Source of the DNA: Syntrophorhabdaceae bacterium
Lineage (GTDB): Bacteria; Desulfobacterota; Syntrophorhabdia; Syntrophorhabdales; Syntrophorhabdaceae
Reading direction: 5' to 3'
DNA: 64,000 nt
Assembly: GCA_963665295.1 (NCBI GenBank)
Contig: OY762209.1
Span: 2,944,001-3,008,000, forward strand
The translations under genes and the position numbers were made by a program. Shown piece after piece: positions 1 through 64,000 of the stretch. Each line of letters starts with the position of its first letter. The stretch's first letter is position 1. A model generated the notes under the pieces. It made no database searches, was not told where the DNA came from, and worked only from the letters and a program-made list of their open reading frames with translations.

Positions 1-688
1 GCCCGCGGGACCGGGGCCGGAGGCAAGGGACGCCACAGTGGGGTCGTCGAGGGCGCCCGTCTTTAAGGATGGTCCCGGGTCCGGGGACGTGCGGTACGTC
101 CTCTCCCTGGGGACGAGGCTTGCCATCCATGACATGGGCCGCGGGAGAGAGGGGTTCTCGGCTATCGACCTTGGGGATGGTGAATACGGATGGATCGAGG
201 ACGCGAGGTTGAGACGGACACAGGGAACCACCCTTGATAACAAGAGGAAAAGAGAGGATATCCTCGCGACGGCGGGGCTTTTTCTCGGAACACCATACCT
301 GTGGGGAGGGAGGAGCATGTATATGTCCCGCCTCCATGGCATCGCCACCGGCGTGGACTGCTCGGGCCTTGTCAATCTCGCATTTCGGGTACAGGGGATC
401 GATATTCCGAGGGATGCCCATGAGCAGTGGATGAAGGCGGAACATATAGGTTCAGAGATGCTTGAGCCGGCGGATCTCATTTTTGTCTGCCGCGAAACAG
501 GCGTAGTAAGTCATGTCATGCTCTTTGCCGGTGGTGAGAGTTTCATCGAGGCTGCAGAAACAGGGGGGAAGGTAAGGATATCTACCTTCAGGGAGAAATT
601 CGGGGAAGATCTTGCGACCCTGTCACGCCTCGGGGGGCTCGGCACCGGAGAAGAAATCCTTTTCGGGAGGGCGCCGCTATCACTGTAG
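1..688 (+). CDS. NlpC/P60 (C40) peptidase with SH3-like region, YkfC-like gamma-D-Glu-mDAP/Lys peptidase (5' partial)
   Basis: PYLWGG, catalytic DCSGL, PRDAHEQ and SHV motifs; frame is open to the window start; directly upstream of a dipeptide epimerase. Confidence 0.85.
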   Translation, partial: PAGPGPEARDATVGSSRAPVFKDGPGSGDVRYVLSLGTRLAIHDMGRGREGFSAIDLGDGEYGWIEDARLRRTQGTTLDNKRKREDILATAGLFLGTPYLWGGRSMYMSRLHGIATGVDCSGLVNLAFRVQGIDIPRDAHEQWMKAEHIGSEMLEPADLIFVCRETGVVSHVMLFAGGESFIEAAETGGKVRISTFREKFGEDLATLSRLGGLGTGEEILFGRAPLSL

Positions 689-1776
689 CCCGTGTCAGGT
701 CCATCCATGTCCATGAGGTTGTCCGCCCCTTGCGGGTCCGGTTCGCCACTTCTCTGGGGGGAAAAGATACCATGAGGAGCCTCATTGTGAAGGTCGCTCT
801 CGAGGACGGCTCCTTGGGCCTGGGTGAGTGTCCGACTAGCGTTGCCTTCAGAAACGAGACCGTTCCCGTGGTGAGGGGGCTCATCGCCGGGTGGTCCCGG
901 GGTTTGAAAGGGATGTCCATCGAAGACTGGGGTGCGGCGGTCGCGACCCTGCGAAAGGTGGAAGAGGGTTACCCGATGGCGGTTTCAGGGCTCGAAACAG
1001 CCCTTTTCAGGGCATTCCTCGCGACGAAGGGGCTTGATGAGCATCTGTACTGGGGAGGACGGTTGAGGCAGATCGAGACCGATATCACCATACCTTTTAT
1101 CCCCGGCAATGAGATGCTCCCGGGCTGGGTTGATTACGCGGTGAGAAAGGGGTTCAGGATATTCAAGGTGAAAGTGAGCGGCCATGTGACCGAAGACATG
1201 AAATTCCTGTCAGGCCTCTGCCGTGCGGTAACCGACCGGGTTCCCGGTTTTACCATCCGATTGGATGGTAACCAGGGCTATTCGCCCGGGACGTTTCTGC
1301 AAATGGCGGATTACATCGAAAAGGCCGGTTATGCGGTGGAGTTGTTTGAACAGCCCCTGCCCAAAGACGACTACAAGGGACTCAAAGAGATCAGGGGACG
1401 CTCTTCCGTGCCCGTCATTCTCGATGAAACCGTGGTCACAGCCGAACAGGCCAAAAGGGTGGTGGATGAAGACCTTTGCGACGGAGTGAACATCAAGACC
1501 GCAAAGAGCGGCATTCGGGAGTCCCTCAATATTATGACCCTTGTAAAGGGGTCGGGCCTTAAACTGATGATCGGATGCATGACCGAGACCATGGTGGGCC
1601 TGTCCGCGGGAATCCACCTCGCAGCCGGTTCGGGCAATTTCGACTACATAGACCTTGACGGGATATATTTCCTGCACCACAGGGGCAGGTACGGGAGTAT
1701 AGAGATCAGCGCCCCGTGGTTCTTCGTGGGTGAGCAGGACATGTTTTCTAAGGGTTTCCCGGTTTCCCGCCCATAA
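679..1776 (+). CDS. L-Ala-D/L-Glu (dipeptide) epimerase, enolase superfamily, YkfB-like
   Basis: FKVKV, RLDGNQG, EQP, LDE, NIK, GCMTE and DLD motifs. The family-like N-terminus (ITVARVRSIHVHEVVRPL) extends upstream of the TTG at 730 to an ATC at 679, which follows GGGAGG. Confidence 0.85.
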   Translation: MTVARVRSIHVHEVVRPLRVRFATSLGGKDTMRSLIVKVALEDGSLGLGECPTSVAFRNETVPVVRGLIAGWSRGLKGMSIEDWGAAVATLRKVEEGYPMAVSGLETALFRAFLATKGLDEHLYWGGRLRQIETDITIPFIPGNEMLPGWVDYAVRKGFRIFKVKVSGHVTEDMKFLSGLCRAVTDRVPGFTIRLDGNQGYSPGTFLQMADYIEKAGYAVELFEQPLPKDDYKGLKEIRGRSSVPVILDETVVTAEQAKRVVDEDLCDGVNIKTAKSGIRESLNIMTLVKGSGLKLMIGCMTETMVGLSAGIHLAAGSGNFDYIDLDGIYFLHHRGRYGSIEISAPWFFVGEQDMFSKGFPVSRP

Positions 1777-2701
1777 TCGACGATTTGTAGGTGGCGTCTT
1801 TTTCCGCTGCCGATCCCGACCGTCCCGGTTTCGCGGCCCTGTAGACTCCACCTTCCTCGGTTATGGTGCCTGTCATAATGGTATCCGACATGGTGGCTGT
1901 GGACATGGCGGCCCGGAACAGGTTCGCGTTTGTCAGATTCGCCCGCGTCAGGTCTGTATGATAGAGGTCGGCGCCCGTCAGGTTGGCGCCCGAGAGATCG
2001 GAACTCGAGAGATCGACCCTGCTCAGGTCGGCGCTCGTCATGTCCGCCCCGTGAAGAACGGCGTTTCTGATTTGGGCGAGGTGAAGGTCGGCGCTGAAAA
2101 GATTCGCCTTCGCCAGGTTCGCCCCCCGCAGGTCTGCCCGGACCAGATCGGCGCCTGTCAGGTTTGTGCCTGCCAGGGTCGCACTGTACATGTTTGAATC
2201 CGACAGGATCGCTCGCGCCGCATTGGCGCCCGAGAGTATCGCCCCCAAAAGGTTTGCGCGGCTGAGGTTTGCGCGGCTGAGGTTTGCGCGGGAAAGATGG
2301 GCCGATTCAAGGTTCGCCCCCGTAAGGTTCGCCCCCGTAAGGTTCGCGGTGTAGAGGTTGGCCCGGAAAAGGTTCGCCCCGGAGAGGTTCGCCCCGGAGA
2401 GGTCCGCCCCCGTGAGGTTCGCGCCGCTCAAGTTGGCGACATCGAGGGTTACCCCCGGCATGGATGCGAAATAGAGATCTGTCTCCGCCATATCGATATC
2501 GTGGAGGTTCGCCCCCGTGAGGTTCGCGTTTGTCAGATTCGCCCTGGAAAGGTCTATCCGCGTGAGGTCGCAGCCCAGGCACTCATTCGTGGTCATCAAC
2601 CTGTAATAGTCTTTCTTGCTGAAGGCGTGGCCGGCGTCCGCGAAAAGGAGGCACAAGGCGGCTACTATAACGACAGGCACGAAAGCGTTTCTCTTTAACA
2701 T
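1748..2701 (-). CDS. secreted pentapeptide-repeat protein
   Basis: Signal peptide [26 protein letters not shown], CxxCDL cap, many A(N/D)Lxx repeats; ATG at 2701 with purine-rich RBS. Confidence 0.85.
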
Positions 2702-2823
2702 CTGGAACCCCCTTTTTCTCTTACTCGGTCCGACTTCGGTGACGTTTGCGTGCCGACGCACGAAGATAGTGCCCACATATGCACTGATAATATAATGATC
2801 CGGTACAAAATGCCAACATTTTC

Positions 2824-3330
2824 TCACTGATAGATGAAACACGTGGACGTCCCGTGGGCGTAAAGCTTGCCTTCCCGGTCCATTACCGTTGCCCCGGCCG
2901 TCGCGGTGCGAGCGCCCTCATGGACTACGCGGCCTTCGCATCTCATTCGCCCTGACTCAATGGTGATGGGACGCACGAAATTGACCTTGATCTCGAGGGT
3001 GGTGAAGCCTGTTCCTGCAGGGAGAGTGGAATGGACCGCGCAGGCCGTGGCCGAATCGATCATGGCGGAGGCGATGCCGCCGTGGGTCGAGCCGAAAGGA
3101 TTGAAGTGGTATTCCTCGGGGGTGAACTCGAATATGACGTGTCCCTCATCGGCCCCGGTGAGCTGGTAGTTGATAAGGGCGGCAATGGGAGGAAGGGGTA
3201 TTTCCCCCCTTACCATGGCACGCAGGTACTCCAGGCCGCTCAAGGCTGCGATGGTGCCCCTGAAAGGGGCCGGGTCCTGCCAGACTATGGTCCGGGTCCG
3301 TTCTCCCGGGACATGTTTTTCTTCCGACAT
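2824..3330 (-). CDS. PaaI-family hotdog thioesterase
   Basis: NPFGSTHGG...DSA and TLEIKVNFVRP motifs; ATG 3330 with GGAGAGG RBS. Confidence 0.85.
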   Translation of the reverse strand: MSEEKHVPGERTRTIVWQDPAPFRGTIAALSGLEYLRAMVRGEIPLPPIAALINYQLTGADEGHVIFEFTPEEYHFNPFGSTHGGIASAMIDSATACAVHSTLPAGTGFTTLEIKVNFVRPITIESGRMRCEGRVVHEGARTATAGATVMDREGKLYAHGTSTCFIYQ

Positions 3331-3475
3331 AACCTCTCCTTGGTTTTTTCTTGACCGCCCCTCATCTGCGTCGGTCATTGTATGTGATAAGACCGCTGAC
3401 CCGGTAGACAGATCGGCATGGGTCCGGCTTCTTGTCATGTCTCGTGCCCTTTACCTCGCGCGGCCCACGAAGGGA

Positions 3476-3892
3476 TCATCTGCACTGGTAATTGCCTTCG
3501 GCAAACCTCATCCAAAAGGCCAGGGATTCCTTTTTTGCGTACTTCGGGCTATAGCCGCCCCTGACAGAGGTGGACCCGTCCGCCGTCTCGGTTATTCTGA
3601 ACCGTCCCAATACCCTGTCCGCCCTCGGGCCGAAAATCTGAGTATGGTAGATCACACACTGCACGTCTCTGGAATCAAAGTTTGCGGCGCACTCCGGAAA
3701 CCCGATAGGGTCCGGTATGAAAATGCTTTCCGACGCGCACATCTCAAAACCGCTGAGAAAATTTTTGTAGACCAACTGGTAATTCTTCTTCAGGGTTTTT
3801 TCTTCAAACACGAGTTCGCCTTCCTTCACCTGGCCGGGCGGGGTGGCGCATGCGGTAAGCAGCAGAACGATCAGGACTATGGCTGGTTTCAC
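3476..3892 (-). CDS. hypothetical lipoprotein
   Basis: MK + hydrophobic stretch + LTAC lipobox; GGGAG RBS. Confidence 0.65.
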   Translation of the reverse strand: MKPAIVLIVLLLTACATPPGQVKEGELVFEEKTLKKNYQLVYKNFLSGFEMCASESIFIPDPIGFPECAANFDSRDVQCVIYHTQIFGPRADRVLGRFRITETADGSTSVRGGYSPKYAKKESLAFWMRFAEGNYQCR

Positions 3893-3962
3893 TATGTTTC
3901 TCCCTATTGTACCGTATTTGAAGTCTACGAAAAACCCGGAGTTCTGTCAACGGACTGAACTC

Positions 3963-4844
3963 TCACGTTGCCAGGAACCTACCCGGGTTTGCGGATAACG
4001 AACCTAGGACCGTGTCCGGGTCAAAGCCTTCGTCGATCAATCTCACGGCCGCTTCCCACACTGTTACGGCCCCGCCCTTAAGAATTCCGGCGGCATCCGT
4101 CAGCGCCCCTTCCGGAACAGACACTGCCCCTCCGGGCGCTGCGCAATGGGTCTCCTTGACGGAATCGGAGATGATCATGATCCTTGTAGGGTCTTTCACC
4201 CGAAAAACCAACTCCAGTGTCCTATGATGGAGATGAAAGGGGTCGGCAACCAGTTCCACATAAATATCCGGGTTGAGGAGACCGAAGCCGGCGATCCCCG
4301 GTTCCCTGTGATGGTAACCCGCCATGGCATTGAAAAGGTGGGTAATTCCCCGCGCCCCATGCCGGAAGCCTGCCTCCGCCTCGCTAAACGTGGCATTTGA
4401 ATGTCCCATGCTTACTGCAATTCCCGCTTCCCTGAAGGCCCTTATCAACGGGAGTGCGCCGTCCAGTTCGGGCGATATGGTGATTATCTTGACGATATCT
4501 TCGAATCCCTCTGTAAGCGCCCTGTAGTCATAGTCCCGTGGCTTGAGAAAGGCCCATGAGTCGAGGGCCCCCGCGCAAAGGGGGTTGAGAAAAGGCCCCT
4601 CCAAATGGACGCCCAGTATGGACGCCCCCGGTCCGGCGCCGGTCCGGCGTTGAGCCTCCATCGCCCTTCGGATCGCATCCATATGGAGCCGCATCTTTTC
4701 TACGGGCCCGGGGTATACGGCAAGAAGCAATTCCGAGACGCCATAGGACCCGTGAATCTCCGCAACCTTGAGTACGTCTTCCGGCGCGGTCGTACGCGTG
4801 TCGTACCCGCCTATGCCGTGGGTATGTACGTCGATTACCTTCAC
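3963..4844 (-). CDS. nagA: N-acetylglucosamine-6-phosphate deacetylase (short form)
   Basis: DVHTHG, GVHLEGPFL, GHSNA, THLFNAM, ADPFH and ISDS motifs. Confidence 0.85.
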   Translation of the reverse strand: MKVIDVHTHGIGGYDTRTTAPEDVLKVAEIHGSYGVSELLLAVYPGPVEKMRLHMDAIRRAMEAQRRTGAGPGASILGVHLEGPFLNPLCAGALDSWAFLKPRDYDYRALTEGFEDIVKIITISPELDGALPLIRAFREAGIAVSMGHSNATFSEAEAGFRHGARGITHLFNAMAGYHHREPGIAGFGLLNPDIYVELVADPFHLHHRTLELVFRVKDPTRIMIISDSVKETHCAAPGGAVSVPEGALTDAAGILKGGAVTVWEAAVRLIDEGFDPDTVLGSLSANPGRFLAT

Positions 4845-4853
4845 TTTCAGAGA

Positions 4854-4862
4854 ATCATAGCA
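4854..4862 (-). promoter_or_regulatory. putative extended -10 promoter for nagA (near-leaderless mRNA)
   Basis: Minus strand reads TGcTATGAT 9 nt before the GTG start; no Shine-Dalgarno sequence. Confidence 0.4.
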
Positions 4863-4954
4863 GAAAACCTGTCAAGAAAAAAGAGAGAAAAGGCCCGGGG
4901 AGAAAAAGTGAGGTTGGAAGAGGACCGGCCATGATAATTGTGTTCCGGTTTCGG

Positions 4955-5878
4955 TCAATCTTTCCGGCCTGATCTGATGAGGTCCGCCGCCGCCTGTGCG
5001 AAAGCGGGGAACTCGAAAGGGAAACCTTTTTCCTTGAGGACGCCGGGAACGGCTCTTTGTCCTTCCAGAAAGACGTTTGAGAACTCTCCGAGGGCGCCTC
5101 TGAGGGTCCACCCCGGTATCGTGGTTATGAGAGGTTTTTTGCCCAGAGACTTATTCAGAGTATCCGCCATTTCGCGGTTCGTTACAGGTTCGGGTGAGGT
5201 AAGGTTAACAGGGCCGCTCACACTTTCATTACCAAGGAGGAAAGAAAATATCCGAGCCACATCTCTTTCGTGAATCCAGGAAAACCACTGGCGGCCGCTG
5301 CCCCATTGCGCGCCGAGGCGAAGCCGGGCGAGGGCAAGCATCTTCGGAAATGCCCCTCCCTCCCGACCGAGCACGATACCGAATCGGCACAGAACGACTC
5401 TTGCCCCCATTTTTCTCGCACCTGAAGCGGTTGCCTCCCATAGTCGGGCAAGTTCTGCAAGGAACGTGTCTCCCCCCGGTTCTTTCTCGTCAACCACGAC
5501 ATCTTTGCGGTAACCGTAGTACCCCACGCCGGATGCATTGAAAAGGCAGGGTTTGCCTCCCTGCGCGTTCTTCATGGCTTCGACGATATTTTCTGTGGAG
5601 CGTATCCTGCTCTCAAAGATTTCTTTACGCGCGGCTCTCGTCCACGGACGGAAAATGGAGGCGCCGGCGAGGTTGATCACCGCCTCATGACGGGCGCATT
5701 GCTCCTGCCAATCCCCCCTCACGGACGGGTCGCCCCTGACAATACGGACATTATGTCCAGCCGGTCCGGCGGAGCCGGCGGACCGCACAAGCAGGGTCAC
5801 CTCATGCCCTCGCCGTGTCAATGCTTCGCACAGGTACCTTCCGAGAAATCCCGTACCGCCTGCGAAAAATATCCTCAT
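4955..5878 (-). CDS. TIGR01777-family NAD-dependent epimerase/oxidoreductase (YfcH-like)
   Basis: GGTGFLG, INLAGASI, NASGVGYYG, GSGRQWFSWIH and GQRAVP motifs. Confidence 0.9.
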   Translation of the reverse strand: MRIFFAGGTGFLGRYLCEALTRRGHEVTLLVRSAGSAGPAGHNVRIVRGDPSVRGDWQEQCARHEAVINLAGASIFRPWTRAARKEIFESRIRSTENIVEAMKNAQGGKPCLFNASGVGYYGYRKDVVVDEKEPGGDTFLAELARLWEATASGARKMGARVVLCRFGIVLGREGGAFPKMLALARLRLGAQWGSGRQWFSWIHERDVARIFSFLLGNESVSGPVNLTSPEPVTNREMADTLNKSLGKKPLITTIPGWTLRGALGEFSNVFLEGQRAVPGVLKEKGFPFEFPAFAQAAADLIRSGRKD

Positions 5879-5989
5879 CCCGCACCATGCAAAGGATTCT
5901 CACGGGTGAGCCGGTGAAGAAAAAAGGCAGCCTTTCCCGTGGCGCAATACCATTCCATCTCAGGAATCATTATAATTATAACAGATTCT

Positions 5990-6751
5990 ATGGGACTGAT
6001 CCCCTCATTTACGGTGTGGATGGACATTTGCGATGTCCTCTACCTGTCATACCTGATACCGGAGAAGAGGCTGCGGCCGGCAATCCCCGAGGAACTGAGT
6101 TTTGCCGTAACCTGTCAGGGCAAAACGATCATCTCCCTTGTAATTTTTCACAGCAGGAATGTGAGGGCATCGTTTTTCCCGTTTCTTCGTTTCGATTATG
6201 ACCAGGCGAACATACGCACCTATGTCCTGGACCCCGTAACCGGGGGGAATGCAGTCTTCTTCCTGAAAAGCGGTATTACTTCTCCCCTTATTTCCGGGGT
6301 TACGCGGATCCTGGGAATTCCCTGGCAATCCATTTCCATGCGTCTTGATGCGCACAATAACCCGTCACATCAATATACGGTGGAAGGCTCATGGGAAGGC
6401 GACTACAAAATCCGCTTAAACGAAGACCAGGACCTGTCCGCAGTTCTGGAGCCCTTTCAAACCCCCGGGGAAGCAACCCATTTTCTCACAGGCCCCTCCG
6501 TAGGTTTCTATGGTTCGTCGGAAGGTATTGTGAGGTTCGAGGTCCGGCATTCGGCCATAACGCCTTCGATGGGTAAGATATCGGCAATTATCTTTCCTCT
6601 GCTCGTGCGGTCAGGGCTTCTCACAGATGACGAATTATGGTCTCCCCACAGTGCTCTTATGGCTCCCCACGGCCTTTTCAGCGTTTCAATGCCACCGGCA
6701 AAGATTCGTCTGCGACGGGGGAAGGAGGATCTATGCATGCGATGTTGGTAG
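5990..6751 (+). CDS. DUF2071/YqjF-like protein
   Basis: QANIRTYV...VFF and LGIPW patterns typical of the family; start uncertain. Confidence 0.65.
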   Translation: MGLIPSFTVWMDICDVLYLSYLIPEKRLRPAIPEELSFAVTCQGKTIISLVIFHSRNVRASFFPFLRFDYDQANIRTYVLDPVTGGNAVFFLKSGITSPLISGVTRILGIPWQSISMRLDAHNNPSHQYTVEGSWEGDYKIRLNEDQDLSAVLEPFQTPGEATHFLTGPSVGFYGSSEGIVRFEVRHSAITPSMGKISAIIFPLLVRSGLLTDDELWSPHSALMAPHGLFSVSMPPAKIRLRRGKEDLCMRCW

Positions 6752-7188
6752 GTTTTATCTCAGGCGCCCTTTCAGGTATTGTCATGGGCCTGATCTCGCA
6801 CATACTTTTCCGGTACGGGATAAACAAGAGGAGCCTCATCATTATCGACGGCTCGTTCCTACTCAGGACCCTCAAGAGTCGGGGAGGCCCGCAACTCGTT
6901 GCCGGTGCGGGTCTTTGCGTTCATCTCGTGACGAGCGGGATTTTTGGAGCGCTCTATTTCGTGGCGACACCGCTACTGGGATTCGACGCCGAGCATGCTG
7001 CCGGCTCGTTTCTCATGATAAGCCTTTATGTCGGCATCTTGTGGCTATCCATGCTCTTTATTGCTCTTCCCATTGCAGGAGAGGGCTTTTTGGGCGCAAG
7101 ATCAGGTTCCGGCTCGTGGCTTGAACAACTCGTCCTCCACGGAGTGTTCTGCGTCCTCTATGCCGTGTTGGTGAAGGTATTGCTGTAA
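6733..7188 (+). CDS. hypothetical membrane protein (4 TM)
   Basis: AAGGAGG RBS before ATG 6733; four hydrophobic segments with intramembrane His residues. Confidence 0.7.
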   Translation: MHAMLVGFISGALSGIVMGLISHILFRYGINKRSLIIIDGSFLLRTLKSRGGPQLVAGAGLCVHLVTSGIFGALYFVATPLLGFDAEHAAGSFLMISLYVGILWLSMLFIALPIAGEGFLGARSGSGSWLEQLVLHGVFCVLYAVLVKVLL

Positions 7189-7208
7189 TTCCCACGGGGC
7201 GCCGACAC

Positions 7209-7712
7209 TCAGGCCTCTTTCCTCCACACGGAAACATGCTGAAACTGTGTCACATGAACCGCCCCTTCGATAGTCATCTCGATGAGGGCCGTGTCGGGTT
7301 TGTTGATGAAGTCGGCTAACTGGGGGTGCTTGGTGATGAAAATACCGGAATATTCTTTCCGCCGGATAGCGCTCCTCACGGGCTTGGCAGTGCCGGTCAG
7401 GGTGACGGCTTCAGCCCGGCTCAGGTCTTCCGGTGTTTGGGAGCGGTTATCGACAAGGATCGATACTGATGGCCGGCCCTTTATGTTATGGTATTTGCGC
7501 GTAGCCCTCGGAGTGGCAAAGATAAGGGTTCTCCGATCGGCGGCAAAGGCAAAGGCGATGAGAGAGGTGTATGGTCCCTCCTCCCCGGAGGTGGCGAGAA
7601 CCGCAAACCGAAGGTCATCGAAGGGTGCAACCATCCGCCGGAGCGCCTCCTCGTTTCCCTGAAGGACTGTGGGATATTGTCTTTTCATTTTCAGCTCCCC
7701 TGTTTCAGACAT
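7209..7712 (-). CDS. pyridoxamine 5'-phosphate oxidase-like FMN-binding protein
   Basis: FAVLAT...PYTSLIAF...FATPRATRKYHNI...VSILVDNR pattern. Confidence 0.85.
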   Translation of the reverse strand: MSETGELKMKRQYPTVLQGNEEALRRMVAPFDDLRFAVLATSGEEGPYTSLIAFAFAADRRTLIFATPRATRKYHNIKGRPSVSILVDNRSQTPEDLSRAEAVTLTGTAKPVRSAIRRKEYSGIFITKHPQLADFINKPDTALIEMTIEGAVHVTQFQHVSVWRKEA

Positions 7713-8017
7713 GTCGCCGGCAGGTAGGGACTCTATCTCTCGGGCGGTCCGTTAGTATTGCCTCCGATCACCACCTGTCTTATGCCGGGAACCGGCTCTC
7801 CGGTCCGGCGTGCGATCCGCCGCAATTATCGACTCATAGTATTCTAGCAGAATAGTAGTCAAAATAAAGGGGAAAACTTAAACCTGAAACCGGCTTGTCG
7901 AACCGGGCCTGCCGGGGAAGGGGAGTTTGATCCCGCAATGTGGAGCGGGAAGGGCCCGGTGGCCCGTGGGGGCCATTGACGGGGGGGTCCCGGGCTTGCA
8001 TCCTCCGTGGGATTAGG

Positions 8018-8026
8018 TGATATAAT
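8018..8026 (+). promoter_or_regulatory. putative extended -10 promoter
   Basis: TGaTATAAT about 30 nt upstream of the DUF1460 start and its AAGGAG RBS. Confidence 0.5.
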
Positions 8027-8054
8027 TAAGGCTACGCGACGAAGGAGAAGTTTT

Positions 8055-8807
8055 ATGTCAGACAAGGAGATCATACGGCTCGGTAGGTGGTCCGAGGGAG
8101 ATCTGGACCGTTTTATCCGGGAGGCTGCCCTGATATCTGATGCAGGCCTCAGGATCGCGCATATCTCGCGGGAATTCCTGGGAATCCCCTATCAGGGTTT
8201 CACCCTTGTAGGGGATTGCGCGACTGCTGAACGCCTTGTCATCAATCTGGAAGGCGTTGACTGTTTCACTTTCATCGACTACGTGGAGGCCATGCGCCTT
8301 GCCCGTACCTTTGCCGCCTTCAGAGAAAATCTCCTTCCCGTACGCTATCGTAAAGGCCGAATCGCTTTCGAAGAGAGACACCATTTTTTTTCGGACTGGA
8401 TAAAGTCGAGAAGTGCCTTTGTCCATGACATCACGGCAACGGTAGCGGGGGGAGGGTCGGAGGTCGCCGAAAAGACCCTTAACGTGAAGGAAGACGGTTC
8501 CCTCTACCTTCCCGGTCTTGCGGGGACAACCAGGGAGATTCGCTACGTTCCGGGCGGACAGATCGATGCGCGGGTGAGGGAGAGATTGAGAACAGGAGAT
8601 TACGTGGGGATCTACACCGACCTTGCGGGACTGGACGTTTCCCACGTGGGCATATTCATCCGTGAAAGGGATAAAGAGTGGTTCAGGCACGCTTCCTCTG
8701 CCGAGGCGGTGAAGAGGGTGGTTGACCAGGACTTCGAGGGCTATGTGGCTACAAAACCGGGTATTGTGGTGCTCCGGCCCATAGAACCCGCCGGGACTCT
8801 CCCCTGA
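8055..8807 (+). CDS. DUF1460 N-acetylmuramoyl-L-alanine amidase-like protein (NlpC/P60 superfamily)
   Basis: FLGIPY, ERLVINLEGVDCFTFIDYV, RHHFFSDW, GLDVSHVGI and RHASS motifs; no signal peptide. Confidence 0.85.
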   Translation: MSDKEIIRLGRWSEGDLDRFIREAALISDAGLRIAHISREFLGIPYQGFTLVGDCATAERLVINLEGVDCFTFIDYVEAMRLARTFAAFRENLLPVRYRKGRIAFEERHHFFSDWIKSRSAFVHDITATVAGGGSEVAEKTLNVKEDGSLYLPGLAGTTREIRYVPGGQIDARVRERLRTGDYVGIYTDLAGLDVSHVGIFIRERDKEWFRHASSAEAVKRVVDQDFEGYVATKPGIVVLRPIEPAGTLP

Positions 8808-8840
8808 GGAACAGGGGCTGACCCTCGGAAACAGGCTCCG

Positions 8841-11063
8841 TCATTCCCGTCCGTCCATCTCCGGGAGGTAGCGGCAGTACTTGTTCTTGCCGTTTCTCTT
8901 GGCATGGTACATGGCGATGTCGGCCCTTCTCACCAGTTCGTCCGCGCTGCCTCCATCCTCGGGATAGATGGTTACCCCGATACTCACGGTAACGAAGAAG
9001 TGACGGGACTCGATCACGAAGGACTTCCGGAACGCCTGCACAATCTTTTCCATCACTATTTCCACATCCCTGATGTCGGCCACCTCGTTCAAGATGAGGA
9101 GGAACTCGTCTCCCCCCATCCGGGCGACGGTATCGCTCTTCCGTAACGCGCCGGAGAGGCGGTTCGCTGATGTCCTGAGCACAAAATCACCCATCTTGTG
9201 ACCCAGAAGATCGTTCACCTTTTTGAACTTGTCCAGGTCGAGGACGGCCACGGCCACCCTTTCCCGGCTTCGTGATGCCTGGGCCATAGCCACCGAGAGG
9301 CGATCACCGAAGAGGATGCGGTTCGGCAAACCTGTGAGCGCGTCGTGATACGCCATGTGCCTGATGGTTTCCTCCGCCTTTTTGAAGGCGGTAATGTCAC
9401 GGACGATCCCCTGGTATCCGGCCACGGCTCCGTCCTGCCCCTTCTTTTCAGAGATGGTGAGAAGGCACGTCATTACGGCACCGTCCTTCTTCAGCAGCTT
9501 AACCTCGTGATCCCTGACCGCGCCCTTCTGTTTCACGCTTTCCATGAGGGCCGGCCGGTCTTCTTTGTTCGCATAGGCGTCCCTGGCGTTAACCTTGAGA
9601 GCCTCTTCCATGGTGTATCCGAAAAGGTTGAGGAAAGACCTGTTACAATCCTCGAACCGGCCGTTCTTTGCGGCAATGTAGATGGCGTCCTTCGATTCCT
9701 CGAAGAGGGTCCGGAATTTTTCCTCACTTCCGCGCAACGCCTCTACCGCCTTCTTTCTCTCCGTAATGTCATATAAGGTAATGATGATCCTGTCGTTGTC
9801 GAGAAAGGCCTTTCTGAATTCTATCTCCTTGAGGCCGCCGTCTCTGCAGATGGCGCTGAATACCCTGTCCACATATTTTCCCGCGAAATATTCCTTCCGG
9901 AACTGGGTGACCTCTTTTCTGAGTTGCGGGTCGGGATATGCTTTTTTCAGCCAACTGTGGTCCCGGAGGACCTCTTCAAGGGTGTAGCCCGTTATGTGGG
10001 TATATTCAGGATTCACGTAGAGATACTCGCCACGGCCGTTCATGAGCACGACGCCGTAGGGCGCCCGCTGAAGGATATCCTTGAACATTTCCCTCTCGCG
10101 GTAAAGCATCTCCTCCATATTCTTGCGCGCCGTAATATCTTCATGAGTGCCTTCATAATACAGGGTATTCCCGTTTTTGTCACGCACCGCCCGGGCGTTT
10201 ACAGAGACCCAGAACACGCTCCCGTCCTTCTTTATCCGCCGGGTCTCGAAACCTTCGACGCGGCCCTTTCTTTCAATAAGGGACAGAAATTCTTCCCTTT
10301 CCGCCGGGTCGGCGTAGACCTGCGTCCTTATGTCGGTCACCTTTTCAAGCATCTCCCCAACGGAACCATAGCCGCTCATACGGGCCATGGCGGGATTGAT
10401 GCTCAGGAAGCGTCCGTCACGGGTGCTCTGGAAAATGCCTTCCGTCGCATTTTCGAAGATGTTCCTGTACTTCTCCTCACTCGCCTTCACTGCCGCGGCG
10501 GCCTTCTTCCGGGCGAGGGCGTTCACCAGGATCTCGCCCACAATCTTCAGGAGGGAGACTATCTCTTCATCCCATGTCCTTTTGTACTTCACGTTGTCGA
10601 GTCCGAGAAACCCCGCAAGGTAATCACCGTATATCATGGGCGCCACAAGGAGAGACTGAACGTCAACGCCCAGAATTTGCGATTTCTCGGCCCGAGCTTT
10701 CGAGGGGAGCAGATCTGTGTCCGGAACGCGGATGATCCCAAGTCCCTTGACTCTTTCGACCAGCCAGGGCATCTCCTCTTCGGCCAGGTTTCTGAGTCTT
10801 CCGAGCCGCGAAGGGACGCCGCGGGAGCACCATTCATGGGTGTTACTCACCCGTTTGCCGTCTTCGCTGAATTGGAACAAGTAACAACGGTCCACGGACG
10901 CATAATTGCCTACCGCGCCCAGGACATCGCGGATTCCATCGTCTATTTCACTGGCGGGAAGGACAATGAAATTTGTGGAGAGGGCAAGGATCATCCTCAG
11001 CAGTTCCTCTGCTCTTCCGTTCTCCGTGCCCGTGAGTGCGGGTTCTATCTCGCTATGAAACAT
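8841..11063 (-). CDS. GAF/PAS sensor diguanylate cyclase
   Basis: N-terminal GAF, three PAS-like repeats, YHDALTGLPNR, intact GGDEF with RKSD I-site. Confidence 0.92.
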   Translation of the reverse strand: MFHSEIEPALTGTENGRAEELLRMILALSTNFIVLPASEIDDGIRDVLGAVGNYASVDRCYLFQFSEDGKRVSNTHEWCSRGVPSRLGRLRNLAEEEMPWLVERVKGLGIIRVPDTDLLPSKARAEKSQILGVDVQSLLVAPMIYGDYLAGFLGLDNVKYKRTWDEEIVSLLKIVGEILVNALARKKAAAAVKASEEKYRNIFENATEGIFQSTRDGRFLSINPAMARMSGYGSVGEMLEKVTDIRTQVYADPAEREEFLSLIERKGRVEGFETRRIKKDGSVFWVSVNARAVRDKNGNTLYYEGTHEDITARKNMEEMLYREREMFKDILQRAPYGVVLMNGRGEYLYVNPEYTHITGYTLEEVLRDHSWLKKAYPDPQLRKEVTQFRKEYFAGKYVDRVFSAICRDGGLKEIEFRKAFLDNDRIIITLYDITERKKAVEALRGSEEKFRTLFEESKDAIYIAAKNGRFEDCNRSFLNLFGYTMEEALKVNARDAYANKEDRPALMESVKQKGAVRDHEVKLLKKDGAVMTCLLTISEKKGQDGAVAGYQGIVRDITAFKKAEETIRHMAYHDALTGLPNRILFGDRLSVAMAQASRSRERVAVAVLDLDKFKKVNDLLGHKMGDFVLRTSANRLSGALRKSDTVARMGGDEFLLILNEVADIRDVEIVMEKIVQAFRKSFVIESRHFFVTVSIGVTIYPEDGGSADELVRRADIAMYHAKRNGKNKYCRYLPEMDGRE

Positions 11064-11294
11064 GGTTGTCTTTCCCGTCCCGGTGTGCAGTGGTAGGTCC
11101 CCTTTCCTCGTTCAACATGGTTATCGGCAGGCGGCCTAATTTCTTTAAATCCTTACGCGACTTGGGCCCGTTTCTTCGATTCTATGCCCTTCTTAAGTAA
11201 AATACAACCATGCCGATAAACCTGACAGCCCCGATGAACCGTACGGGGGGCCCCGGACATGGGTCCGGAGGATAAACTCACCGTGGGGGAGGAG

Positions 11295-12254
11295 ATGGGG
11301 ACAAGCCAGTCAAATATACTTCTTGAATCAGGCACCAACGAAGTTGAAATTCTGGAACTATTCATTGAGGAAGAAGGGTACAAGGGCTACTACGGGGTAA
11401 ACGTGGCAAAAGTCCTTGAAATAATACCTTTGCCTTCCAAGATTATGAGGCCCCCACATCTCAAGGGGTCCTTTGCATACGGAATGTTCAACCACCGGGA
11501 CAAGATCATTGCCCTTTTCGACCTCGGCACATGGCTGGGAAGGACCAGGATAGAAAATGCGCCGCCCAAGGTGTTGATCACGGAATTCAACAATGTGACG
11601 AACGCCTTCCTTGTCTCAGGGGTTACGAGAATCCACCGGGTCACCTGGGGCGATATTAAGCCGCTGGACGGCTACATGGACGGTCTCAGCGATACCATCA
11701 CGAGTGTCATAGAATTGGAGGATAAACTTGTCTTCCTTCTTGACCTCGAAAAGGCAGTGGCCGACCTGAACCCTGATCTCGCTATCTCGGCGCCTCTTCA
11801 GACCGTCGCACAGTCGGAGATCTTTCGTGACGCGCCTATCAGGATTCTACATGCCGACGACTCCTCGGTGATCCGCATTACGGTGAAGAGGAAATTGGAA
11901 GAAAACAAGATATTTTCGGTCAGGTCCGCAGGAAACGGTGACGAAGCCTGGGAATTCCTCGTTGATGCGAAGAATAAGGCCCGCGAAAACGGGACGAAGC
12001 TTACCGAAGCAGTTGAGGTGGTTCTGAGCGACATCGAAATGCCCGGCATGGACGGGTACCATCTCTGCAAACGGATCAAAGAGGACCCGGAATTAAAGTC
12101 GATTCCCGTGGTGCTATTCTCCTCGCTCATCACGGAAAAGTTGTTCCATAAAGGAGAGGCAGTAGGCGCCGACGGCCAGTTCGCGAAGCCCGACATGCAA
12201 TTGATGCTGTTTATTCAAGAGTTTGTGGAAAGAAGAAGGCAGGCCGGCTCATAG
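11295..12254 (+). CDS. cheV: chemotaxis protein CheV (CheW + receiver)
   Basis: ILLESGTNEVEILE...YGVNVAKVLEI N-terminus; receiver motifs ADDS, SDIEMPGMDG and FSSL. Confidence 0.9.
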   Translation: MGTSQSNILLESGTNEVEILELFIEEEGYKGYYGVNVAKVLEIIPLPSKIMRPPHLKGSFAYGMFNHRDKIIALFDLGTWLGRTRIENAPPKVLITEFNNVTNAFLVSGVTRIHRVTWGDIKPLDGYMDGLSDTITSVIELEDKLVFLLDLEKAVADLNPDLAISAPLQTVAQSEIFRDAPIRILHADDSSVIRITVKRKLEENKIFSVRSAGNGDEAWEFLVDAKNKARENGTKLTEAVEVVLSDIEMPGMDGYHLCKRIKEDPELKSIPVVLFSSLITEKLFHKGEAVGADGQFAKPDMQLMLFIQEFVERRRQAGS

Positions 12255-12279
12255 AGACCGGCCACGGCCGTTAAGGTTT

Positions 12280-12326
12280 GAAATCAAATACCCGCACAGG
12301 TAATCCCCGTGCGGGTATTTGATTTC
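12280..12326. terminator. bidirectional hairpin between convergent genes
   Basis: Perfect 18-bp inverted repeat GAAATCAAATACCCGCAC / GTGCGGGTATTTGATTTC. Confidence 0.7.
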
Positions 12327-12353
12327 CCCTCTCAGGAAATGACGGCGGACGGG

Positions 12354-12812
12354 CTATTTCCAGAAACCGCAGCCGATGAACACGTTTTCCCCTTCCACTC
12401 GCTGCACCCAGGCCATCTTCTGCTGCACTTTTTTGGTGGCAGGGTTGGTCCACATATAACTGACCCAACCGCTCCCCTTGGTCTTAGCCACTTCCATTTG
12501 TTCCTTTACGAAGAATTTTCCCGAGGCATCTTTTATGTCCAGGAAGTTCATACCCACAATCTTGGTGTTTCCTCCGTTTGCGATCAGGATTCCGTTGAAG
12601 TCGTGGGCGTGAATGTACAAGTCGCCCTTTACGAACTGGCCCTTGGGGTTATTGAATTCCGCGATGGCCTTGTCCTTTCCGTTCGCCTTCCAGAAGACCA
12701 CCGCCTTTTCCACCATGGCCTTTGCGTCGCCCTCGGTCGCTGCCTGAGCAACCAGCACCATACCTGCCATCACCATCAGCGCCACTACCATCCCACATAC
12801 GAATCGTCTCAT
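12354..12812 (-). CDS. stand-alone periplasmic single Cache (sCache_2-like) domain protein
   Basis: Signal peptide; F..GDLY, KDASGK and GWVSYMW.NP motifs; AGGGAGG RBS. Confidence 0.85.
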   Translation of the reverse strand: MRRFVCGMVVALMVMAGMVLVAQAATEGDAKAMVEKAVVFWKANGKDKAIAEFNNPKGQFVKGDLYIHAHDFNGILIANGGNTKIVGMNFLDIKDASGKFFVKEQMEVAKTKGSGWVSYMWTNPATKKVQQKMAWVQRVEGENVFIGCGFWK

Positions 12813-13025
12813 GCAAACCTCCCTTTCATTGCGGGTTGCCCCGAAAATAGTTGTACCTATAACTGTCGGGTGATGCGGTCTGTTTCTTAAGCCTCGTGCA
12901 TCTTTTTCCTGAAACTGCGAGAAAGGGTTTGACAAACCCGCCGCGAGGAAGAACAATATATACCACAAGCGTCTGCCGCAGGGGGAACTGCGGAACGCAG
13001 CAACTGTTACCAAGGAGGTGATGGG

Positions 13026-13412
13026 TTGAAGGCCGTAGTCAAAACACTTTTGGTATCCCTGTGTCTCTGGCTTTCGCTTTCCGCATGTCATACCGTCGTG
13101 CAGAAGCTCTCTTATACCCAGGGGGACCGTGGATGTGAGGTTGAGGTGTTTGAAAAAGGAGCGGAAGGGAATTGCCTCACGAAAGACCGGGCTCCGGTCT
13201 CATTTTCCCTATGGTCCACGCGCATACCCAATTACTCGATCATATTTCAAGGACTGAACAGTAATGACCCGGATTTCACCCCTATGTACGGGTTCGTCGT
13301 CAACGATGTGGAGCAGGAGCCCAGCGATGATCTCTGGAAAAGGCTGTTACAGGACCCCCAAATGCTGTGCAACCGGGCATGCGGACCTGCCGACTGGCTT
13401 CTCGTGAGATAG
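13026..13412 (+). CDS. hypothetical lipoprotein
   Basis: AAGGAGGT RBS, TTG start, hydrophobic leader ending in LSAC. Confidence 0.55.
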   Translation: MKAVVKTLLVSLCLWLSLSACHTVVQKLSYTQGDRGCEVEVFEKGAEGNCLTKDRAPVSFSLWSTRIPNYSIIFQGLNSNDPDFTPMYGFVVNDVEQEPSDDLWKRLLQDPQMLCNRACGPADWLLVR

Positions 13413-13424
13413 CCATCGCATGCG

Positions 13425-13579
13425 GTTCCGGTTCATGCCCCGTGCGGGAGCGGCTTCTTTCTTCGTGTCTCTCGTGTTCCCGTTGACGTTTCAACCCACG
13501 CCCCCGCAGGGCAGCAAAAACTTACGCTCAATATTAGTAGATTATCAGGAGTTTCAACCCACGCCCCTTTGAGGGCGGC
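13425..13579 (-). CRISPR. degenerate type I-C CRISPR mini-array, 3 repeats / 2 spacers
   Basis: Repeats begin on + at 13425, 13488 and 13551 (exact 63-nt period). In minus sense: GCCGCCCTCAAAGGGGCGTGGGTTGAAAC, GCTGCCCTGCGGGGGCGTGGGTTGAAAC, GCCGCTCCCGCACGGGGCATGAACCGGAAC. Spacers are 35 and 33 nt; the array starts 77 nt after the cas7 stop. Confidence 0.85.
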
Positions 13580-14497
13580 ACCATCATTTATTGCTTACGG
13601 AAACCAGGCCCGAAGGCCGGTTCCGATCGGTTCCTCCGTCGGTCTTTCTCCGGCGCTCAGATCTTTTCCTCCATGGTCACTCCATTCGGCAGCCTGTCCG
13701 TATCGACTGCAATCACGTAGTCGGTGAAGGCGCGGGCAGGTTCGGAATCGTCCCTGCGACGACCCACACGAACAAGGTCAAACAGCTTATGGGCGGGAGC
13801 GTTGCCCAAAGCGGAATCATGCTTGAATACCATGAGCCTTCGGGCATTCATCTTTCCTCTTGAGGCGGAATGATCATGGTCGAACATATTTACCAGGGAG
13901 TCCCAGAATAACTGGAGGTCTTCCCCAGAGAAACCTGTCTGCTGAGCGAGATGAGCGGATACGTAGCCTTCGGCGCGATAGAGCGCGTAGGGAACGATGT
14001 GTTTCCTGCCCATGGTGCGGTTATCACCGCCCTGCTGCTCCGCTTCCTTCTCGGTAGCCACGGCCATCCTTGTAATGCTTACCTCCGTGGGAACAATGGC
14101 CTCGATGCTGCGGGCAAAACAGAGTTGCACGGGACCCCGGACCTGCCCACAGTTTATTTCGAGGGCCATGACCGCCCCAAAGGTGCGCACGTCGTAGAAA
14201 TTGGCGCACATCCAGGCCCGGGCCTTCTCCACTTCATCCGCCGTGCCTTTGCGTCCTTTTCCGCTCACCCTGTCTTCGACTCCCACGGCTTGATGGGCGC
14301 GCCTGTGGGTCTGGTTGAGAATGGCCTTTTCCCGTACATAGATTTCATAGGGAGACTGATTGCTCTTCGCGATTTCAACGAAGTTCCGGACCTTCCTCTT
14401 GAGGCAGACGTCGGTTACCAGGCCGAAACTTGTCTCCGGGTCGATGCGGGGCATGTTTCCCGCATCGGGGTCTCCGTTGGGGTTTCCGTTTTCCACA

Positions 14498-16941
<2,444 letters not shown>

Positions 16942-17114
16942 TCACCAAAATTAGTCTGCCCCATGCGAGTAAAAAGCCAACCCACAGTCACGTAACCGGG
17001 AGGATGAGCCGCCGTATTGTAATTGTTGGCGCGTTAAGCTTTAGAGCAACATGGCGGGTCTCGAGCGGAGCTTCCACGCGGGTTCGTTTTTCACCGTTGG
17101 TGATTTGCACACAA

Positions 17115-17143
17115 ATTTTAAGGCATGGATGAAGAAAAATCAA
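17115..17143 (-). promoter_or_regulatory. sigma70-like promoter of the cas5-8-7 operon
   Basis: Minus strand TTGATT-17 nt-TAAAAT in an AT-rich intergenic region, about 210 nt upstream of cas5. Confidence 0.6.
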
Positions 17144-17399
17144 GCCCTATGATTATTAAAACGGTAAATACGGCATTATAAGGAATTCTTTAATACCATA
17201 ATAGCACTAAAAAGAGTATTACGGTAGAGAAATGGCATGGATATGGAGCACAGGACATCAACACGGTCAACCTCGCAGATGCAACAAAATATTATCATTC
17301 GTGATTTTCAGTAAGGACCGTGGTACCGCGAGGGCGGACCCGGTGCCGCGGGGGGAAGACGATGCCGGGAATAGGGGACGGAGACTGCCTCAGGGTGGG

Positions 17400-17960
17400 T
17401 TAAAGGCCCAATTGTCCGCCTATTTCAGTCATGGCCTTCAAAGAGATGGACAGGAATTCCTCAAGAGGAATGCCGATTGATTCACACTCCCTGATAATGT
17501 CGCGGTTAACGGAAGCGGCAAAGGCCTTTTCTTTCATCCGCTTGGTCAGTGACTTTACCTTTACGCTCGCGAGTTTTTTGTCGGGATAGACCATGGCGGT
17601 AGCCGTTATGAGTCCCGTCACGGTTTCGCCCGCGGCGAGGGCATGCTGCAGTTCCGTTTCTCTCTTCTTGTTTCGGACTACTTCGTTGTGCATCACTATG
17701 GCTTCGACGATTTCGGGGTCGAGGTCGGTTTCCTTGAGAATACGCTCCGTCTCAAGCCCATGGACCGCGAGATCGCCTTCCACGATCTCTATATCGAGGT
17801 CGTGAAGAAGGCCGGCCATGGCCCATTTATCCTCATCGGCCCCCAACCTTCGGGCCAGGGCTTTCATTACCGCTTCGGCGGCATAACAATGATTGAGCAT
17901 CCTCTCGTTTTTGACATGGGCGTCCAGTAACCGGACCGCCTGCTCTCTTGTAAAGGACAT
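17400..17960 (-). CDS. HD-superfamily (HDIG-type) predicted hydrolase
   Basis: H..A.EAVM.ALA, GLLHDLD, H, KSL.KRMKEKAFA..VNRD.I pattern of the widespread stand-alone family. Confidence 0.85.
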   Translation of the reverse strand: MSFTREQAVRLLDAHVKNERMLNHCYAAEAVMKALARRLGADEDKWAMAGLLHDLDIEIVEGDLAVHGLETERILKETDLDPEIVEAIVMHNEVVRNKKRETELQHALAAGETVTGLITATAMVYPDKKLASVKVKSLTKRMKEKAFAASVNRDIIRECESIGIPLEEFLSISLKAMTEIGGQLGL

Positions 17961-17989
17961 GGTAAATCCTCCTTATAGGGCAAACATAA

Positions 17990-18526
17990 TCACCAGGACA
18001 TGCCTCTTGACCTTAGAATATTCTGGGACTCGGTGTGGCCCAGGCGGGCCGCAATCCTGTAGCTTTCGAAGGCTTGCCCGGTCTTGCCCAGGTTCATATA
18101 GGCATTGCCCTTGTTGAAATAGGCATTTCCGTTGGTGGGGTCCAATTGGGCGGCCGCGGTGTAATCCTCGAGGGCGAGCTTGTAATTGCCCAGAATCTCG
18201 TGAACGAGTCCCCGGTCGAGACGGGCCCCCGAGTCCTTGGGGATGATGGCGACGGCTGCATTGAAGTCATCCAGGGCTTTGTCGAAATGGCCCAGTTCTT
18301 CATAGGCCGTGGCCCTTCCAAGATATGCCATTGCGTCCCCGGAGTTGAGATTGATGGCATGAGTGTAGGAATCGATGGCCTTATAGTAGTCGCCCGACAT
18401 GAGGTAATATTCGCCGTTTCGGGTCATGTTGACCACCGGGTCACAGGACCAGACGGTTACGAGCAGGAACATGGCGGGCGCAAAGAACAGAACAGCTTTC
18501 AGAAGTCTTTTTTTATCGGTTGCCAC
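17990..18526 (-). CDS. TPR-repeat (lipo)protein
   Basis: Hydrophobic leader ending in WSC; tandem TPRs (AY..RA..Y..LG, A...DP...AY.N.G); GGAGG before GTG 18526. Confidence 0.8.
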   Translation of the reverse strand: MATDKKRLLKAVLFFAPAMFLLVTVWSCDPVVNMTRNGEYYLMSGDYYKAIDSYTHAINLNSGDAMAYLGRATAYEELGHFDKALDDFNAAVAIIPKDSGARLDRGLVHEILGNYKLALEDYTAAAQLDPTNGNAYFNKGNAYMNLGKTGQAFESYRIAARLGHTESQNILRSRGMSW

Positions 18527-18671
18527 GAGGCCTCCCCTGATGGTTAGTTGCATTGATGATACCACATTGCGCCGCCGTTTCCTAGAATTTTGACTGGAGC
18601 CTTCCCGGTCCCGGCGGCCCGTGTCCGGGGGTGCGTGACAGAGCGGAAAGAGACCTCGTCAGGCGTCGCGG

Positions 18672-20801
18672 TCATGCTTCCTCTATGAGACATTCATAGT
18701 ACTTTCGCACATACTCTTTCACCATCCGTCTCGTGGAAAACTTCGGCGCGTTGCTTTTGATGGATTCCTTCATGACTTTCACCCACCCGTGGGGTATTCC
18801 GTCTTCAGCCACCTCGTAATAAAGTGGGATGATCTCGTTTTCGATGATCCCGTACAGGTCCTCTGCGTCGGCCTGATCTCTCGCGCCGTCGATCTCCTTC
18901 GACCCGAATGCCCAGCCGTTCTTCCCGTTATATCCCTCGATCCACCAGCCGTCAAGGATGCTCAAGTGGGGCACACCGTTCAGGGCTGCTTTCATGCCGC
19001 TTGTCCCGCTGGCTTCCATGGGAGGGACCGGGTTGTTGAGCCAGACATCCACTCCGTGCACCATATATTGGGCCAATTGTTCCCCGTAGTCCACGACAAA
19101 GGCGATCCTCCCGCCGAATTCCGGGTTTGTGGCTGCCTTGAACACCTTCTGTAATACCCGTTTTCCCGGGTCATCCGCGGGGTGGGCTTTTCCCGCAAAG
19201 ATGATCTGAATGGGCCTCCACCTGTCGTTGAGAAGGCGCTTCAGTCTCTCCAGGTCATAGAGGATGAGGTCAGCCCTTTTGTAGGTGGCAAACCTACGGG
19301 CAAAACCGATGGTGAGTATGGAGGGGTCAAGGAGGGTGCCTCCTGCCAGGGCCGTGGTCGGGTTCACATGTTCCTTTGCCCAGAGCTGCTGCGCCTGTTG
19401 CCTGATATCGTCGATGAGTTTCACCTTCAGCCAATAGTGAGTCCTCCAGAGCTCCTCATCGGGGATGTTGTCCACTCCCTGCCATATGGACGGGTTATCG
19501 TGCTCCTTGAGCCAGTCCGATCCCACATACTTATTGAAGATAAGCTCGATCTTGGGCTCTACCCACGTGGGCACGTGTATCCCGTTCGTGACACTGCCGA
19601 TGGGCGTTCTGTCTTCAGGGAGGTCAGGCCAGAGATCTCCCCACAGCCGCCGGGCAACCTCGCCATGCCTCTTGCTTACCCCATACCGGTATTCGCACAG
19701 CCTGAGAGCGAGAACGGTCATATTGAAACCTGTGTGGGGCGCCTTCGGGTCGATACCCATCTGGAGGAACGTGTCGTGATCCATGTTGAGGGAGTCCCAG
19801 TAATTGGAGAAATACTTTTCCATAAGAGGGAAGGGGTAGATGTCGTTGCCCGCGGGGACAGGGGTGTGGGTGGTGAAGATGGAGGTGGCCTTCACCCGGT
19901 CCCGCGCCTCCTGGGGAGTGAAGCCTCTCTGGATGTGGCTCCTTATCCTCTCAAGCAAGGCGAAGGCCGCATGGCCCTCGTTCAGATGGAGGATGGAGTG
20001 CCTGATGCCGAGGGTATTGAGCATTGCCGAGCCTCCGATACCGAGGACGATCTCCTGCCGTAACCGTTGTTCCATATCTCCGATGTAGAGATGCTGACTT
20101 ATCGTTCTGTTCCAGGGGTCGTTCGCGTCTATATCGGTGTCCATAAGGTAGAGGGTAGCTCGCCCTACATTGACTCTCCAGACCGAAACATAGATGGGAG
20201 GTTCGATGAAGGGGACCCGCACCACGATCTGTTTCATCCGGTCATCGGTGACCTTTGAGATCGAAGCAGCCTCCCTGTCCAGCACTTCGTTGGCGCTGTC
20301 CTGCCAACCGTCTTCGCGCATACGCTGTCGCACGTATCCCTCGGGATACATGAACCCCGCCCCCACCACGGGCACTCCGAGGTCGCTGCATTCCTTGACG
20401 AAATCACCGGCGAGAAAGCCGAGCCCGCCGGCATAGAAGGGGAGAGAGTGGTGGAGTCCGTATTCAGCCGAGAAATAAGCGATTACCGTCTTTTCAGCAT
20501 TCGGGACATTGCGAAAGAACCAGGTATCCCCCGTGGTGAGATCTTCTTGAAATCCGGCGAAGACCTCGTCGTAGTACTTGAGATAGGTCGGGTTTTGTGC
20601 GGCCCTCTCCAGGAACTCCCGGGGAAGGTCTCCAAGCATCTTGAACGGGTTGTGACCGCTCTCCTTCCACGACTCCCTGTTTAGCATCTTGAAAAGCATT
20701 CGTGCCGCGGGATGCCAACTCCACCAGAGGTTGTCGGCAATCTCCCCGAGACCTGATATCCGCGCCGGCAGACCGGGGAATGACCCTTGTTGCCCTTTCA
20801 T
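18672..20801 (-). CDS. glgP: alpha-glucan (glycogen/starch) phosphorylase
   Basis: AYFSAEYG, YAGGLG, HLNEGH, GFARRFATYKRA and PLP motif EASGTSGMKAALNG. Confidence 0.95.
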   Translation of the reverse strand: MKGQQGSFPGLPARISGLGEIADNLWWSWHPAARMLFKMLNRESWKESGHNPFKMLGDLPREFLERAAQNPTYLKYYDEVFAGFQEDLTTGDTWFFRNVPNAEKTVIAYFSAEYGLHHSLPFYAGGLGFLAGDFVKECSDLGVPVVGAGFMYPEGYVRQRMREDGWQDSANEVLDREAASISKVTDDRMKQIVVRVPFIEPPIYVSVWRVNVGRATLYLMDTDIDANDPWNRTISQHLYIGDMEQRLRQEIVLGIGGSAMLNTLGIRHSILHLNEGHAAFALLERIRSHIQRGFTPQEARDRVKATSIFTTHTPVPAGNDIYPFPLMEKYFSNYWDSLNMDHDTFLQMGIDPKAPHTGFNMTVLALRLCEYRYGVSKRHGEVARRLWGDLWPDLPEDRTPIGSVTNGIHVPTWVEPKIELIFNKYVGSDWLKEHDNPSIWQGVDNIPDEELWRTHYWLKVKLIDDIRQQAQQLWAKEHVNPTTALAGGTLLDPSILTIGFARRFATYKRADLILYDLERLKRLLNDRWRPIQIIFAGKAHPADDPGKRVLQKVFKAATNPEFGGRIAFVVDYGEQLAQYMVHGVDVWLNNPVPPMEASGTSGMKAALNGVPHLSILDGWWIEGYNGKNGWAFGSKEIDGARDQADAEDLYGIIENEIIPLYYEVAEDGIPHGWVKVMKESIKSNAPKFSTRRMVKEYVRKYYECLIEEA

Positions 20802-20960
20802 GAATACCTCCTTACCGTGAGCAGCTCCGCATCGAGTGAGGAGACATTACCACCGCGTTTTTGCGTCGGGAATGTCTCCGGGTGTGGCCCCTCCCCGGAG
20901 GAGGCACACCCGTTAACGCTAGACCGGCAAGGGACGGCGGACGTAAGGCCCGTGACCGTG

Positions 20961-21884
20961 CTATTTGCCGTTATAGATAGCGAGGGCCTCGGCCACGTCT
21001 GCGTCCTCGATGGTAACCGCATAGACCGCATTGCACATGCGGACCGCTTCCGCCAATGATTTTTGGTGGATGTTCCTTCCTGTGGCGTTTCCCGCGGCAC
21101 CGCTTATATGTATCTGGTCGTGGAGCTGCTGGAGGAATTTATCCACCGATTCGCTCCCTCCGCCCGCACAGACCACCTTGGTGCGTCCCGCGGCGAGGAT
21201 GGCCTCTTTAAAAACTTCACTCGACTGGGCGCCTTCCTTTTTGGGGTAGTTCACCTTCGCGAAGTCGGTGCCGATACATGCGGCGGTCCCTGCCGCGCCC
21301 GCTATCAGGTGAGGGTCCTTCTCGTTTTTTACGGCCTTGCCGCGGGGATACATCCAGAGTACCGTCACGAGACCGTTAAGATGAGCGTTATACACAAGCT
21401 GTGCAGCCTGAAGGAGAAGGTCGGTTTCGTACTCGCTTCCCAGGTATACGGTAAAACCTACGCCGAGAATATTGAGACCGCTGTTTTCCTTAAAATCCAT
21501 TATTTGCTCCATGTCGAACCATTGGAGGCTTACCGGGTCGTCCTGGGCTGTGGGTACAAGGTCTGTCTTTGAATTTACCTTGATAAGGTAGGGCACATTG
21601 GGGTAATCCATGCCGTACCGCGCTATGAGCCCCAACTGAGAGGCGAATACCCCGATCTTCGACTGGTCTGCAATCTTGAAAAGGTGCTCGGGACTATTAT
21701 CGTCGGGATGGATTCCTTCGCCGTAAAAGTCATTGTTCAAATGCTCGAGCTTCTGATCCCCTGCGAAAAGCATCAGTCTCCCGCTTGACCTTGTGATCGC
21801 CATGTAGTTGTCGATATACGTCTCGCGCATTACCCTCGGCACATCCAGCGGAACGACCACATCATCTCTGGTAATAGTCGGCAT
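20961..21884 (-). CDS. class I (DhnA-type) fructose-bisphosphate aldolase family protein
   Basis: AGDQKLEH, WMYPRG, DFAKVNYP, CAGG and GRNIHQ motifs. Confidence 0.88.
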   Translation of the reverse strand: MPTITRDDVVVPLDVPRVMRETYIDNYMAITRSSGRLMLFAGDQKLEHLNNDFYGEGIHPDDNSPEHLFKIADQSKIGVFASQLGLIARYGMDYPNVPYLIKVNSKTDLVPTAQDDPVSLQWFDMEQIMDFKENSGLNILGVGFTVYLGSEYETDLLLQAAQLVYNAHLNGLVTVLWMYPRGKAVKNEKDPHLIAGAAGTAACIGTDFAKVNYPKKEGAQSSEVFKEAILAAGRTKVVCAGGGSESVDKFLQQLHDQIHISGAAGNATGRNIHQKSLAEAVRMCNAVYAVTIEDADVAEALAIYNGK

Positions 21885-22007
21885 AGCGTTTTCCTCCCTT
21901 TCCGGTTTTTAGATACCAAATTCTACGGCATGGGGAGCACATATGCAAGAACTCTGTGTACGATCCTTTGTGTTTCCCCGGGAATTGCCCGTAGGCGAGG
22001 AATCCTG

Positions 22008-22925
22008 TCACTGCCGTACGATCCTCTGCAAATAGCGGTGGGCCTGAAGGGCGGCTTTGGCCCCCTCGCCCGCGGCAATGACGATCTGTTTTTCCGGAAC
22101 GTTTGTCACGTCTCCCGCCGCGTAAAGCCCGGGAACCACTGTTTCGTTGGCGCAGTTGACTTCGACCTCACCCAGTCCGTTAAGGGGGATCAGCCCCTTT
22201 GTGATCTCTGAGTTGGGAGAAAGCCCTATCTCCACGAAGACGCCCTCCACAGCGAGGTTCGTCTCCTCGCCTGATCTCAAGTCCCTGAGAGTGACGCCGG
22301 TCACCAGTTCTTCGCCGGTCACGGCGAGGACCTCGTGCTCCGTGAGAATAACGGCCCTGGATGATCTCCGCACTTTGTCGATGAGGACATGGTCAGCAGT
22401 GAGCGGGGTGAGGGATACAAGGTAAATCCGTCTCGCCACGTTAAGCAGGTCGAGGGCTGCCTCCAACGCGGAATTACCGCCCCCGATCACGGCAACGTTC
22501 ATTCCATCGAAGAGCGGTCCATCGCAGGTCGCACAGTAGCTCACGCCACGGCCTATCAGTTTCTTTTCGCCGGGCACATTGAGGGAGCGCGGGCTTTTGC
22601 CCGTCGATATTATCACCGCCAGGCCCTGAAACGTCTCTCCGTTCCCGGTCCGTACCTCGAATCCTCCGTTCATGGGGACGATGCTTTCCGCATTGTCGCC
22701 CACAATGGTGTTGATGGGGAACTGCCGGACCTGCTCCTCGAATCTTTTCATCAACTCGGGCCCCTCGATAAACTGGTAGCCCATGTAGTTTTCCACGCCG
22801 AGGGTCCAGTTCAACTGGCCCCCTATATCCTTGCTCACGAGGAGTGTGTTGAGCTTCTTCCTTGCACAGTATACAGCCGCAGTGAGCCCTGAGGGGCCCG
22901 CCCCGACTATGATGATATCGTACAT
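22008..22925 (-). CDS. trxB: thioredoxin-disulfide reductase
   Basis: GAGPSG, GVSYCATCDG, GGGNSA and AAGD motifs. Confidence 0.88.
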   Translation of the reverse strand: MYDIIIVGAGPSGLTAAVYCARKKLNTLLVSKDIGGQLNWTLGVENYMGYQFIEGPELMKRFEEQVRQFPINTIVGDNAESIVPMNGGFEVRTGNGETFQGLAVIISTGKSPRSLNVPGEKKLIGRGVSYCATCDGPLFDGMNVAVIGGGNSALEAALDLLNVARRIYLVSLTPLTADHVLIDKVRRSSRAVILTEHEVLAVTGEELVTGVTLRDLRSGEETNLAVEGVFVEIGLSPNSEITKGLIPLNGLGEVEVNCANETVVPGLYAAGDVTNVPEKQIVIAAGEGAKAALQAHRYLQRIVRQ

Positions 22926-23168
22926 GAACCCTCCGCGATCCTTTTGCCGGTTTCCATAGTTGTGCTTTGTCCTTCGGCCCGGAATTCAGGTTACCGATGC
23001 GCAACCTGAATTTAATTATTATCATCCAGGTTATTCCTGTCAATTGCAGGTCCGCCATACTCAAATTTCCAGTAGAAGGTATGTTTATTATAGGGTATTA
23101 TAGGCGAAGAGGGGCTACATGCCAGGCGGCGGGCCGCTCACAAAAACTGCTGAGGAAAAGGGGGAAAC

Positions 23169-24044
23169 ATGAATCCGGCAATATGGAAAAAGATCAGGAC
23201 AACGACTCTTGTATTGGTGACATGTGCATTTATCCTGGGCGCGGGCAGCGCCGGCATGGCGGGAACGGGGGCCGAACTCGCCGACCGGTTCATGAAGAAA
23301 GCGCCTGTTACGCGGTTCGACCCCATGACATTGGGCGAGGCGGCGAAGGCGCAGGAAGAGCTTATTACCATCATCGGCAAGGACTATGGTGAACCCGTCG
23401 GCTACAAGGCGGGACTCACGAATCCGAACGTGCAGAAGGCCTTCGGCGTGTCCGAGCCCGTGCGCGGCACCCTCCTTAAGAAGATGCTCCTTCCGAACGG
23501 CGCGGTGGTGCCGGCGAATTTCGGGGCTGTCCCCGTGAGCGAAGGCGACCTGATCGTTCGGGTGGGAGACGAGGCGATCAACCAGGCGAAAACCCCGGCG
23601 GAGACCTTGAAATCCCTTGACGCCGTGATCCCGTTTATAGAACTTCCCGACATGGTCTTCGACAAAGGCGTGAAACCGACCGGAGCGGCCATCCTGGCTA
23701 TCAACGTGGGGGCGCGGCTCGGTGTCATGGGCGAGCCTATACCGCTCACAGCGACACCGGAATGGCAGGACCGGCTGAAGAACTTCACTCTTCAAATCCT
23801 CGATGAAAAGGGTGTCGTTGTGACGGAGGGGAAGGGCAGCGCCCTTCTGGGTGACCCCCTGAACGCGACACTGTGGATCAAGAATTCCCTTGCCGCCGAG
23901 GGAAAGAAGCTCAAGAAGGGCGACCTGCTCTCTCTGGGGTCGGTTACGAGGCCCCTTCCCGCAAAGGCGGGCTCAGTTGTCCGTGCCAGATACATCGGCC
24001 TTGATCCGAAGGGGCCGGTCGAGATATCGGTAAGCTTCAAGTAA
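23169..24044 (+). CDS. FAH-superfamily 2-keto-4-pentenoate hydratase-like protein with signal peptide
   Basis: GYKAGLT, EGD, IELPD, LGDP and LKKGDLLSLGS motifs; N-terminal Sec-type leader. Confidence 0.8.
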   Translation: MNPAIWKKIRTTTLVLVTCAFILGAGSAGMAGTGAELADRFMKKAPVTRFDPMTLGEAAKAQEELITIIGKDYGEPVGYKAGLTNPNVQKAFGVSEPVRGTLLKKMLLPNGAVVPANFGAVPVSEGDLIVRVGDEAINQAKTPAETLKSLDAVIPFIELPDMVFDKGVKPTGAAILAINVGARLGVMGEPIPLTATPEWQDRLKNFTLQILDEKGVVVTEGKGSALLGDPLNATLWIKNSLAAEGKKLKKGDLLSLGSVTRPLPAKAGSVVRARYIGLDPKGPVEISVSFK

Positions 24045-24057
24045 AAACATGATGGCC

Positions 24058-24100
24058 CTTCAGAAGGCGCGGCAGCCGGGCGCCTTCTGAAGCCTCTCTT
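24058..24100 (+). terminator. hairpin/intrinsic terminator
   Basis: 13-bp stem CTTCAGAAGGCGC/GCGCCTTCTGAAG followed by a pyrimidine run. Confidence 0.6.
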
Positions 24101-24197
24101 TCTGCATCCCCTCTTTGCTTCCCGGGATCAAGAATTATTGCGCCCCGTCCTTCCGCCGACATCTACCCAAAAAATAGTGAAAAGTGCAAAGTGCCAC

Positions 24198-24226
24198 TTG
24201 ACACAATATGGTTTATGAGCTATAGT
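24198..24226 (+). promoter_or_regulatory. sigma70 promoter
   Basis: TTGACA-17 nt-TATAGT upstream of the DUF2141 operon. Confidence 0.7.
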
Positions 24227-24292
24227 CTTTTATGCAGTGAATCACCCCGCAAAAACCGGTGAAGCCGGCTACGGGAGAAAGAGGAGGATTAT

Positions 24293-24748
24293 ATGAAGAA
24301 GAAGGGGATGGTGTGGCTTGCGTTGTTCCTTGTTTTTCTTGCGGGAAACGCAATCGCTCTCGATGCTTCCGAAGGGAAGGCGGAGACGGGAGTTCTGAAG
24401 GTGGCAATCAGCGGATTCAGAAATGACAAGGGAGACGCAAAAATTGCCGTCTTCAACGCAAAAGAAGACTTTGGCGGGAACGGAAAGGCGTTCAAGACCG
24501 CTGCCCTGCCCATAAGAAACGGGAAGGCGGAGTGGGTACTCGGCGACCTTTCTTTCGGAGTCTACGCGATCAAGGTTTTTCACGACGAGAACGGCAACGG
24601 AAAACTTGACAAGAACACGTTTGGACAGCCGAAGGAAGAGTATGGATTTTCAAATAACGCGCGGGGCGCCTTCGGGCCTCCGGACTACGAGGAAGCGAAG
24701 TTCGTTTTCAATAAACCCGCCACCGCCATCGCAATAACCGTCGAGTGA
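24293..24748 (+). CDS. DUF2141 secreted protein
   Basis: Signal peptide; YAIKVFHDENGNGKLD..FG.PKEEYGFSNN motif. Confidence 0.9.
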   Translation: MKKKGMVWLALFLVFLAGNAIALDASEGKAETGVLKVAISGFRNDKGDAKIAVFNAKEDFGGNGKAFKTAALPIRNGKAEWVLGDLSFGVYAIKVFHDENGNGKLDKNTFGQPKEEYGFSNNARGAFGPPDYEEAKFVFNKPATAIAITVE

Positions 24749-24794
24749 GGAGGAGCGGCATGGCAGGATCTAAAGCGAGAGAAGGGGAAACACA

Positions 24795-25520
24795 ATGACC
24801 CGGGGAAAGGGAGACAGAGAAGAAAGGCCGGGAACACGGGCGCTCGGGCTTCGCATGAAGGAGCTGACCGCGGCCACCGGGCTCGCCAAGTCCGCCATCC
24901 TTCATTACGTGGCGCTGGGGTTGCTCCCGGAACCGGAAAAGACAAGCAAAAATATGGCATATTACCAGCCCGGGTGCGTCGAACGGGTAAAGTTTATCAA
25001 GTCTCTACAGGAAAGATACGCTCTTCCCCTCTCCAAGATAAAGCAACTCCTTACCTTGAGGGACGAGGGCAAAGATGTCACTCCTTTTATCGAACTCAAT
25101 GAAGCCATATTCGGCGGACACGAGGAACCTACCCTGGACCACGGCGCGTTTCGCGAGGCCACCGGTCTCGGCTCCCCCGAGATAAAAGAGTTACGGGAGG
25201 CGGGGCTCTTGCTTCCCCTTGACGACGGGCACTTCAATGCCTCGGACGTGGCTGTGGGCAGGGTCTATGCCAGGGCCTTTGCCCTCGGGCTAAGGGCGTC
25301 CGACCTTGCGTTCTACGCCGAGTCGGCGAAGAGGATTGTGGATGAGGAAATGGCGCTCAGGAACAAACTTACCGGGCGTTTGCCGGAGGACCAGGACGCA
25401 AGGATGACCACCCAATTGGTGCAGGGGGCGAGGGCTGTGAGAAACTACGTTGTCGACCGTACTTTCCTTCAACGGGTCGTCTCGCTGAAGGGTTTCAAGG
25501 AGGAGGGCCCCAAATCATGA
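24795..25520 (+). CDS. MerR-family transcriptional regulator
   Basis: MKELTAATGL.KSAILHYV..GLLP...NMAYY HTH; ATGA overlap with the next gene. Confidence 0.85.
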   Translation: MTRGKGDREERPGTRALGLRMKELTAATGLAKSAILHYVALGLLPEPEKTSKNMAYYQPGCVERVKFIKSLQERYALPLSKIKQLLTLRDEGKDVTPFIELNEAIFGGHEEPTLDHGAFREATGLGSPEIKELREAGLLLPLDDGHFNASDVAVGRVYARAFALGLRASDLAFYAESAKRIVDEEMALRNKLTGRLPEDQDARMTTQLVQGARAVRNYVVDRTFLQRVVSLKGFKEEGPKS

Positions 25521-27361
25521 AACGCGCGCTGGGGGCGGCAGCCCCGATCATCCTTACGGTATACATAACCATAGGAAACATGGTGGTCTTTCGTCCCGCA
25601 ATCATGCGGCCTCTTACCCTTCTCGCCTTTGTTCTTATGGCCCTTGTCCTCTATGTCCGGATGAAAACCGAAGGCCTGTCGGACATAGAGAAGGGTTTCC
25701 TTCTTTACATGGCCCTGTGCGCCATCGCCTTCTGGGGTCTCCCGGGAAGCGTGACGGAGATTATCGCCGACTTTCCCACGGGGGTCCTCTATGCTACCCT
25801 CCTCGCGGTCACGGGCCTTCCCGCACTACTGGGAAGACATTATTTCACCGAGCACTATGCGAAAAAGAGGACACCCGACGCGGTTCGCGAGACGGACATC
25901 TATAAGACGATAAACAGGAATATGACGTGGTTCTGGGTTGCCATATTCGCCCTGTGTACTTTTGCGACCGTCATACCCTGCCTTTTTGCCCTCCCGGGAT
26001 CGCTCTTCATGGGGCTTTTCTTTCAGGTCGGCCTTCCCGGTATCCTGCTCCTCGGAATAGGGCATCCCCTCAACAAGAAATATCCCCTGTATTTTCAGCA
26101 TAGGATGGGTATCGACCCGGCCCCCTCCGCGGAGCCGGGGCAGGCCCGGGCGGCCGGTCTGGATATTCCGGCGGTCACGGCGAAGACAAAGGAGGAAGAT
26201 ATGGATAACCGGCCCGTAATAGTGGCGCTTAACGGCTCACCTCACGAGACCATAGGTAACACGAGCCAGATGATCGGGATGATTGCATCCGCCCTTGCAG
26301 GGGAAGGCTTCCGGCTGGAAGAGATCAGTCTTGCAGGTAAGGGTATCGGGTACTGCATAGGCTGCGCCGTGTGTCTGGAAAAGGGCAGGTGCTGGCAGAG
26401 CGATGGACACCGGGAGATTGTGGACAAAATGCTGGCTGCCGACGGCATAATACTTGCGTCGCCGGTATATTTCGGCCAGGTGACGGCGCAGATGAAGACC
26501 TTCATTGATCGCTCCCTCGGCCTTGGACATAAGCCCCGCACTGCCCGGAAGCCGGGGCTCGCGGTGAGCGTGTCCGCCGGAAAGGGTGAAACCGACACGG
26601 CCCGTTATCTCGGCCGTTGGCTCCACATCTACGGGGCCTTTCCCGTGGGGTCCCTTACCGCCATAGCAACGAACCCGGGGGGTTTTCTCGGCAAAGAATT
26701 GGTGGAAGAGAGGGCGGGAGATGTCGCCCGCGACCTGGCTCGGGCCATAAGGGAGAAGAGGCAATACCCGGCTACCGACGAAGACCTCTCCTTCTATCTC
26801 TTCATGAGGGACCTTGTGAGCCGCGAAAAGGATTTTATGACCGATGATTACCGCCACTGGCAGGAAACAGGTCTTCTCGAAGGTTTTTTGTCTTATGTCC
26901 AACAACGCTTTTCCGACAGTTCCTTCGATCCTGAGGTGAGGAAAGAATGGCTGAAGGAACTCATGAAGGAGGCGAAGGCGGGACAACACGCCACGGAGGC
27001 CCCCCGGGTCACTCCACCCGCACAGCCGGGTCCGCCGTCGGTCCGGAGTTGTCACGAGCTTCTCGAGATCATGCCCCTCGGTTTCAGGAGCGATGCCGCA
27101 GGAGACCTGTCGGCCACATATCAGTTCGAGATCGGGGGACCGGAGGAATTTATCGCCCGTTTGAGCATATCCGGCGGACAATGCGTGTTCCAGGACGGGC
27201 CTCACCCGCACCCCGATGTGGTTATAAGAGCCCCGGCGGACGTGTGGCTCGCCATATCGAGGGGAGAACTGGACGGCCAGGCCGCGTTCATGGCAGGCAA
27301 GTACAAGGTGGAAGGCAATATGGCCCTCATCTCCAAACTCAAAACCATGTTCGGGGGATAG
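25517..27361 (+). CDS. membrane domain + iron-sulfur flavoprotein/FMN reductase + SCP2 sterol-carrier fusion
   Basis: About 6 TM N-terminus; NGSP, CIGCAVC...C and ASPVY...AQMKTFIDR motifs; C-terminal SCP2 (YQFEI...W.AISRGELDGQAAFMAGKYKVEG). Confidence 0.85.
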   Translation: MKRALGAAAPIILTVYITIGNMVVFRPAIMRPLTLLAFVLMALVLYVRMKTEGLSDIEKGFLLYMALCAIAFWGLPGSVTEIIADFPTGVLYATLLAVTGLPALLGRHYFTEHYAKKRTPDAVRETDIYKTINRNMTWFWVAIFALCTFATVIPCLFALPGSLFMGLFFQVGLPGILLLGIGHPLNKKYPLYFQHRMGIDPAPSAEPGQARAAGLDIPAVTAKTKEEDMDNRPVIVALNGSPHETIGNTSQMIGMIASALAGEGFRLEEISLAGKGIGYCIGCAVCLEKGRCWQSDGHREIVDKMLAADGIILASPVYFGQVTAQMKTFIDRSLGLGHKPRTARKPGLAVSVSAGKGETDTARYLGRWLHIYGAFPVGSLTAIATNPGGFLGKELVEERAGDVARDLARAIREKRQYPATDEDLSFYLFMRDLVSREKDFMTDDYRHWQETGLLEGFLSYVQQRFSDSSFDPEVRKEWLKELMKEAKAGQHATEAPRVTPPAQPGPPSVRSCHELLEIMPLGFRSDAAGDLSATYQFEIGGPEEFIARLSISGGQCVFQDGPHPHPDVVIRAPADVWLAISRGELDGQAAFMAGKYKVEGNMALISKLKTMFGG

Positions 27362-27528
27362 CGGGCCGGCAAAGAGGTTGCCTCTCCGGAGTCGCGGCAG
27401 CGCCCCACAGATGGTATCGACCTTGACATGAGCCGCACCATACCCTTATCCTATAGCGCGTCTGACGGGTAGTCGCCGGTGATTCTTTCACCGGCGTGGG
27501 CCGGATAGACCGCGAAGGGAGAGGAAGG

Positions 27529-28479
27529 GTGACGGAAAGAGAGATACTGGAAGCGAGACACGAACTCAATATGGCCATAAGGGAGTTTTTTTACAGGAGG
27601 GACTATCTTGAGGTGGAAACCCCTGCCCTTATGAAGATATCGCCGCCAGACCCTCATATCGACCCGCTCAAGGTGCATGTGGGGGAGAAAGGGCCGTTTT
27701 ACCTCCACACGTCGCCCGAGATGCATATGAAAAAGCTTCTTCGATTCGGCAGGGACCGTATCTTCCAAATGTGCAAGGTCTTCAGGGTCGAGGAATTGGA
27801 GGAGATTCACAACACCGAGTTTACCATGCTCGAATGGTACAGGGAGGGCACCTACCTGGACGCCATGGGCGAGGTAGAGGATCTGACGGGTTTTGTCGCG
27901 GAGAGGCTCGAAGCGCCCCGGGCGAGCCGTTTCAAGACCCCTTATGCCGTGTATGAGCTTGACCGCCTCTTCCTTGAAAAGACGGGCATCGATCCCTTCA
28001 CGCTCGACAGGGACGGTCTTCATGCCGCTCTGGAGCGCAGAGACTTCAAGGGCATTGATGGAAGGGACGGGTGGAACGACCTTTTCTTCAAGCTCCTGAT
28101 TCAGGAGGTGGAGACCTCCGTAAAAGGAGAAGAACCCTTCTTTATGATAGACTGGCCCCGGTCCATATCTACCATGGCAAAAGGAAAGGGTCGGAACAAG
28201 GTGGAGAGGTTCGAGTTTTATATGGACGGGGTCGAGATCGCAAACGGATACACGGAACTTCTCGACCACGAGGAACAGAGAAAAAGGTTTTTGGACGATA
28301 ACGCTGAACGGCTAAGGTTGGGGAAAGAGACCTTCCCTGTGGATGAGTCCTTTCTTGAGGCTCTGTCGGGCCTTCGGGGTCCCTATACGGGAGTCGCCCT
28401 CGGGGTGGACAGGCTTCTCATGAAGATCCTCGACTTGAGCAGGATCGACGAGGTAACCATAGACAGACTCAGAGTCTGA
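27529..28479 (+). CDS. epmA: EF-P lysine aminoacylase (GenX/PoxA)
   Basis: EVETP, YLHTSPEMHMKKLL, FR.EE..HN.EFTMLEWY, ERFE, EIANGYTEL and GVALGVDRL motifs; no anticodon-binding domain. Confidence 0.92.
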   Translation: MTEREILEARHELNMAIREFFYRRDYLEVETPALMKISPPDPHIDPLKVHVGEKGPFYLHTSPEMHMKKLLRFGRDRIFQMCKVFRVEELEEIHNTEFTMLEWYREGTYLDAMGEVEDLTGFVAERLEAPRASRFKTPYAVYELDRLFLEKTGIDPFTLDRDGLHAALERRDFKGIDGRDGWNDLFFKLLIQEVETSVKGEEPFFMIDWPRSISTMAKGKGRNKVERFEFYMDGVEIANGYTELLDHEEQRKRFLDDNAERLRLGKETFPVDESFLEALSGLRGPYTGVALGVDRLLMKILDLSRIDEVTIDRLRV

Positions 28480-29224
28480 TCTTGTAGAAAAGAATCCCCA
28501 TGTATTCTCTCAAGGCATTCCCCGCATTGAGGATGCTCGCGGCGTTGGGCAGATAGTACATCGCGTCCCTTGGTGAAGTATCGACCTTGAACCCGGTAGG
28601 AAAAGGCGTTACCGGACCGAGCCATTTCCCGAAGAGCATGACCGACCTTTTCATATGGTAGGCGCTCGTGATGAGGAGCACCCGCTTGAAATGCTCCTTT
28701 TCGCAGATTTCCGCCGTGTAGCGGGCATTGTCGTAGGTGTCCCTGCTCCTTGTTTCCGCAATCAAGTACTTCTCTTTTACACCGAGCCCCAGAAGATAAT
28801 CCTTCATGATCTCCGCCTCGGGCCGGGAGCCGGGACGCGCCCCGCCTGAAAGGATTATCGGCTTGGGAGAAATGAGATACAGCCGGTATGCGGTTGTTAC
28901 CCTTGCCAATGCGTCCGAATCGGGCGAACCCCTCCCGTCGATGGTGGGGGCTGTTTCATTGACTCCGCCGCCCAGGACGACATACACGTCGCACGCCTTG
29001 ACCTCGCTGACGGAGGGAACCTTGTACGCGTTTTCAAGAGGCGCGAGGAGGGCTGTGGCAGTGGGATTGATGGACACCGCATAGATGAAGGCCGCGAGAA
29101 GGATGATCATGGGCTTCACCCTCTTTCTTGCAAAGAGGACTATGAGGATACAGCACAGGATGAGGATGCCGGGCGGCATAAGGGCACATGCGATGACTTT
29201 TTTGAGGGCGAAGGCAAAGGTCAT
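28469..29224 (-). CDS. YdcF/ElyC (DUF218) family membrane protein
   Basis: VVLGGG, SGG, EA, SRDTYDNA, ITSAYHMKRS and REY motifs. Confidence 0.88.
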   Translation of the reverse strand: MTFAFALKKVIACALMPPGILILCCILIVLFARKRVKPMIILLAAFIYAVSINPTATALLAPLENAYKVPSVSEVKACDVYVVLGGGVNETAPTIDGRGSPDSDALARVTTAYRLYLISPKPIILSGGARPGSRPEAEIMKDYLLGLGVKEKYLIAETRSRDTYDNARYTAEICEKEHFKRVLLITSAYHMKRSVMLFGKWLGPVTPFPTGFKVDTSPRDAMYYLPNAASILNAGNALREYMGILFYKIRL

Positions 29225-29227
29225 GGA

Positions 29228-30121
29228 TTATGGCGCCGGATACCGTGACATGGCCTCCCTTATTTTCGGGAGCGCCTTTCTCGCTGCCTTCATACCTTCC
29301 TCTATCAAAAGCTTCTTCTGCGAGAAATCGAACATGGAGACGCCCTTGGCGTCGGGTTCTATCACCACATCCGCGTATTGAAGTTTCGCTTTGCTGCTCT
29401 CGTGCATCATGATGCTCGCGGACTGACCTATGATGTCGATGAGAGAGCTCAGGTTGTAGTCTTTAATGTCCTTCGAAAGGTTTACGGCGATGACGATGTC
29501 CGCCCCTTTGTTCTTTGCGATGTCACAGGGGATATTGTCTGTGACCCCTCCGTCCACGAGGAGTCGGCTCCCGAAGTTGACGGGGACGAATATTCCCGGT
29601 ATTGCGGAAGATGCCCTTATGGCCTTTGCGAGGGAGCCCTTTTCGAGGGTAACCGTCTCCCCTGTATTGATGTCCGTGGCAACCGGGTAGAAGGGGATCT
29701 TTGTATCCTCCACCTTTCTCGCCTTGACTGTCTGTTCCACGAACGCCTCGAGTCTGGCCCCCTGTACAGGCCCCCATTTCGAGTTTACCAGGGAGAGGTC
29801 AAGTATGTCGTTTCGCTCTATCTTGGATGCCGTCCATTCGAGTTGGAAGCTTTCCGGGTTGGCGGCATAGATCCCCCCGATGAGACTTCCCACACTGGTC
29901 CCCACAATCATGTGGATCGGAATCTTCTCCTGCTCCAGGACGCGAATCACCCCCACGTGGGCGAAACCCTTGGCTGCTCCTCCACCAAGAACCAGCGCGA
30001 TTCTGGGAGCGCCTGTCCTTGCTTTCCCGGGAAGGGACTGACAGGCGCAAAGGAGTGACGTTGATATCAGTAAAAGAAGGAGATGGGTGAAATATTTAGC
30101 GAGGCGCCCTGAGTCCCACAT
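29228..30121 (-). CDS. patatin-like phospholipase (lipoprotein)
   Basis: GGGAAKG, GTSVG and DGG motifs; LCAC lipobox-like leader. Confidence 0.9.
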   Translation of the reverse strand: MWDSGRLAKYFTHLLLLLISTSLLCACQSLPGKARTGAPRIALVLGGGAAKGFAHVGVIRVLEQEKIPIHMIVGTSVGSLIGGIYAANPESFQLEWTASKIERNDILDLSLVNSKWGPVQGARLEAFVEQTVKARKVEDTKIPFYPVATDINTGETVTLEKGSLAKAIRASSAIPGIFVPVNFGSRLLVDGGVTDNIPCDIAKNKGADIVIAVNLSKDIKDYNLSSLIDIIGQSASIMMHESSKAKLQYADVVIEPDAKGVSMFDFSQKKLLIEEGMKAARKALPKIREAMSRYPAP

Positions 30122-30740
30122 ATGGATTATAGGCCTTTTCTCTCCCTATGGTGCTTTTGGGGGTTTCGCCATAATTATGTCCCGACGCAACCACGGTGTC
30201 GTCAGGCAGGGTGAAGAGCTTGCTATGGACGGATCTCACGAGGGTTTCCCACGATCCTCCCGCAAGGTCGGTCCGTCCCACGCCGCCCACAAAAAGGGTG
30301 TCGCCGGTGAAAACAATACCGTTATGATAAAGGGAGATACTGCCCGGGGAATGACCCGGTGTATGGAGCACCTTGAGAGATGTCTCGCCTATGACGATGT
30401 CATCGCCTTCCTTCACGGTCTGGTCCGCGGGTGGAGACGGCTCCGCACCGAAGGAGTTCATGAGGGAAAGGGACTGCTGGACGAGACTCTGAGCCTCGAT
30501 TTCATGGATGATGATCTTCGCGTTCGTAAGGTCCTTCATCTTCTTGTTTCCCATTATATGGTCAACGTGGGAATGGGTGTTCACAATATACTTGATCGTG
30601 TAACCTCTGGTCTGGGCTTCTTTCAGAATCCGGTCGCCATCCGAGGCAGGATCTATTACAAGGGCCTCATTTGTTTTCTTACAGGCCACGATATATGCGA
30701 AGACTGCAAACCCACCGACTTCAATCTGTTTTACAAACAT
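30096..30740 (-). CDS. metallo-beta-lactamase fold hydrolase (glyoxalase II-like)
   Basis: THSHVDH, HTPGHS, GDTLF and GH motifs. Confidence 0.9.
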   Translation of the reverse strand: MFVKQIEVGGFAVFAYIVACKKTNEALVIDPASDGDRILKEAQTRGYTIKYIVNTHSHVDHIMGNKKMKDLTNAKIIIHEIEAQSLVQQSLSLMNSFGAEPSPPADQTVKEGDDIVIGETSLKVLHTPGHSPGSISLYHNGIVFTGDTLFVGGVGRTDLAGGSWETLVRSVHSKLFTLPDDTVVASGHNYGETPKSTIGREKAYNPYVGLRAPR

Positions 30741-30956
30741 AGAAACCTCCTGAGTTGATTGATAATCATAATATTTTTCCCCATGGTTTTCAAATCATTT
30801 GATGAACGGGTGCGACCCCGGGGGGTGATTGTCCCTGACCATCCCTGGTGTTTTTGTTTTGCAAGATACCTGCGAGTATGCCAGAATATGGGAGAGACCG
30901 AGCCCGGTAAAGGCCGGACGGGAGGCTTAAGACCAATAAGACAGGCGGGAGACCAT

Positions 30957-31616
30957 ATGTATATTGAAGGGACGACGATAGACGACACATGGAGAAGCAT
31001 GATGGCAGCCTGTGTGCAGCATGGGATTGACTACATGGTGACAAAAGGGAGTTACGAGGGACAGCTCAGGAAGCAGTTCTCGAACGTAATGATCAAGATA
31101 AAGACCCCGTGGGTACGGCCCCTGGCGCCCATACTCCCACCCCACCTTCCGGGCCCCACCACGGACGAGGCGATACAGGAGTACTTCGTGGAATACCTCA
31201 TGGGCGACATAGTGAAACCTAACGAGGACTACACATACGGGAGCTTTATCGTGCCCCAGATAGACGCCGCCATCGGCATTCTGAACGCATCCCGGGGAGG
31301 TACCAACCAGGCATGTATTACGGTAGGAGACAGGCAATCCATCACCTTGGCCGACCCTCCCTGCCTCAAAGTAATTGCCTTCGACGTGATCAAGGGCAGA
31401 CTGGTCATGTCCGTTTTTTTTCGAAGCTGGGACGCGATGGCGGGTTTTCCTCAAAATATCGGGGGGCTCCAACTCCTTAAGGAATTCGTCAGGGAGCAAC
31501 TGACCTTCGACTGCGCGGATGGGGAGATATACTGTTACAGTAGCGGGCTTCATCTCTACGAGCAGTATTGGGACCTGGTGGATCAGCTATGCTACGGGGC
31601 GCGGTGCAAACCCTGA
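30957..31616 (+). CDS. thyA: thymidylate synthase, short archaeal-like ThyA form
   Basis: YTYG, catalytic DPPCL, FRSWD, FPQN and HLY motifs; 219 aa. Confidence 0.75.
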   Translation: MYIEGTTIDDTWRSMMAACVQHGIDYMVTKGSYEGQLRKQFSNVMIKIKTPWVRPLAPILPPHLPGPTTDEAIQEYFVEYLMGDIVKPNEDYTYGSFIVPQIDAAIGILNASRGGTNQACITVGDRQSITLADPPCLKVIAFDVIKGRLVMSVFFRSWDAMAGFPQNIGGLQLLKEFVREQLTFDCADGEIYCYSSGLHLYEQYWDLVDQLCYGARCKP

Positions 31617-31629
31617 TCAGGACGCGGTT

Positions 31630-32520
31630 TCAGACCTGACGGGCTTGGGCTGAGAGCTTCTGATAAGTCTCTTTGACCTTCGCCTGGATAGCTTCCAGGT
31701 TGCAGCCCTGAGTTATGGTTTCAGTCTCATAGGCGTCCGTCGCGGGGTTCACCGAGGTGAAATAGAGTTCGTCCCCCAACGTAGGTATAAGCTCGAAAAA
31801 CACCTTTCGCTGATAGAGAAAGAAGATGCCGTAATAGGTGGAGCCTATGTGGCAATCTTTGCAGTGGTAGGCGGCAAAATTCATGATTTCATTTATGATG
31901 TTCCTGAGCGCAGGTGACGGAACCCTCTTGATATGCTCCCTCACGTGAGGAGAATCAATTCTTGCGCTGATCTCCACTTCAAGAGACTGGGGGCGCTCCA
32001 AAGCGGCTTCTTTTTCCGGGCTCAGAAGGTTGCGGCTGAGATCTATGATCTCGGGGTAGGTGAAGGACGGCTTCGTCCACAGTTCCTGAAACAGGACCTT
32101 TCCCTCTTCCCATGAGAGTTGTTTCTCCATGTCGAGGAAGAGATTCCGCCTCGTCTTCCGGTCATAGAAGTTGTCCACGCCCCGTCTCTCCATGCGGCTG
32201 TCTACATAAAGACTCCAGAGCTGATTGTACCGGGCCGTCACCTCGGGTTCTTTATCTTCCTGGGGTGCTATCTTCGGGTTGTAATGAAAGTCAGGGTCGA
32301 GTACGTCGTATATGTAGAGAAAAAGCCGGAACACCCTTCCGAAAAGAAAAGCGTCATCGTTCCAGACGATGATCTTCACATCAAGATGACCGCCCTTCCT
32401 TTTTATGAGAGCTTTTTCATTCCACGGGGAGTCTGTTTCCTCGACATACACGCTCCGTATGGAGCGTGCTATACCGAGAGATTCTATTGCAGTCTCTGCA
32501 ATGCTTTTTATTCGGGGCAA
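31630..32520 (-). CDS. hypothetical protein
   Basis: 296-aa ORF coupled to the upstream gene; protein-like composition. Confidence 0.7.
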   Translation of the reverse strand: MPRIKSIAETAIESLGIARSIRSVYVEETDSPWNEKALIKRKGGHLDVKIIVWNDDAFLFGRVFRLFLYIYDVLDPDFHYNPKIAPQEDKEPEVTARYNQLWSLYVDSRMERRGVDNFYDRKTRRNLFLDMEKQLSWEEGKVLFQELWTKPSFTYPEIIDLSRNLLSPEKEAALERPQSLEVEISARIDSPHVREHIKRVPSPALRNIINEIMNFAAYHCKDCHIGSTYYGIFFLYQRKVFFELIPTLGDELYFTSVNPATDAYETETITQGCNLEAIQAKVKETYQKLSAQARQV

Positions 32521-32522
32521 CC

Positions 32523-33092
32523 TTAGAATTCGCCTTCCAGGTTATAGAGCCCCAGAAGGAGTCTTTTGGATTTCATCCACAAGGAATCCTGCTTGATGGA
32601 AAAAGGCGCTGTTTCGAGCACTTCCAGGAGGTATTTTCTCGCCTTCTCCGAATCCCCTCGCTTTGCATAGGCATAGCCCAGGTCATAGGCGGATACTTCC
32701 TTGAGATTCGTATACTTGGGCACGAGCTGCGCCATTCTCTTCAGCTTTATGATGATATTTTCTTTTTCGCCCTGGGGCACTGCAGGGTCGTTCGCGACCT
32801 TCTCATACTGACCCTGGAAAAATTTCACCGTCTTCAGGACGTCTTCCGAATAATCGTGGATTCTGAGGAGGGTGGGGATGGCGTTATCAATTTCCCCTTT
32901 TCTAAGTTGTTCCTGTGCCTTTTTGAAGTAGTCGATTACGGTGGCGTCATTTATGGCGCCTTCTTTCTGAACGGATGCCTTCCGGACCTTCTTTTCGGCG
33001 GCAGACGATGTCCCCGCGAAAAAGAAGGCGCATATAAGGACAAGTATAAAGAGGAAAGGGGCTGTCGCTCCTTTCCTCCGGATATGCTTTAT
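32523..33092 (-). CDS. exported TPR-like hypothetical protein
   Basis: Signal peptide (KHIRRK...FLFILVLICAFFFAGTSSA); TPR-like AYDLGYAYAKRGD..KAR; the most plausible start is ATA 33092, overlapping the HU stop. Confidence 0.65.
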   Translation of the reverse strand: MKHIRRKGATAPFLFILVLICAFFFAGTSSAAEKKVRKASVQKEGAINDATVIDYFKKAQEQLRKGEIDNAIPTLLRIHDYSEDVLKTVKFFQGQYEKVANDPAVPQGEKENIIIKLKRMAQLVPKYTNLKEVSAYDLGYAYAKRGDSEKARKYLLEVLETAPFSIKQDSLWMKSKRLLLGLYNLEGEF

Positions 33093-33364
33093 TCGATCTC
33101 TTCCTTCAGTTTGTTCCCTGGTTTGAATTTTGGGACCTTGCATGCGGGTATTTTGATCTCCTTTCCCGTCCTTGGGTTTCTTCCGATTCTTGCTGCTCTC
33201 TCGACAACGGAGAAAGTGCCGAAACCGGTGAGCGTGATCTTCCCTTCCTTTTCCTTGAGGGCTTCTGTAATGTTATCGAGTAATGCGTTCAGTACCTTTT
33301 CTGCCACAGACTTCTTAATTCCTGAACTGGTTGCTACGTTTGCGACAAGCTCGGCCTTAGTCAT
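33089..33364 (-). CDS. hup: DNA-binding protein HU
   Basis: MTKAELV...GFGTF...AR.GRNPRTG..I.IPA..VPKFKPG. Confidence 0.95.
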   Translation of the reverse strand: MTKAELVANVATSSGIKKSVAEKVLNALLDNITEALKEKEGKITLTGFGTFSVVERAARIGRNPRTGKEIKIPACKVPKFKPGNKLKEEIE

Positions 33365-33393
33365 CTCTTGCACCTCCCTTCAAGGTTTAAAAA

Positions 33394-33467
33394 TGGCGGT
33401 GCAGGGAATTGAACCCCGGACACTGCGGATATGAGCCGCATGCTCTAACCATCTGAGCTACACCGCC
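33394..33467 (-). tRNA. tRNA-Met (CAU), elongator-type; CCA not encoded
   Basis: GGCGGTG/CACCGCC acceptor stem, AGCTCAG D arm, TGCGG-CTCATAT-CCGCA anticodon arm, GGTTCAATTCC T arm. Confidence 0.93.
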
Positions 33468-33606
33468 GCTGATTTGATATATGATATAAACGCCTGTATT
33501 GTCAATACCAAAGTTATTGGGGACCTTTTAGGGGGCGCTTTTTTTGTGTTCCGGAGCCGTTATCCGTGATATATAACGATATGATGACATATCTGGAGGG
33601 ACGTGG

Positions 33607-34578
33607 ATGAAAGTGCTCGTGACGGGTGGTTGTGGGTTTATAGGTTCCCATATAGTCGATTGCCTGGTTTCGGAAGGTCATGAGGTGGTGGTGGTAGACG
33701 ACCTCTCTTCCGGGAAGGTCGAGAATATGAACGGGAAGGCAAAACTTTACGTAGTCGATATCCTGAGTGACGGGATCGAGGACGTGTTCCGTAACGAGAA
33801 GCCTGAAGTGGTAGCTCACCATGCAGCCCAGATTTCGGTGCCCCTCTCTGTGAAGGAGCCCCTTTTCGACGCAAGGGTCAACATCGAGGGGACCATAAAC
33901 GTTCTGGACCTGGCGCAGAGTAACGGAGCGAGGAAATTCATTTTTGCCTCGAGCGGGGGCGCGATCTACGGGGAAGCGGACTGCGTCCCCACCAATGAAG
34001 AATACGTGCCGGAGCCGGTTTCTCCTTACGCAATTGCAAAGTTTGCGGCTGAGAAATATATCAGGTTTTTTTTCCGCCGGGACGGACTGAAATACGCGAT
34101 ACTGAGGTACGGCAATGTTTACGGCCCGAGGCAGGTGCCCCATGGAGAGGCGGGCGTGGTCGCCATATTCACCGATATGCTCCTTGCGGGGAAGCACCCC
34201 GTGGTCAACCACTTTCCCGAGGAAAGGCGGGGCATGGTGAGGGATTATTGTTATGTCAAGGATGTCGCTCGGGCGGCCGTACTCGCGGCAGGGTCCGACG
34301 TGACCGGCATATTTAACGTAGGAACGGGAGCGGGCACGTATACCCTCGATCTTTACGGTCATATCGTCGGCCTTCTGAGAGAAAGAGGAGCGACCGTTCC
34401 CGGGGCGTTTGACGAACCCCTGAGGGACGAGGCGCGGCCCGGGGACATAAGGACGAACATCCTCGATGTAAAGAAAGCAAAAGAAGTGCTCGGCTTCACT
34501 GCCGCCTATGATATAAGGGCCGGACTGGCCGGCACCATAGACTGGCGCCTTGCCGGAGGTAAACCTCAGGAGGGATAG
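33607..34578 (+). CDS. NAD-dependent sugar epimerase/dehydratase (UDP-glucose 4-epimerase-like)
   Basis: GGCGFIG, SSGGAIYG, YAIAK and NVYGPRQ motifs. Confidence 0.9.
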   Translation: MKVLVTGGCGFIGSHIVDCLVSEGHEVVVVDDLSSGKVENMNGKAKLYVVDILSDGIEDVFRNEKPEVVAHHAAQISVPLSVKEPLFDARVNIEGTINVLDLAQSNGARKFIFASSGGAIYGEADCVPTNEEYVPEPVSPYAIAKFAAEKYIRFFFRRDGLKYAILRYGNVYGPRQVPHGEAGVVAIFTDMLLAGKHPVVNHFPEERRGMVRDYCYVKDVARAAVLAAGSDVTGIFNVGTGAGTYTLDLYGHIVGLLRERGATVPGAFDEPLRDEARPGDIRTNILDVKKAKEVLGFTAAYDIRAGLAGTIDWRLAGGKPQEG

Positions 34579-34580
34579 GG

Positions 34581-35303
34581 ATGAGACTTAAAGTCCTCGG
34601 CACGGGAACATGCATTCCCTCCCTGAAGAGGGGTTCTTCCGCCTACGTGGTGACCGCAGGAAACCGGACCGTCCTGGTGGACGCGGGCCCGGCTACGGTA
34701 AGAAGGCTCCTTGAATTCGGCTACACCGTGGATGACGTCGATATTGTCATCATCACTCATTTTCATGTGGACCACACAGCCGACCTGTCCACTTTCCTCT
34801 TTGTCTGCAACTATGGCCTTGTCCGGCGTGAAAAGCCGCTCCTCCTTATCGGGGGAAGGGGGATGCGCAGGTTTTACAAGGGCCTTCTCGCCGTATACCC
34901 GTGGCTCAAGCCGAAGTCTTATCGTCTTCTCGTAAAGAGCATGTCCGCAGGGGTCCTGGAAGACGAAGGGCTTGTGATCCGGACGAAGGGGGTGAACCAT
35001 AACCCCGAGAGTATCGGGGTGAGAATCAGCGATGGGGCGAGCATTACCTTCACCGGTGATACCGACTATTCGAGGAGTCTTGTCGCTCTGGCCCACCACA
35101 CGGACCTTTTGGTCTCGGAGTGTGCCTTTCCTGAAAGAAAGGCGAAGGGTCACATGAACCTCGCGGTCGTGGAAAAGGTGGTCCGCGACGCGGAGCCCGG
35201 GAGAGTGCTCCTTACGCACCTCTACCCGGAATGGGATGACTTTCAGGGCTTGCTCCATGCCCCCTACCTTCTGGGCGAGGACGGTCTTGAAATAGACGTG
35301 TAG
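34581..35303 (+). CDS. RNase Z/BN-like metallo-beta-lactamase
   Basis: LGTG, DAG, THFHVDH, TGDT, EC, GH and LTHLY motifs. Confidence 0.85.
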   Translation: MRLKVLGTGTCIPSLKRGSSAYVVTAGNRTVLVDAGPATVRRLLEFGYTVDDVDIVIITHFHVDHTADLSTFLFVCNYGLVRREKPLLLIGGRGMRRFYKGLLAVYPWLKPKSYRLLVKSMSAGVLEDEGLVIRTKGVNHNPESIGVRISDGASITFTGDTDYSRSLVALAHHTDLLVSECAFPERKAKGHMNLAVVEKVVRDAEPGRVLLTHLYPEWDDFQGLLHAPYLLGEDGLEIDV

Positions 35304-37196
35304 TTATATCTTTTTCTTGAGGACGCAAATCCCTTCGGCGGATTCCAACTCGTACCGCTTCGATTTCTTCAGTTCCGGCACCAGTTGCCCTATAGCTTGG
35401 GTTGAAATGATCACGAGCTTTCCCTCCTGTTTGAGGTAGGACATGCCTCTCTTGACGAAGGCTTTTGTCGCTTCGGCGAGAGGTAATTCCTCCTCCCACG
35501 AGTAGTTGAGGGAAGGCTGGACAAAGATGAAGTCGAAGGCGTTGCCCAGAAGGAAGGGGAACTCAATTTCCAGATGGAAGAACCCGTTTCTCTTGGCGAT
35601 GTCCTTCGATTCGGCGAACCATCCCTGGCTTCTTATCGAGGTCCATGCGGCGTCGTTGCCGTCAAGGGCAAAGAGCATCTCCTGGATGCGCTTGTTCTCC
35701 ACGGTCTTGGTGAAATAGGTTGCCGTCATCACATCCAGAAGGTCCCTGATCCGCTCCGTGTAGACCAGGAGTTTGATCTCCGTGGCACTTCTGAGTTCGA
35801 GGTCCTCTTTGATCTTGTCGGAGAGAGAGTAAAAGAGGGTATAAAGTTCCTTGAATTCCTGGATCACGTCTTTGGGGTGCTTGTTGAAGAGGGCCATCTG
35901 ATTGGTGGAATCGATTGCATTGACGATACTCTTGAGAGGCATCCCTATGAGGGGGTTGCCCAACCGGTAGTTTCTTCCGGAGAGGCCGAACCGGCTCTTC
36001 ATGGTGTTCTGTAGAATGTCGAAGGAGATGTGGGACCTCTCTATCCCGTAAAGGATGGTGTCGATAATGCACTTCTTCAGGGCCGATTCCTCTTCCCATT
36101 CAGCTCTGAAGGTATTCTTTTCCCTGTAGGGCAGTACGAAAGACAGGTACGCGAGGGCGTCTACCAACCGGGTGCTGAGGGCGCCGAAACCGGGGGTTAC
36201 GTCGAGTATTCTGAGGGCGAAAATATCCTCTTTCGTGTATCTCCTGCTCTTTTCTCCGAGGATTATTTCCTCGAGGTGAGGATTGACCTGGCTTCCTTTC
36301 TTGCTGAAAAGGTAGGAAAGTATGTCGGTATGGTCGTAACTGTTGATCAGACCCGATCCTTCAGAATCCTTCTCCCGGACCGTAATATTCTTTTCCTTCA
36401 GATAAGACTCGGTGGAGGGAAGGGGCCATGCGGAGAAAAATTGCCGGTATGCCCGTATGATCGTGGGGTAATAGTCGACTTTCTTCTTCTGGTCGCTCAA
36501 CTGTTTATCAAGGGAGACCCGCTTTTCCGTCAAGTCTTTGAGCAGTCTTTTCCGTTCCTCTTCGAGCATGTCGGGCAGGAGCTTTTTCAAACCCGTGCTC
36601 GAAAATATCTGGCAGAAAAGGTGGAGCGCCTGTTCATCGCCTTCGAAGACAGCTCCTTCCACATCGATCTCAATCATTCTTATTTCGAACTGGACAGGTC
36701 TCCGTATGAGGATCCAGTGCTTTCCGTTGGTCAGAATCCCCCAGGGAGTTCTGGACTTCTTCAGGAGGTAGAGGATCTGGTAAATGGGCATTTTGTTCTC
36801 GAATTCGAGATAGAAACCGCTTATGCCCTCATGGAGGTTCCTTCCGTATCTTTTCAGCAACACGATGCCCAGGGTGTTGGTGTAGTATTCCTGGGTGCCC
36901 CAGAGGTGTGAGTTGTTTACCCTTTCCTCTTCGGAGACGAAGAGGGCGACGTCGGGATTCTTGATGTGTTCTTCAAAGAACTTGGGTTTTGACTCGTACG
37001 TATGGCCGAGGCTCTTCAGCACGGGTTTTACGAGGTGGATCTCCGTGTGGATCTCGCTCGCGAATTTCTTAATCTCCTGAAACTTGGTCAACAGATCAAA
37101 GAGGGACGCGCCCAGGTCGGTATTTTCGGGGAGAGAGAGGAGCGCCTCGATACTTTCCAGGGAGAAAAGCGTATTTCTTAGAATATAGGATGACAT
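35304..37196 (-). CDS. degenerate Type IIG (Eco57I-like) restriction-modification homolog
   Basis: WGILTNGKHW, ILDVTPGFG (motif I-like), LYGIE, GNPLIG, FFHLEIEFP and FDFIFVQPS (motif IV-like, no NPPY). Confidence 0.65.
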   Translation of the reverse strand: MSSYILRNTLFSLESIEALLSLPENTDLGASLFDLLTKFQEIKKFASEIHTEIHLVKPVLKSLGHTYESKPKFFEEHIKNPDVALFVSEEERVNNSHLWGTQEYYTNTLGIVLLKRYGRNLHEGISGFYLEFENKMPIYQILYLLKKSRTPWGILTNGKHWILIRRPVQFEIRMIEIDVEGAVFEGDEQALHLFCQIFSSTGLKKLLPDMLEEERKRLLKDLTEKRVSLDKQLSDQKKKVDYYPTIIRAYRQFFSAWPLPSTESYLKEKNITVREKDSEGSGLINSYDHTDILSYLFSKKGSQVNPHLEEIILGEKSRRYTKEDIFALRILDVTPGFGALSTRLVDALAYLSFVLPYREKNTFRAEWEEESALKKCIIDTILYGIERSHISFDILQNTMKSRFGLSGRNYRLGNPLIGMPLKSIVNAIDSTNQMALFNKHPKDVIQEFKELYTLFYSLSDKIKEDLELRSATEIKLLVYTERIRDLLDVMTATYFTKTVENKRIQEMLFALDGNDAAWTSIRSQGWFAESKDIAKRNGFFHLEIEFPFLLGNAFDFIFVQPSLNYSWEEELPLAEATKAFVKRGMSYLKQEGKLVIISTQAIGQLVPELKKSKRYELESAEGICVLKKKI

Positions 37197-37226
37197 TGCT
37201 TTGAAATAATAGACGTTTGAAGGCGT

Positions 37227-37472
37227 TTAGTCAAGGAGGGGCGCATCTTTTTCTTCCTTGTCCACACTCATTCTTTGGGTTCTCTCGATTTCCTTCAGTT
37301 TCATCCTTATTATCGTCACGAGACCGGCGATGCCTATCCAGAAGATCATAAGGGTCTGGAATATAATGAACCGGGCATACGGCGCGGTGGGCCTCACGTC
37401 TATTCTGTCTTCGGCCCAGAGAGCGCCCGCGGCGAGCAACATGGAAAAGGACAAGAGTATTATTCTTTTCAT
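37227..37472 (-). CDS. small exported/membrane protein at the end of the Rieske-cytochrome b operon
   Basis: GGAGG RBS, ATG 37472; signal peptide plus one TM helix; 81 aa; no CxxCH. Confidence 0.7.
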   Translation of the reverse strand: MKRIILLSFSMLLAAGALWAEDRIDVRPTAPYARFIIFQTLMIFWIGIAGLVTIIRMKLKEIERTQRMSVDKEEKDAPLLD

Positions 37473-37480
37473 CCAGCCTC

Positions 37481-38545
37481 CTAGCTTAGAAAACCGATAA
37501 CCGTCATAACCACGAAGTAGGCGGTGTAGGCCAACCCGATCCACGTAAACAAGGGACTTCTCTGTCCGAGGCCTGATTTGCGGTCGAAGAGGGGGATGAG
37601 GAAGAAGAAGAGCATGCCTGACGTGATGAGAAGGATTGCCAGGGTCTCGCCGTTCATCCCCATGATCTCTCCGGGGAATAACTTGAGGGTCTGGAAGAGG
37701 AACAGGAAGTACCATTCGGGCTTGATGTTTTCCGGGGCAGGGGCAAGAGGGTCGGCCCTTTTCCCCAGTTCCGGCGGCAGAAGCGTCGCAAGGGTGACCA
37801 CGATCCCCAGCATGACAAGCCATACCATGAGGTCCTTATAAAAGAGATTCGGGAAAAAGCGGATCTCCCGGCGCGGTTCCTTTTGGAGCGATAGGGGCAC
37901 GCTCATCCCGTGGTACTGCACGAGGAGTACGTGGATGCCTATCAGGGCAAGGGTCACAAAAGGAAGAATTGAGACGTGAAAGGCGTAAAAGCGGGTGAGG
38001 GTCTCGCCCGTCACGTCTATGCCGCCCCTGAGGAAGGCCTTGATGAAACCCCCGACAAGGGGGAGATTCCCCGCGCCGCCCGTGGAGACCCTTACTGCGG
38101 CAAATGCCCGCTCGTCCCAAAGGAGAAGGTAACCACTGAGGCCGAAAAATATGGATATGGCCAGAAGAAGGAAACCTGAGAACCAGAGAAGCTCTCTCGG
38201 TTTCCTGTAGGATTTGAGGAGGAGGGTGCTGAACACATGGATAAAAAGGACCACAATGGCGATCTGAGCGCCCCAGTGATGGAGGGAGCGGAAAAACCAT
38301 CCCATATTCAGTTTCGTGACGATGTCGATTATGCTTTTGTATGCATATTCGAAGTGGGGCACATAGTAGAGCGCAAGGACCATACCTGTGATAAACTGGA
38401 GCACAAAGAGAAAGAGTGCGATCCCGCCCGTGTAATACCATATGTCGTATCTGTGGGAAGGCACGAATTTAGACGAGGCGAGCCGCTGGATCCCGGTTAA
38501 ATCGTACCGTTCCTCAAACCAGGTTCTAAGCCTTTGACGCTTCAA
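37481..38545 (-). CDS. cytochrome b subunit of a Rieske/cytochrome b complex (b6 + subunit IV fused)
   Basis: Four heme His (RSLHHW...IH; FHV...IH), GYLLLWD and PEWY motifs. Confidence 0.92.
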   Translation of the reverse strand: MKRQRLRTWFEERYDLTGIQRLASSKFVPSHRYDIWYYTGGIALFLFVLQFITGMVLALYYVPHFEYAYKSIIDIVTKLNMGWFFRSLHHWGAQIAIVVLFIHVFSTLLLKSYRKPRELLWFSGFLLLAISIFFGLSGYLLLWDERAFAAVRVSTGGAGNLPLVGGFIKAFLRGGIDVTGETLTRFYAFHVSILPFVTLALIGIHVLLVQYHGMSVPLSLQKEPRREIRFFPNLFYKDLMVWLVMLGIVVTLATLLPPELGKRADPLAPAPENIKPEWYFLFLFQTLKLFPGEIMGMNGETLAILLITSGMLFFFLIPLFDRKSGLGQRSPLFTWIGLAYTAYFVVMTVIGFLS

Positions 38546-38996
38546 CGTGTATCCCCTTCCTGGCAACGATCAGTTTTTTCCCTTCTACCTTCATTTCGAA
38601 AAATTCGAGCGGCTTCGGGGGAGGGCCCCCGATATTCCGGCCTGTCTCGTCAAACCACCCTTTGTGACATGGACAATAGAACTTCCTGTCTTCCGGTTTG
38701 TAGGTCACATTGCACTCCATGTGGGTGCAGACCCCTTTTAGGGCGAAGGTTTTGCCTTCCGCGTTCTTAAAGACTAACCCGAGTTTCCCTCCCCATGGGA
38801 AGGGCTTCACCGAATTGTCGGGAATATCGAGGAAGTCAGCGGCATTGAGCACCACAAAATCGGGTTCCTTGCCAAGGGTGGGGAAGGCGAACCTCGCGAG
38901 GGCATAAAGACTTCCCGACGAAAAAGCGACAAGCCACCCCCCGAACAAGGTATTGAGGAAGGTTCTCCGGGTTACGAGGGAATAATCAAGTTTCAT
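38526..38996 (-). CDS. Rieske [2Fe-2S] protein
   Basis: TRRTFL Tat-like anchor; CTHMEC and CPCH boxes; GPPPKPL. Confidence 0.93.
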   Translation of the reverse strand: MKLDYSLVTRRTFLNTLFGGWLVAFSSGSLYALARFAFPTLGKEPDFVVLNAADFLDIPDNSVKPFPWGGKLGLVFKNAEGKTFALKGVCTHMECNVTYKPEDRKFYCPCHKGWFDETGRNIGGPPPKPLEFFEMKVEGKKLIVARKGIHVEASKA

Positions 38997-39726
38997 CCTT
39001 CCTCCTCCCCCGGAACCGGTATTTGAGAAGGCTTTTTCTGAGGCCCACTATGGAGTCCGTGGGTCTCACATCCTTCGGGCACGCGTCGATACACCTGAGC
39101 ATGGTATCACACCCCCATACTCCCTGCTCGCTGTCGATCTCTTCGAGGAGACGTTCCGGCCTTTCGTCTCTGGAATCGAGGATGAACCTTTCGAGTTTGG
39201 CAAGGCTGGCAGGGCCCATATAATCGGGGTTACGCGAAAGCACGGGGCAGGAACCATAACACGACGCGCAGAGGATGCAGTTCACGAACTGGTCTGTGCG
39301 CCTTTTCTCTTCCTCGCTCTGGGGTAGCTCCTTTTCGGGGTCACTCTGTTTCCTTATGAGCCATGGCCTCACTTTCTCGTACATATTCCAGAAAGGCGTC
39401 AGGTCCACCACCAGGTCTTTGATAATCCCGAAATTCGGCAAGGGTTCCAGTATGATCGTGTTCTTGCCGAAGGAGGCTACCTGGGTTCTGCACGCGAGGT
39501 CTATCCTGCCGTTTATCACCATCGCACAGGACCCGCAGACCGCCGACCTGCACGAAGACCTGAACGAAAGGGTTCCGTCGATCTCGTCCCTTATCCTTAT
39601 GAGTACGGCGAGTACCGTGAGACCCGGGATCACTTTTATCCGATAGGCGGCGAACCGGGGTTCCCGGTCCGGTTCCCGTGCATCAAATCTCAGGATCTTG
39701 AAAGTGTAAGTATCTTCCGTGATCAA
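38986..39726 (-). CDS. sdhB: succinate dehydrogenase/fumarate reductase Fe-S subunit
   Basis: SCRSAVCGSC, CILCASCYGSCP and WGC...C...CP cluster motifs. Confidence 0.93.
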   Translation of the reverse strand: MITEDTYTFKILRFDAREPDREPRFAAYRIKVIPGLTVLAVLIRIRDEIDGTLSFRSSCRSAVCGSCAMVINGRIDLACRTQVASFGKNTIILEPLPNFGIIKDLVVDLTPFWNMYEKVRPWLIRKQSDPEKELPQSEEEKRRTDQFVNCILCASCYGSCPVLSRNPDYMGPASLAKLERFILDSRDERPERLLEEIDSEQGVWGCDTMLRCIDACPKDVRPTDSIVGLRKSLLKYRFRGRRKDET

Positions 39727-41426
39727 TATTTCCTCTCCATGGGAGCATAGTTCGTTATCACTACGTCCTTAAAGGAGATGGACGGCGTTCCGTCATCACC
39801 TATTTTCGCAATGGTGTGCTTGAGCCAATTCGCATCGTCCCGTTGAGGGAAATCTCTGCGGAAATGGGCGCCCCTGCTTTCTTCCCGCAGGAGGGCCCCG
39901 AGGGCTATGGTGTGGGCGACCTCCAGCATGTATTCGAGTTCCAGCGCGTTCATAAGCTCGTAATTCATGTGCAGGGAGGGGGACGAAACATGGACGAGCT
40001 TATATCTCTCCTTGATCCCGGAGATATCTGCAAGGGCCTTTTCGATCTCCTCTTTCTTTCTGAAGATCCCTACGCAGGCGCTCATGGTTCTGCTGAGGTC
40101 AAGCTGTATCTTGAAGGGCCGCTCATTACCTTCGGTGAAAAGCCGCCGGACCTTCTCTTCTATGTCCGCCTTTCGCCGCATGAGAAGGCCTTCGTCGGGT
40201 CGAGGGGGGTCTTCCTGGAGGTACCGCGCTATGGAGAAGGATGCCAGCTTGCCGAAGACAATGGTATCGAGCAACGAATTGCCGCCGAGCCTGTTCGCGC
40301 CGTGAACGCTCACGCACGCGCACTCTCCTGCCGCGTAAAACCCCCTGATTCCGGTCTCGCACCTCTCGTTGGTATCGATGCCTCCCATGGAGTAATGCTG
40401 GCACGGCATTATGGGGATCGGCTCGCGCACGGGGTCGATGCCGATGAAATCGATGCATATCTTTCTGATGCCGGGGAGTTTCTCCTGGATCTTCTTCTCT
40501 CCCAGATGCCTGAGGTCGAGTTTTATGTACTTGCCTAAAGGATGCTCGAATCCCCTTCCTTCGTCGATCTCCGTCTGTATGCACCTCGACACGATATCCC
40601 TGGGTGCGAGTTCCATAGCGGCGGGGACATATCTCTGCATGAACCTTTCATCGAGGTTGTTTACGAGGTAGCCGCCTTCACCCCTGCACGCCTCTGTCAT
40701 AAGGATATTTGTGCCTATGAGGGCGGTGGGGTGAAACTGGACGAATTCCATATCCTTTATGGGTGCGCCCGCCTTGTAGGCGGCGCCTATGCCGCTTCCC
40801 GTATTGATAAGGGCGTTCGTGGAATAGTAATATACCCTCCCGTATCCGCCCGTGGCGAAGAGGGTTGTCTTCGCCAGGATGGGCACGATCTCGCCCTTGA
40901 GAAGATCGAAGGCTATGACCCCGTGGCATTGCCCGTCCCGGGCGACGAGGTCCACGACGAACCATTCGGGATAGACCCTGACGCCCTTTGACACCGCCCT
41001 CTCGTAGAGGGTGTTGAGGAGCACATGTCCCGTGATGTCGGCGGAATAACAGGTCCTCGGATATCCTGCCCCTCCGAAGGGCCTCTGGGCGATGGACCTG
41101 TCGGGAAACCGGCTGAAAGGACAGCCCCAGTGCTCCATTTCATAGACGATCTTCGGCGCTTCCCTGCACATCAGTTCCACGGCGTCCTGGTCGGAGAGGT
41201 AGTCGCTCCCCTTCACCGTATCGAAAGCGTGCTTCTCCCATGTGTCGTCCTTCCCGTCCGGGTTGTTTGCGAGGGCCGCATTGATACCACCCTGGGCCGC
41301 GATCGAATGGGACCTGATGGGATGGACCTTGGACAGGATTGCAACATCGTAGGTTTCGCACAAGCCCACTGCTGCCCGGAGCCCTGCGAGGCCTCCGCCG
41401 ACGATGAGAATGTCATGACGAAGCAT
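39723..41426 (-). CDS. sdhA: succinate dehydrogenase/fumarate reductase flavoprotein
   Basis: GGGLAG, RSHSIAAQGG (covalent FAD His), QFHPT, HYSMGG, HGANRLGGNSL and ESRGAH motifs. Confidence 0.96.
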   Translation of the reverse strand: MLRHDILIVGGGLAGLRAAVGLCETYDVAILSKVHPIRSHSIAAQGGINAALANNPDGKDDTWEKHAFDTVKGSDYLSDQDAVELMCREAPKIVYEMEHWGCPFSRFPDRSIAQRPFGGAGYPRTCYSADITGHVLLNTLYERAVSKGVRVYPEWFVVDLVARDGQCHGVIAFDLLKGEIVPILAKTTLFATGGYGRVYYYSTNALINTGSGIGAAYKAGAPIKDMEFVQFHPTALIGTNILMTEACRGEGGYLVNNLDERFMQRYVPAAMELAPRDIVSRCIQTEIDEGRGFEHPLGKYIKLDLRHLGEKKIQEKLPGIRKICIDFIGIDPVREPIPIMPCQHYSMGGIDTNERCETGIRGFYAAGECACVSVHGANRLGGNSLLDTIVFGKLASFSIARYLQEDPPRPDEGLLMRRKADIEEKVRRLFTEGNERPFKIQLDLSRTMSACVGIFRKKEEIEKALADISGIKERYKLVHVSSPSLHMNYELMNALELEYMLEVAHTIALGALLREESRGAHFRRDFPQRDDANWLKHTIAKIGDDGTPSISFKDVVITNYAPMERKY

Positions 41427-41429
41427 GGG

Positions 41430-41735
41430 TTATGTCATCTTGAAATAGATGATCAGCAAGGCCGCGGAGATGATCGATGCGGTTACCTGGGACAGCCAGA
41501 ACAACCTCTTTTCCTTTCTGTACCCAAGGTCTATGGCTATGGTTCTGAGGCCATAGATGCTGTGGAAGGTGAAGAGGACCATGAGCAGCACATCGAGGGT
41601 GGGCTGCCGGTGCAGGCTTAAGGCCCAGTCGGGTTTCGTCTCCTTCGTGAAGAGAAAGAAGCCGGAAAACACCTTTATTCCCACGAGGGCTATGAGAAAG
41701 ACCCCACTGATCCTGTGAAAAAGCCATATGAACAT
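41430..41735 (-). CDS. sdhC: succinate dehydrogenase membrane anchor (cytochrome b556-like)
   Basis: W.FHRISG and FHSIYGLR motifs; 3 TM helices; 101 aa. Confidence 0.8.
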   Translation of the reverse strand: MFIWLFHRISGVFLIALVGIKVFSGFFLFTKETKPDWALSLHRQPTLDVLLMVLFTFHSIYGLRTIAIDLGYRKEKRLFWLSQVTASIISAALLIIYFKMT

Positions 41736-42008
41736 GATAGTTGTTATCTAGCAACAATCCATTTCTTTGTCAAGGGCAATTATGGACGGAGATTTGGCTT
41801 GACAAATACGCGCGCAATGGTCTATTAGATACGTTCATGGCTCGATGTAGCTGTGCCCGCAGGCCGGATAGTGAAATCAATCCCATTTTTAGTTCCGCCG
41901 AATTACCGCGCAAGATGACGGGGACTTTAGACTACGGGAAAGACCGGGAATCGCCGGTATGCCGGTCGGGAGCTATAACCACAATAATTCCGGGAGGTGC
42001 GAGGAAGC

Positions 42009-42512
42009 ATGGCGGACTATGACGATGAAAGGCCGGATTGGCGCGAGATCGATAGAAAGAGAGATCGAAGCGGTCACGGAGGCGGGGGAGGAAAAGAAGA
42101 GAAGAAAGACCGTCCCCCGGACAGATGGGCGGCCGGGAGGAGAAAAGAGGCGTTAGACAGGCTCTTTATGGGCGAGAAAGGCACCATCGAGCACGATAAA
42201 GCCTACCGCAAACTGCACAACGCATACGGGTCCGAGAGATTTGCCGCCACCGCGAAGAAATATTTCGAGAAGTACGGCCCCCCTGATGATACGCCCACTC
42301 TCATACTCGTTCTCGATACAAAAGACGAAGATATCATACTCAAGGTCTTTGAGAAGTTTACTGCCACATATTCGCAACTTTCAACCCGCCACAAAGAGGA
42401 CATACTGAGAAAGCTGTCGATCATGGCGCTTACCGACAAGTCCAGGGAGATGCGGGCACAGGCGCAGAAATTGATGGAGGAACTGAACAACAGGGCGCAA
42501 GAGGCGGGATAA
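42009..42512 (+). CDS. hypothetical protein
   Basis: GAGG RBS; charged N-terminus (PDWREIDRKRDRS); helical C-terminus. Confidence 0.7.
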   Translation: MADYDDERPDWREIDRKRDRSGHGGGGGKEEKKDRPPDRWAAGRRKEALDRLFMGEKGTIEHDKAYRKLHNAYGSERFAATAKKYFEKYGPPDDTPTLILVLDTKDEDIILKVFEKFTATYSQLSTRHKEDILRKLSIMALTDKSREMRAQAQKLMEELNNRAQEAG

Positions 42513-42520
42513 TCCGCATA

Positions 42521-44869
42521 TCAGCCCTTTGAGTCCAGTATATCCCTTATCTTGGCCGCGAGGTCGTCAGGCATGATCGGTTTTGTGAGGAAGTGTATAT
42601 CCTCCTCGTAAATACCCCGCCTGTGGATAATATCCGCCGTGTAACCACTTATAAACAGGGCCTTTACCTCCGGTCTGATCTCTTTGATCCTTTCGTACAC
42701 GATCCGGCCGTTCTTTTTCGGCATAATCACGTCAAGAATAACGAGGCTGACGAGGTCCACCCCATTTATGAATTTCTCGATGGCATCGTCTCCGTCGATG
42801 GCTTCCACCACGGTGTATCCGAACTTTTCGAGTACTTCTCTGATGAGCGCCCGTGAATGGGCGTCGTCTTCCGCAAGGAGGAGGGTCTCCGACCCCCCCA
42901 CGATTCTTCTCGGCTTCTGGGCTGTTTCTTCCTCCTCCAGAGGCCGTATGAGAGGCAGATATATTTCGAAACCGGTACCCAGGCCCGGCTCGCTTCGGGC
43001 GTTGATATACCCGTTGTGCTGTTTGACAATGCCGTACACGATGGACAACCCGAGTCCCGTCCCCCTGCCCACCTCCTTTGTGGTAAAAAAGGGTTCAAAA
43101 ATATGTTCCATTGTCTCTTTGTCCATGCCCTTGCCCGAGTCGGACACGGTGATGCAGGCATACATTCCGGGTTTTCCGAAACCGAGGGCCTCGCACGCGA
43201 TGCTGTCCAGTGTTACCTGTTCCGTGGCGATTGAAAAGGAGCCGCCGTCGGCCATGGAATCCCGCGCATTGGTGGCGAGATTCATGAGTATCTGCTCTAT
43301 CTGGCCGGGGTCCGCAAATACGGTGACATTTCTTGTGTCATAACTCGTCTTGAGTTCAATGTCTTCGCCCATAAGCCTTACGAGAAGACGCTCCACCTTC
43401 CTTATCGCGTCGTTGAGGTCCACGGCCTTGGGCGCCATCACCTGTTTCCTGCTGAATGCGAGAAGCCCCTGGGTGAGATGGGTTGCTCTCTCCGCTGAGG
43501 CGAGGATGGGGTCGATGTATGCCTTTGTGGGATGGTCGTCGCCCATTTTCATGCGGAGCAGGCTTGCGTATCCGATAATCGCGGTGAGGATATTGTTGAA
43601 ATCATGGGCAACGCCCCCCGCGAGCTGCCCTATGGCCTCTATCTTCTGGGACTGGCGGAGTTGCGCTTCAAGGCGTTTGAGTTCGGTAAGATCGAGAAAA
43701 GAGGCGACCGTCAAGGTCGAGCCCGGCACAACGGCGGCGCTTACATAAACGTCGTGTGTCATCTTGTCCCGGTCCATGAAACGGGCCTCGTAGCCCTTAG
43801 GGGCGACATCGGGGCTGCTCTTCCTCAGTTCGCGGTAATGGGTTACCTCCTCGAGCATATCCGCGGGACAGAACTCCATCCATGTCATTATGCCCTCGAT
43901 TTCCCCCCTCTTATATCCGGAGAGATGCTCAAAAGCCGTGTTTACCATGGCTATCATGCCATTCTCGTCCAGTATCAGGTTTGCGTTGCCGGTAGTCTCG
44001 AAGATGGTGCGGTACCTGTACTCCGATTCGACAAGGGCGTTTTCCGCGCGGAGACGCTCGGCCAATTCCTTCTGAAGCTGCGTGTTTGTGGTGGTCAACT
44101 GGGCCGTCCGTTCATATACAAGTTCTTCGAGGTTCTTCCGGTACGAACGAAGCTCCGCGTCACGGGTCTCAATGTTGGTCACCATCTGGTTGAACCCCTC
44201 GGCGAGGAGGCCGATCTCATCCTTGCCATGGATTCGCGCTCTCACCGAGTAGTCCTTGTCCCTGGAAATCGTGCGCATCAGCGCCGCCAGTTCAAAGATA
44301 GGCCTCGTGACCGCCGCCTGAAGTTTCGTGAGCAGGAGATAGCTCATGAGGAGAGAAACGCCCATGACCGCGAAAAAGATCAGGGCGTACCGGGCCATTC
44401 TCGAATAGAAATGGGTCATGTCCGACCTGATGTACAGGGTCCCCACGGTTTCGCCGTCGAATTGGATCTGGCGGTAGAGATCGAGGTGTCTCATGCCGAA
44501 GTGGTACATATGGTTCCTGGGAAGGACGGCATGATGGGAAAAGGTGATACTGTTCCGCCAGTAGGTGGTGAATATGGCCCCGTTGCCGTCGTAGAGCACG
44601 GCACACTGGATTGAGGGTATGGCTTTGAGGGTGTCGAGGACTTCCCGGGCGCTCTTATTGTCCCTGAAGATAAGAGCTGATTTGACGTTTGAGCCCAAAG
44701 TCTCGGCCACTCCGGTGAGATCGTTGACCATGGACCGCCGCATGGATACGAGTTCCGTCGTGATGAATACAGCGCTCGCGAGAACAAGAGCCAGGGCGGT
44801 GGTGAAGGTGCACAGCAGCACCAGTTTATCCTTAATCGGAAGATCGTTAAAGGCCTTGAATGTTTTCAT
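42521..44869 (-). CDS. hybrid sensor histidine kinase (periplasmic CHASE8-like, HAMP, PAS, HisKA, HATPase, receiver)
   Basis: Two TMs, DEIG.LA..FN HAMP, GGVAHDFNNIL, NARD, FFTTK..G.GTGLGL and LDVIMP motifs. Confidence 0.92.
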   Translation of the reverse strand: MKTFKAFNDLPIKDKLVLLCTFTTALALVLASAVFITTELVSMRRSMVNDLTGVAETLGSNVKSALIFRDNKSAREVLDTLKAIPSIQCAVLYDGNGAIFTTYWRNSITFSHHAVLPRNHMYHFGMRHLDLYRQIQFDGETVGTLYIRSDMTHFYSRMARYALIFFAVMGVSLLMSYLLLTKLQAAVTRPIFELAALMRTISRDKDYSVRARIHGKDEIGLLAEGFNQMVTNIETRDAELRSYRKNLEELVYERTAQLTTTNTQLQKELAERLRAENALVESEYRYRTIFETTGNANLILDENGMIAMVNTAFEHLSGYKRGEIEGIMTWMEFCPADMLEEVTHYRELRKSSPDVAPKGYEARFMDRDKMTHDVYVSAAVVPGSTLTVASFLDLTELKRLEAQLRQSQKIEAIGQLAGGVAHDFNNILTAIIGYASLLRMKMGDDHPTKAYIDPILASAERATHLTQGLLAFSRKQVMAPKAVDLNDAIRKVERLLVRLMGEDIELKTSYDTRNVTVFADPGQIEQILMNLATNARDSMADGGSFSIATEQVTLDSIACEALGFGKPGMYACITVSDSGKGMDKETMEHIFEPFFTTKEVGRGTGLGLSIVYGIVKQHNGYINARSEPGLGTGFEIYLPLIRPLEEEETAQKPRRIVGGSETLLLAEDDAHSRALIREVLEKFGYTVVEAIDGDDAIEKFINGVDLVSLVILDVIMPKKNGRIVYERIKEIRPEVKALFISGYTADIIHRRGIYEEDIHFLTKPIMPDDLAAKIRDILDSKG

Positions 44870-45007
44870 AGTACCCTCACTGTTCGGCGCGCACAATTCT
44901 CGCGAGTTTCAGCAACTGGGAGCTTATGGTCAATTTCGCACGTCTCGCACTGTCCTGGTTGATCTGGAATCTGACCCTATTCCGCTCCATGTGGAAATTT
45001 ATAATTA

Positions 45008-46682
45008 GTCTCCATCCGGAAACCCCCATTTTCGAGCAAGCCCCCGGTCTATTGCCAGGGTGGGCGCTCAGCCGTCCGGTGATTCCGTCATCCCTTTTCG
45101 GATTTCACTCCATCGGGCCCGTTTTCCCCAGAGTCAGGGCGTAGCTCACCCTTGTCCCCTTGAGAAAATAGTCTTCTCTCATCATGAGGCCATCCTGATG
45201 CGGGCGATGACGAGAAGATTGTAGGAGACGATACTGGAGAGCACGTACCGGGCAAACCCTTCCCATCCTGTCCACGTCGCCCGGTCAAGGCCGAAGGACC
45301 GTTTCAATGTGGAGATGCCTGCTTCAATGCCCGCCCGGAAGTTCCTGAGCTTCTTGTAGACCCAGGTGCTCTTTGCCATGTCGAGGATGGAGAGCCCCCT
45401 CTTTCTGGCGAAGACGGCATCCTTGATATGGTTCTCCTTCGCATAGGCGAGGTTCTCTTTTGAGGCAAAGCCCCCGTCGGCCGTCACTTGGCGAGGCATC
45501 TTCCCGTACCACTCCTTATGCTGCTCAAGGAGGGATTGATACTGGTCGGTATCAGCGGGGTTGCCCGGGACGATGAGACACCCGATGATCATGGTGGAGC
45601 GTCCTCCTGTAAGGAACACCTTATGGCCGTACTCGGTATCCCTCCTCCCCTTCACGATGATGTCCGTGTGGTCCTCGAAGAAAGAGACGATCTTCTCGGA
45701 GGCGGGGACCTTCTCGTTCTTGAAGACTCTCCGGTCGGTCTGGTCGATGACCTTCCCGAGTATGCCCACGGCGCGTTCAAGTCTCCGGGCAAGCTCGCGG
45801 GCAGCGAAGGTGTCCATGAGATTATCGCCCTCGTAGGGGATGAGTTCGGTGATCGCCTCTTCGGCATATCCCTTCACGAGATTCGCATAGTGGAGGAGGT
45901 CCTTGTAGGCGCTCTTCCGTGTTCTGTCGTTCTTTGCATTGAGGATCGTCATGAGCTTCTTCTTGGCTACTCTCCTATGGTCACTGTAGGCATACCGGGG
46001 CACGGGAGCAAGCTCCTTCCCTTCGGTGAGTAACCGGGTAATGACGCGGATGCCGTCCACGATGAGCGATGAGTCGGTGGGGTGGTGGATGTTGGTCTCC
46101 ACCGTGGTGGAGTCTACTCTTACCACGCGGCCGGATTCTATCTTCTCCTTTACCGCGTAGCGGTTTACTTCCTGAATGATCGCCTCCCAGGTTTCTTCCC
46201 GTATCGCCTTTATGTTCTCCTGAAGGACCGATTTGGAGGGGTACTGTCCCATCTCCAATCTCGCGAAACTGCGGAGTGCGTCGGAGTCTTCCATGTGGAA
46301 GGCAAGCTCTTCATACGTCAGTTGGCGGTACTGCTTGAGTATGGCGATCCGGAGCACCTGTTCCGCGGTGAGCCCCTCTCTTCCCGTGTCGGTGCGACAG
46401 AAGGAGGTCATATCCCCGAAGACCAGATCCAGAAGGCGGGGATTGGCGTCTATGACCTTTGACATCTCCTGAAGCTCCTTTACGATAGAATGGCGCATCA
46501 TGGGGGAGAAGAGGCCTGTCTGGGGGTTGAATTTCTGGCGCATTCCGGAATCCTTTCTGAAGGCGTTAGGTAATGATATTGCCTTGTTACAACCATATTG
46601 TACCTCAGATGAGGGGCGAAACTCCAGGGGAATGTGGGGATTTGGGCAAATATTTCATGGGGTTAGGTTTCCGGATGGAGAC
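45008..46682. mobile_element. insertion sequence, 1675 bp (ISNCY/IS5-like DDE family)
   Basis: Perfect 17-bp TIRs GTCTCCATCCGGAAACC (45008-45024 and 46666-46682), flanked by a TAATTA duplication (45002-45007 and 46683-46688). Confidence 0.95.
45182..46543 (-). CDS. DDE transposase
   Basis: GR.GLTAEQVLR, RVDST, PTDS, ADGGF and RAGIEAGIS.LKR motifs; intact 453 aa. Confidence 0.93.
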   Translation of the reverse strand: MRQKFNPQTGLFSPMMRHSIVKELQEMSKVIDANPRLLDLVFGDMTSFCRTDTGREGLTAEQVLRIAILKQYRQLTYEELAFHMEDSDALRSFARLEMGQYPSKSVLQENIKAIREETWEAIIQEVNRYAVKEKIESGRVVRVDSTTVETNIHHPTDSSLIVDGIRVITRLLTEGKELAPVPRYAYSDHRRVAKKKLMTILNAKNDRTRKSAYKDLLHYANLVKGYAEEAITELIPYEGDNLMDTFAARELARRLERAVGILGKVIDQTDRRVFKNEKVPASEKIVSFFEDHTDIIVKGRRDTEYGHKVFLTGGRSTMIIGCLIVPGNPADTDQYQSLLEQHKEWYGKMPRQVTADGGFASKENLAYAKENHIKDAVFARKRGLSILDMAKSTWVYKKLRNFRAGIEAGISTLKRSFGLDRATWTGWEGFARYVLSSIVSYNLLVIARIRMAS

Positions 46683-47126
46683 TAATTACGCCCTGTTCCG
46701 CATATCCTCCCGTATCGCCTATGGTCAGCACCGCCGAGTCCCTCAGGGCTTCCATAATGCGGGGAAGGCGTTCCTTCTCCGACCCGCTGATAAAGAGTAT
46801 GTGACAATCTCTTGCTTCCTTCAGAGAGGAAGTGTGTCTCAATTCTATGATTCTTCCCTTCACGGTCTTGCCTTCTATCAGGTCGAGGGCCCTGCCGAAG
46901 GGGTCGGCTCCGAGGACACAGAAGGTGATGCTGTTTTTCGAGTCAGGCAGATGCCTGTCCGGCCATTCCACGAATTTGGCTATATTATAAATGAAACCGG
47001 CCTTCACTTCATACTCGGTAAAACGCGCTTCATCCGCACGGCAGGGAAAGGGGTTCGACCACATGAGGGCCAGGAGCGTGCAGAGCAGTAATCTTGTAAG
47101 GATAGATTGCGCCTTCAACGTCTCCC

Positions 47127-49191
47127 TCAAAACCTGTAGGTGAGCTTGAGCCTGAAATGCCGCCCATCCTGCAGGATCATGGACTCACGATTTTCGTTTG
47201 AAACCGGGTCCCCATATTTCTTGTCGAAAAGGTTATATACACTTGCGGAGATGTCGGCGTCCTTTATCAGTTCCTGGCTGAGAAGGGTGAGATTGGCCAC
47301 GACAAAGCCGCCCGCGGAGCCCCCCCTGGACGGTCCTCCGCCAGCTTGTGTATTGAAGCTCGAAGCCCGTGGAGAGTTTTTTCTGAATAAGGGGCGTATA
47401 GAGGTTCAGCTTCGCGAGGTGTCTGGGCGAATTCGCGAGCATACTCCCCGTTTCCATGTCGGTGCTTTGCTGGAGAGCGTAGCTTGCCTTCCCTTCCATG
47501 CCGTTCGACCATTTGGCCTCGGCGCCGAGCTCCACACCCTTGGCTTCGGTTTTTCCTGCGTTCCTGAACACGAGGAGTCCGTCGGAGGGATCGGTCTGAA
47601 GGGTTATAAGGTCGCGGATCTTGTAATAGTAACTTGATGCGCTGAATCTGTAGTTCTTTACATATTGTTCGAGGACAACCTCATAAGTAGTTATCGTTTC
47701 CGGTTTCAGGTCGGGGTTTGCCTTCTGGCTTGTCCCTCCGTCGCTGTAGTAAAGCTCATATACGTTCGGGGCCCGGAAAGCCTGGCCGTAAAGGAGTTTT
47801 ACCGTGGTCTTCTCGAAAGGATTGTAGATGAGGCCTATCCGCGGGCTTGTAGTGCTTCCGAAGGTCTTGTAGTAATCGTACCGGACGCCGGCATTGAGGA
47901 GCAGGTTGTCCGCTATGGTAAACTGATCCTGCACGTGGGCGGCCCAGATGTACGAACTCCCTGTATTGATCAGGTACTGGGCATAGGGATACTGGTCGTA
48001 GTTGCGTTGCTTCTGGAGGTAGTTGTCCTGATATTCCATGCCCGCGATCACTTTATGTCTATCGAAGAGCGTCCGGGTGAGTTGAAGGTCGGTTCCCCAC
48101 CACTTGCCTGTGGCATCGTCCTTGTTGATGGTAAGGGGTGGATAGTTGAAAAGGTAGTTTCCACTGAAGTGATAATAATCGTAGAAAACCCTTGCCTTCA
48201 CATTGGTGAGTTTCCCAATGTCCCTGTTGTATTTCAGGTCGAGATAACCCCTCACATCAGTATCCCTGGTATGGCTGTCATTGAAGACCGTTCCATAACT
48301 CCCTGTAGGGACCCCCTTCTCCCTTGATACATAAGCCCCTTCAAGGGTGAAGTCGGCAAGTTTGAAATTTCCGAAAAGACTGCCGGACTTTTCATGGTCG
48401 CAGGAGTCGGCCCTGCCGTTGTTGGTGGCGGGCGAGTTATACTCCTGGAAGTAGAGACTCTGGCCCTTACTCGTATAATTGGTGCCGGAGAGAAGCATCT
48501 CGAAGCCGTGGGCAAACTTTTTGCCGAAGGTAGCCCGTTGTTTATAAGTATCAAAGCTTGCCGCTTCTCCCGAAACCTCGAAGCCGTTATACTGTCCTGG
48601 TTTTTTTGTGTAAACGTTGATTACGCCGAAAAAGGCGTTGTTGCCGTAAAGGGAGGAGCCCGGCCCCCTTATGACCTCAACGCGGTCTATGAGATCCACA
48701 TCAAGGATGAATTCATTTCCGATTGACGCCGTGTCATAGATATTGTCATTGATGCGGTGACCGTCCACGAGGAGAAGCACCCGCGTGTTGTAGTCGCCTG
48801 GCCTGGAAAAGCCCCGGGTACCTATGTACGCGTATGCGCGGTCATAGAATGTGAAGAACCCCCGCACGCTTCGCAAGATATCGGCGAGGTTCCTGTAACC
48901 GTACCTCTTGATGTCGAGTTCACTTACAATGCTTACGGACGCGGGAGCCTCAGTCACCTTTTGCGTGAACTTGGAAGCCCCGTACACGGTGGCGACTTCA
49001 ACCTCCATAAGTTGCTCGATACTGAGGTCGGTAACGGAGGGATGACCGTTCCCTTCCGCCCCATGGGCTATACGGCCGTGTCCCGCTATTGTGCCGCACA
49101 TGAATACAAGGAGAAGGAACGAGACAAAAGGGCACCCTTTTCTTGTTATGGGGGAAGGGAAGAGTGAAGCAAGGAAGTCCTTCATATTCAT
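47127..49191 (-). pseudogene. TonB-dependent receptor with a +1 frameshift near the 3' end
   Basis: Plug motifs (APASVSIV, DRVEVIRGPGSSLYG). Removing one base from the C7 run at 47320-47326 restores ...VYNLFDKKY...GRHFRLKLTYRF-stop, with TTGA overlap to yfiR. Confidence 0.88.
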
Positions 49192-49301
49192 GCCTTAACT
49201 GTGGGATGCCGCCTGTATCTACCTAAATCGACCGTGGAGGAGAGATAGGTAAGGAACGGGCCGGAACGTCCTTACGGATGAATCGGGTGGCGTTCGGAAG
49301 G

Positions 49302-49493
49302 TCAGGAATGTTCCGCTATGAAGCGGCGAAACGACCTGTCATATGTCTTTTCCCCTTCCCTGGAAAAAAAGCACCCGGGCAGTTGATCCTTCTTCCTGTG
49401 ATAGGCTACGCACTCGCAGCACTTGGCCTTCCTGCTACAGCCTTCATACGAACAGGTGCAGAAAACCATATTCTTTTCTATTGTGCAGTCCAT
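49302..49493 (-). CDS. small Cys-rich protein (DUF6485-like)
   Basis: CTCSY..CSRK.KCCECVAYH....LPGCFF....KTYDRS pattern; GGGAG RBS. Confidence 0.75.
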   Translation of the reverse strand: MDCTIEKNMVFCTCSYEGCSRKAKCCECVAYHRKKDQLPGCFFSREGEKTYDRSFRRFIAEHS

Positions 49494-49576
49494 TGGCAGT
49501 ATTCTTCTCCCGGATCGATGCCCCCGCTCCTATGGGCGAGGGCATCGATCCTTCCTTAAGGCAGTGCCCCTTTTTG

Positions 49577-51043
<1,467 letters not shown>

Positions 51044-51045
51044 CT

Positions 51046-51660
51046 ATGAAGAGGGTATGTCTGATCGTTTTGTTCGCTCTCTGGAGCGTTGTGTTTGCGG
51101 CCCAGGGCTTTAGCCAGGAGACCGGGAAGGCTGGGGCCGGACCCGCCAAGGAGGACCCGGCGAAGGTCCGGAAGGCCGCAAAAGTGAAGGCGAGAGGCGG
51201 TTCGAGCTTTATAGGGGTAGTGGTCGGCGTGGACGAGACAACGAAGACTATCTCGTTGAAGGGGAGAGGAAGGATTATCACCTTCGATGCGTCGAGCCCC
51301 ACGTTCAGGGGGTTCAGAGGGCTTGAAGATGTGAGGGTCGGGAGTTACGCAGCGGTTTCCTATACCAAGGTCGGCACGAGGATTTCGAAGGCCACCAAAG
51401 GGGAGGCGGTCATGGGGCCGGAGAGGACCGACGAACGGCCCACGGCTGCAAGGAAGGAATCCAAAAAAAGGATAGCGAGGGTTCAGGAGAAAGGGATCGG
51501 TTTTTCCGACGTGGATGAAAACAAGGATGGGAAGATTACGCCCGTAGAGTTGAGCGTGGTGGTGTCGGACCTTACCATGGAACGGTTCAAAGAGTATGAC
51601 AAGAACGGGGACGGATGCCTCAGCCAATCCGAATACGGACTTGTAAAGGCAAGCAGATAG
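51046..51660 (+). CDS. exported EF-hand protein
   Basis: Signal peptide; DENKDGKITPVE and DKNGDGCLSQSE loops. Confidence 0.8.
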   Translation: MKRVCLIVLFALWSVVFAAQGFSQETGKAGAGPAKEDPAKVRKAAKVKARGGSSFIGVVVGVDETTKTISLKGRGRIITFDASSPTFRGFRGLEDVRVGSYAAVSYTKVGTRISKATKGEAVMGPERTDERPTAARKESKKRIARVQEKGIGFSDVDENKDGKITPVELSVVVSDLTMERFKEYDKNGDGCLSQSEYGLVKASR

Positions 51661-51698
51661 CGTTTAGAACGGCACGGCCTCCTCTTTTCCGTGGATGG

Positions 51699-52544
51699 TC
51701 ATGACGACCGGCGCCGGGAGACTCTGCCGGTTTTCTTCTTGAGCGCCTTGGCGTAGGCCAGGACGGCATCCACGTAATTATCACAGTGGTTGTAGGACCA
51801 TATGGCCTTTCTCTCTTTTTCGGTATCCCCCGTCTCCCACCCGTGTTCCTTCAGGTAGTTCGCCACGCTCGCCATGGCATCGGCAAACCGGAAGAGGTCT
51901 ACGATCCCATCGTCGTTCCCGTCCGCCCCATAATTAAGGTAGGAACTGGGCACAAACTGGCAGAGACCGAATGCGCCGGCCCACGACCCCTTTACGGACA
52001 GGGGGTCGGTTTTGTTGGACCTCGTGAGAACGAGAAGGCTCACCAATTCTTTCTCCGCCCACCCGGACCGCCTGTTCTCCATGAGGGTCATGGTGAGGAG
52101 GCTGTTGAATACGGGGTAATGGCCCACGTAGTGACCAAAGTTGGTTTCGACCCGGTAAACAGAGACGAGGACCTCGGGTTCGACATTGTACCGCCCCAGG
52201 ATGGCTTTGAAAAGGGCGTTGTTTTCCTTGAGGATTTTCCGGCCCCGCTCCACGGACTTCCTGGTGAGGAGGCCGAATTTCCGGTTGAAATAGTTGAGTC
52301 CCTTGCCCTTTTTCTCCAGTATCCCGGGATAGAGCACGATACGTTCGTCGGAAAAGATGACCCGAATGTCCTCAACCGTGAACCCTTGGTCCTGAAGCAT
52401 TGTGCAGAGAGATTCTCTGCGGACGCAGATGTCCTCGCCCGTATTGTCCGCAGCGCAGGGAGGGGCGGAAAAAAGGAGGATCATCATAAAGGCGGAGAAT
52501 AACAGAGCGCCCTTTGCGAGTATCGTTACCCTGTTAGTTCCCAC
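51699..52544 (-). CDS. lytic murein transglycosylase (MltB/SLT_2 family)
   Basis: VETNFG, GSWAGAFGLCQFVPSSY, DG.DDG.VDL, SVANYL and YNH motifs. Confidence 0.9.
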   Translation of the reverse strand: MGTNRVTILAKGALLFSAFMMILLFSAPPCAADNTGEDICVRRESLCTMLQDQGFTVEDIRVIFSDERIVLYPGILEKKGKGLNYFNRKFGLLTRKSVERGRKILKENNALFKAILGRYNVEPEVLVSVYRVETNFGHYVGHYPVFNSLLTMTLMENRRSGWAEKELVSLLVLTRSNKTDPLSVKGSWAGAFGLCQFVPSSYLNYGADGNDDGIVDLFRFADAMASVANYLKEHGWETGDTEKERKAIWSYNHCDNYVDAVLAYAKALKKKTGRVSRRRSS

Positions 52545-52547
52545 CCT

Positions 52548-53618
52548 TTACCTTATACCTCGCGCGATCTTGGTGGCAAATATGCTTATGAGACCGCCCA
52601 TCATAAAATAGCCCAGAAAGACCTCCAATCCCGTGAGGAAGAGTGCCACCGGGGTACGGGGGATGATGTCACCAAATCCGAGTGTAGAAAAGGTCACCAC
52701 GCTGAAATAGAGCATCGATCCCAGTTTGAAGGGGAGGGTGGAGAGTTGGAAGCCTGGAGTTCCCAGGTGGAAGTATGTCAGACCGAAGAGAAAAATGATA
52801 AGGCATGACCAGACGCCCCAGCGGATAAAAGACCTTCCGCAGTCGGCAAGGACCCACCACGCCGTGCAAATGAGCCTTCCCTTCCGGGTTTCCATCAGTT
52901 CTTCGAGAAAATCCTGCCCCTTGAGAAAGTTTGTGAACCGCTGGCTTCCATAACAGGCGGCATGCACGCCCTTACAGCGGATCGTAGTGTTGAGGAGAAA
53001 ATCGTATCTTCGCCGCCACATTTCCGCGGGATTCATCCTCGTGCCCTTAAAGAGGCTCCAGAGAATGTTGCGGTCGAATTTGACGCCGGAGACGTTGGCC
53101 TTCTCCAGGTTGACCGCGGTAAAGTTCACGCCGGACAGGTCCGACTCCACGAGATCGGCGTTCGCGCAATCCGAGAAGGCGAGCATGACCTGCTCCATGT
53201 GCGTATGGGCCAAGTTCGCGTGACGCAGGTTTACGTCCTCCATGGAAGACCTTTTTAAAGACGCGCCCCGGAGGTCCGCTCTCCTCAGGGTGGCGAAGAG
53301 GAGCACCGCATCCTCGATATGGGCGAAGGCGAGGTTGGCTCTGTCGAGAGATGCGTGGGCCAGGTTTGCATGGCTGAGATTTGCATGAGTAAGGTTGGCT
53401 CTTCTGAGTCGGGCGGACGCGAGGTTGGTCTTCTTGAGGCTTGCCCCTGAAAGGTTGGCGCCATCAAGGACGGCATGGGAGAGATCAAACCCGTCAAGAT
53501 CGGCTTTCTGAAGGTCCGCTTCGCTGAGATCGACTGTTTTCTTCTTGTTCTTCCCTCTCCACCCGTTCCAGGCGTCCACGCCTTGCCGGAGAATGGAGAG
53601 TTGTTCTTCGTTCGGCAT
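52548..53618 (-). CDS. pentapeptide-repeat protein fused to a 2-TM potassium-channel pore
   Basis: WN.WR start, A(N/D)L repeats, C-terminal LYFSVVTFSTLGFGDIIP. Confidence 0.85.
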   Translation of the reverse strand: MPNEEQLSILRQGVDAWNGWRGKNKKKTVDLSEADLQKADLDGFDLSHAVLDGANLSGASLKKTNLASARLRRANLTHANLSHANLAHASLDRANLAFAHIEDAVLLFATLRRADLRGASLKRSSMEDVNLRHANLAHTHMEQVMLAFSDCANADLVESDLSGVNFTAVNLEKANVSGVKFDRNILWSLFKGTRMNPAEMWRRRYDFLLNTTIRCKGVHAACYGSQRFTNFLKGQDFLEELMETRKGRLICTAWWVLADCGRSFIRWGVWSCLIIFLFGLTYFHLGTPGFQLSTLPFKLGSMLYFSVVTFSTLGFGDIIPRTPVALFLTGLEVFLGYFMMGGLISIFATKIARGIR

Positions 53619-53872
53619 AATCGTCTCTCAGCCCCAATAGATTAGATTTGTACTCTAATTATGTATCCTTACTGCGGCGGAAAATCAATATGAATTTAGT
53701 GGTTCCTCCCGATACCCGTCAGGGAACATATTGAACGACTCTCCAGGGAGGATGCGGTTCCTCCCGGAACACCGTACGGCCGGTTTTCAGGTCAAAGGAG
53801 GGCAATCGGAGGGATGATCGATGGGAATGATGGAATGCGGCAGGAGGTGATACGATCAGGCCTTGCCGGTTC

Positions 53873-54235
53873 CTAAGGCTTGAGGTCCTGCCAGACACCC
53901 TTGATGGGTTTTTCATCCGTATAGTGATCGAACTGACCCACGTATCTGGAGGCGGTGAATCGCCACGGCGCCTCCACCATGGCCCTTGCGACAGGTTCTC
54001 CCAGACCCATGAGATAGGTAAGGGGTGATATAAGCAGGTATGCTGCCGTGGAAACCGCTGAACCGATCACGCAGACCGGTCTTACAAGCACTACATCGAG
54101 GATTTGCAGCCCCAGGGGTGGTTCTTGCTGCCTCGCCTGCCCACCGGACCGGGGACCCGTCTCAGCCGTGACCGGGCAGGTAAAGACGAATATTGACATG
54201 ATGATCAAGACGGAGAACAATAGCCTCTTTATCAA
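53873..54235 (-). CDS. hypothetical exported/membrane protein
   Basis: Signal peptide; D...VRP...SP....PWRFT..R.VG pattern. Confidence 0.7.
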   Translation of the reverse strand: MIKRLLFSVLIIMSIFVFTCPVTAETGPRSGGQARQQEPPLGLQILDVVLVRPVCVIGSAVSTAAYLLISPLTYLMGLGEPVARAMVEAPWRFTASRYVGQFDHYTDEKPIKGVWQDLKP

Positions 54236-54516
54236 GAACCTTCCTCCCCATTTCTCTTAATAAATCAAAGCATTGTTTTCCCGTGGGTCAATAGGTTGAA
54301 CTGCATTTTTGGAATAAATACCACAAAAGACAGTCAACTGCTCATATCAAGTCCATGATTGGAGGAAAGGCCTGGCCGGAGACGGGAAGGTTTTCTCTGT
54401 GCGCGGGCCTTACGCTATGGGAGGGCCGGGTCATTGCAACGCCTGTCGTGCAGGTGAAGGAACCAACCGGCCTCCCCTTCGGGTATGGGCATCCGCCGTT
54501 TACGCAGCCGGGACAA

Positions 54517-55848
54517 CTATCGGGTCCTTCGTCTCTCCGCGGAGGGGGACGCGGCCATTCCCGGTTTGGCCGTGGGCCGGGCTGGACCGTGGGCCGGGCG
54601 CGGCCTGGACGGCCGGGTTACGGCCGCGGGGCGTAGGCCGGTCTGTTCCGGTTTCGGCTGCCGGGGTCCTCGATGCTGAGGCTCACGCGGGGGGCGCGCA
54701 AATTCATTATTCCTTGCAGGCGCCGGTTCCCTGTAGTTGAAGTCAGGCAGCACACGGCGCTCGATCTTTTCCCCGAGCACCCGCTCGATGCTCTTGACCA
54801 GGGATTCATCCTCGCCGCTCACGAAGGTGAAGGCATCGCCGGTCTTTGCGGCGCGTCCGGTCCTGCCTATGCGGTGAGTGTAAGCGTCGGTGGTATCCGG
54901 CATGTCATAGTTGATGACGTGGGATATAGTCGAGACATCGATACCGCGGGCAGCGATGTCGGTAGCCACCAATATCTGGTACGACCCGTTGCGGAAGCCG
55001 TCGAGGGCATCCTGGCGTCTGTTCTGTGACAGGTTTCCCTGGAGTGAGGCGGCCCTGTACCCGGCTTTTTCGAGTTGCTGACCTATCCGTTTGGCCCGAT
55101 GCTTGGTGCGGGTGAAGATAAGGATCGATTCCGTGCTGGTGTGTTTCAGAAGTTCCATGAGGAGGCCGGTCTTGAGGTGCTGCTCAACAGGGTAGATGGC
55201 GTGGGACACGGTGTTCGGCGGGGCCGAGTGGCCGACTTTTACCGTGACCGGATTATGCAGGACTTCGTCCGTCAGCTTTCGGATGCTGTCGGCCATGGTG
55301 GCGGAGAACATCAGGGTCTGGCGTTTTGGCGGCAATTGTTTGATGATGCGCCGGATATCAGGAAGGAAGCCCATGTCGAACATGCGGTCCGCTTCGTCAA
55401 GGACAAGGACTTCGAGATTCGAAAGGCTGATTGTCTTCTGGTTGAGGTGATCGAGTAACCGGCCGGGACAGGCGACGACGATATCGACACCGGCGCGGAG
55501 TTTCTGGACCTGGGGGTTCACGCCTACACCGCCGTATATGGTGCAGCTTTTCAGGTGTGTGTCGCGTCCCAGTTCTCCGATCGATACATGGATCTGTTCC
55601 GCGAGTTCGCGGGTGGGGGCGATGATCAGGGTGCGGACCTTGCCGCGCGGGCCTGGAAACAGCCGGTCCAGAATGGGCAGTACAAAGGCCGCCGTTTTCC
55701 CGGTTCCGGTCTGGGCGAGGCCCATAACGTCTTTGCCCGCGAGGACCGGCGGGATGGCTTGCATCTGGATCGGAGTGGGAATTTCGTAGCCGAGTGCTTT
55801 GACACCGGCCGTTATTTTCGGATGAAGCTTGAATGAACTAAAACCCAT
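54517..55848 (-). CDS. rhlE: DEAD-box RNA helicase
   Basis: AQTGTGKT, PTRELA, DEAD, SAT, ARGID and HRIGRTGR motifs. Confidence 0.92.
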   Translation of the reverse strand: MGFSSFKLHPKITAGVKALGYEIPTPIQMQAIPPVLAGKDVMGLAQTGTGKTAAFVLPILDRLFPGPRGKVRTLIIAPTRELAEQIHVSIGELGRDTHLKSCTIYGGVGVNPQVQKLRAGVDIVVACPGRLLDHLNQKTISLSNLEVLVLDEADRMFDMGFLPDIRRIIKQLPPKRQTLMFSATMADSIRKLTDEVLHNPVTVKVGHSAPPNTVSHAIYPVEQHLKTGLLMELLKHTSTESILIFTRTKHRAKRIGQQLEKAGYRAASLQGNLSQNRRQDALDGFRNGSYQILVATDIAARGIDVSTISHVINYDMPDTTDAYTHRIGRTGRAAKTGDAFTFVSGEDESLVKSIERVLGEKIERRVLPDFNYREPAPARNNEFARPPREPQHRGPRQPKPEQTGLRPAAVTRPSRPRPAHGPARPTAKPGMAASPSAERRRTR

Positions 55849-56127
55849 GGCACCTTCTTTATTAAGAGTATTTAGTAGCTGAGCGGAATATGACCGAAGG
55901 TTATCGTGTTACGAAACGTTTTGGACGACCTGTTGAATGACCTTCTCGTGCAATCTCTGGCCATTACCTCATTACTTGTTAATAATATAAGCTTATTCAC
56001 GGGCCCCGTCAATCGATTTCCGACAATCGTCGGTCCCGGGGCCTTCATGGGCGCCAAAACCGTCGGTATCTGTTGATTTTTTTTGATTCATTTATTACAA
56101 TGCTAAAAATCTCAAAAAGGAGACGAT

Positions 56128-56460
56128 ATGGAGATAAGCGCGACTGAAAAAAACAATGCCGTCATCCTCTCGGTTAAGGGACGGATGGATGCGGTGACTT
56201 CCCCACAGTTTGATAAAGCGTTCTCTGAACTCGTTGCGAAGGGCAATCGTTCTTTTCTCCTCAACATGGATAACCTGGAGTACATAAGCAGCGCAGGTCT
56301 CCGGAGCATTCTTGCCGCCGCAAAGCAGTTGAAGGAGAAGCAGGGAACCATACTCTTCGCCGGATTGCACGGCCCGGTCGAGGAAGTGTTCAAGATATCG
56401 GGCTTCTATTCCATATTCCAGGTTTTTGAGTCTGAGGGGGATGCCCTTCAACACATATAA
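56128..56460 (+). CDS. STAS anti-sigma factor antagonist
   Basis: GRMDA, YISSAGLR and FKISGF motifs. Confidence 0.92.
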   Translation: MEISATEKNNAVILSVKGRMDAVTSPQFDKAFSELVAKGNRSFLLNMDNLEYISSAGLRSILAAAKQLKEKQGTILFAGLHGPVEEVFKISGFYSIFQVFESEGDALQHI

Positions 56461-56466
56461 CAGGCT

Positions 56467-56901
56467 ATGACGGAAGCCTCGTTACATGTAGTGATGCCGG
56501 CGAGACTGGAGAATCTCGAGGCTCTGGTGGCACATGTTGCGGAATGTGCGAGGGGAGCGGGATTTGACCCCAAGAAGATCTCGGAGGTTGAAATTGCTGC
56601 GGAAGAAGCCCTGGTAAATGTAGTCAACTATGCGTACCAGGGAGAGGCGGGTAATGTGCGTGTCGGGTGCAGTCTTGAGGAGGGTGACCGATTTGTCATA
56701 GAGATAAAGGACTCGGGAATTCCCTTCGATCCACTGTCTCAGGCTGATCCCGACATCTCTTCCGACGTGTTGCACCGCAAGATAGGCGGACTGGGGATTT
56801 TCCTCATCAGAAAACTGATGGACGATGTGAGCTATCGATACGATAAGGGGGAAAACGTCCTGACCCTCGAAATACGCAAGGGAAGAGGTCCATCAAAATA
56901 A
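56467..56901 (+). CDS. RsbW-like anti-sigma factor Ser/Thr kinase
   Basis: EEALVNVVNYAY, DSGIPFDP and GGLGIFLI motifs. Confidence 0.92.
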   Translation: MTEASLHVVMPARLENLEALVAHVAECARGAGFDPKKISEVEIAAEEALVNVVNYAYQGEAGNVRVGCSLEEGDRFVIEIKDSGIPFDPLSQADPDISSDVLHRKIGGLGIFLIRKLMDDVSYRYDKGENVLTLEIRKGRGPSK

Positions 56902-56951
56902 CGGGGCCCGGCGATGGGGCGTAATGCCGGTGCTTCCGGGAAGGCACAATC

Positions 56952-58466
56952 ATGAACACATTCAATGAAAAATCAAACCTGACCGTACCTAACGACCTCA
57001 GCTATCTTCCGGCCATTCAGGCTTACGCGAAAGAGATAGCGGGCAAACTGGGTTTCAACGAGTCTGATAAGGCCAAGATACTCCTGGCCCTTGAGGAGGC
57101 GGTGGTCAATGTCGTACAGCACGCCTTCGAAGCAGGGGAAAGAGAGTCCTATGAGATAATATTCGAGCCCGTTACCGAAGGGATAAAGGTTGTGATCAAG
57201 GACAAGGGCATACCTTTTGACCCCGGCATGGTCCCCGAATACTCGGCGCCCGTTGATGTGGGCGAGGTCCCTGCGGGCCTCGGCTCTTACCTGATGAAAA
57301 CGAGCGTTGACCGGTTCGAGTTTCATAACCTCGGGAGAGAGGGTAAGGAAATCCATCTCATCAAGTATCTGCCCTATAAGAGTATTGTCGATCTCCACGA
57401 CGCCTCAGAGTTGGAGCGCTATGAGGCGCCCACCGAAGCCAAACCCGCTCCGGCGAAAAAAGACTATGAAATAAGGCCGATGAAACTGTCCGAAGCCCTG
57501 GAGGTATCGAGACTCTTTTACAGGGCATATGGGTACTCCTATGGGATCGAGTCCATATACTATCCGGACCGGTTCACCAAGCTCCATGAGGACGGCGCCA
57601 TCACCTCCGTGGTGACGGCGGCGGACAACGAGGTTGTGGGCCATGTCGCCCTGGTAAAGGAGCACAAAGAGAGTATGATCGCCGAGGCCGCAATGGCGGT
57701 GGTGAGGCCCGATTTCAGGGGTCAGGGATGTCAGAACGAGATGATACAGACACTGCTTCAAACGGCCCGGGAGATAGGGCTCGCCGCCATTTTCAGCAAA
57801 GCCGTGACGAACCATCCCTATGCCCAGAAGGCCGGGCAGAAGGCGGGATTCAAAAGGTGCGCCCTTGTGCTTGGCCTGATACCCGCGGACCGGTCGTTCA
57901 AGGGCATACACGCGACTCTTGCGCAGCGCGAAACCGTGATATACGGCTTCCTGCCCCTTCAGAACCCGTCAGGGATCACCGTATATCCCCCTCCCCACCA
58001 CCGGGAGTTTATAGAGTTCATCTACGGCCACCTTGGCCTTGACCGGAATATCGAAGCGCCCGGTGCCGCGGTTGTGGGACAGTCCGCGCCCCAGGACGAG
58101 ACGTCCGCCATCACCACTTCCGTGATCTCCACCTATAACAGGGCGATAATAATCGTCCAACGGTATGGAAAGTATATCGTGAACGAGGTGAAAGGCATTC
58201 TGAAAGATCTTTGCCTCAAGAAGACCGACCAGATTACCTTCTACCTGCCCCTTCAGGACCCTTCCACCGGATTGCTCTGCGAGGAGTTCGAGAAACTCGG
58301 TTTCTTCATTGCGGGCATTCTGCCTTTCTATGACCTGGGAGATGTTCTCATCCTTCAATACCTCAATAATGTGTCCATCGATTACGCGAGTATCCAGGTG
58401 GCCTCCGAGGCTGCCCTGAAGATCGTCTCTTACATAAAGGAACGCGACCCGAACGTCACCACGTGA
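56952..58466 (+). CDS. RsbW-like HATPase fused to a GNAT acetyltransferase domain
   Basis: EEAVVNVVQHAF, DKGIPFDP and GLG motifs, followed by the GNAT motif VVRPDFRGQG. Confidence 0.85.
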   Translation: MNTFNEKSNLTVPNDLSYLPAIQAYAKEIAGKLGFNESDKAKILLALEEAVVNVVQHAFEAGERESYEIIFEPVTEGIKVVIKDKGIPFDPGMVPEYSAPVDVGEVPAGLGSYLMKTSVDRFEFHNLGREGKEIHLIKYLPYKSIVDLHDASELERYEAPTEAKPAPAKKDYEIRPMKLSEALEVSRLFYRAYGYSYGIESIYYPDRFTKLHEDGAITSVVTAADNEVVGHVALVKEHKESMIAEAAMAVVRPDFRGQGCQNEMIQTLLQTAREIGLAAIFSKAVTNHPYAQKAGQKAGFKRCALVLGLIPADRSFKGIHATLAQRETVIYGFLPLQNPSGITVYPPPHHREFIEFIYGHLGLDRNIEAPGAAVVGQSAPQDETSAITTSVISTYNRAIIIVQRYGKYIVNEVKGILKDLCLKKTDQITFYLPLQDPSTGLLCEEFEKLGFFIAGILPFYDLGDVLILQYLNNVSIDYASIQVASEAALKIVSYIKERDPNVTT

Positions 58467-58500
58467 CGACCAGGGGTCGAATCTATCGGAATCCGGCGCG

Positions 58501-58536
58501 ACCTCGCCCTCGATTGAGGGCGAGGTTCTCTTTTTT
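58501..58536 (+). terminator. intrinsic terminator
   Basis: ACCTCGCCCTC-GATT-GAGGGCGAGGT stem followed by a T run. Confidence 0.8.
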
Positions 58537-58542
58537 GGTTTT

Positions 58543-59973
58543 TTATATCTTCTTTTGCTGTTTCACCAGCAGGGAACAGACTAGGGCGACGGCGCAAACC
58601 AGACCGCCAAGGACATAGGCATTACGAAATCCCCCGAGGAGAAGCCCCGGAGGTACCGAGCTTAAGGATTTGGCCGCTGCTTTTCCAGGCAAGCCGGCAG
58701 AAAAGACCGTCTCGAAGAGGGCTACGCCGATCACCATGCCGAGGTTCATGACAGTGTTGAAAACCCCGGACGCGCTGCCCTGTTTCCCCGCCACTGCGAA
58801 CATCATGACCTGCTTGTTGTTGGGGGAGAAGAAAAGGACGTATGAAAATCCCAGCCAGATAAGGAAGAGGAAGGCGGGCCAGAGGCCGCCGCATCCGAGA
58901 GTGAAAGCGAAGGTAAGGGAACAGAGCGCTCCGGACGACATGGCGATGCAACAGAGGGTCCTTGGGGAGACTCTGTCGGCCAGCCTGCCTGCGGAGGACG
59001 AGAAGAACACGTAGATGAGGGAGTACGTGAGGAGGACCATGCCGGTCTGCTTGGTGTCCAACCCCTTTACGAACTCAAGGTAAAAGGGGAGGAGGAAGGC
59101 GTTGCCGGTGATCAGTATATAGGCCATGAAGGTCGCTATTATGGTAAGGGTAAACCGGAGGTTGGTGAAAAATTTGAGGTCGAGGAGGGGGTCCTTGCAG
59201 GTTTTTTCCCGCCGGATAAAGAGCCCGAGCAGCACCGCCGCGACCAGGAACGTGAGACCCACCCTGGGCGATATCCAACCAAGTTCCTCCCCTGTATTCA
59301 AGGCGAAGAGAAGGATGAGAAGGCCCAGGAAACTGAGCGTCGCTCCGGGTATGTCGAAGCTTTTCTTTCCGTTTTCGCCCGTCACTTCCCGGGGTCCGTC
59401 CTCCGGGATCATCTTCGCGGCCACGATTATGGCGGCGATACCTACCGGAACATTTATGTAGAATATCCAGTGCCAGGAGAGGTATGCGGTTATGATGCCC
59501 CCAAGAGGCGCTCCCGTGGCTACTCCCAGGGCCGAACTTGTGGACGTGATGCCGAAAGCCCATCCCGTGATATCCTGGGGGAGAAACTTGGAGATGATCG
59601 CGTAACCCGAGGCGAGGAGCATGGCGCTTCCTATCGCCTGGAGGCACCGGAAGCCTACGAGGACGTGGATGTTGCCCGATATGCCGCACAGCATGGACCC
59701 GAAGACGAAAAGGGCATATCCGGATATGAAAACCCTCTTTAAGCCGATCTTGTCCGCAAGCCTGCCGAAGAGAAGGAGGGTGCTCGTAATGATCAGGAGG
59801 TACACCACTACCACCCGTGATACTTCGTTCGTTCCTATACCGAAATTTTCCGCGATGGTGGGGAGGGAAATGTTGATGATATAGTTGTTGAGTCTCGACA
59901 TAAAGGAACAGAAGGCCACACTTATTACTATCCAGAGTTGAGTTGATTTATCGGTGACGAGACGGTCTTCCAT
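58543..59973 (-). CDS. MFS transporter, DHA2/EmrB-like 14-TM family
   Basis: GRLADKIGLK motif A, W.WIFYINVPVG and D..G motifs. Confidence 0.9.
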   Translation of the reverse strand: MEDRLVTDKSTQLWIVISVAFCSFMSRLNNYIINISLPTIAENFGIGTNEVSRVVVVYLLIITSTLLLFGRLADKIGLKRVFISGYALFVFGSMLCGISGNIHVLVGFRCLQAIGSAMLLASGYAIISKFLPQDITGWAFGITSTSSALGVATGAPLGGIITAYLSWHWIFYINVPVGIAAIIVAAKMIPEDGPREVTGENGKKSFDIPGATLSFLGLLILLFALNTGEELGWISPRVGLTFLVAAVLLGLFIRREKTCKDPLLDLKFFTNLRFTLTIIATFMAYILITGNAFLLPFYLEFVKGLDTKQTGMVLLTYSLIYVFFSSSAGRLADRVSPRTLCCIAMSSGALCSLTFAFTLGCGGLWPAFLFLIWLGFSYVLFFSPNNKQVMMFAVAGKQGSASGVFNTVMNLGMVIGVALFETVFSAGLPGKAAAKSLSSVPPGLLLGGFRNAYVLGGLVCAVALVCSLLVKQQKKI

Positions 59974-60086
59974 ATCTTTCCGTGTGGTATAGGTTGTAGA
60001 ATATCAGCCATGCTTTTTCAAGCCTTTTTTCCGGCTTGCCCTTTTGGGCCCTTTATAATACGGGCACTATTTGTTATGATTCCCCT

Positions 60087-60983
60087 ATGAAGCGGATAGG
60101 GGTGGACCTTGGAGGCACCAAGATAGAGGTGGTCGCCTTGGGGGAGGGCGGAGAAGAGCTTGTACGCCGGCGCGTGCCGACGCCCGCAGGCGACTACGGG
60201 GCGATCCTCCAGGCGGTGGCCGACCTCGTACGGACGGCCGAAGAGGAGCTCGGAGAGAAAGGGACCATAGGAATAGGCACGCCGGGGGCCATATCGAGGA
60301 GTACGGGTTTTCTCAAGAACTCCAATTCCACCTGCCTTAACGGCCGCCCGTTTCAGGCCGACCTTACGGCTCTTCTCGGGCGGCCGGTGCGCATAAGCAA
60401 TGACGCGAACTGCTTTGCCCTCTCGGAGGCCACCTACGGCTCTGCCCGCGGAGCTGAAACGGTTTTCGGCGTGATCGTGGGAACAGGAACAGGGGGAGGC
60501 GTCGTAATCAGGGGTCACGTGCTGACCGGAGTAAACGGCATTGCCGGAGAATGGGGCCACAATCCCCTGCCGTGGCCGAGGGATGGCGAGACCCCCGGAC
60601 CTTTGTGTTACTGCGGCAAGGGGGGATGTATAGAAACGTTCCTCTCCGGACCGGGAATGTCGAAAGACCACCTGCGGACATTCGGGGAGAGACTCGAACC
60701 TCCGGTCATAGCCGCCCGTGCAGGGAAGGGGGATGTCCGTTGCGAGGAGACCCTCAGGCGCTACGAAGACCGGATGGCCCGTTCCCTTGCGGGGGTCATC
60801 AACATACTTGACCCCGATGTGATTGTTCTTGGGGGAGGTATGTCCAAGATTGCCCGCTTGTACGAAAACGTTCCCCTCCTCTGGACTCAATATGTGTTCT
60901 CCGACAGGGTCGATACATTGCTCGTTGCGCCGGAACATGGAGATTCGAGCGGCGTGAGGGGGGCGGCGCTGCTCTGGGAATGA
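60087..60983 (+). CDS. mak: ROK-family sugar kinase (fructokinase Mak-like)
   Basis: DLGGTKIE, NDANCFALSE, GTGTGGG, GEWGH and CYCGKGGCIE motifs. Confidence 0.85.
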   Translation: MKRIGVDLGGTKIEVVALGEGGEELVRRRVPTPAGDYGAILQAVADLVRTAEEELGEKGTIGIGTPGAISRSTGFLKNSNSTCLNGRPFQADLTALLGRPVRISNDANCFALSEATYGSARGAETVFGVIVGTGTGGGVVIRGHVLTGVNGIAGEWGHNPLPWPRDGETPGPLCYCGKGGCIETFLSGPGMSKDHLRTFGERLEPPVIAARAGKGDVRCEETLRRYEDRMARSLAGVINILDPDVIVLGGGMSKIARLYENVPLLWTQYVFSDRVDTLLVAPEHGDSSGVRGAALLWE

Positions 60984-61093
60984 GTGATGTTTTACCACCC
61001 CGTCATACCATTCTTGCGGGTAAGGTTGTATAATATACGGATTGCAGCGATCTTATGAGGATAAAAGGAGCGAGCGTGGAATCTGAGGGCAAG

Positions 61094-61675
61094 ATGAAGA
61101 TAATCGTTGATATTGACAATACTCTCTGGTACTTTGCGCCGGTACTCTATGAGTACCTGTTGAAGGTGAACCCCCGTATCCTGCCTACGGACCAGTGGGG
61201 CGCATGGAAGTTCTGGGAAAGGGATATGGACACAAAGGTGTTTTACGAGGTGCTGAAGAAGGTCCATATGGACCAGGAGCAGTTTGTCCCTTACGGAGAT
61301 GCGAAGCAGTTTTTGATTTCCCTGAAGGAAAGAGGATTCCGTATCCTCATCGCAAGTCACCGCGAAAAGGAAACCTACGATCCGACCTTGAGGTGGCTTG
61401 AGAAGAACGAACTGACCTTTGACGAACTTCATGTTTTGAATGACAAATCCATATTGTTCAAAGACGCCTTCGGGGTGGTGGACGACAGCCCCGTAACACT
61501 CGAAAAGGCGAAAAAGGCGGGGATCGTCACGACGGGCCTCTCATTCCCCTGGAATGAGGGCCTTGGTTATACCCTGTTCGGGAGTCTCACGGAGGTGCTT
61601 GCCTATATAGACTCCATACTCGAACAATCCTGTGGCGGAACACGCGGAGACGTACCCTGCACAAGCCGGTCGTAA
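61094..61675 (+). CDS. HAD-family phosphatase (5'(3')-nucleotidase-like)
   Basis: DIDNT motif I; T..WL, K, VDDSP and PWN motifs. Confidence 0.8.
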   Translation: MKIIVDIDNTLWYFAPVLYEYLLKVNPRILPTDQWGAWKFWERDMDTKVFYEVLKKVHMDQEQFVPYGDAKQFLISLKERGFRILIASHREKETYDPTLRWLEKNELTFDELHVLNDKSILFKDAFGVVDDSPVTLEKAKKAGIVTTGLSFPWNEGLGYTLFGSLTEVLAYIDSILEQSCGGTRGDVPCTSRS

Positions 61676-61726
61676 GCGAACCCCTGTGGATCTGATGGGA
61701 AAATCACCTCGAAGGATGGGAGATAA

Positions 61727-62224
61727 ATGGCGGATATAAGCACCGGAGGCGGCAGTCCTGCGGCCGGGAGCGGCATGGGGCCCGCGTACCGGCGTAAGCA
61801 GACGGGCTCTTTAATGACGGTCATCGTCATGGCGGGGCTTGCATGCATCTTCATTCTCATGAAACAAAAGGGCATCCAGAGGATACTGGTCTTTTACCTT
61901 ATCGTCCTCGGGTTTGCGGCCCTCATCTTTTCCAGCATGATGATCGTGGTGGAAGGCAGCCTCCTGACGATCAAGTTCGGACTCGGGATAGTATGGAAAA
62001 GGATCAACCTTCTCGAAGTCGAGTCGTGCAGGATCGTGAAGAACCCGTGGTACTACGGATGGGGGATCCGTCGTATCCCCGGGGGCTGGTATTTCGGCGT
62101 CTCCGGTCTTTCGGCCGTCGAGCTGACAATGAGATCGGGCAAACGGTTCCGGGTCGGCACCGACGTCCCCGAAGAACTGGAAGCGGTGATCCTGGCGAAG
62201 GGGAGTGACATCAGACAAGAGTGA
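61727..62224 (+). CDS. hypothetical membrane protein
   Basis: Two TMs; YGWGIR...VSG..AVEL...G..FRVGTD.PEEL pattern. Confidence 0.7.
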   Translation: MADISTGGGSPAAGSGMGPAYRRKQTGSLMTVIVMAGLACIFILMKQKGIQRILVFYLIVLGFAALIFSSMMIVVEGSLLTIKFGLGIVWKRINLLEVESCRIVKNPWYYGWGIRRIPGGWYFGVSGLSAVELTMRSGKRFRVGTDVPEELEAVILAKGSDIRQE

Positions 62225-62353
62225 GCGGGCCTGCCTCCTTATGTGTCCCGCTTGTAGAGCCTGTTGCGCCATTCCATCGTCCCGGTAGGTTCGGGAGTCA
62301 TTGAAGGGTTTCGGTCTTCAGGAGGTCGGCGCAACAGGTCTCAAGATCATAGG

Positions 62354-63664
62354 TTAATTTCCTGCTCCCATAAACAGGTTAGGCAGCCATGTGGCTATCT
62401 GCGGGAAGATGAAGAGAAGCAGGGCCGCGGCCGTGAGGCTCAGGAGAAACGGAAGCACACCCTTGTAGATCGTATTAAAGGGTACCCCGGTAATGTTTCT
62501 CACGATAAAAACGCATATGGCCACGGGCGGGATGATGACGCCGATCATAATGGTAATGCCCACCATGACGCCGAACCAGACAGGGTCGTATCCGAGTTTG
62601 ATAACCGCCGGATAGAATATGGGAGTAGCGAGTATCATGAAGGCGAGATCATCGATAAATGACCCTCCGATGAGATAGACCAGGATTATGAGGACCATGA
62701 TGAGAAATCGGGGGATAGGCAGACCGGTAACCCAGTCGGCGGTGATCATGGGGATCTCGGTAATGGCGAGAAAATGGCCGAGAACGGAGGAACCGGCGAT
62801 GAGCATGAGGGTCATAACCGCGGTCCTGAGTGATTCATCCCATGATTTCACGAGCATCTTGAAGTTCACTTCCTTCCGGACGGCGGCAAGTACCATGACT
62901 GCCACGGTTCCGATGCTGCCTGCCTCGGTGGGACTGAAGACTCCCATCATGAGTCCGCCGATGACCACCAGAAAAATCAGAAAAACTACCACGAATTCCG
63001 GCAATACCCGGACCCGCTCCGCCCATGACGCCTTCGGAGTCCTCGGCGCAATGGCCGGATTAATGGATACCCAACCATAGATCACGCACATGAAGAGGAA
63101 CGAGATGAGTATGCCGGGGATGATTCCCGCGAGGAAAAGCCTCCCGATCGACTGTTCGACCACTATCCCGTAGATAATGAGCACCAGGCTGGGAGGAATG
63201 AGCATCCCGATGGTACCCACGGAGGCGACAACGCCGGTGGACAGTTCTTTCTTATATCCGAAGCGGTCCATCTCGGGAATTGCGATGCCTGAAAAGGTGG
63301 CGACTGTCGCGAGGGTGGAGCCGCACATGGCCTTGAAGATTGTTGCGCCCGCCACGGTCGTCATGGCGAGCCCTCCCGGCACATGACCGACCCACTTATG
63401 AGACGCACTGTAGAGCCTTTTTGCAATGCTTGAATTGGACGCGATCTGGCCCATCAATACGAACAGAGGTATGACGGTGAAGCCGTACGTGGTGAAGGTG
63501 TCGAAGAAATCCTTGACGAGGAGGTTACATGCAGAGGAGAAGGAGACGAGGTACAGGAAACCTACGAATCCCACGATGGTCATGCAGAAAGCCAGCTCGA
63601 TCCCCGTCAGAAAAAGGACCAGAAGAATCAGGAGGGCGACTATACCTACGGCGACTTCACTCAT
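62354..63664 (-). CDS. dctM: TRAP transporter large permease
   Basis: IPLFVLMG, GGLA, GMLIPPS, SPTEAG, DPVWFG and PPV motifs. Confidence 0.92.
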   Translation of the reverse strand: MSEVAVGIVALLILLVLFLTGIELAFCMTIVGFVGFLYLVSFSSACNLLVKDFFDTFTTYGFTVIPLFVLMGQIASNSSIAKRLYSASHKWVGHVPGGLAMTTVAGATIFKAMCGSTLATVATFSGIAIPEMDRFGYKKELSTGVVASVGTIGMLIPPSLVLIIYGIVVEQSIGRLFLAGIIPGILISFLFMCVIYGWVSINPAIAPRTPKASWAERVRVLPEFVVVFLIFLVVIGGLMMGVFSPTEAGSIGTVAVMVLAAVRKEVNFKMLVKSWDESLRTAVMTLMLIAGSSVLGHFLAITEIPMITADWVTGLPIPRFLIMVLIILVYLIGGSFIDDLAFMILATPIFYPAVIKLGYDPVWFGVMVGITIMIGVIIPPVAICVFIVRNITGVPFNTIYKGVLPFLLSLTAAALLLFIFPQIATWLPNLFMGAGN

Positions 63665-64000
63665 TTGGTTTCTCCTTTGATCGTTCTTATGAGATCGCAC
63701 AGCAGGGTGATACTTTCCAGGAAACAACTCAAGGCGAGACCATACGCTATAGGGTAATAGGGGAGCCGGAAGCTCGCGCTTACTTCCCCCGTGCGCCTGA
63801 GATCCAGGGCGTACAATACAAAATTGTATCCGATGAACACGAACAGGGAGATGCCCATGCACCGCGTCACGGCCTGCATGACCTTTTTGTGGAAGACGCT
63901 CAGCTTATCCACCAGCATGTCAACGTATACGTGGGCTTTCTTCCAGGAGGTGTAAGGGATCGCAAATCCTATCACTACGGAGCCGCAGAACGAAACGATC
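63661..64000 (-). CDS. dctQ: TRAP transporter small permease (5' partial)
   Basis: HVYVDML motif and TM helices; ATGA overlap with dctM; runs off the window end. Confidence 0.85.
   Translation of the reverse strand, partial: IVSFCGSVVIGFAIPYTSWKKAHVYVDMLVDKLSVFHKKVMQAVTRCMGISLFVFIGYNFVLYALDLRRTGEVSASFRLPYYPIAYGLALSCFLESITLLCDLIRTIKGETK

Follow-up and report, generated by a model that had tools for sequence, protein, structure and literature searches.

A type I-C Cascade operon with a diverged mini-array whose first spacer matches bamB-1 of its own Syntrophorhabdaceae genome: a candidate binding-only system

Natural guide-directed regulation by type I Cascades has so far been documented mainly for the cas genes themselves and for linked toxins. 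The I-F3 elements combine atypical repeats, mismatched guides to chromosomal sites, and coexistence with a canonical system that belongs to their own type. The dev locus of Myxococcus xanthus retains adaptation genes and an array, and to our knowledge no guide-directed target has been tied to its phenotype. According to the accessible text of 10.1101/2023.07.26.550624, these dev genes, which are of type I-C, have a role in development, and in the systems treated in the available parts of PMC10120712 and 10.1101/2024.10.29.618823, crRNAs with partial complementarity act as regulators. The type I-C repeat, as described in the accessible portion of PMC8524198, is 32 nt long, with a 7-bp stem, a 5-nt loop, a 2-nt 5' overhang, and an 11-nt 3' overhang; the stem base and the 3' overhang are the parts needed for processing by Cas5c.

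The locus analyzed here lies in a window of 64,000 nucleotides (the whole stretch of DNA that was analyzed) from a Syntrophorhabdaceae bacterium and consists of a cas5c-cas8c-cas7c operon followed by three diverged repeat-like units (Table 1). Weighing the evidence set out below, we consider it about an even call whether the locus represents a domesticated type I-C Cascade that only binds and that has a few fixed guides of its own. If it is a regulator, the orphan Cascade may represent a defense system turned into gene-binding control of a gene for the breakdown of aromatic compounds in its own genome.

Table 1. Coordinates of the Cascade genes and of the mini-array units in the window (repeats and spacers are given in a 32-nt register)
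Feature	Positions	Strand	Size	Remarks
cas5c	16252..16902	-	216 aa	Pre-crRNA endonuclease and Cascade subunit; NCBIfam TIGR01876, 195 bits (cut-off 85); Pfam Cas_Cas5d
cas8c/csd1	14498..16255	-	585 aa	Large subunit; NCBIfam TIGR01863, 561 bits (cut-off 219), full length
Cas11c (probable)	14498..14908	-	136 aa	Small subunit, internally translated within cas8c; start at Met450
cas7c/csd2	13657..14580	-	307 aa	Backbone subunit; NCBIfam TIGR02589, 413 bits (cut-off 182)
G+C-rich hairpin	13598..13625	-		GGAACCGGCC-UUCG-GGCCUGGUUUCC; in the interval between the cas7 stop and R1; no U-tract behind it; read from the sequence
Repeat R1	13551..13582	-		6-bp stem CGCCCU/GGGGCG, loop CAAA, 11-nt 3' overhang UGGGUUGAAAC, which would be the putative 5' handle of crRNA1
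Spacer 1	13520..13550	-	31 nt in register	Effectively about 35 nt, extending to 13516; matches own bamB-1
Repeat R2	13488..13519	-		Possible stem UGCCCU/GGGGCG, 3-nt loop, 11-nt overhang same as in R1; would be the putative source of the crRNA1 3' hairpin and the crRNA2 5' handle
Spacer 2	13457..13487	-		Without identified target
Terminal repeat R3	13425..13456	-		5-bp stem GCUCC/GGGGC in the 5' half; 3' handle part decayed

The operon is free of frameshifts and stops and encodes type I-C Cas5c, Cas8c, and Cas7c. Cas5c scores 264 to 266 bits against the solved Cas5c chains of the X. oryzae and D. vulgaris Cascades, and the K-H pair of its "AKHKEV" segment aligns with the "GKH" of those chains; Cas7c is 78 to 80% identical to the Cas7 proteins of the nearest relatives. 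The type I-C small subunits are reportedly made by internal translation within cas8c, as McBride and colleagues are said to have described in 2020, and in our cas8c an internal Shine-Dalgarno sequence, AGAGGAGG, is found five bases upstream of the ATG of Met450. Beside the operon, cas3, cas4, cas1, and cas2 are absent, and blastx comparison with the ORFs of the relatives recovered no remnant of them in either flank. The neighbors are ordinary chromosomal genes by NCBIfam and Pfam assignment. The upstream one codes for a 186-aa HD-domain protein; another genome of the same genus has this HD gene and the flanking TPR gene but no cas genes with them.

Purifying selection acts on the cas genes that remain. 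Their profiles match at full length, with no frameshifts, stops, or relaxed selection of the kind expected of a decaying locus. Against a metagenomic relative (run X6, approximately 93% DNA identity), 31 of the 33 changed codons in positions 14549 to 14924 of cas8c are synonymous and the other 2 are conservative, a count that rests on the 35 differences listed out of a total of 46. In a tree of concatenated Cas5-8-7 sequences, the terminal branch is modestly long (0.24 versus 0.20 for the sister). A contig in the same run is 91% identical to positions 16942 to 17100, upstream of cas5, a segment with no similarity to any of 100 related loci; therefore, this relative probably has the same cas3-less border. 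In runs X4 and X5 the contigs are short and end loosely at GATC sites, a pattern that we read as proximity-ligation DNA.

Elsewhere, the same genome carries a type I-C locus that is complete and includes Cas3; the genome's only Cas3 homologs are encoded at 1.175 Mb (34% identical) and within a type I-E locus. The Cas3, Cas5, Cas8, and Cas7 proteins of the complete locus are only 23 to 35% identical to those of the orphan Cascade's lineage, and a sample of 400 genomes of the phylum yielded no relatives of its 773-aa Cas8c at an E value of ≤1e-40. In its large array of 93 spacers, the repeat is identical at 30 of 32 positions to a repeat of the orphan Cascade's relatives, and the associated Cas1, Cas2, and Cas4 are 72 to 83% identical to theirs. 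By these similarities, the large array and its adaptation genes belong to the lineage of the orphan Cascade but sit beside a distant effector set. Two perfect, TTC-flanked self-targets of this array are tolerated by the genome.

The mini-array begins 75 nt past the cas7 stop, and its successive repeat ends are 63 and 63 nt apart, which bears out the exact 63-nt period of three differing repeats given in the preliminary description. The exactness is probably a coincidence: shortened hairpins happen to sum with spacers of normal length to 63. A convergent ORF of 128 aa has its stop codon at 13410 to 13412, 13 nt from the end of R3; a CreTA-type toxin was considered and rejected, as neither the 75 nt upstream nor the 13 nt downstream leaves space for one. 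The sequence before R1 shows no leader likeness to the leader of the large array (alignment score of 22, within the shuffle range with a mean of 19.3 and a maximum of 30). That such an array would easily be missed was also correctly foreseen: TRF detected nothing over it, and Rfam returned only a subthreshold CRISPR-DR9 match, to R1 alone (17.6 bits versus a gathering score of 45).

Comparison of the repeats revealed a marked asymmetry. R1 and R2 share the identical 3' 17-mer GGGGCGTGGGTTGAAAC, as had been claimed, and their differences, 11 in number, all fall within the first 15 positions, the last 17 being free of them (Fisher p = 1e-5). When the nearest relatives' consensus repeat serves as the reference, the 5' parts of the two repeats together differ at 15/30 positions and the 3' parts at 2/34 (p = 1e-4), or p = 0.0085 if the 5' changes of R2 are counted as two substitutions and one 4-nt deletion; when R2 is aligned on its own to the repeats of the relatives, it shows a 4-nt deletion and about three substitutions. 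The block boundaries behind these values were set after inspection of the data, and the counts, from only three repeats and two spacers, are small. What is kept in R1 and R2 is the stem base, the U-G-G, and the remainder of the 11-nt 3' overhang, in which a single A-to-G change is common to both, and what is altered is the loop and the 5' overhang. In our reading of the alignment, the 5' stem arms of the three repeats carry four substitutions, every one a C-to-U change that retains a G-U pair. The described decay of the 3' end of R3 is equally evident: it matches the 17-mer at 11 of 17 positions, and all six differences are transitions.

Folding bears out only part of what was claimed for it. 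All three repeats can form the named stems, which include G-U pairs, measure 6, 6, and 5 bp, and enclose loops of 4, 3, and 5 nt; these are the minimum free energy (MFE) folds of R1 (-10.1 kcal/mol) and R3 (-7.2). The MFE fold of R2 (-9.2) is a different pairing that recruits bases of the handle, and the hairpin energies are no better than those of shuffled sequences (z-scores of -0.34, -0.33, and +0.45, versus -1.75 for the regular repeat of the genome). The broader proposal, that the pattern fits long-term selection on two fixed guides better than random decay, likewise survives in part. In its favor are the retention of the blocks that Cas5c requires, the G-U-preserving changes in the 5' arms, the intact and selected Cascade genes, and a first guide with a PAM-flanked self-target and mismatches only past base 21. 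Not in its favor are that a decayed terminal repeat is common in ordinary arrays and that, of the two supposed guides, only spacer 1 has a recognizable target.

Bases 1 to 21 of spacer 1 are identical to positions 5394340..5394320 of the same genome (21/21), with TTC immediately 5' of the match (blastn E = 2e-5 against the genome); among 400 shuffles of the spacer, none had an exact match longer than 16 nt. The mismatches, at positions 22, 26 to 29, 32, 34, and 35, are all PAM distal (p = 0.0015 over 31 nt and 1.3e-4 over 35 nt), the PAM-proximal part having 0/21 changes and the distal part 5/10 (or 8/14). They do not fall at codon third positions; read in the frame of the gene, the spacer gives LSVS where BamB has FSTG. 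The distal 10 nt match bamB at only 5/10 positions (p = 0.08), and therefore a chimeric spacer produced by a single rearrangement is conceivable. The matched site covers codons 52 to 62 of bamB-1, 2.4 Mb from the array, and the spacer corresponds to the sense strand. The encoded protein is BamB of the class II benzoyl-CoA reductase (1,171 bits, full length, to PDB 4z3w_A), from an uninterrupted ORF of 653 aa. A location of bamB-1 inside a prophage or island was considered and rejected: the Mu-like prophage, itself struck by two spacers of the large array, begins about 38 kb away.

The match is specific to this allele. The paralog bamB-2 has nine mismatches to spacer 1 and no TTC; in the eight bamB-type genes among 12 loci read in other genomes of the order, the 21-mer differs at one to three positions and is thus exact only in the host's own gene. 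No other TTC-flanked seed match of at least 10 nt to spacer 1 occurs in the genome, and a search of IMG/VR with every sixth base free gave four hits at 18 to 21 of 31 bases, none with a TTC PAM. For spacer 2, neither a match with fewer than eight mismatches nor a TTC-flanked prefix of at least 10 nt was found in the genome; the same type of pattern search gave 0 hits in IMG/VR, and BLAST against phage and plasmid records returned chance-level hits only (E = 4).

Searches for the element in relatives place it in a single genome. In none of 100 Cas8c-related loci (30 from genomes, 70 from metagenomes), in which the nearest Cas8c is only 72 to 73% identical, was a homologous mini-array found, and the combination of handle and spacer seed was found neither in 96 genomes of the class nor in IMG/VR. 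A handle-like 9-mer occurs within 700 nt after cas7 in 14 loci, and the four with hits at ≤200 nt were read: in L100 and L122 a true repeat directly follows cas7, and in L033 and L107 the 9-mers were rejected as lying in coding sequence. Within the family, 10 of 69 genomes have a Cas8c match (best, 70% identical; best in the genus, 61%). cas3 and cas4-1-2 are present in 27 of the 30 related genome loci; in the remaining three, the contig ends too early or, in L024, cas3 is present without cas4 and cas1. Four related type I-C loci (L016, L017, L018, and L026) have a crRNA-like regulatory element just upstream of cas5.

On the basis of these observations, a mechanism can be conceived for a binding-only Cascade. 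The array would be transcribed together with the cas operon or just after it, and Cas5c would cleave at the stem's 3' base in R1, R2, and R3 to release two crRNAs. Cascade loaded with crRNA1 would recognize TTC and form a partial R-loop of about 21 bp with the template strand of bamB-1; on the paralog bamB-2 it would form none. Lacking a dedicated Cas3 and paired to a site with a mismatched PAM-distal end, it would bind without cutting, and the benzoyl-CoA reductase operon would be modulated in its expression by this binding. Repeat divergence, together with the distal mismatches, may in addition prevent the complete type I-C system from using guide 1 for self-cleavage. This explanation is weakest on how strongly, and in which direction, bamB-1 would be affected. 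Pairing of crRNA1 would be with the template strand and far inside the ORF, an orientation that is against a simple roadblock: in the accessible text of PMC4288209, type I-E Cascade without cas3 gave little repression in the template-strand orientation away from the promoter, and in the available portion of PMC10865793, non-template guides were the choice favored within ORFs by a study of type I-C CRISPRi. Counting against the domesticated reading as a whole are the restriction to a single genome, the shuffle-level hairpins, the other MFE fold of R2, the lack of a target for spacer 2, the distant, coding-region location of the target, the conceivable chimeric origin of spacer 1, and the large array as another possible source of the selection on Cascade.

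More tentatively, and in our estimate with a good deal of doubt, the Cascade without Cas3 and adaptation genes might have been exapted as a trans-acting, RNA-guided regulator of anaerobic aromatic catabolism, with guides private to it. Its target would then be the gene for the tungsten subunit of class II benzoyl-CoA reductase, diverged repeats and incomplete complementarity would keep the guides private from the complete type I-C system, and a displaced effector would have been re-employed after a distant effector cassette had captured its array and adaptation genes.

The alternative that survives best is a relic of autoimmunity, which we regard as possible but unlikely. Here, a complete I-C locus would have taken up a bamB-1 spacer at its leader-proximal end, the survivors would have lost cas3 and then the adaptation genes, and the array would be shrinking and decaying. 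The mini-array would be functionless, and the Cascade would be kept, if at all, for something else, such as the crRNAs of the large array. Consistent with this, the self-matching spacer is the first one, beside the cas genes and on the entry side of new spacers; degenerate repeats flank it on both sides; and the genes missing here are present in nearly all of the related genome loci. Self-targeting spacers are reportedly associated with degraded CRISPR loci, an association said to have been published by Stern and colleagues in 2010. Further, the large array has the repeats and the Cas1, Cas2, and Cas4 of this lineage, so that the Cascade could be selected for its crRNAs, and this array could be an alternative cause of the purifying selection described above. 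Uniform neutral decay, however, would not give the uneven distribution of changes seen in both the spacer and the repeats. Escape from type I self-targeting is expected by loss of the seed, PAM, or spacer, not by distal changes, yet the changes in spacer 1 are distal. The Cascade genes lack frameshifts and stops and have a 31:2 ratio favoring synonymous changes. The large array's two perfect self-targets are tolerated, and therefore self-targeting alone need not have forced the loss of genes.

That the locus is left over from, or carried by, a mobile element such as an I-C CRISPR-associated transposon appears quite improbable, as does use of the guide in trans by the Cas3 of the complete system; in either case the bamB match would be a homing or interference target. 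The short array, atypical repeats, and mismatched chromosomal guide resemble features of I-F3 transposons that Petassi and colleagues are said to have reported in 2020. Use in trans could draw on the complete locus with Cas3 in the same genome, but cross-recruitment is uncertain at the low identity of its Cas3, Cas5, Cas8, and Cas7. Cas3-less, adaptation-less I-C Cascades are reported beside TnsABC-TniQ in the accessible text of 10.1101/2021.08.16.456562. Against a mobile element, no transposase, TnsC/TniB, TniQ, or other Tn7 gene occurs within about 13 kb on either side; the target is remote and bamB-1 uninterrupted; and the G+C content of the locus is in line with that of its flanks. A genome-wide TniQ profile search gave no match, with the control likewise silent. 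Chance, that is, two leftover repeats that happen to retain their 3' halves and a coincidental bamB match, is already very unlikely: the paucity of repeats and spacers, the shuffle-like hairpins, and the post hoc block boundaries leave some room for it, but the match is longer than in any of the 400 shuffles, begins at spacer base 1 right behind a type I-C PAM, and stands beside a repeat asymmetry of p ≤0.0085 even on the conservative count.

If a domesticated Cascade with a fixed guide to a housekeeping catabolic gene is the correct reading, it would show that bacteria can put a CRISPR effector to work as an ordinary regulator in trans without any link to a transposon or plasmid, and would provide natural cases for how much complementarity suffices to bind without cutting, for the repeat drift compatible with Cas5c processing, and for the avoidance of self-destruction where one cell has two sets of type I-C effectors. 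If the locus is a relic, it clearly illustrates which array parts are the last to decay. In the literature outside subscription journals, we found no non-transposon, Cas3-less I-C Cascade with its own array against a host metabolic gene.

Among known systems, the crRNA-like RNAs (CreA of CreTA, CreR, and the crlRNAs) share with this locus degenerate repeat-like units beside cas genes, a PAM and seed-end match with incomplete complementarity, such that Cascade is expected to bind and not cut, and, in the accessible text of PMC10120712 and 10.1101/2024.10.29.618823, a more degraded downstream repeat. As far as those texts extend, the targets of these RNAs are promoters within the same locus, those of cas, toxin, or cargo genes, whereas here the match is in a coding region 2.4 Mb away, and they sit in complete, Cas3-bearing systems, whereas here cas3 and the adaptation genes are missing. 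Three repeats are also uncommon, the available part of PMC10120712 reporting only 12 mini-arrays of three or more.

Like the Cascades of the Cas3-less CASTs (I-F3, I-B, and the reported I-C elements), this one has cas5, cas7, and cas8 without cas3 and cas1-2, and arrays there are short or absent; unlike in the CASTs, there is no tnsABC/tniQ nearby, and the targeted gene is intact and lies away from the locus. Nine type I-C CASTs are reported without any array in the accessible text of 10.1101/2021.08.16.456562, whereas an array is present here. Engineered type I CRISPRi, as described in the available portions of PMC4288209 and PMC10865793, uses the same combination of Cascade and crRNA without Cas3, and the I-C TTC PAM; the present case differs in being natural and in having a template-strand guide within an ORF, the orientation that performed poorly in the type I-E study. 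The locus resembles the self-targeting degraded loci reportedly described by Stern et al. in 2010 in its leader-proximal self-spacer, missing cas genes, and mutated flanking repeats, but differs from them in that those cas genes still present are intact and under selection and that the seed, PAM, and handles are preserved. With the M. xanthus dev genes, as presented in the accessible part of their description, it shares type I-C Cascade proteins, placement in a related bacterial group, and a nondefense regulatory role, which for the Cascade described here is a proposed one.

The type I-C effector genes of the window form an operon in the order cas5c, cas8c, cas7c, followed by 75 nt that hold a G+C-rich hairpin and then by a mini-array of three repeat-like units, R1 to R3, with spacer 1 between R1 and R2 and spacer 2 between R2 and R3. 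Two solved structures, Cas5c of Xanthomonas oryzae and that of the Desulfovibrio vulgaris Cascade, match Cas5c of the window at 264-266 bits. In type I-C systems the small subunit arises by internal translation inside cas8c, and Met450 of this Cas8c, with AGAGGAGG upstream of it inside the gene, presents the layout expected for such a putative product. No cas3, cas4, cas1 or cas2 lies beside the operon, here called the orphan Cascade, and blastx of both flanks against the ORFs of its relatives recovered no remnants of these genes. A DDE transposase (PF01609; 45182-46543, minus strand), about 28 kb from the cas genes, is the sole mobile-element gene among the 35 ORFs scanned, which covered the window up to 46543.

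Coordinates of the orphan Cascade genes and of the repeat-like units
Feature	Position	Strand	Description
cas5c	16902..16252	minus	type I-C family match far above cut-off, full length
cas8c	16255..14498	minus	type I-C family match far above cut-off, full length
cas7c	14580..13657	minus	type I-C family match far above cut-off, full length
R1	ends at 13551	minus	repeat-like unit
R2	ends at 13488	minus	repeat-like unit
R3	ends at 13425	minus	repeat-like unit

The stop codon of a convergent ORF lies 13 nt beyond R3. Several features of the preliminary description were recovered in the mini-array, namely the exact 63-nt period, found twice, the identical 17-mer GGGGCGTGGGTTGAAAC in R1 and R2, and the decayed 3' end of R3, which matches GGGGCGTGGGTTGAAAC at 11 of 17 positions, all six differences being transitions. 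As it also anticipated, the array is hard to detect automatically: TRF was blind to it, and Rfam returned one sub-threshold match. The stems that it named are the minimum-energy folds for R1 and R3, but that of R2 is possible without being the minimum, and none of the three repeats folds better than its shuffles (z-scores of -0.34, -0.33 and +0.45 for R1, R2 and R3, respectively).

The array consensus of the nearest relatives is GTCGCCCCCCGCGCGGGGGCGTGGATTGAAAC, and all related arrays fetched end in GGATTGAAAC, except for two loci with GAATTGAAAC and two others with a terminal T. In a fixed register, the first 15 nt of R1 and R2 depart from this consensus at 15 of 30 positions, and their last 17 nt at 2 of 34 (p = 1e-4), the latter two being one A-to-G change present in both repeats. 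The contrast weakens (p = 0.0085) when the 5' part of R2 is scored as two substitutions and a deletion of 4 nt. Change is seen in the 5' overhang and the loop; the stem base is kept, as is the 3' overhang of 11 nt, and these are the parts on which Cas5c depends (PMC8524198). Each of the four substitutions found in the 5' stem arms turns C into U and retains a G-U pair. Because the stem base and 3' overhang are kept and the stem-arm changes preserve pairing, the divergence appears to fit a constraint on processing. The earlier suggestion of selection on two fixed guides rather than random decay is partly supported to that extent, but the comparison is one of three short sequences with an inferred ancestor.

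A single strong match to spacer 1, TCCTGATAATCTACTAATATTGAGCGTAAGT, exists in the 5.5-Mb genome (C1:5394340..5394310; blastn E-value of 2e-5) and lies within bamB-1, the genome's own class II benzoyl-CoA reductase gene. Bases 1-21 are identical to the genomic site, directly 5' of which lies TTC, the type I-C PAM, and positions 22 and 26-29 are mismatched, as are 32, 34 and 35 when the spacer is counted as 35 nt. The target comprises codons 52-62 (SPDNLLIFSTG) of a 653-aa protein with a full-length alignment to BamB, a benzoyl-CoA reductase of solved structure (4z3w_A, 1171 bits); downstream of it are encoded a 4Fe-4S protein and HdrD-like, FdhD-like and HdrA-like proteins. The second BamB copy (69% identical) lacks TTC and is mismatched at 9 positions. 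Allowing up to 3 mismatches, the 21-mer occurs in 18 of 96 genomes of the order, the source genome included; in the 12 loci that were read there are 8 genes of the bamB type that differ from it at 1-3 positions (6 of these with TTC), and only the genome's own allele carries the exact 21-mer. Spacer 1 has the sequence of the sense strand of bamB-1, so its crRNA would pair with the template strand. We excluded that it is a copy of a diverged functional homologue, because its distal differences are not at third codon positions. Spacer 2 has no recognisable target in the genome, IMG/VR, or phage or plasmid records. Upstream of bamB-1 (L012 8560-8880), a promoter-like stretch of about 50 nt (TTGACA-18-TATAGT, then the palindrome GTGAATACATTCAC) is present as two tandem copies spaced about 100 nt from each other, and this repeat is also seen as a pair of small, overlapping ORFs whose translations are nearly the same.

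Cas8c similarity was used to fetch 30 loci from genomes and 70 from metagenomes, in which the best full-length Cas8c identity is 72%; a Cas8c match is present in 10 of 69 genomes of the family, none closer than 70%. Nearly all of the fetched relatives are complete type I-C loci: cas3 lies upstream in 27 of the 30 genome loci and cas4 downstream in 27, the exceptions being contigs that end too early and L024, which has cas3 without cas4 or cas1. Their arrays begin at least 3 kb after cas8, and none of the 100 loci has a mini-array homologous to that of the window; the pairing of orphan Cascade and mini-array is carried by one genome only. Repeat-like units directly after the cas7 stop were seen in L100 (2243-2280), where the unit is degenerate and precedes a small ORF, with a regular array about 450 nt further on and no cas4, cas1 or cas2 between, and in L122 (1141-1171), where it is a single well-kept repeat 100 nt from the contig end. 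Directly upstream of cas5, four loci (L016 5135-5400, L017 5132-5400, L018 684-950 and L026 5135-5400) have a degenerate two-repeat mini-CRISPR, whose first unit ends in TTGTGGATTGAAAC, whose second unit retains the hairpin and whose spacer of about 28 nt, starting AATGTGATGAT, is common to all four; it looks like the known self-regulatory crRNA-like element.

At 1.16-1.18 Mb (G000:C1:1161600-1181000; L152), the same genome has a complete type I-C locus whose array counts 94 repeats. This locus is of hybrid make-up. Its four-helix-bundle protein, Cas4, Cas1 and Cas2 share 72-83% identity with their counterparts in the relatives of the orphan Cascade, and its repeat is identical to one of theirs at 30 of 32 positions, whereas its Cas3, Cas5, Cas8 and Cas7 are only 23-35% identical to the orphan lineage. 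The 773-aa Cas8 scores below the family cut-off and has no relatives at E ≤ 1e-40 in 400 sampled genomes of the phylum. Since the adaptation genes and repeats match the orphan's relatives and the effectors do not, the orphan Cascade is the usual effector lineage of this large array and its adaptation module. Two old spacers of the large array, 84 and 85, have perfect genomic matches, each after TTC; both sites, separated by about 400 nt, fall in a prophage gene that encodes phage DAM-like methylase and GNAT domains (G000:C1:2513777-2514192; L139 7778-8193); the cell therefore tolerates self-targeting, which hints that the type I-C system is inactive or inhibited. Spacer 91 matches 3737606-3737639 with one mismatch and no TTC. 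Spacers 52 and 74 imperfectly match a Mu-like prophage (G000:C1:5432000-5450000; L138) with a Mu transposase HTH, TniB/AAA, Mor and gp27. A complete type I-E system (Cas3, Cse1, Cse2, Cas7e and Cas1e), with at least 13 repeats containing GTTCCCCGCACACGCGGGGATGAACCG, lies at G000:C1:2435000-2445000 (L154).

In a FastTree phylogeny of concatenated Cas5-8-7 (56 rows; 5 duplicate or near-duplicate rows dropped), the terminal branch of the window is 0.24, versus 0.20 for its sister. In X6, a run from a landfill metagenome, short contigs match parts of cas7, cas8 and cas5, and also 16942-17100, upstream of cas5, at about 91-93% identity. As this stretch resembles none of the 100 related loci, its presence suggests that the X6 relative probably shares the cas3-less border. 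Among the differences listed (35 of the 46 between the window and X6), 33 cas8c codons have changed, 31 synonymously and 2 conservatively; the cas genes are thus kept by selection. A 30-kb contig of X6 (record 18), aligned to 13534-13564, has two exact blocks in common with the window, one of 15 nt (the R1 handle, derived G included, and one further base) and one of 14 nt (bases 4-17 of spacer 1). The gap between them is 5 nt, not 2, the flanks are unrelated, and the depth differs from that of the cas relative; the match may be due to chance or to a related element of another organism.

Uniform decay does not account for what has been kept, i.e., the three genes, the handles, the bases of the stems and, in guide 1, the 21 nt nearest the PAM. 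As the simplest reading, we propose that the orphan Cascade may still produce and use the mini-array crRNAs and that guide 1 would direct it to bamB-1 for binding without cutting. We consider this reading about evenly balanced, because the arrangement comes from a single genome, a template-strand, mid-ORF position was a poor roadblock for type I-E Cascade in one study (PMC4288209), and the Cascade could be under selection because it uses the large array. The main rival, that the locus is the relic of an autoimmune accident, is possible and rather unlikely: it agrees with a self-spacer at the leader-proximal end and with the genes lost at the locus, but would not lead one to expect the block pattern. 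A transposon origin is a weak and improbable account; the neighbours are ordinary chromosomal genes (coding for an HD-domain protein, a TPR protein, a glucan phosphorylase, a CheW-receiver protein and a Cache-domain protein), with no transposition genes among them, and the locus has the same G+C content as its flanks. Chance is likewise weak, and highly improbable; none of 400 shuffles of spacer 1 gave an exact match longer than 16 nt, and the probability that all mismatches are distal is 0.0015 (31 nt) or 1.3e-4 (35 nt). A small share of the probability is reserved for accounts other than these four.

Type I-C Cascade, mini-arrays with partial guides and Cas3-less derivatives are all known. 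In the accessible portions of the literature (10.1101/2021.08.16.456562 among the comparisons), we did not find described their combination as a chromosomal orphan Cascade, not part of a transposon, that has a worn array of its own, a guide matching a host catabolic gene and, in the same genome, a second type I-C effector set that now owns the orphan's array. The proposed guide-directed binding without cutting is the manner in which crRNA-like regulators operate (PMC10120712; 10.1101/2024.10.29.618823); unlike them, the system in the window would act in trans, on a metabolic gene and through a Cascade without a nuclease of its own.
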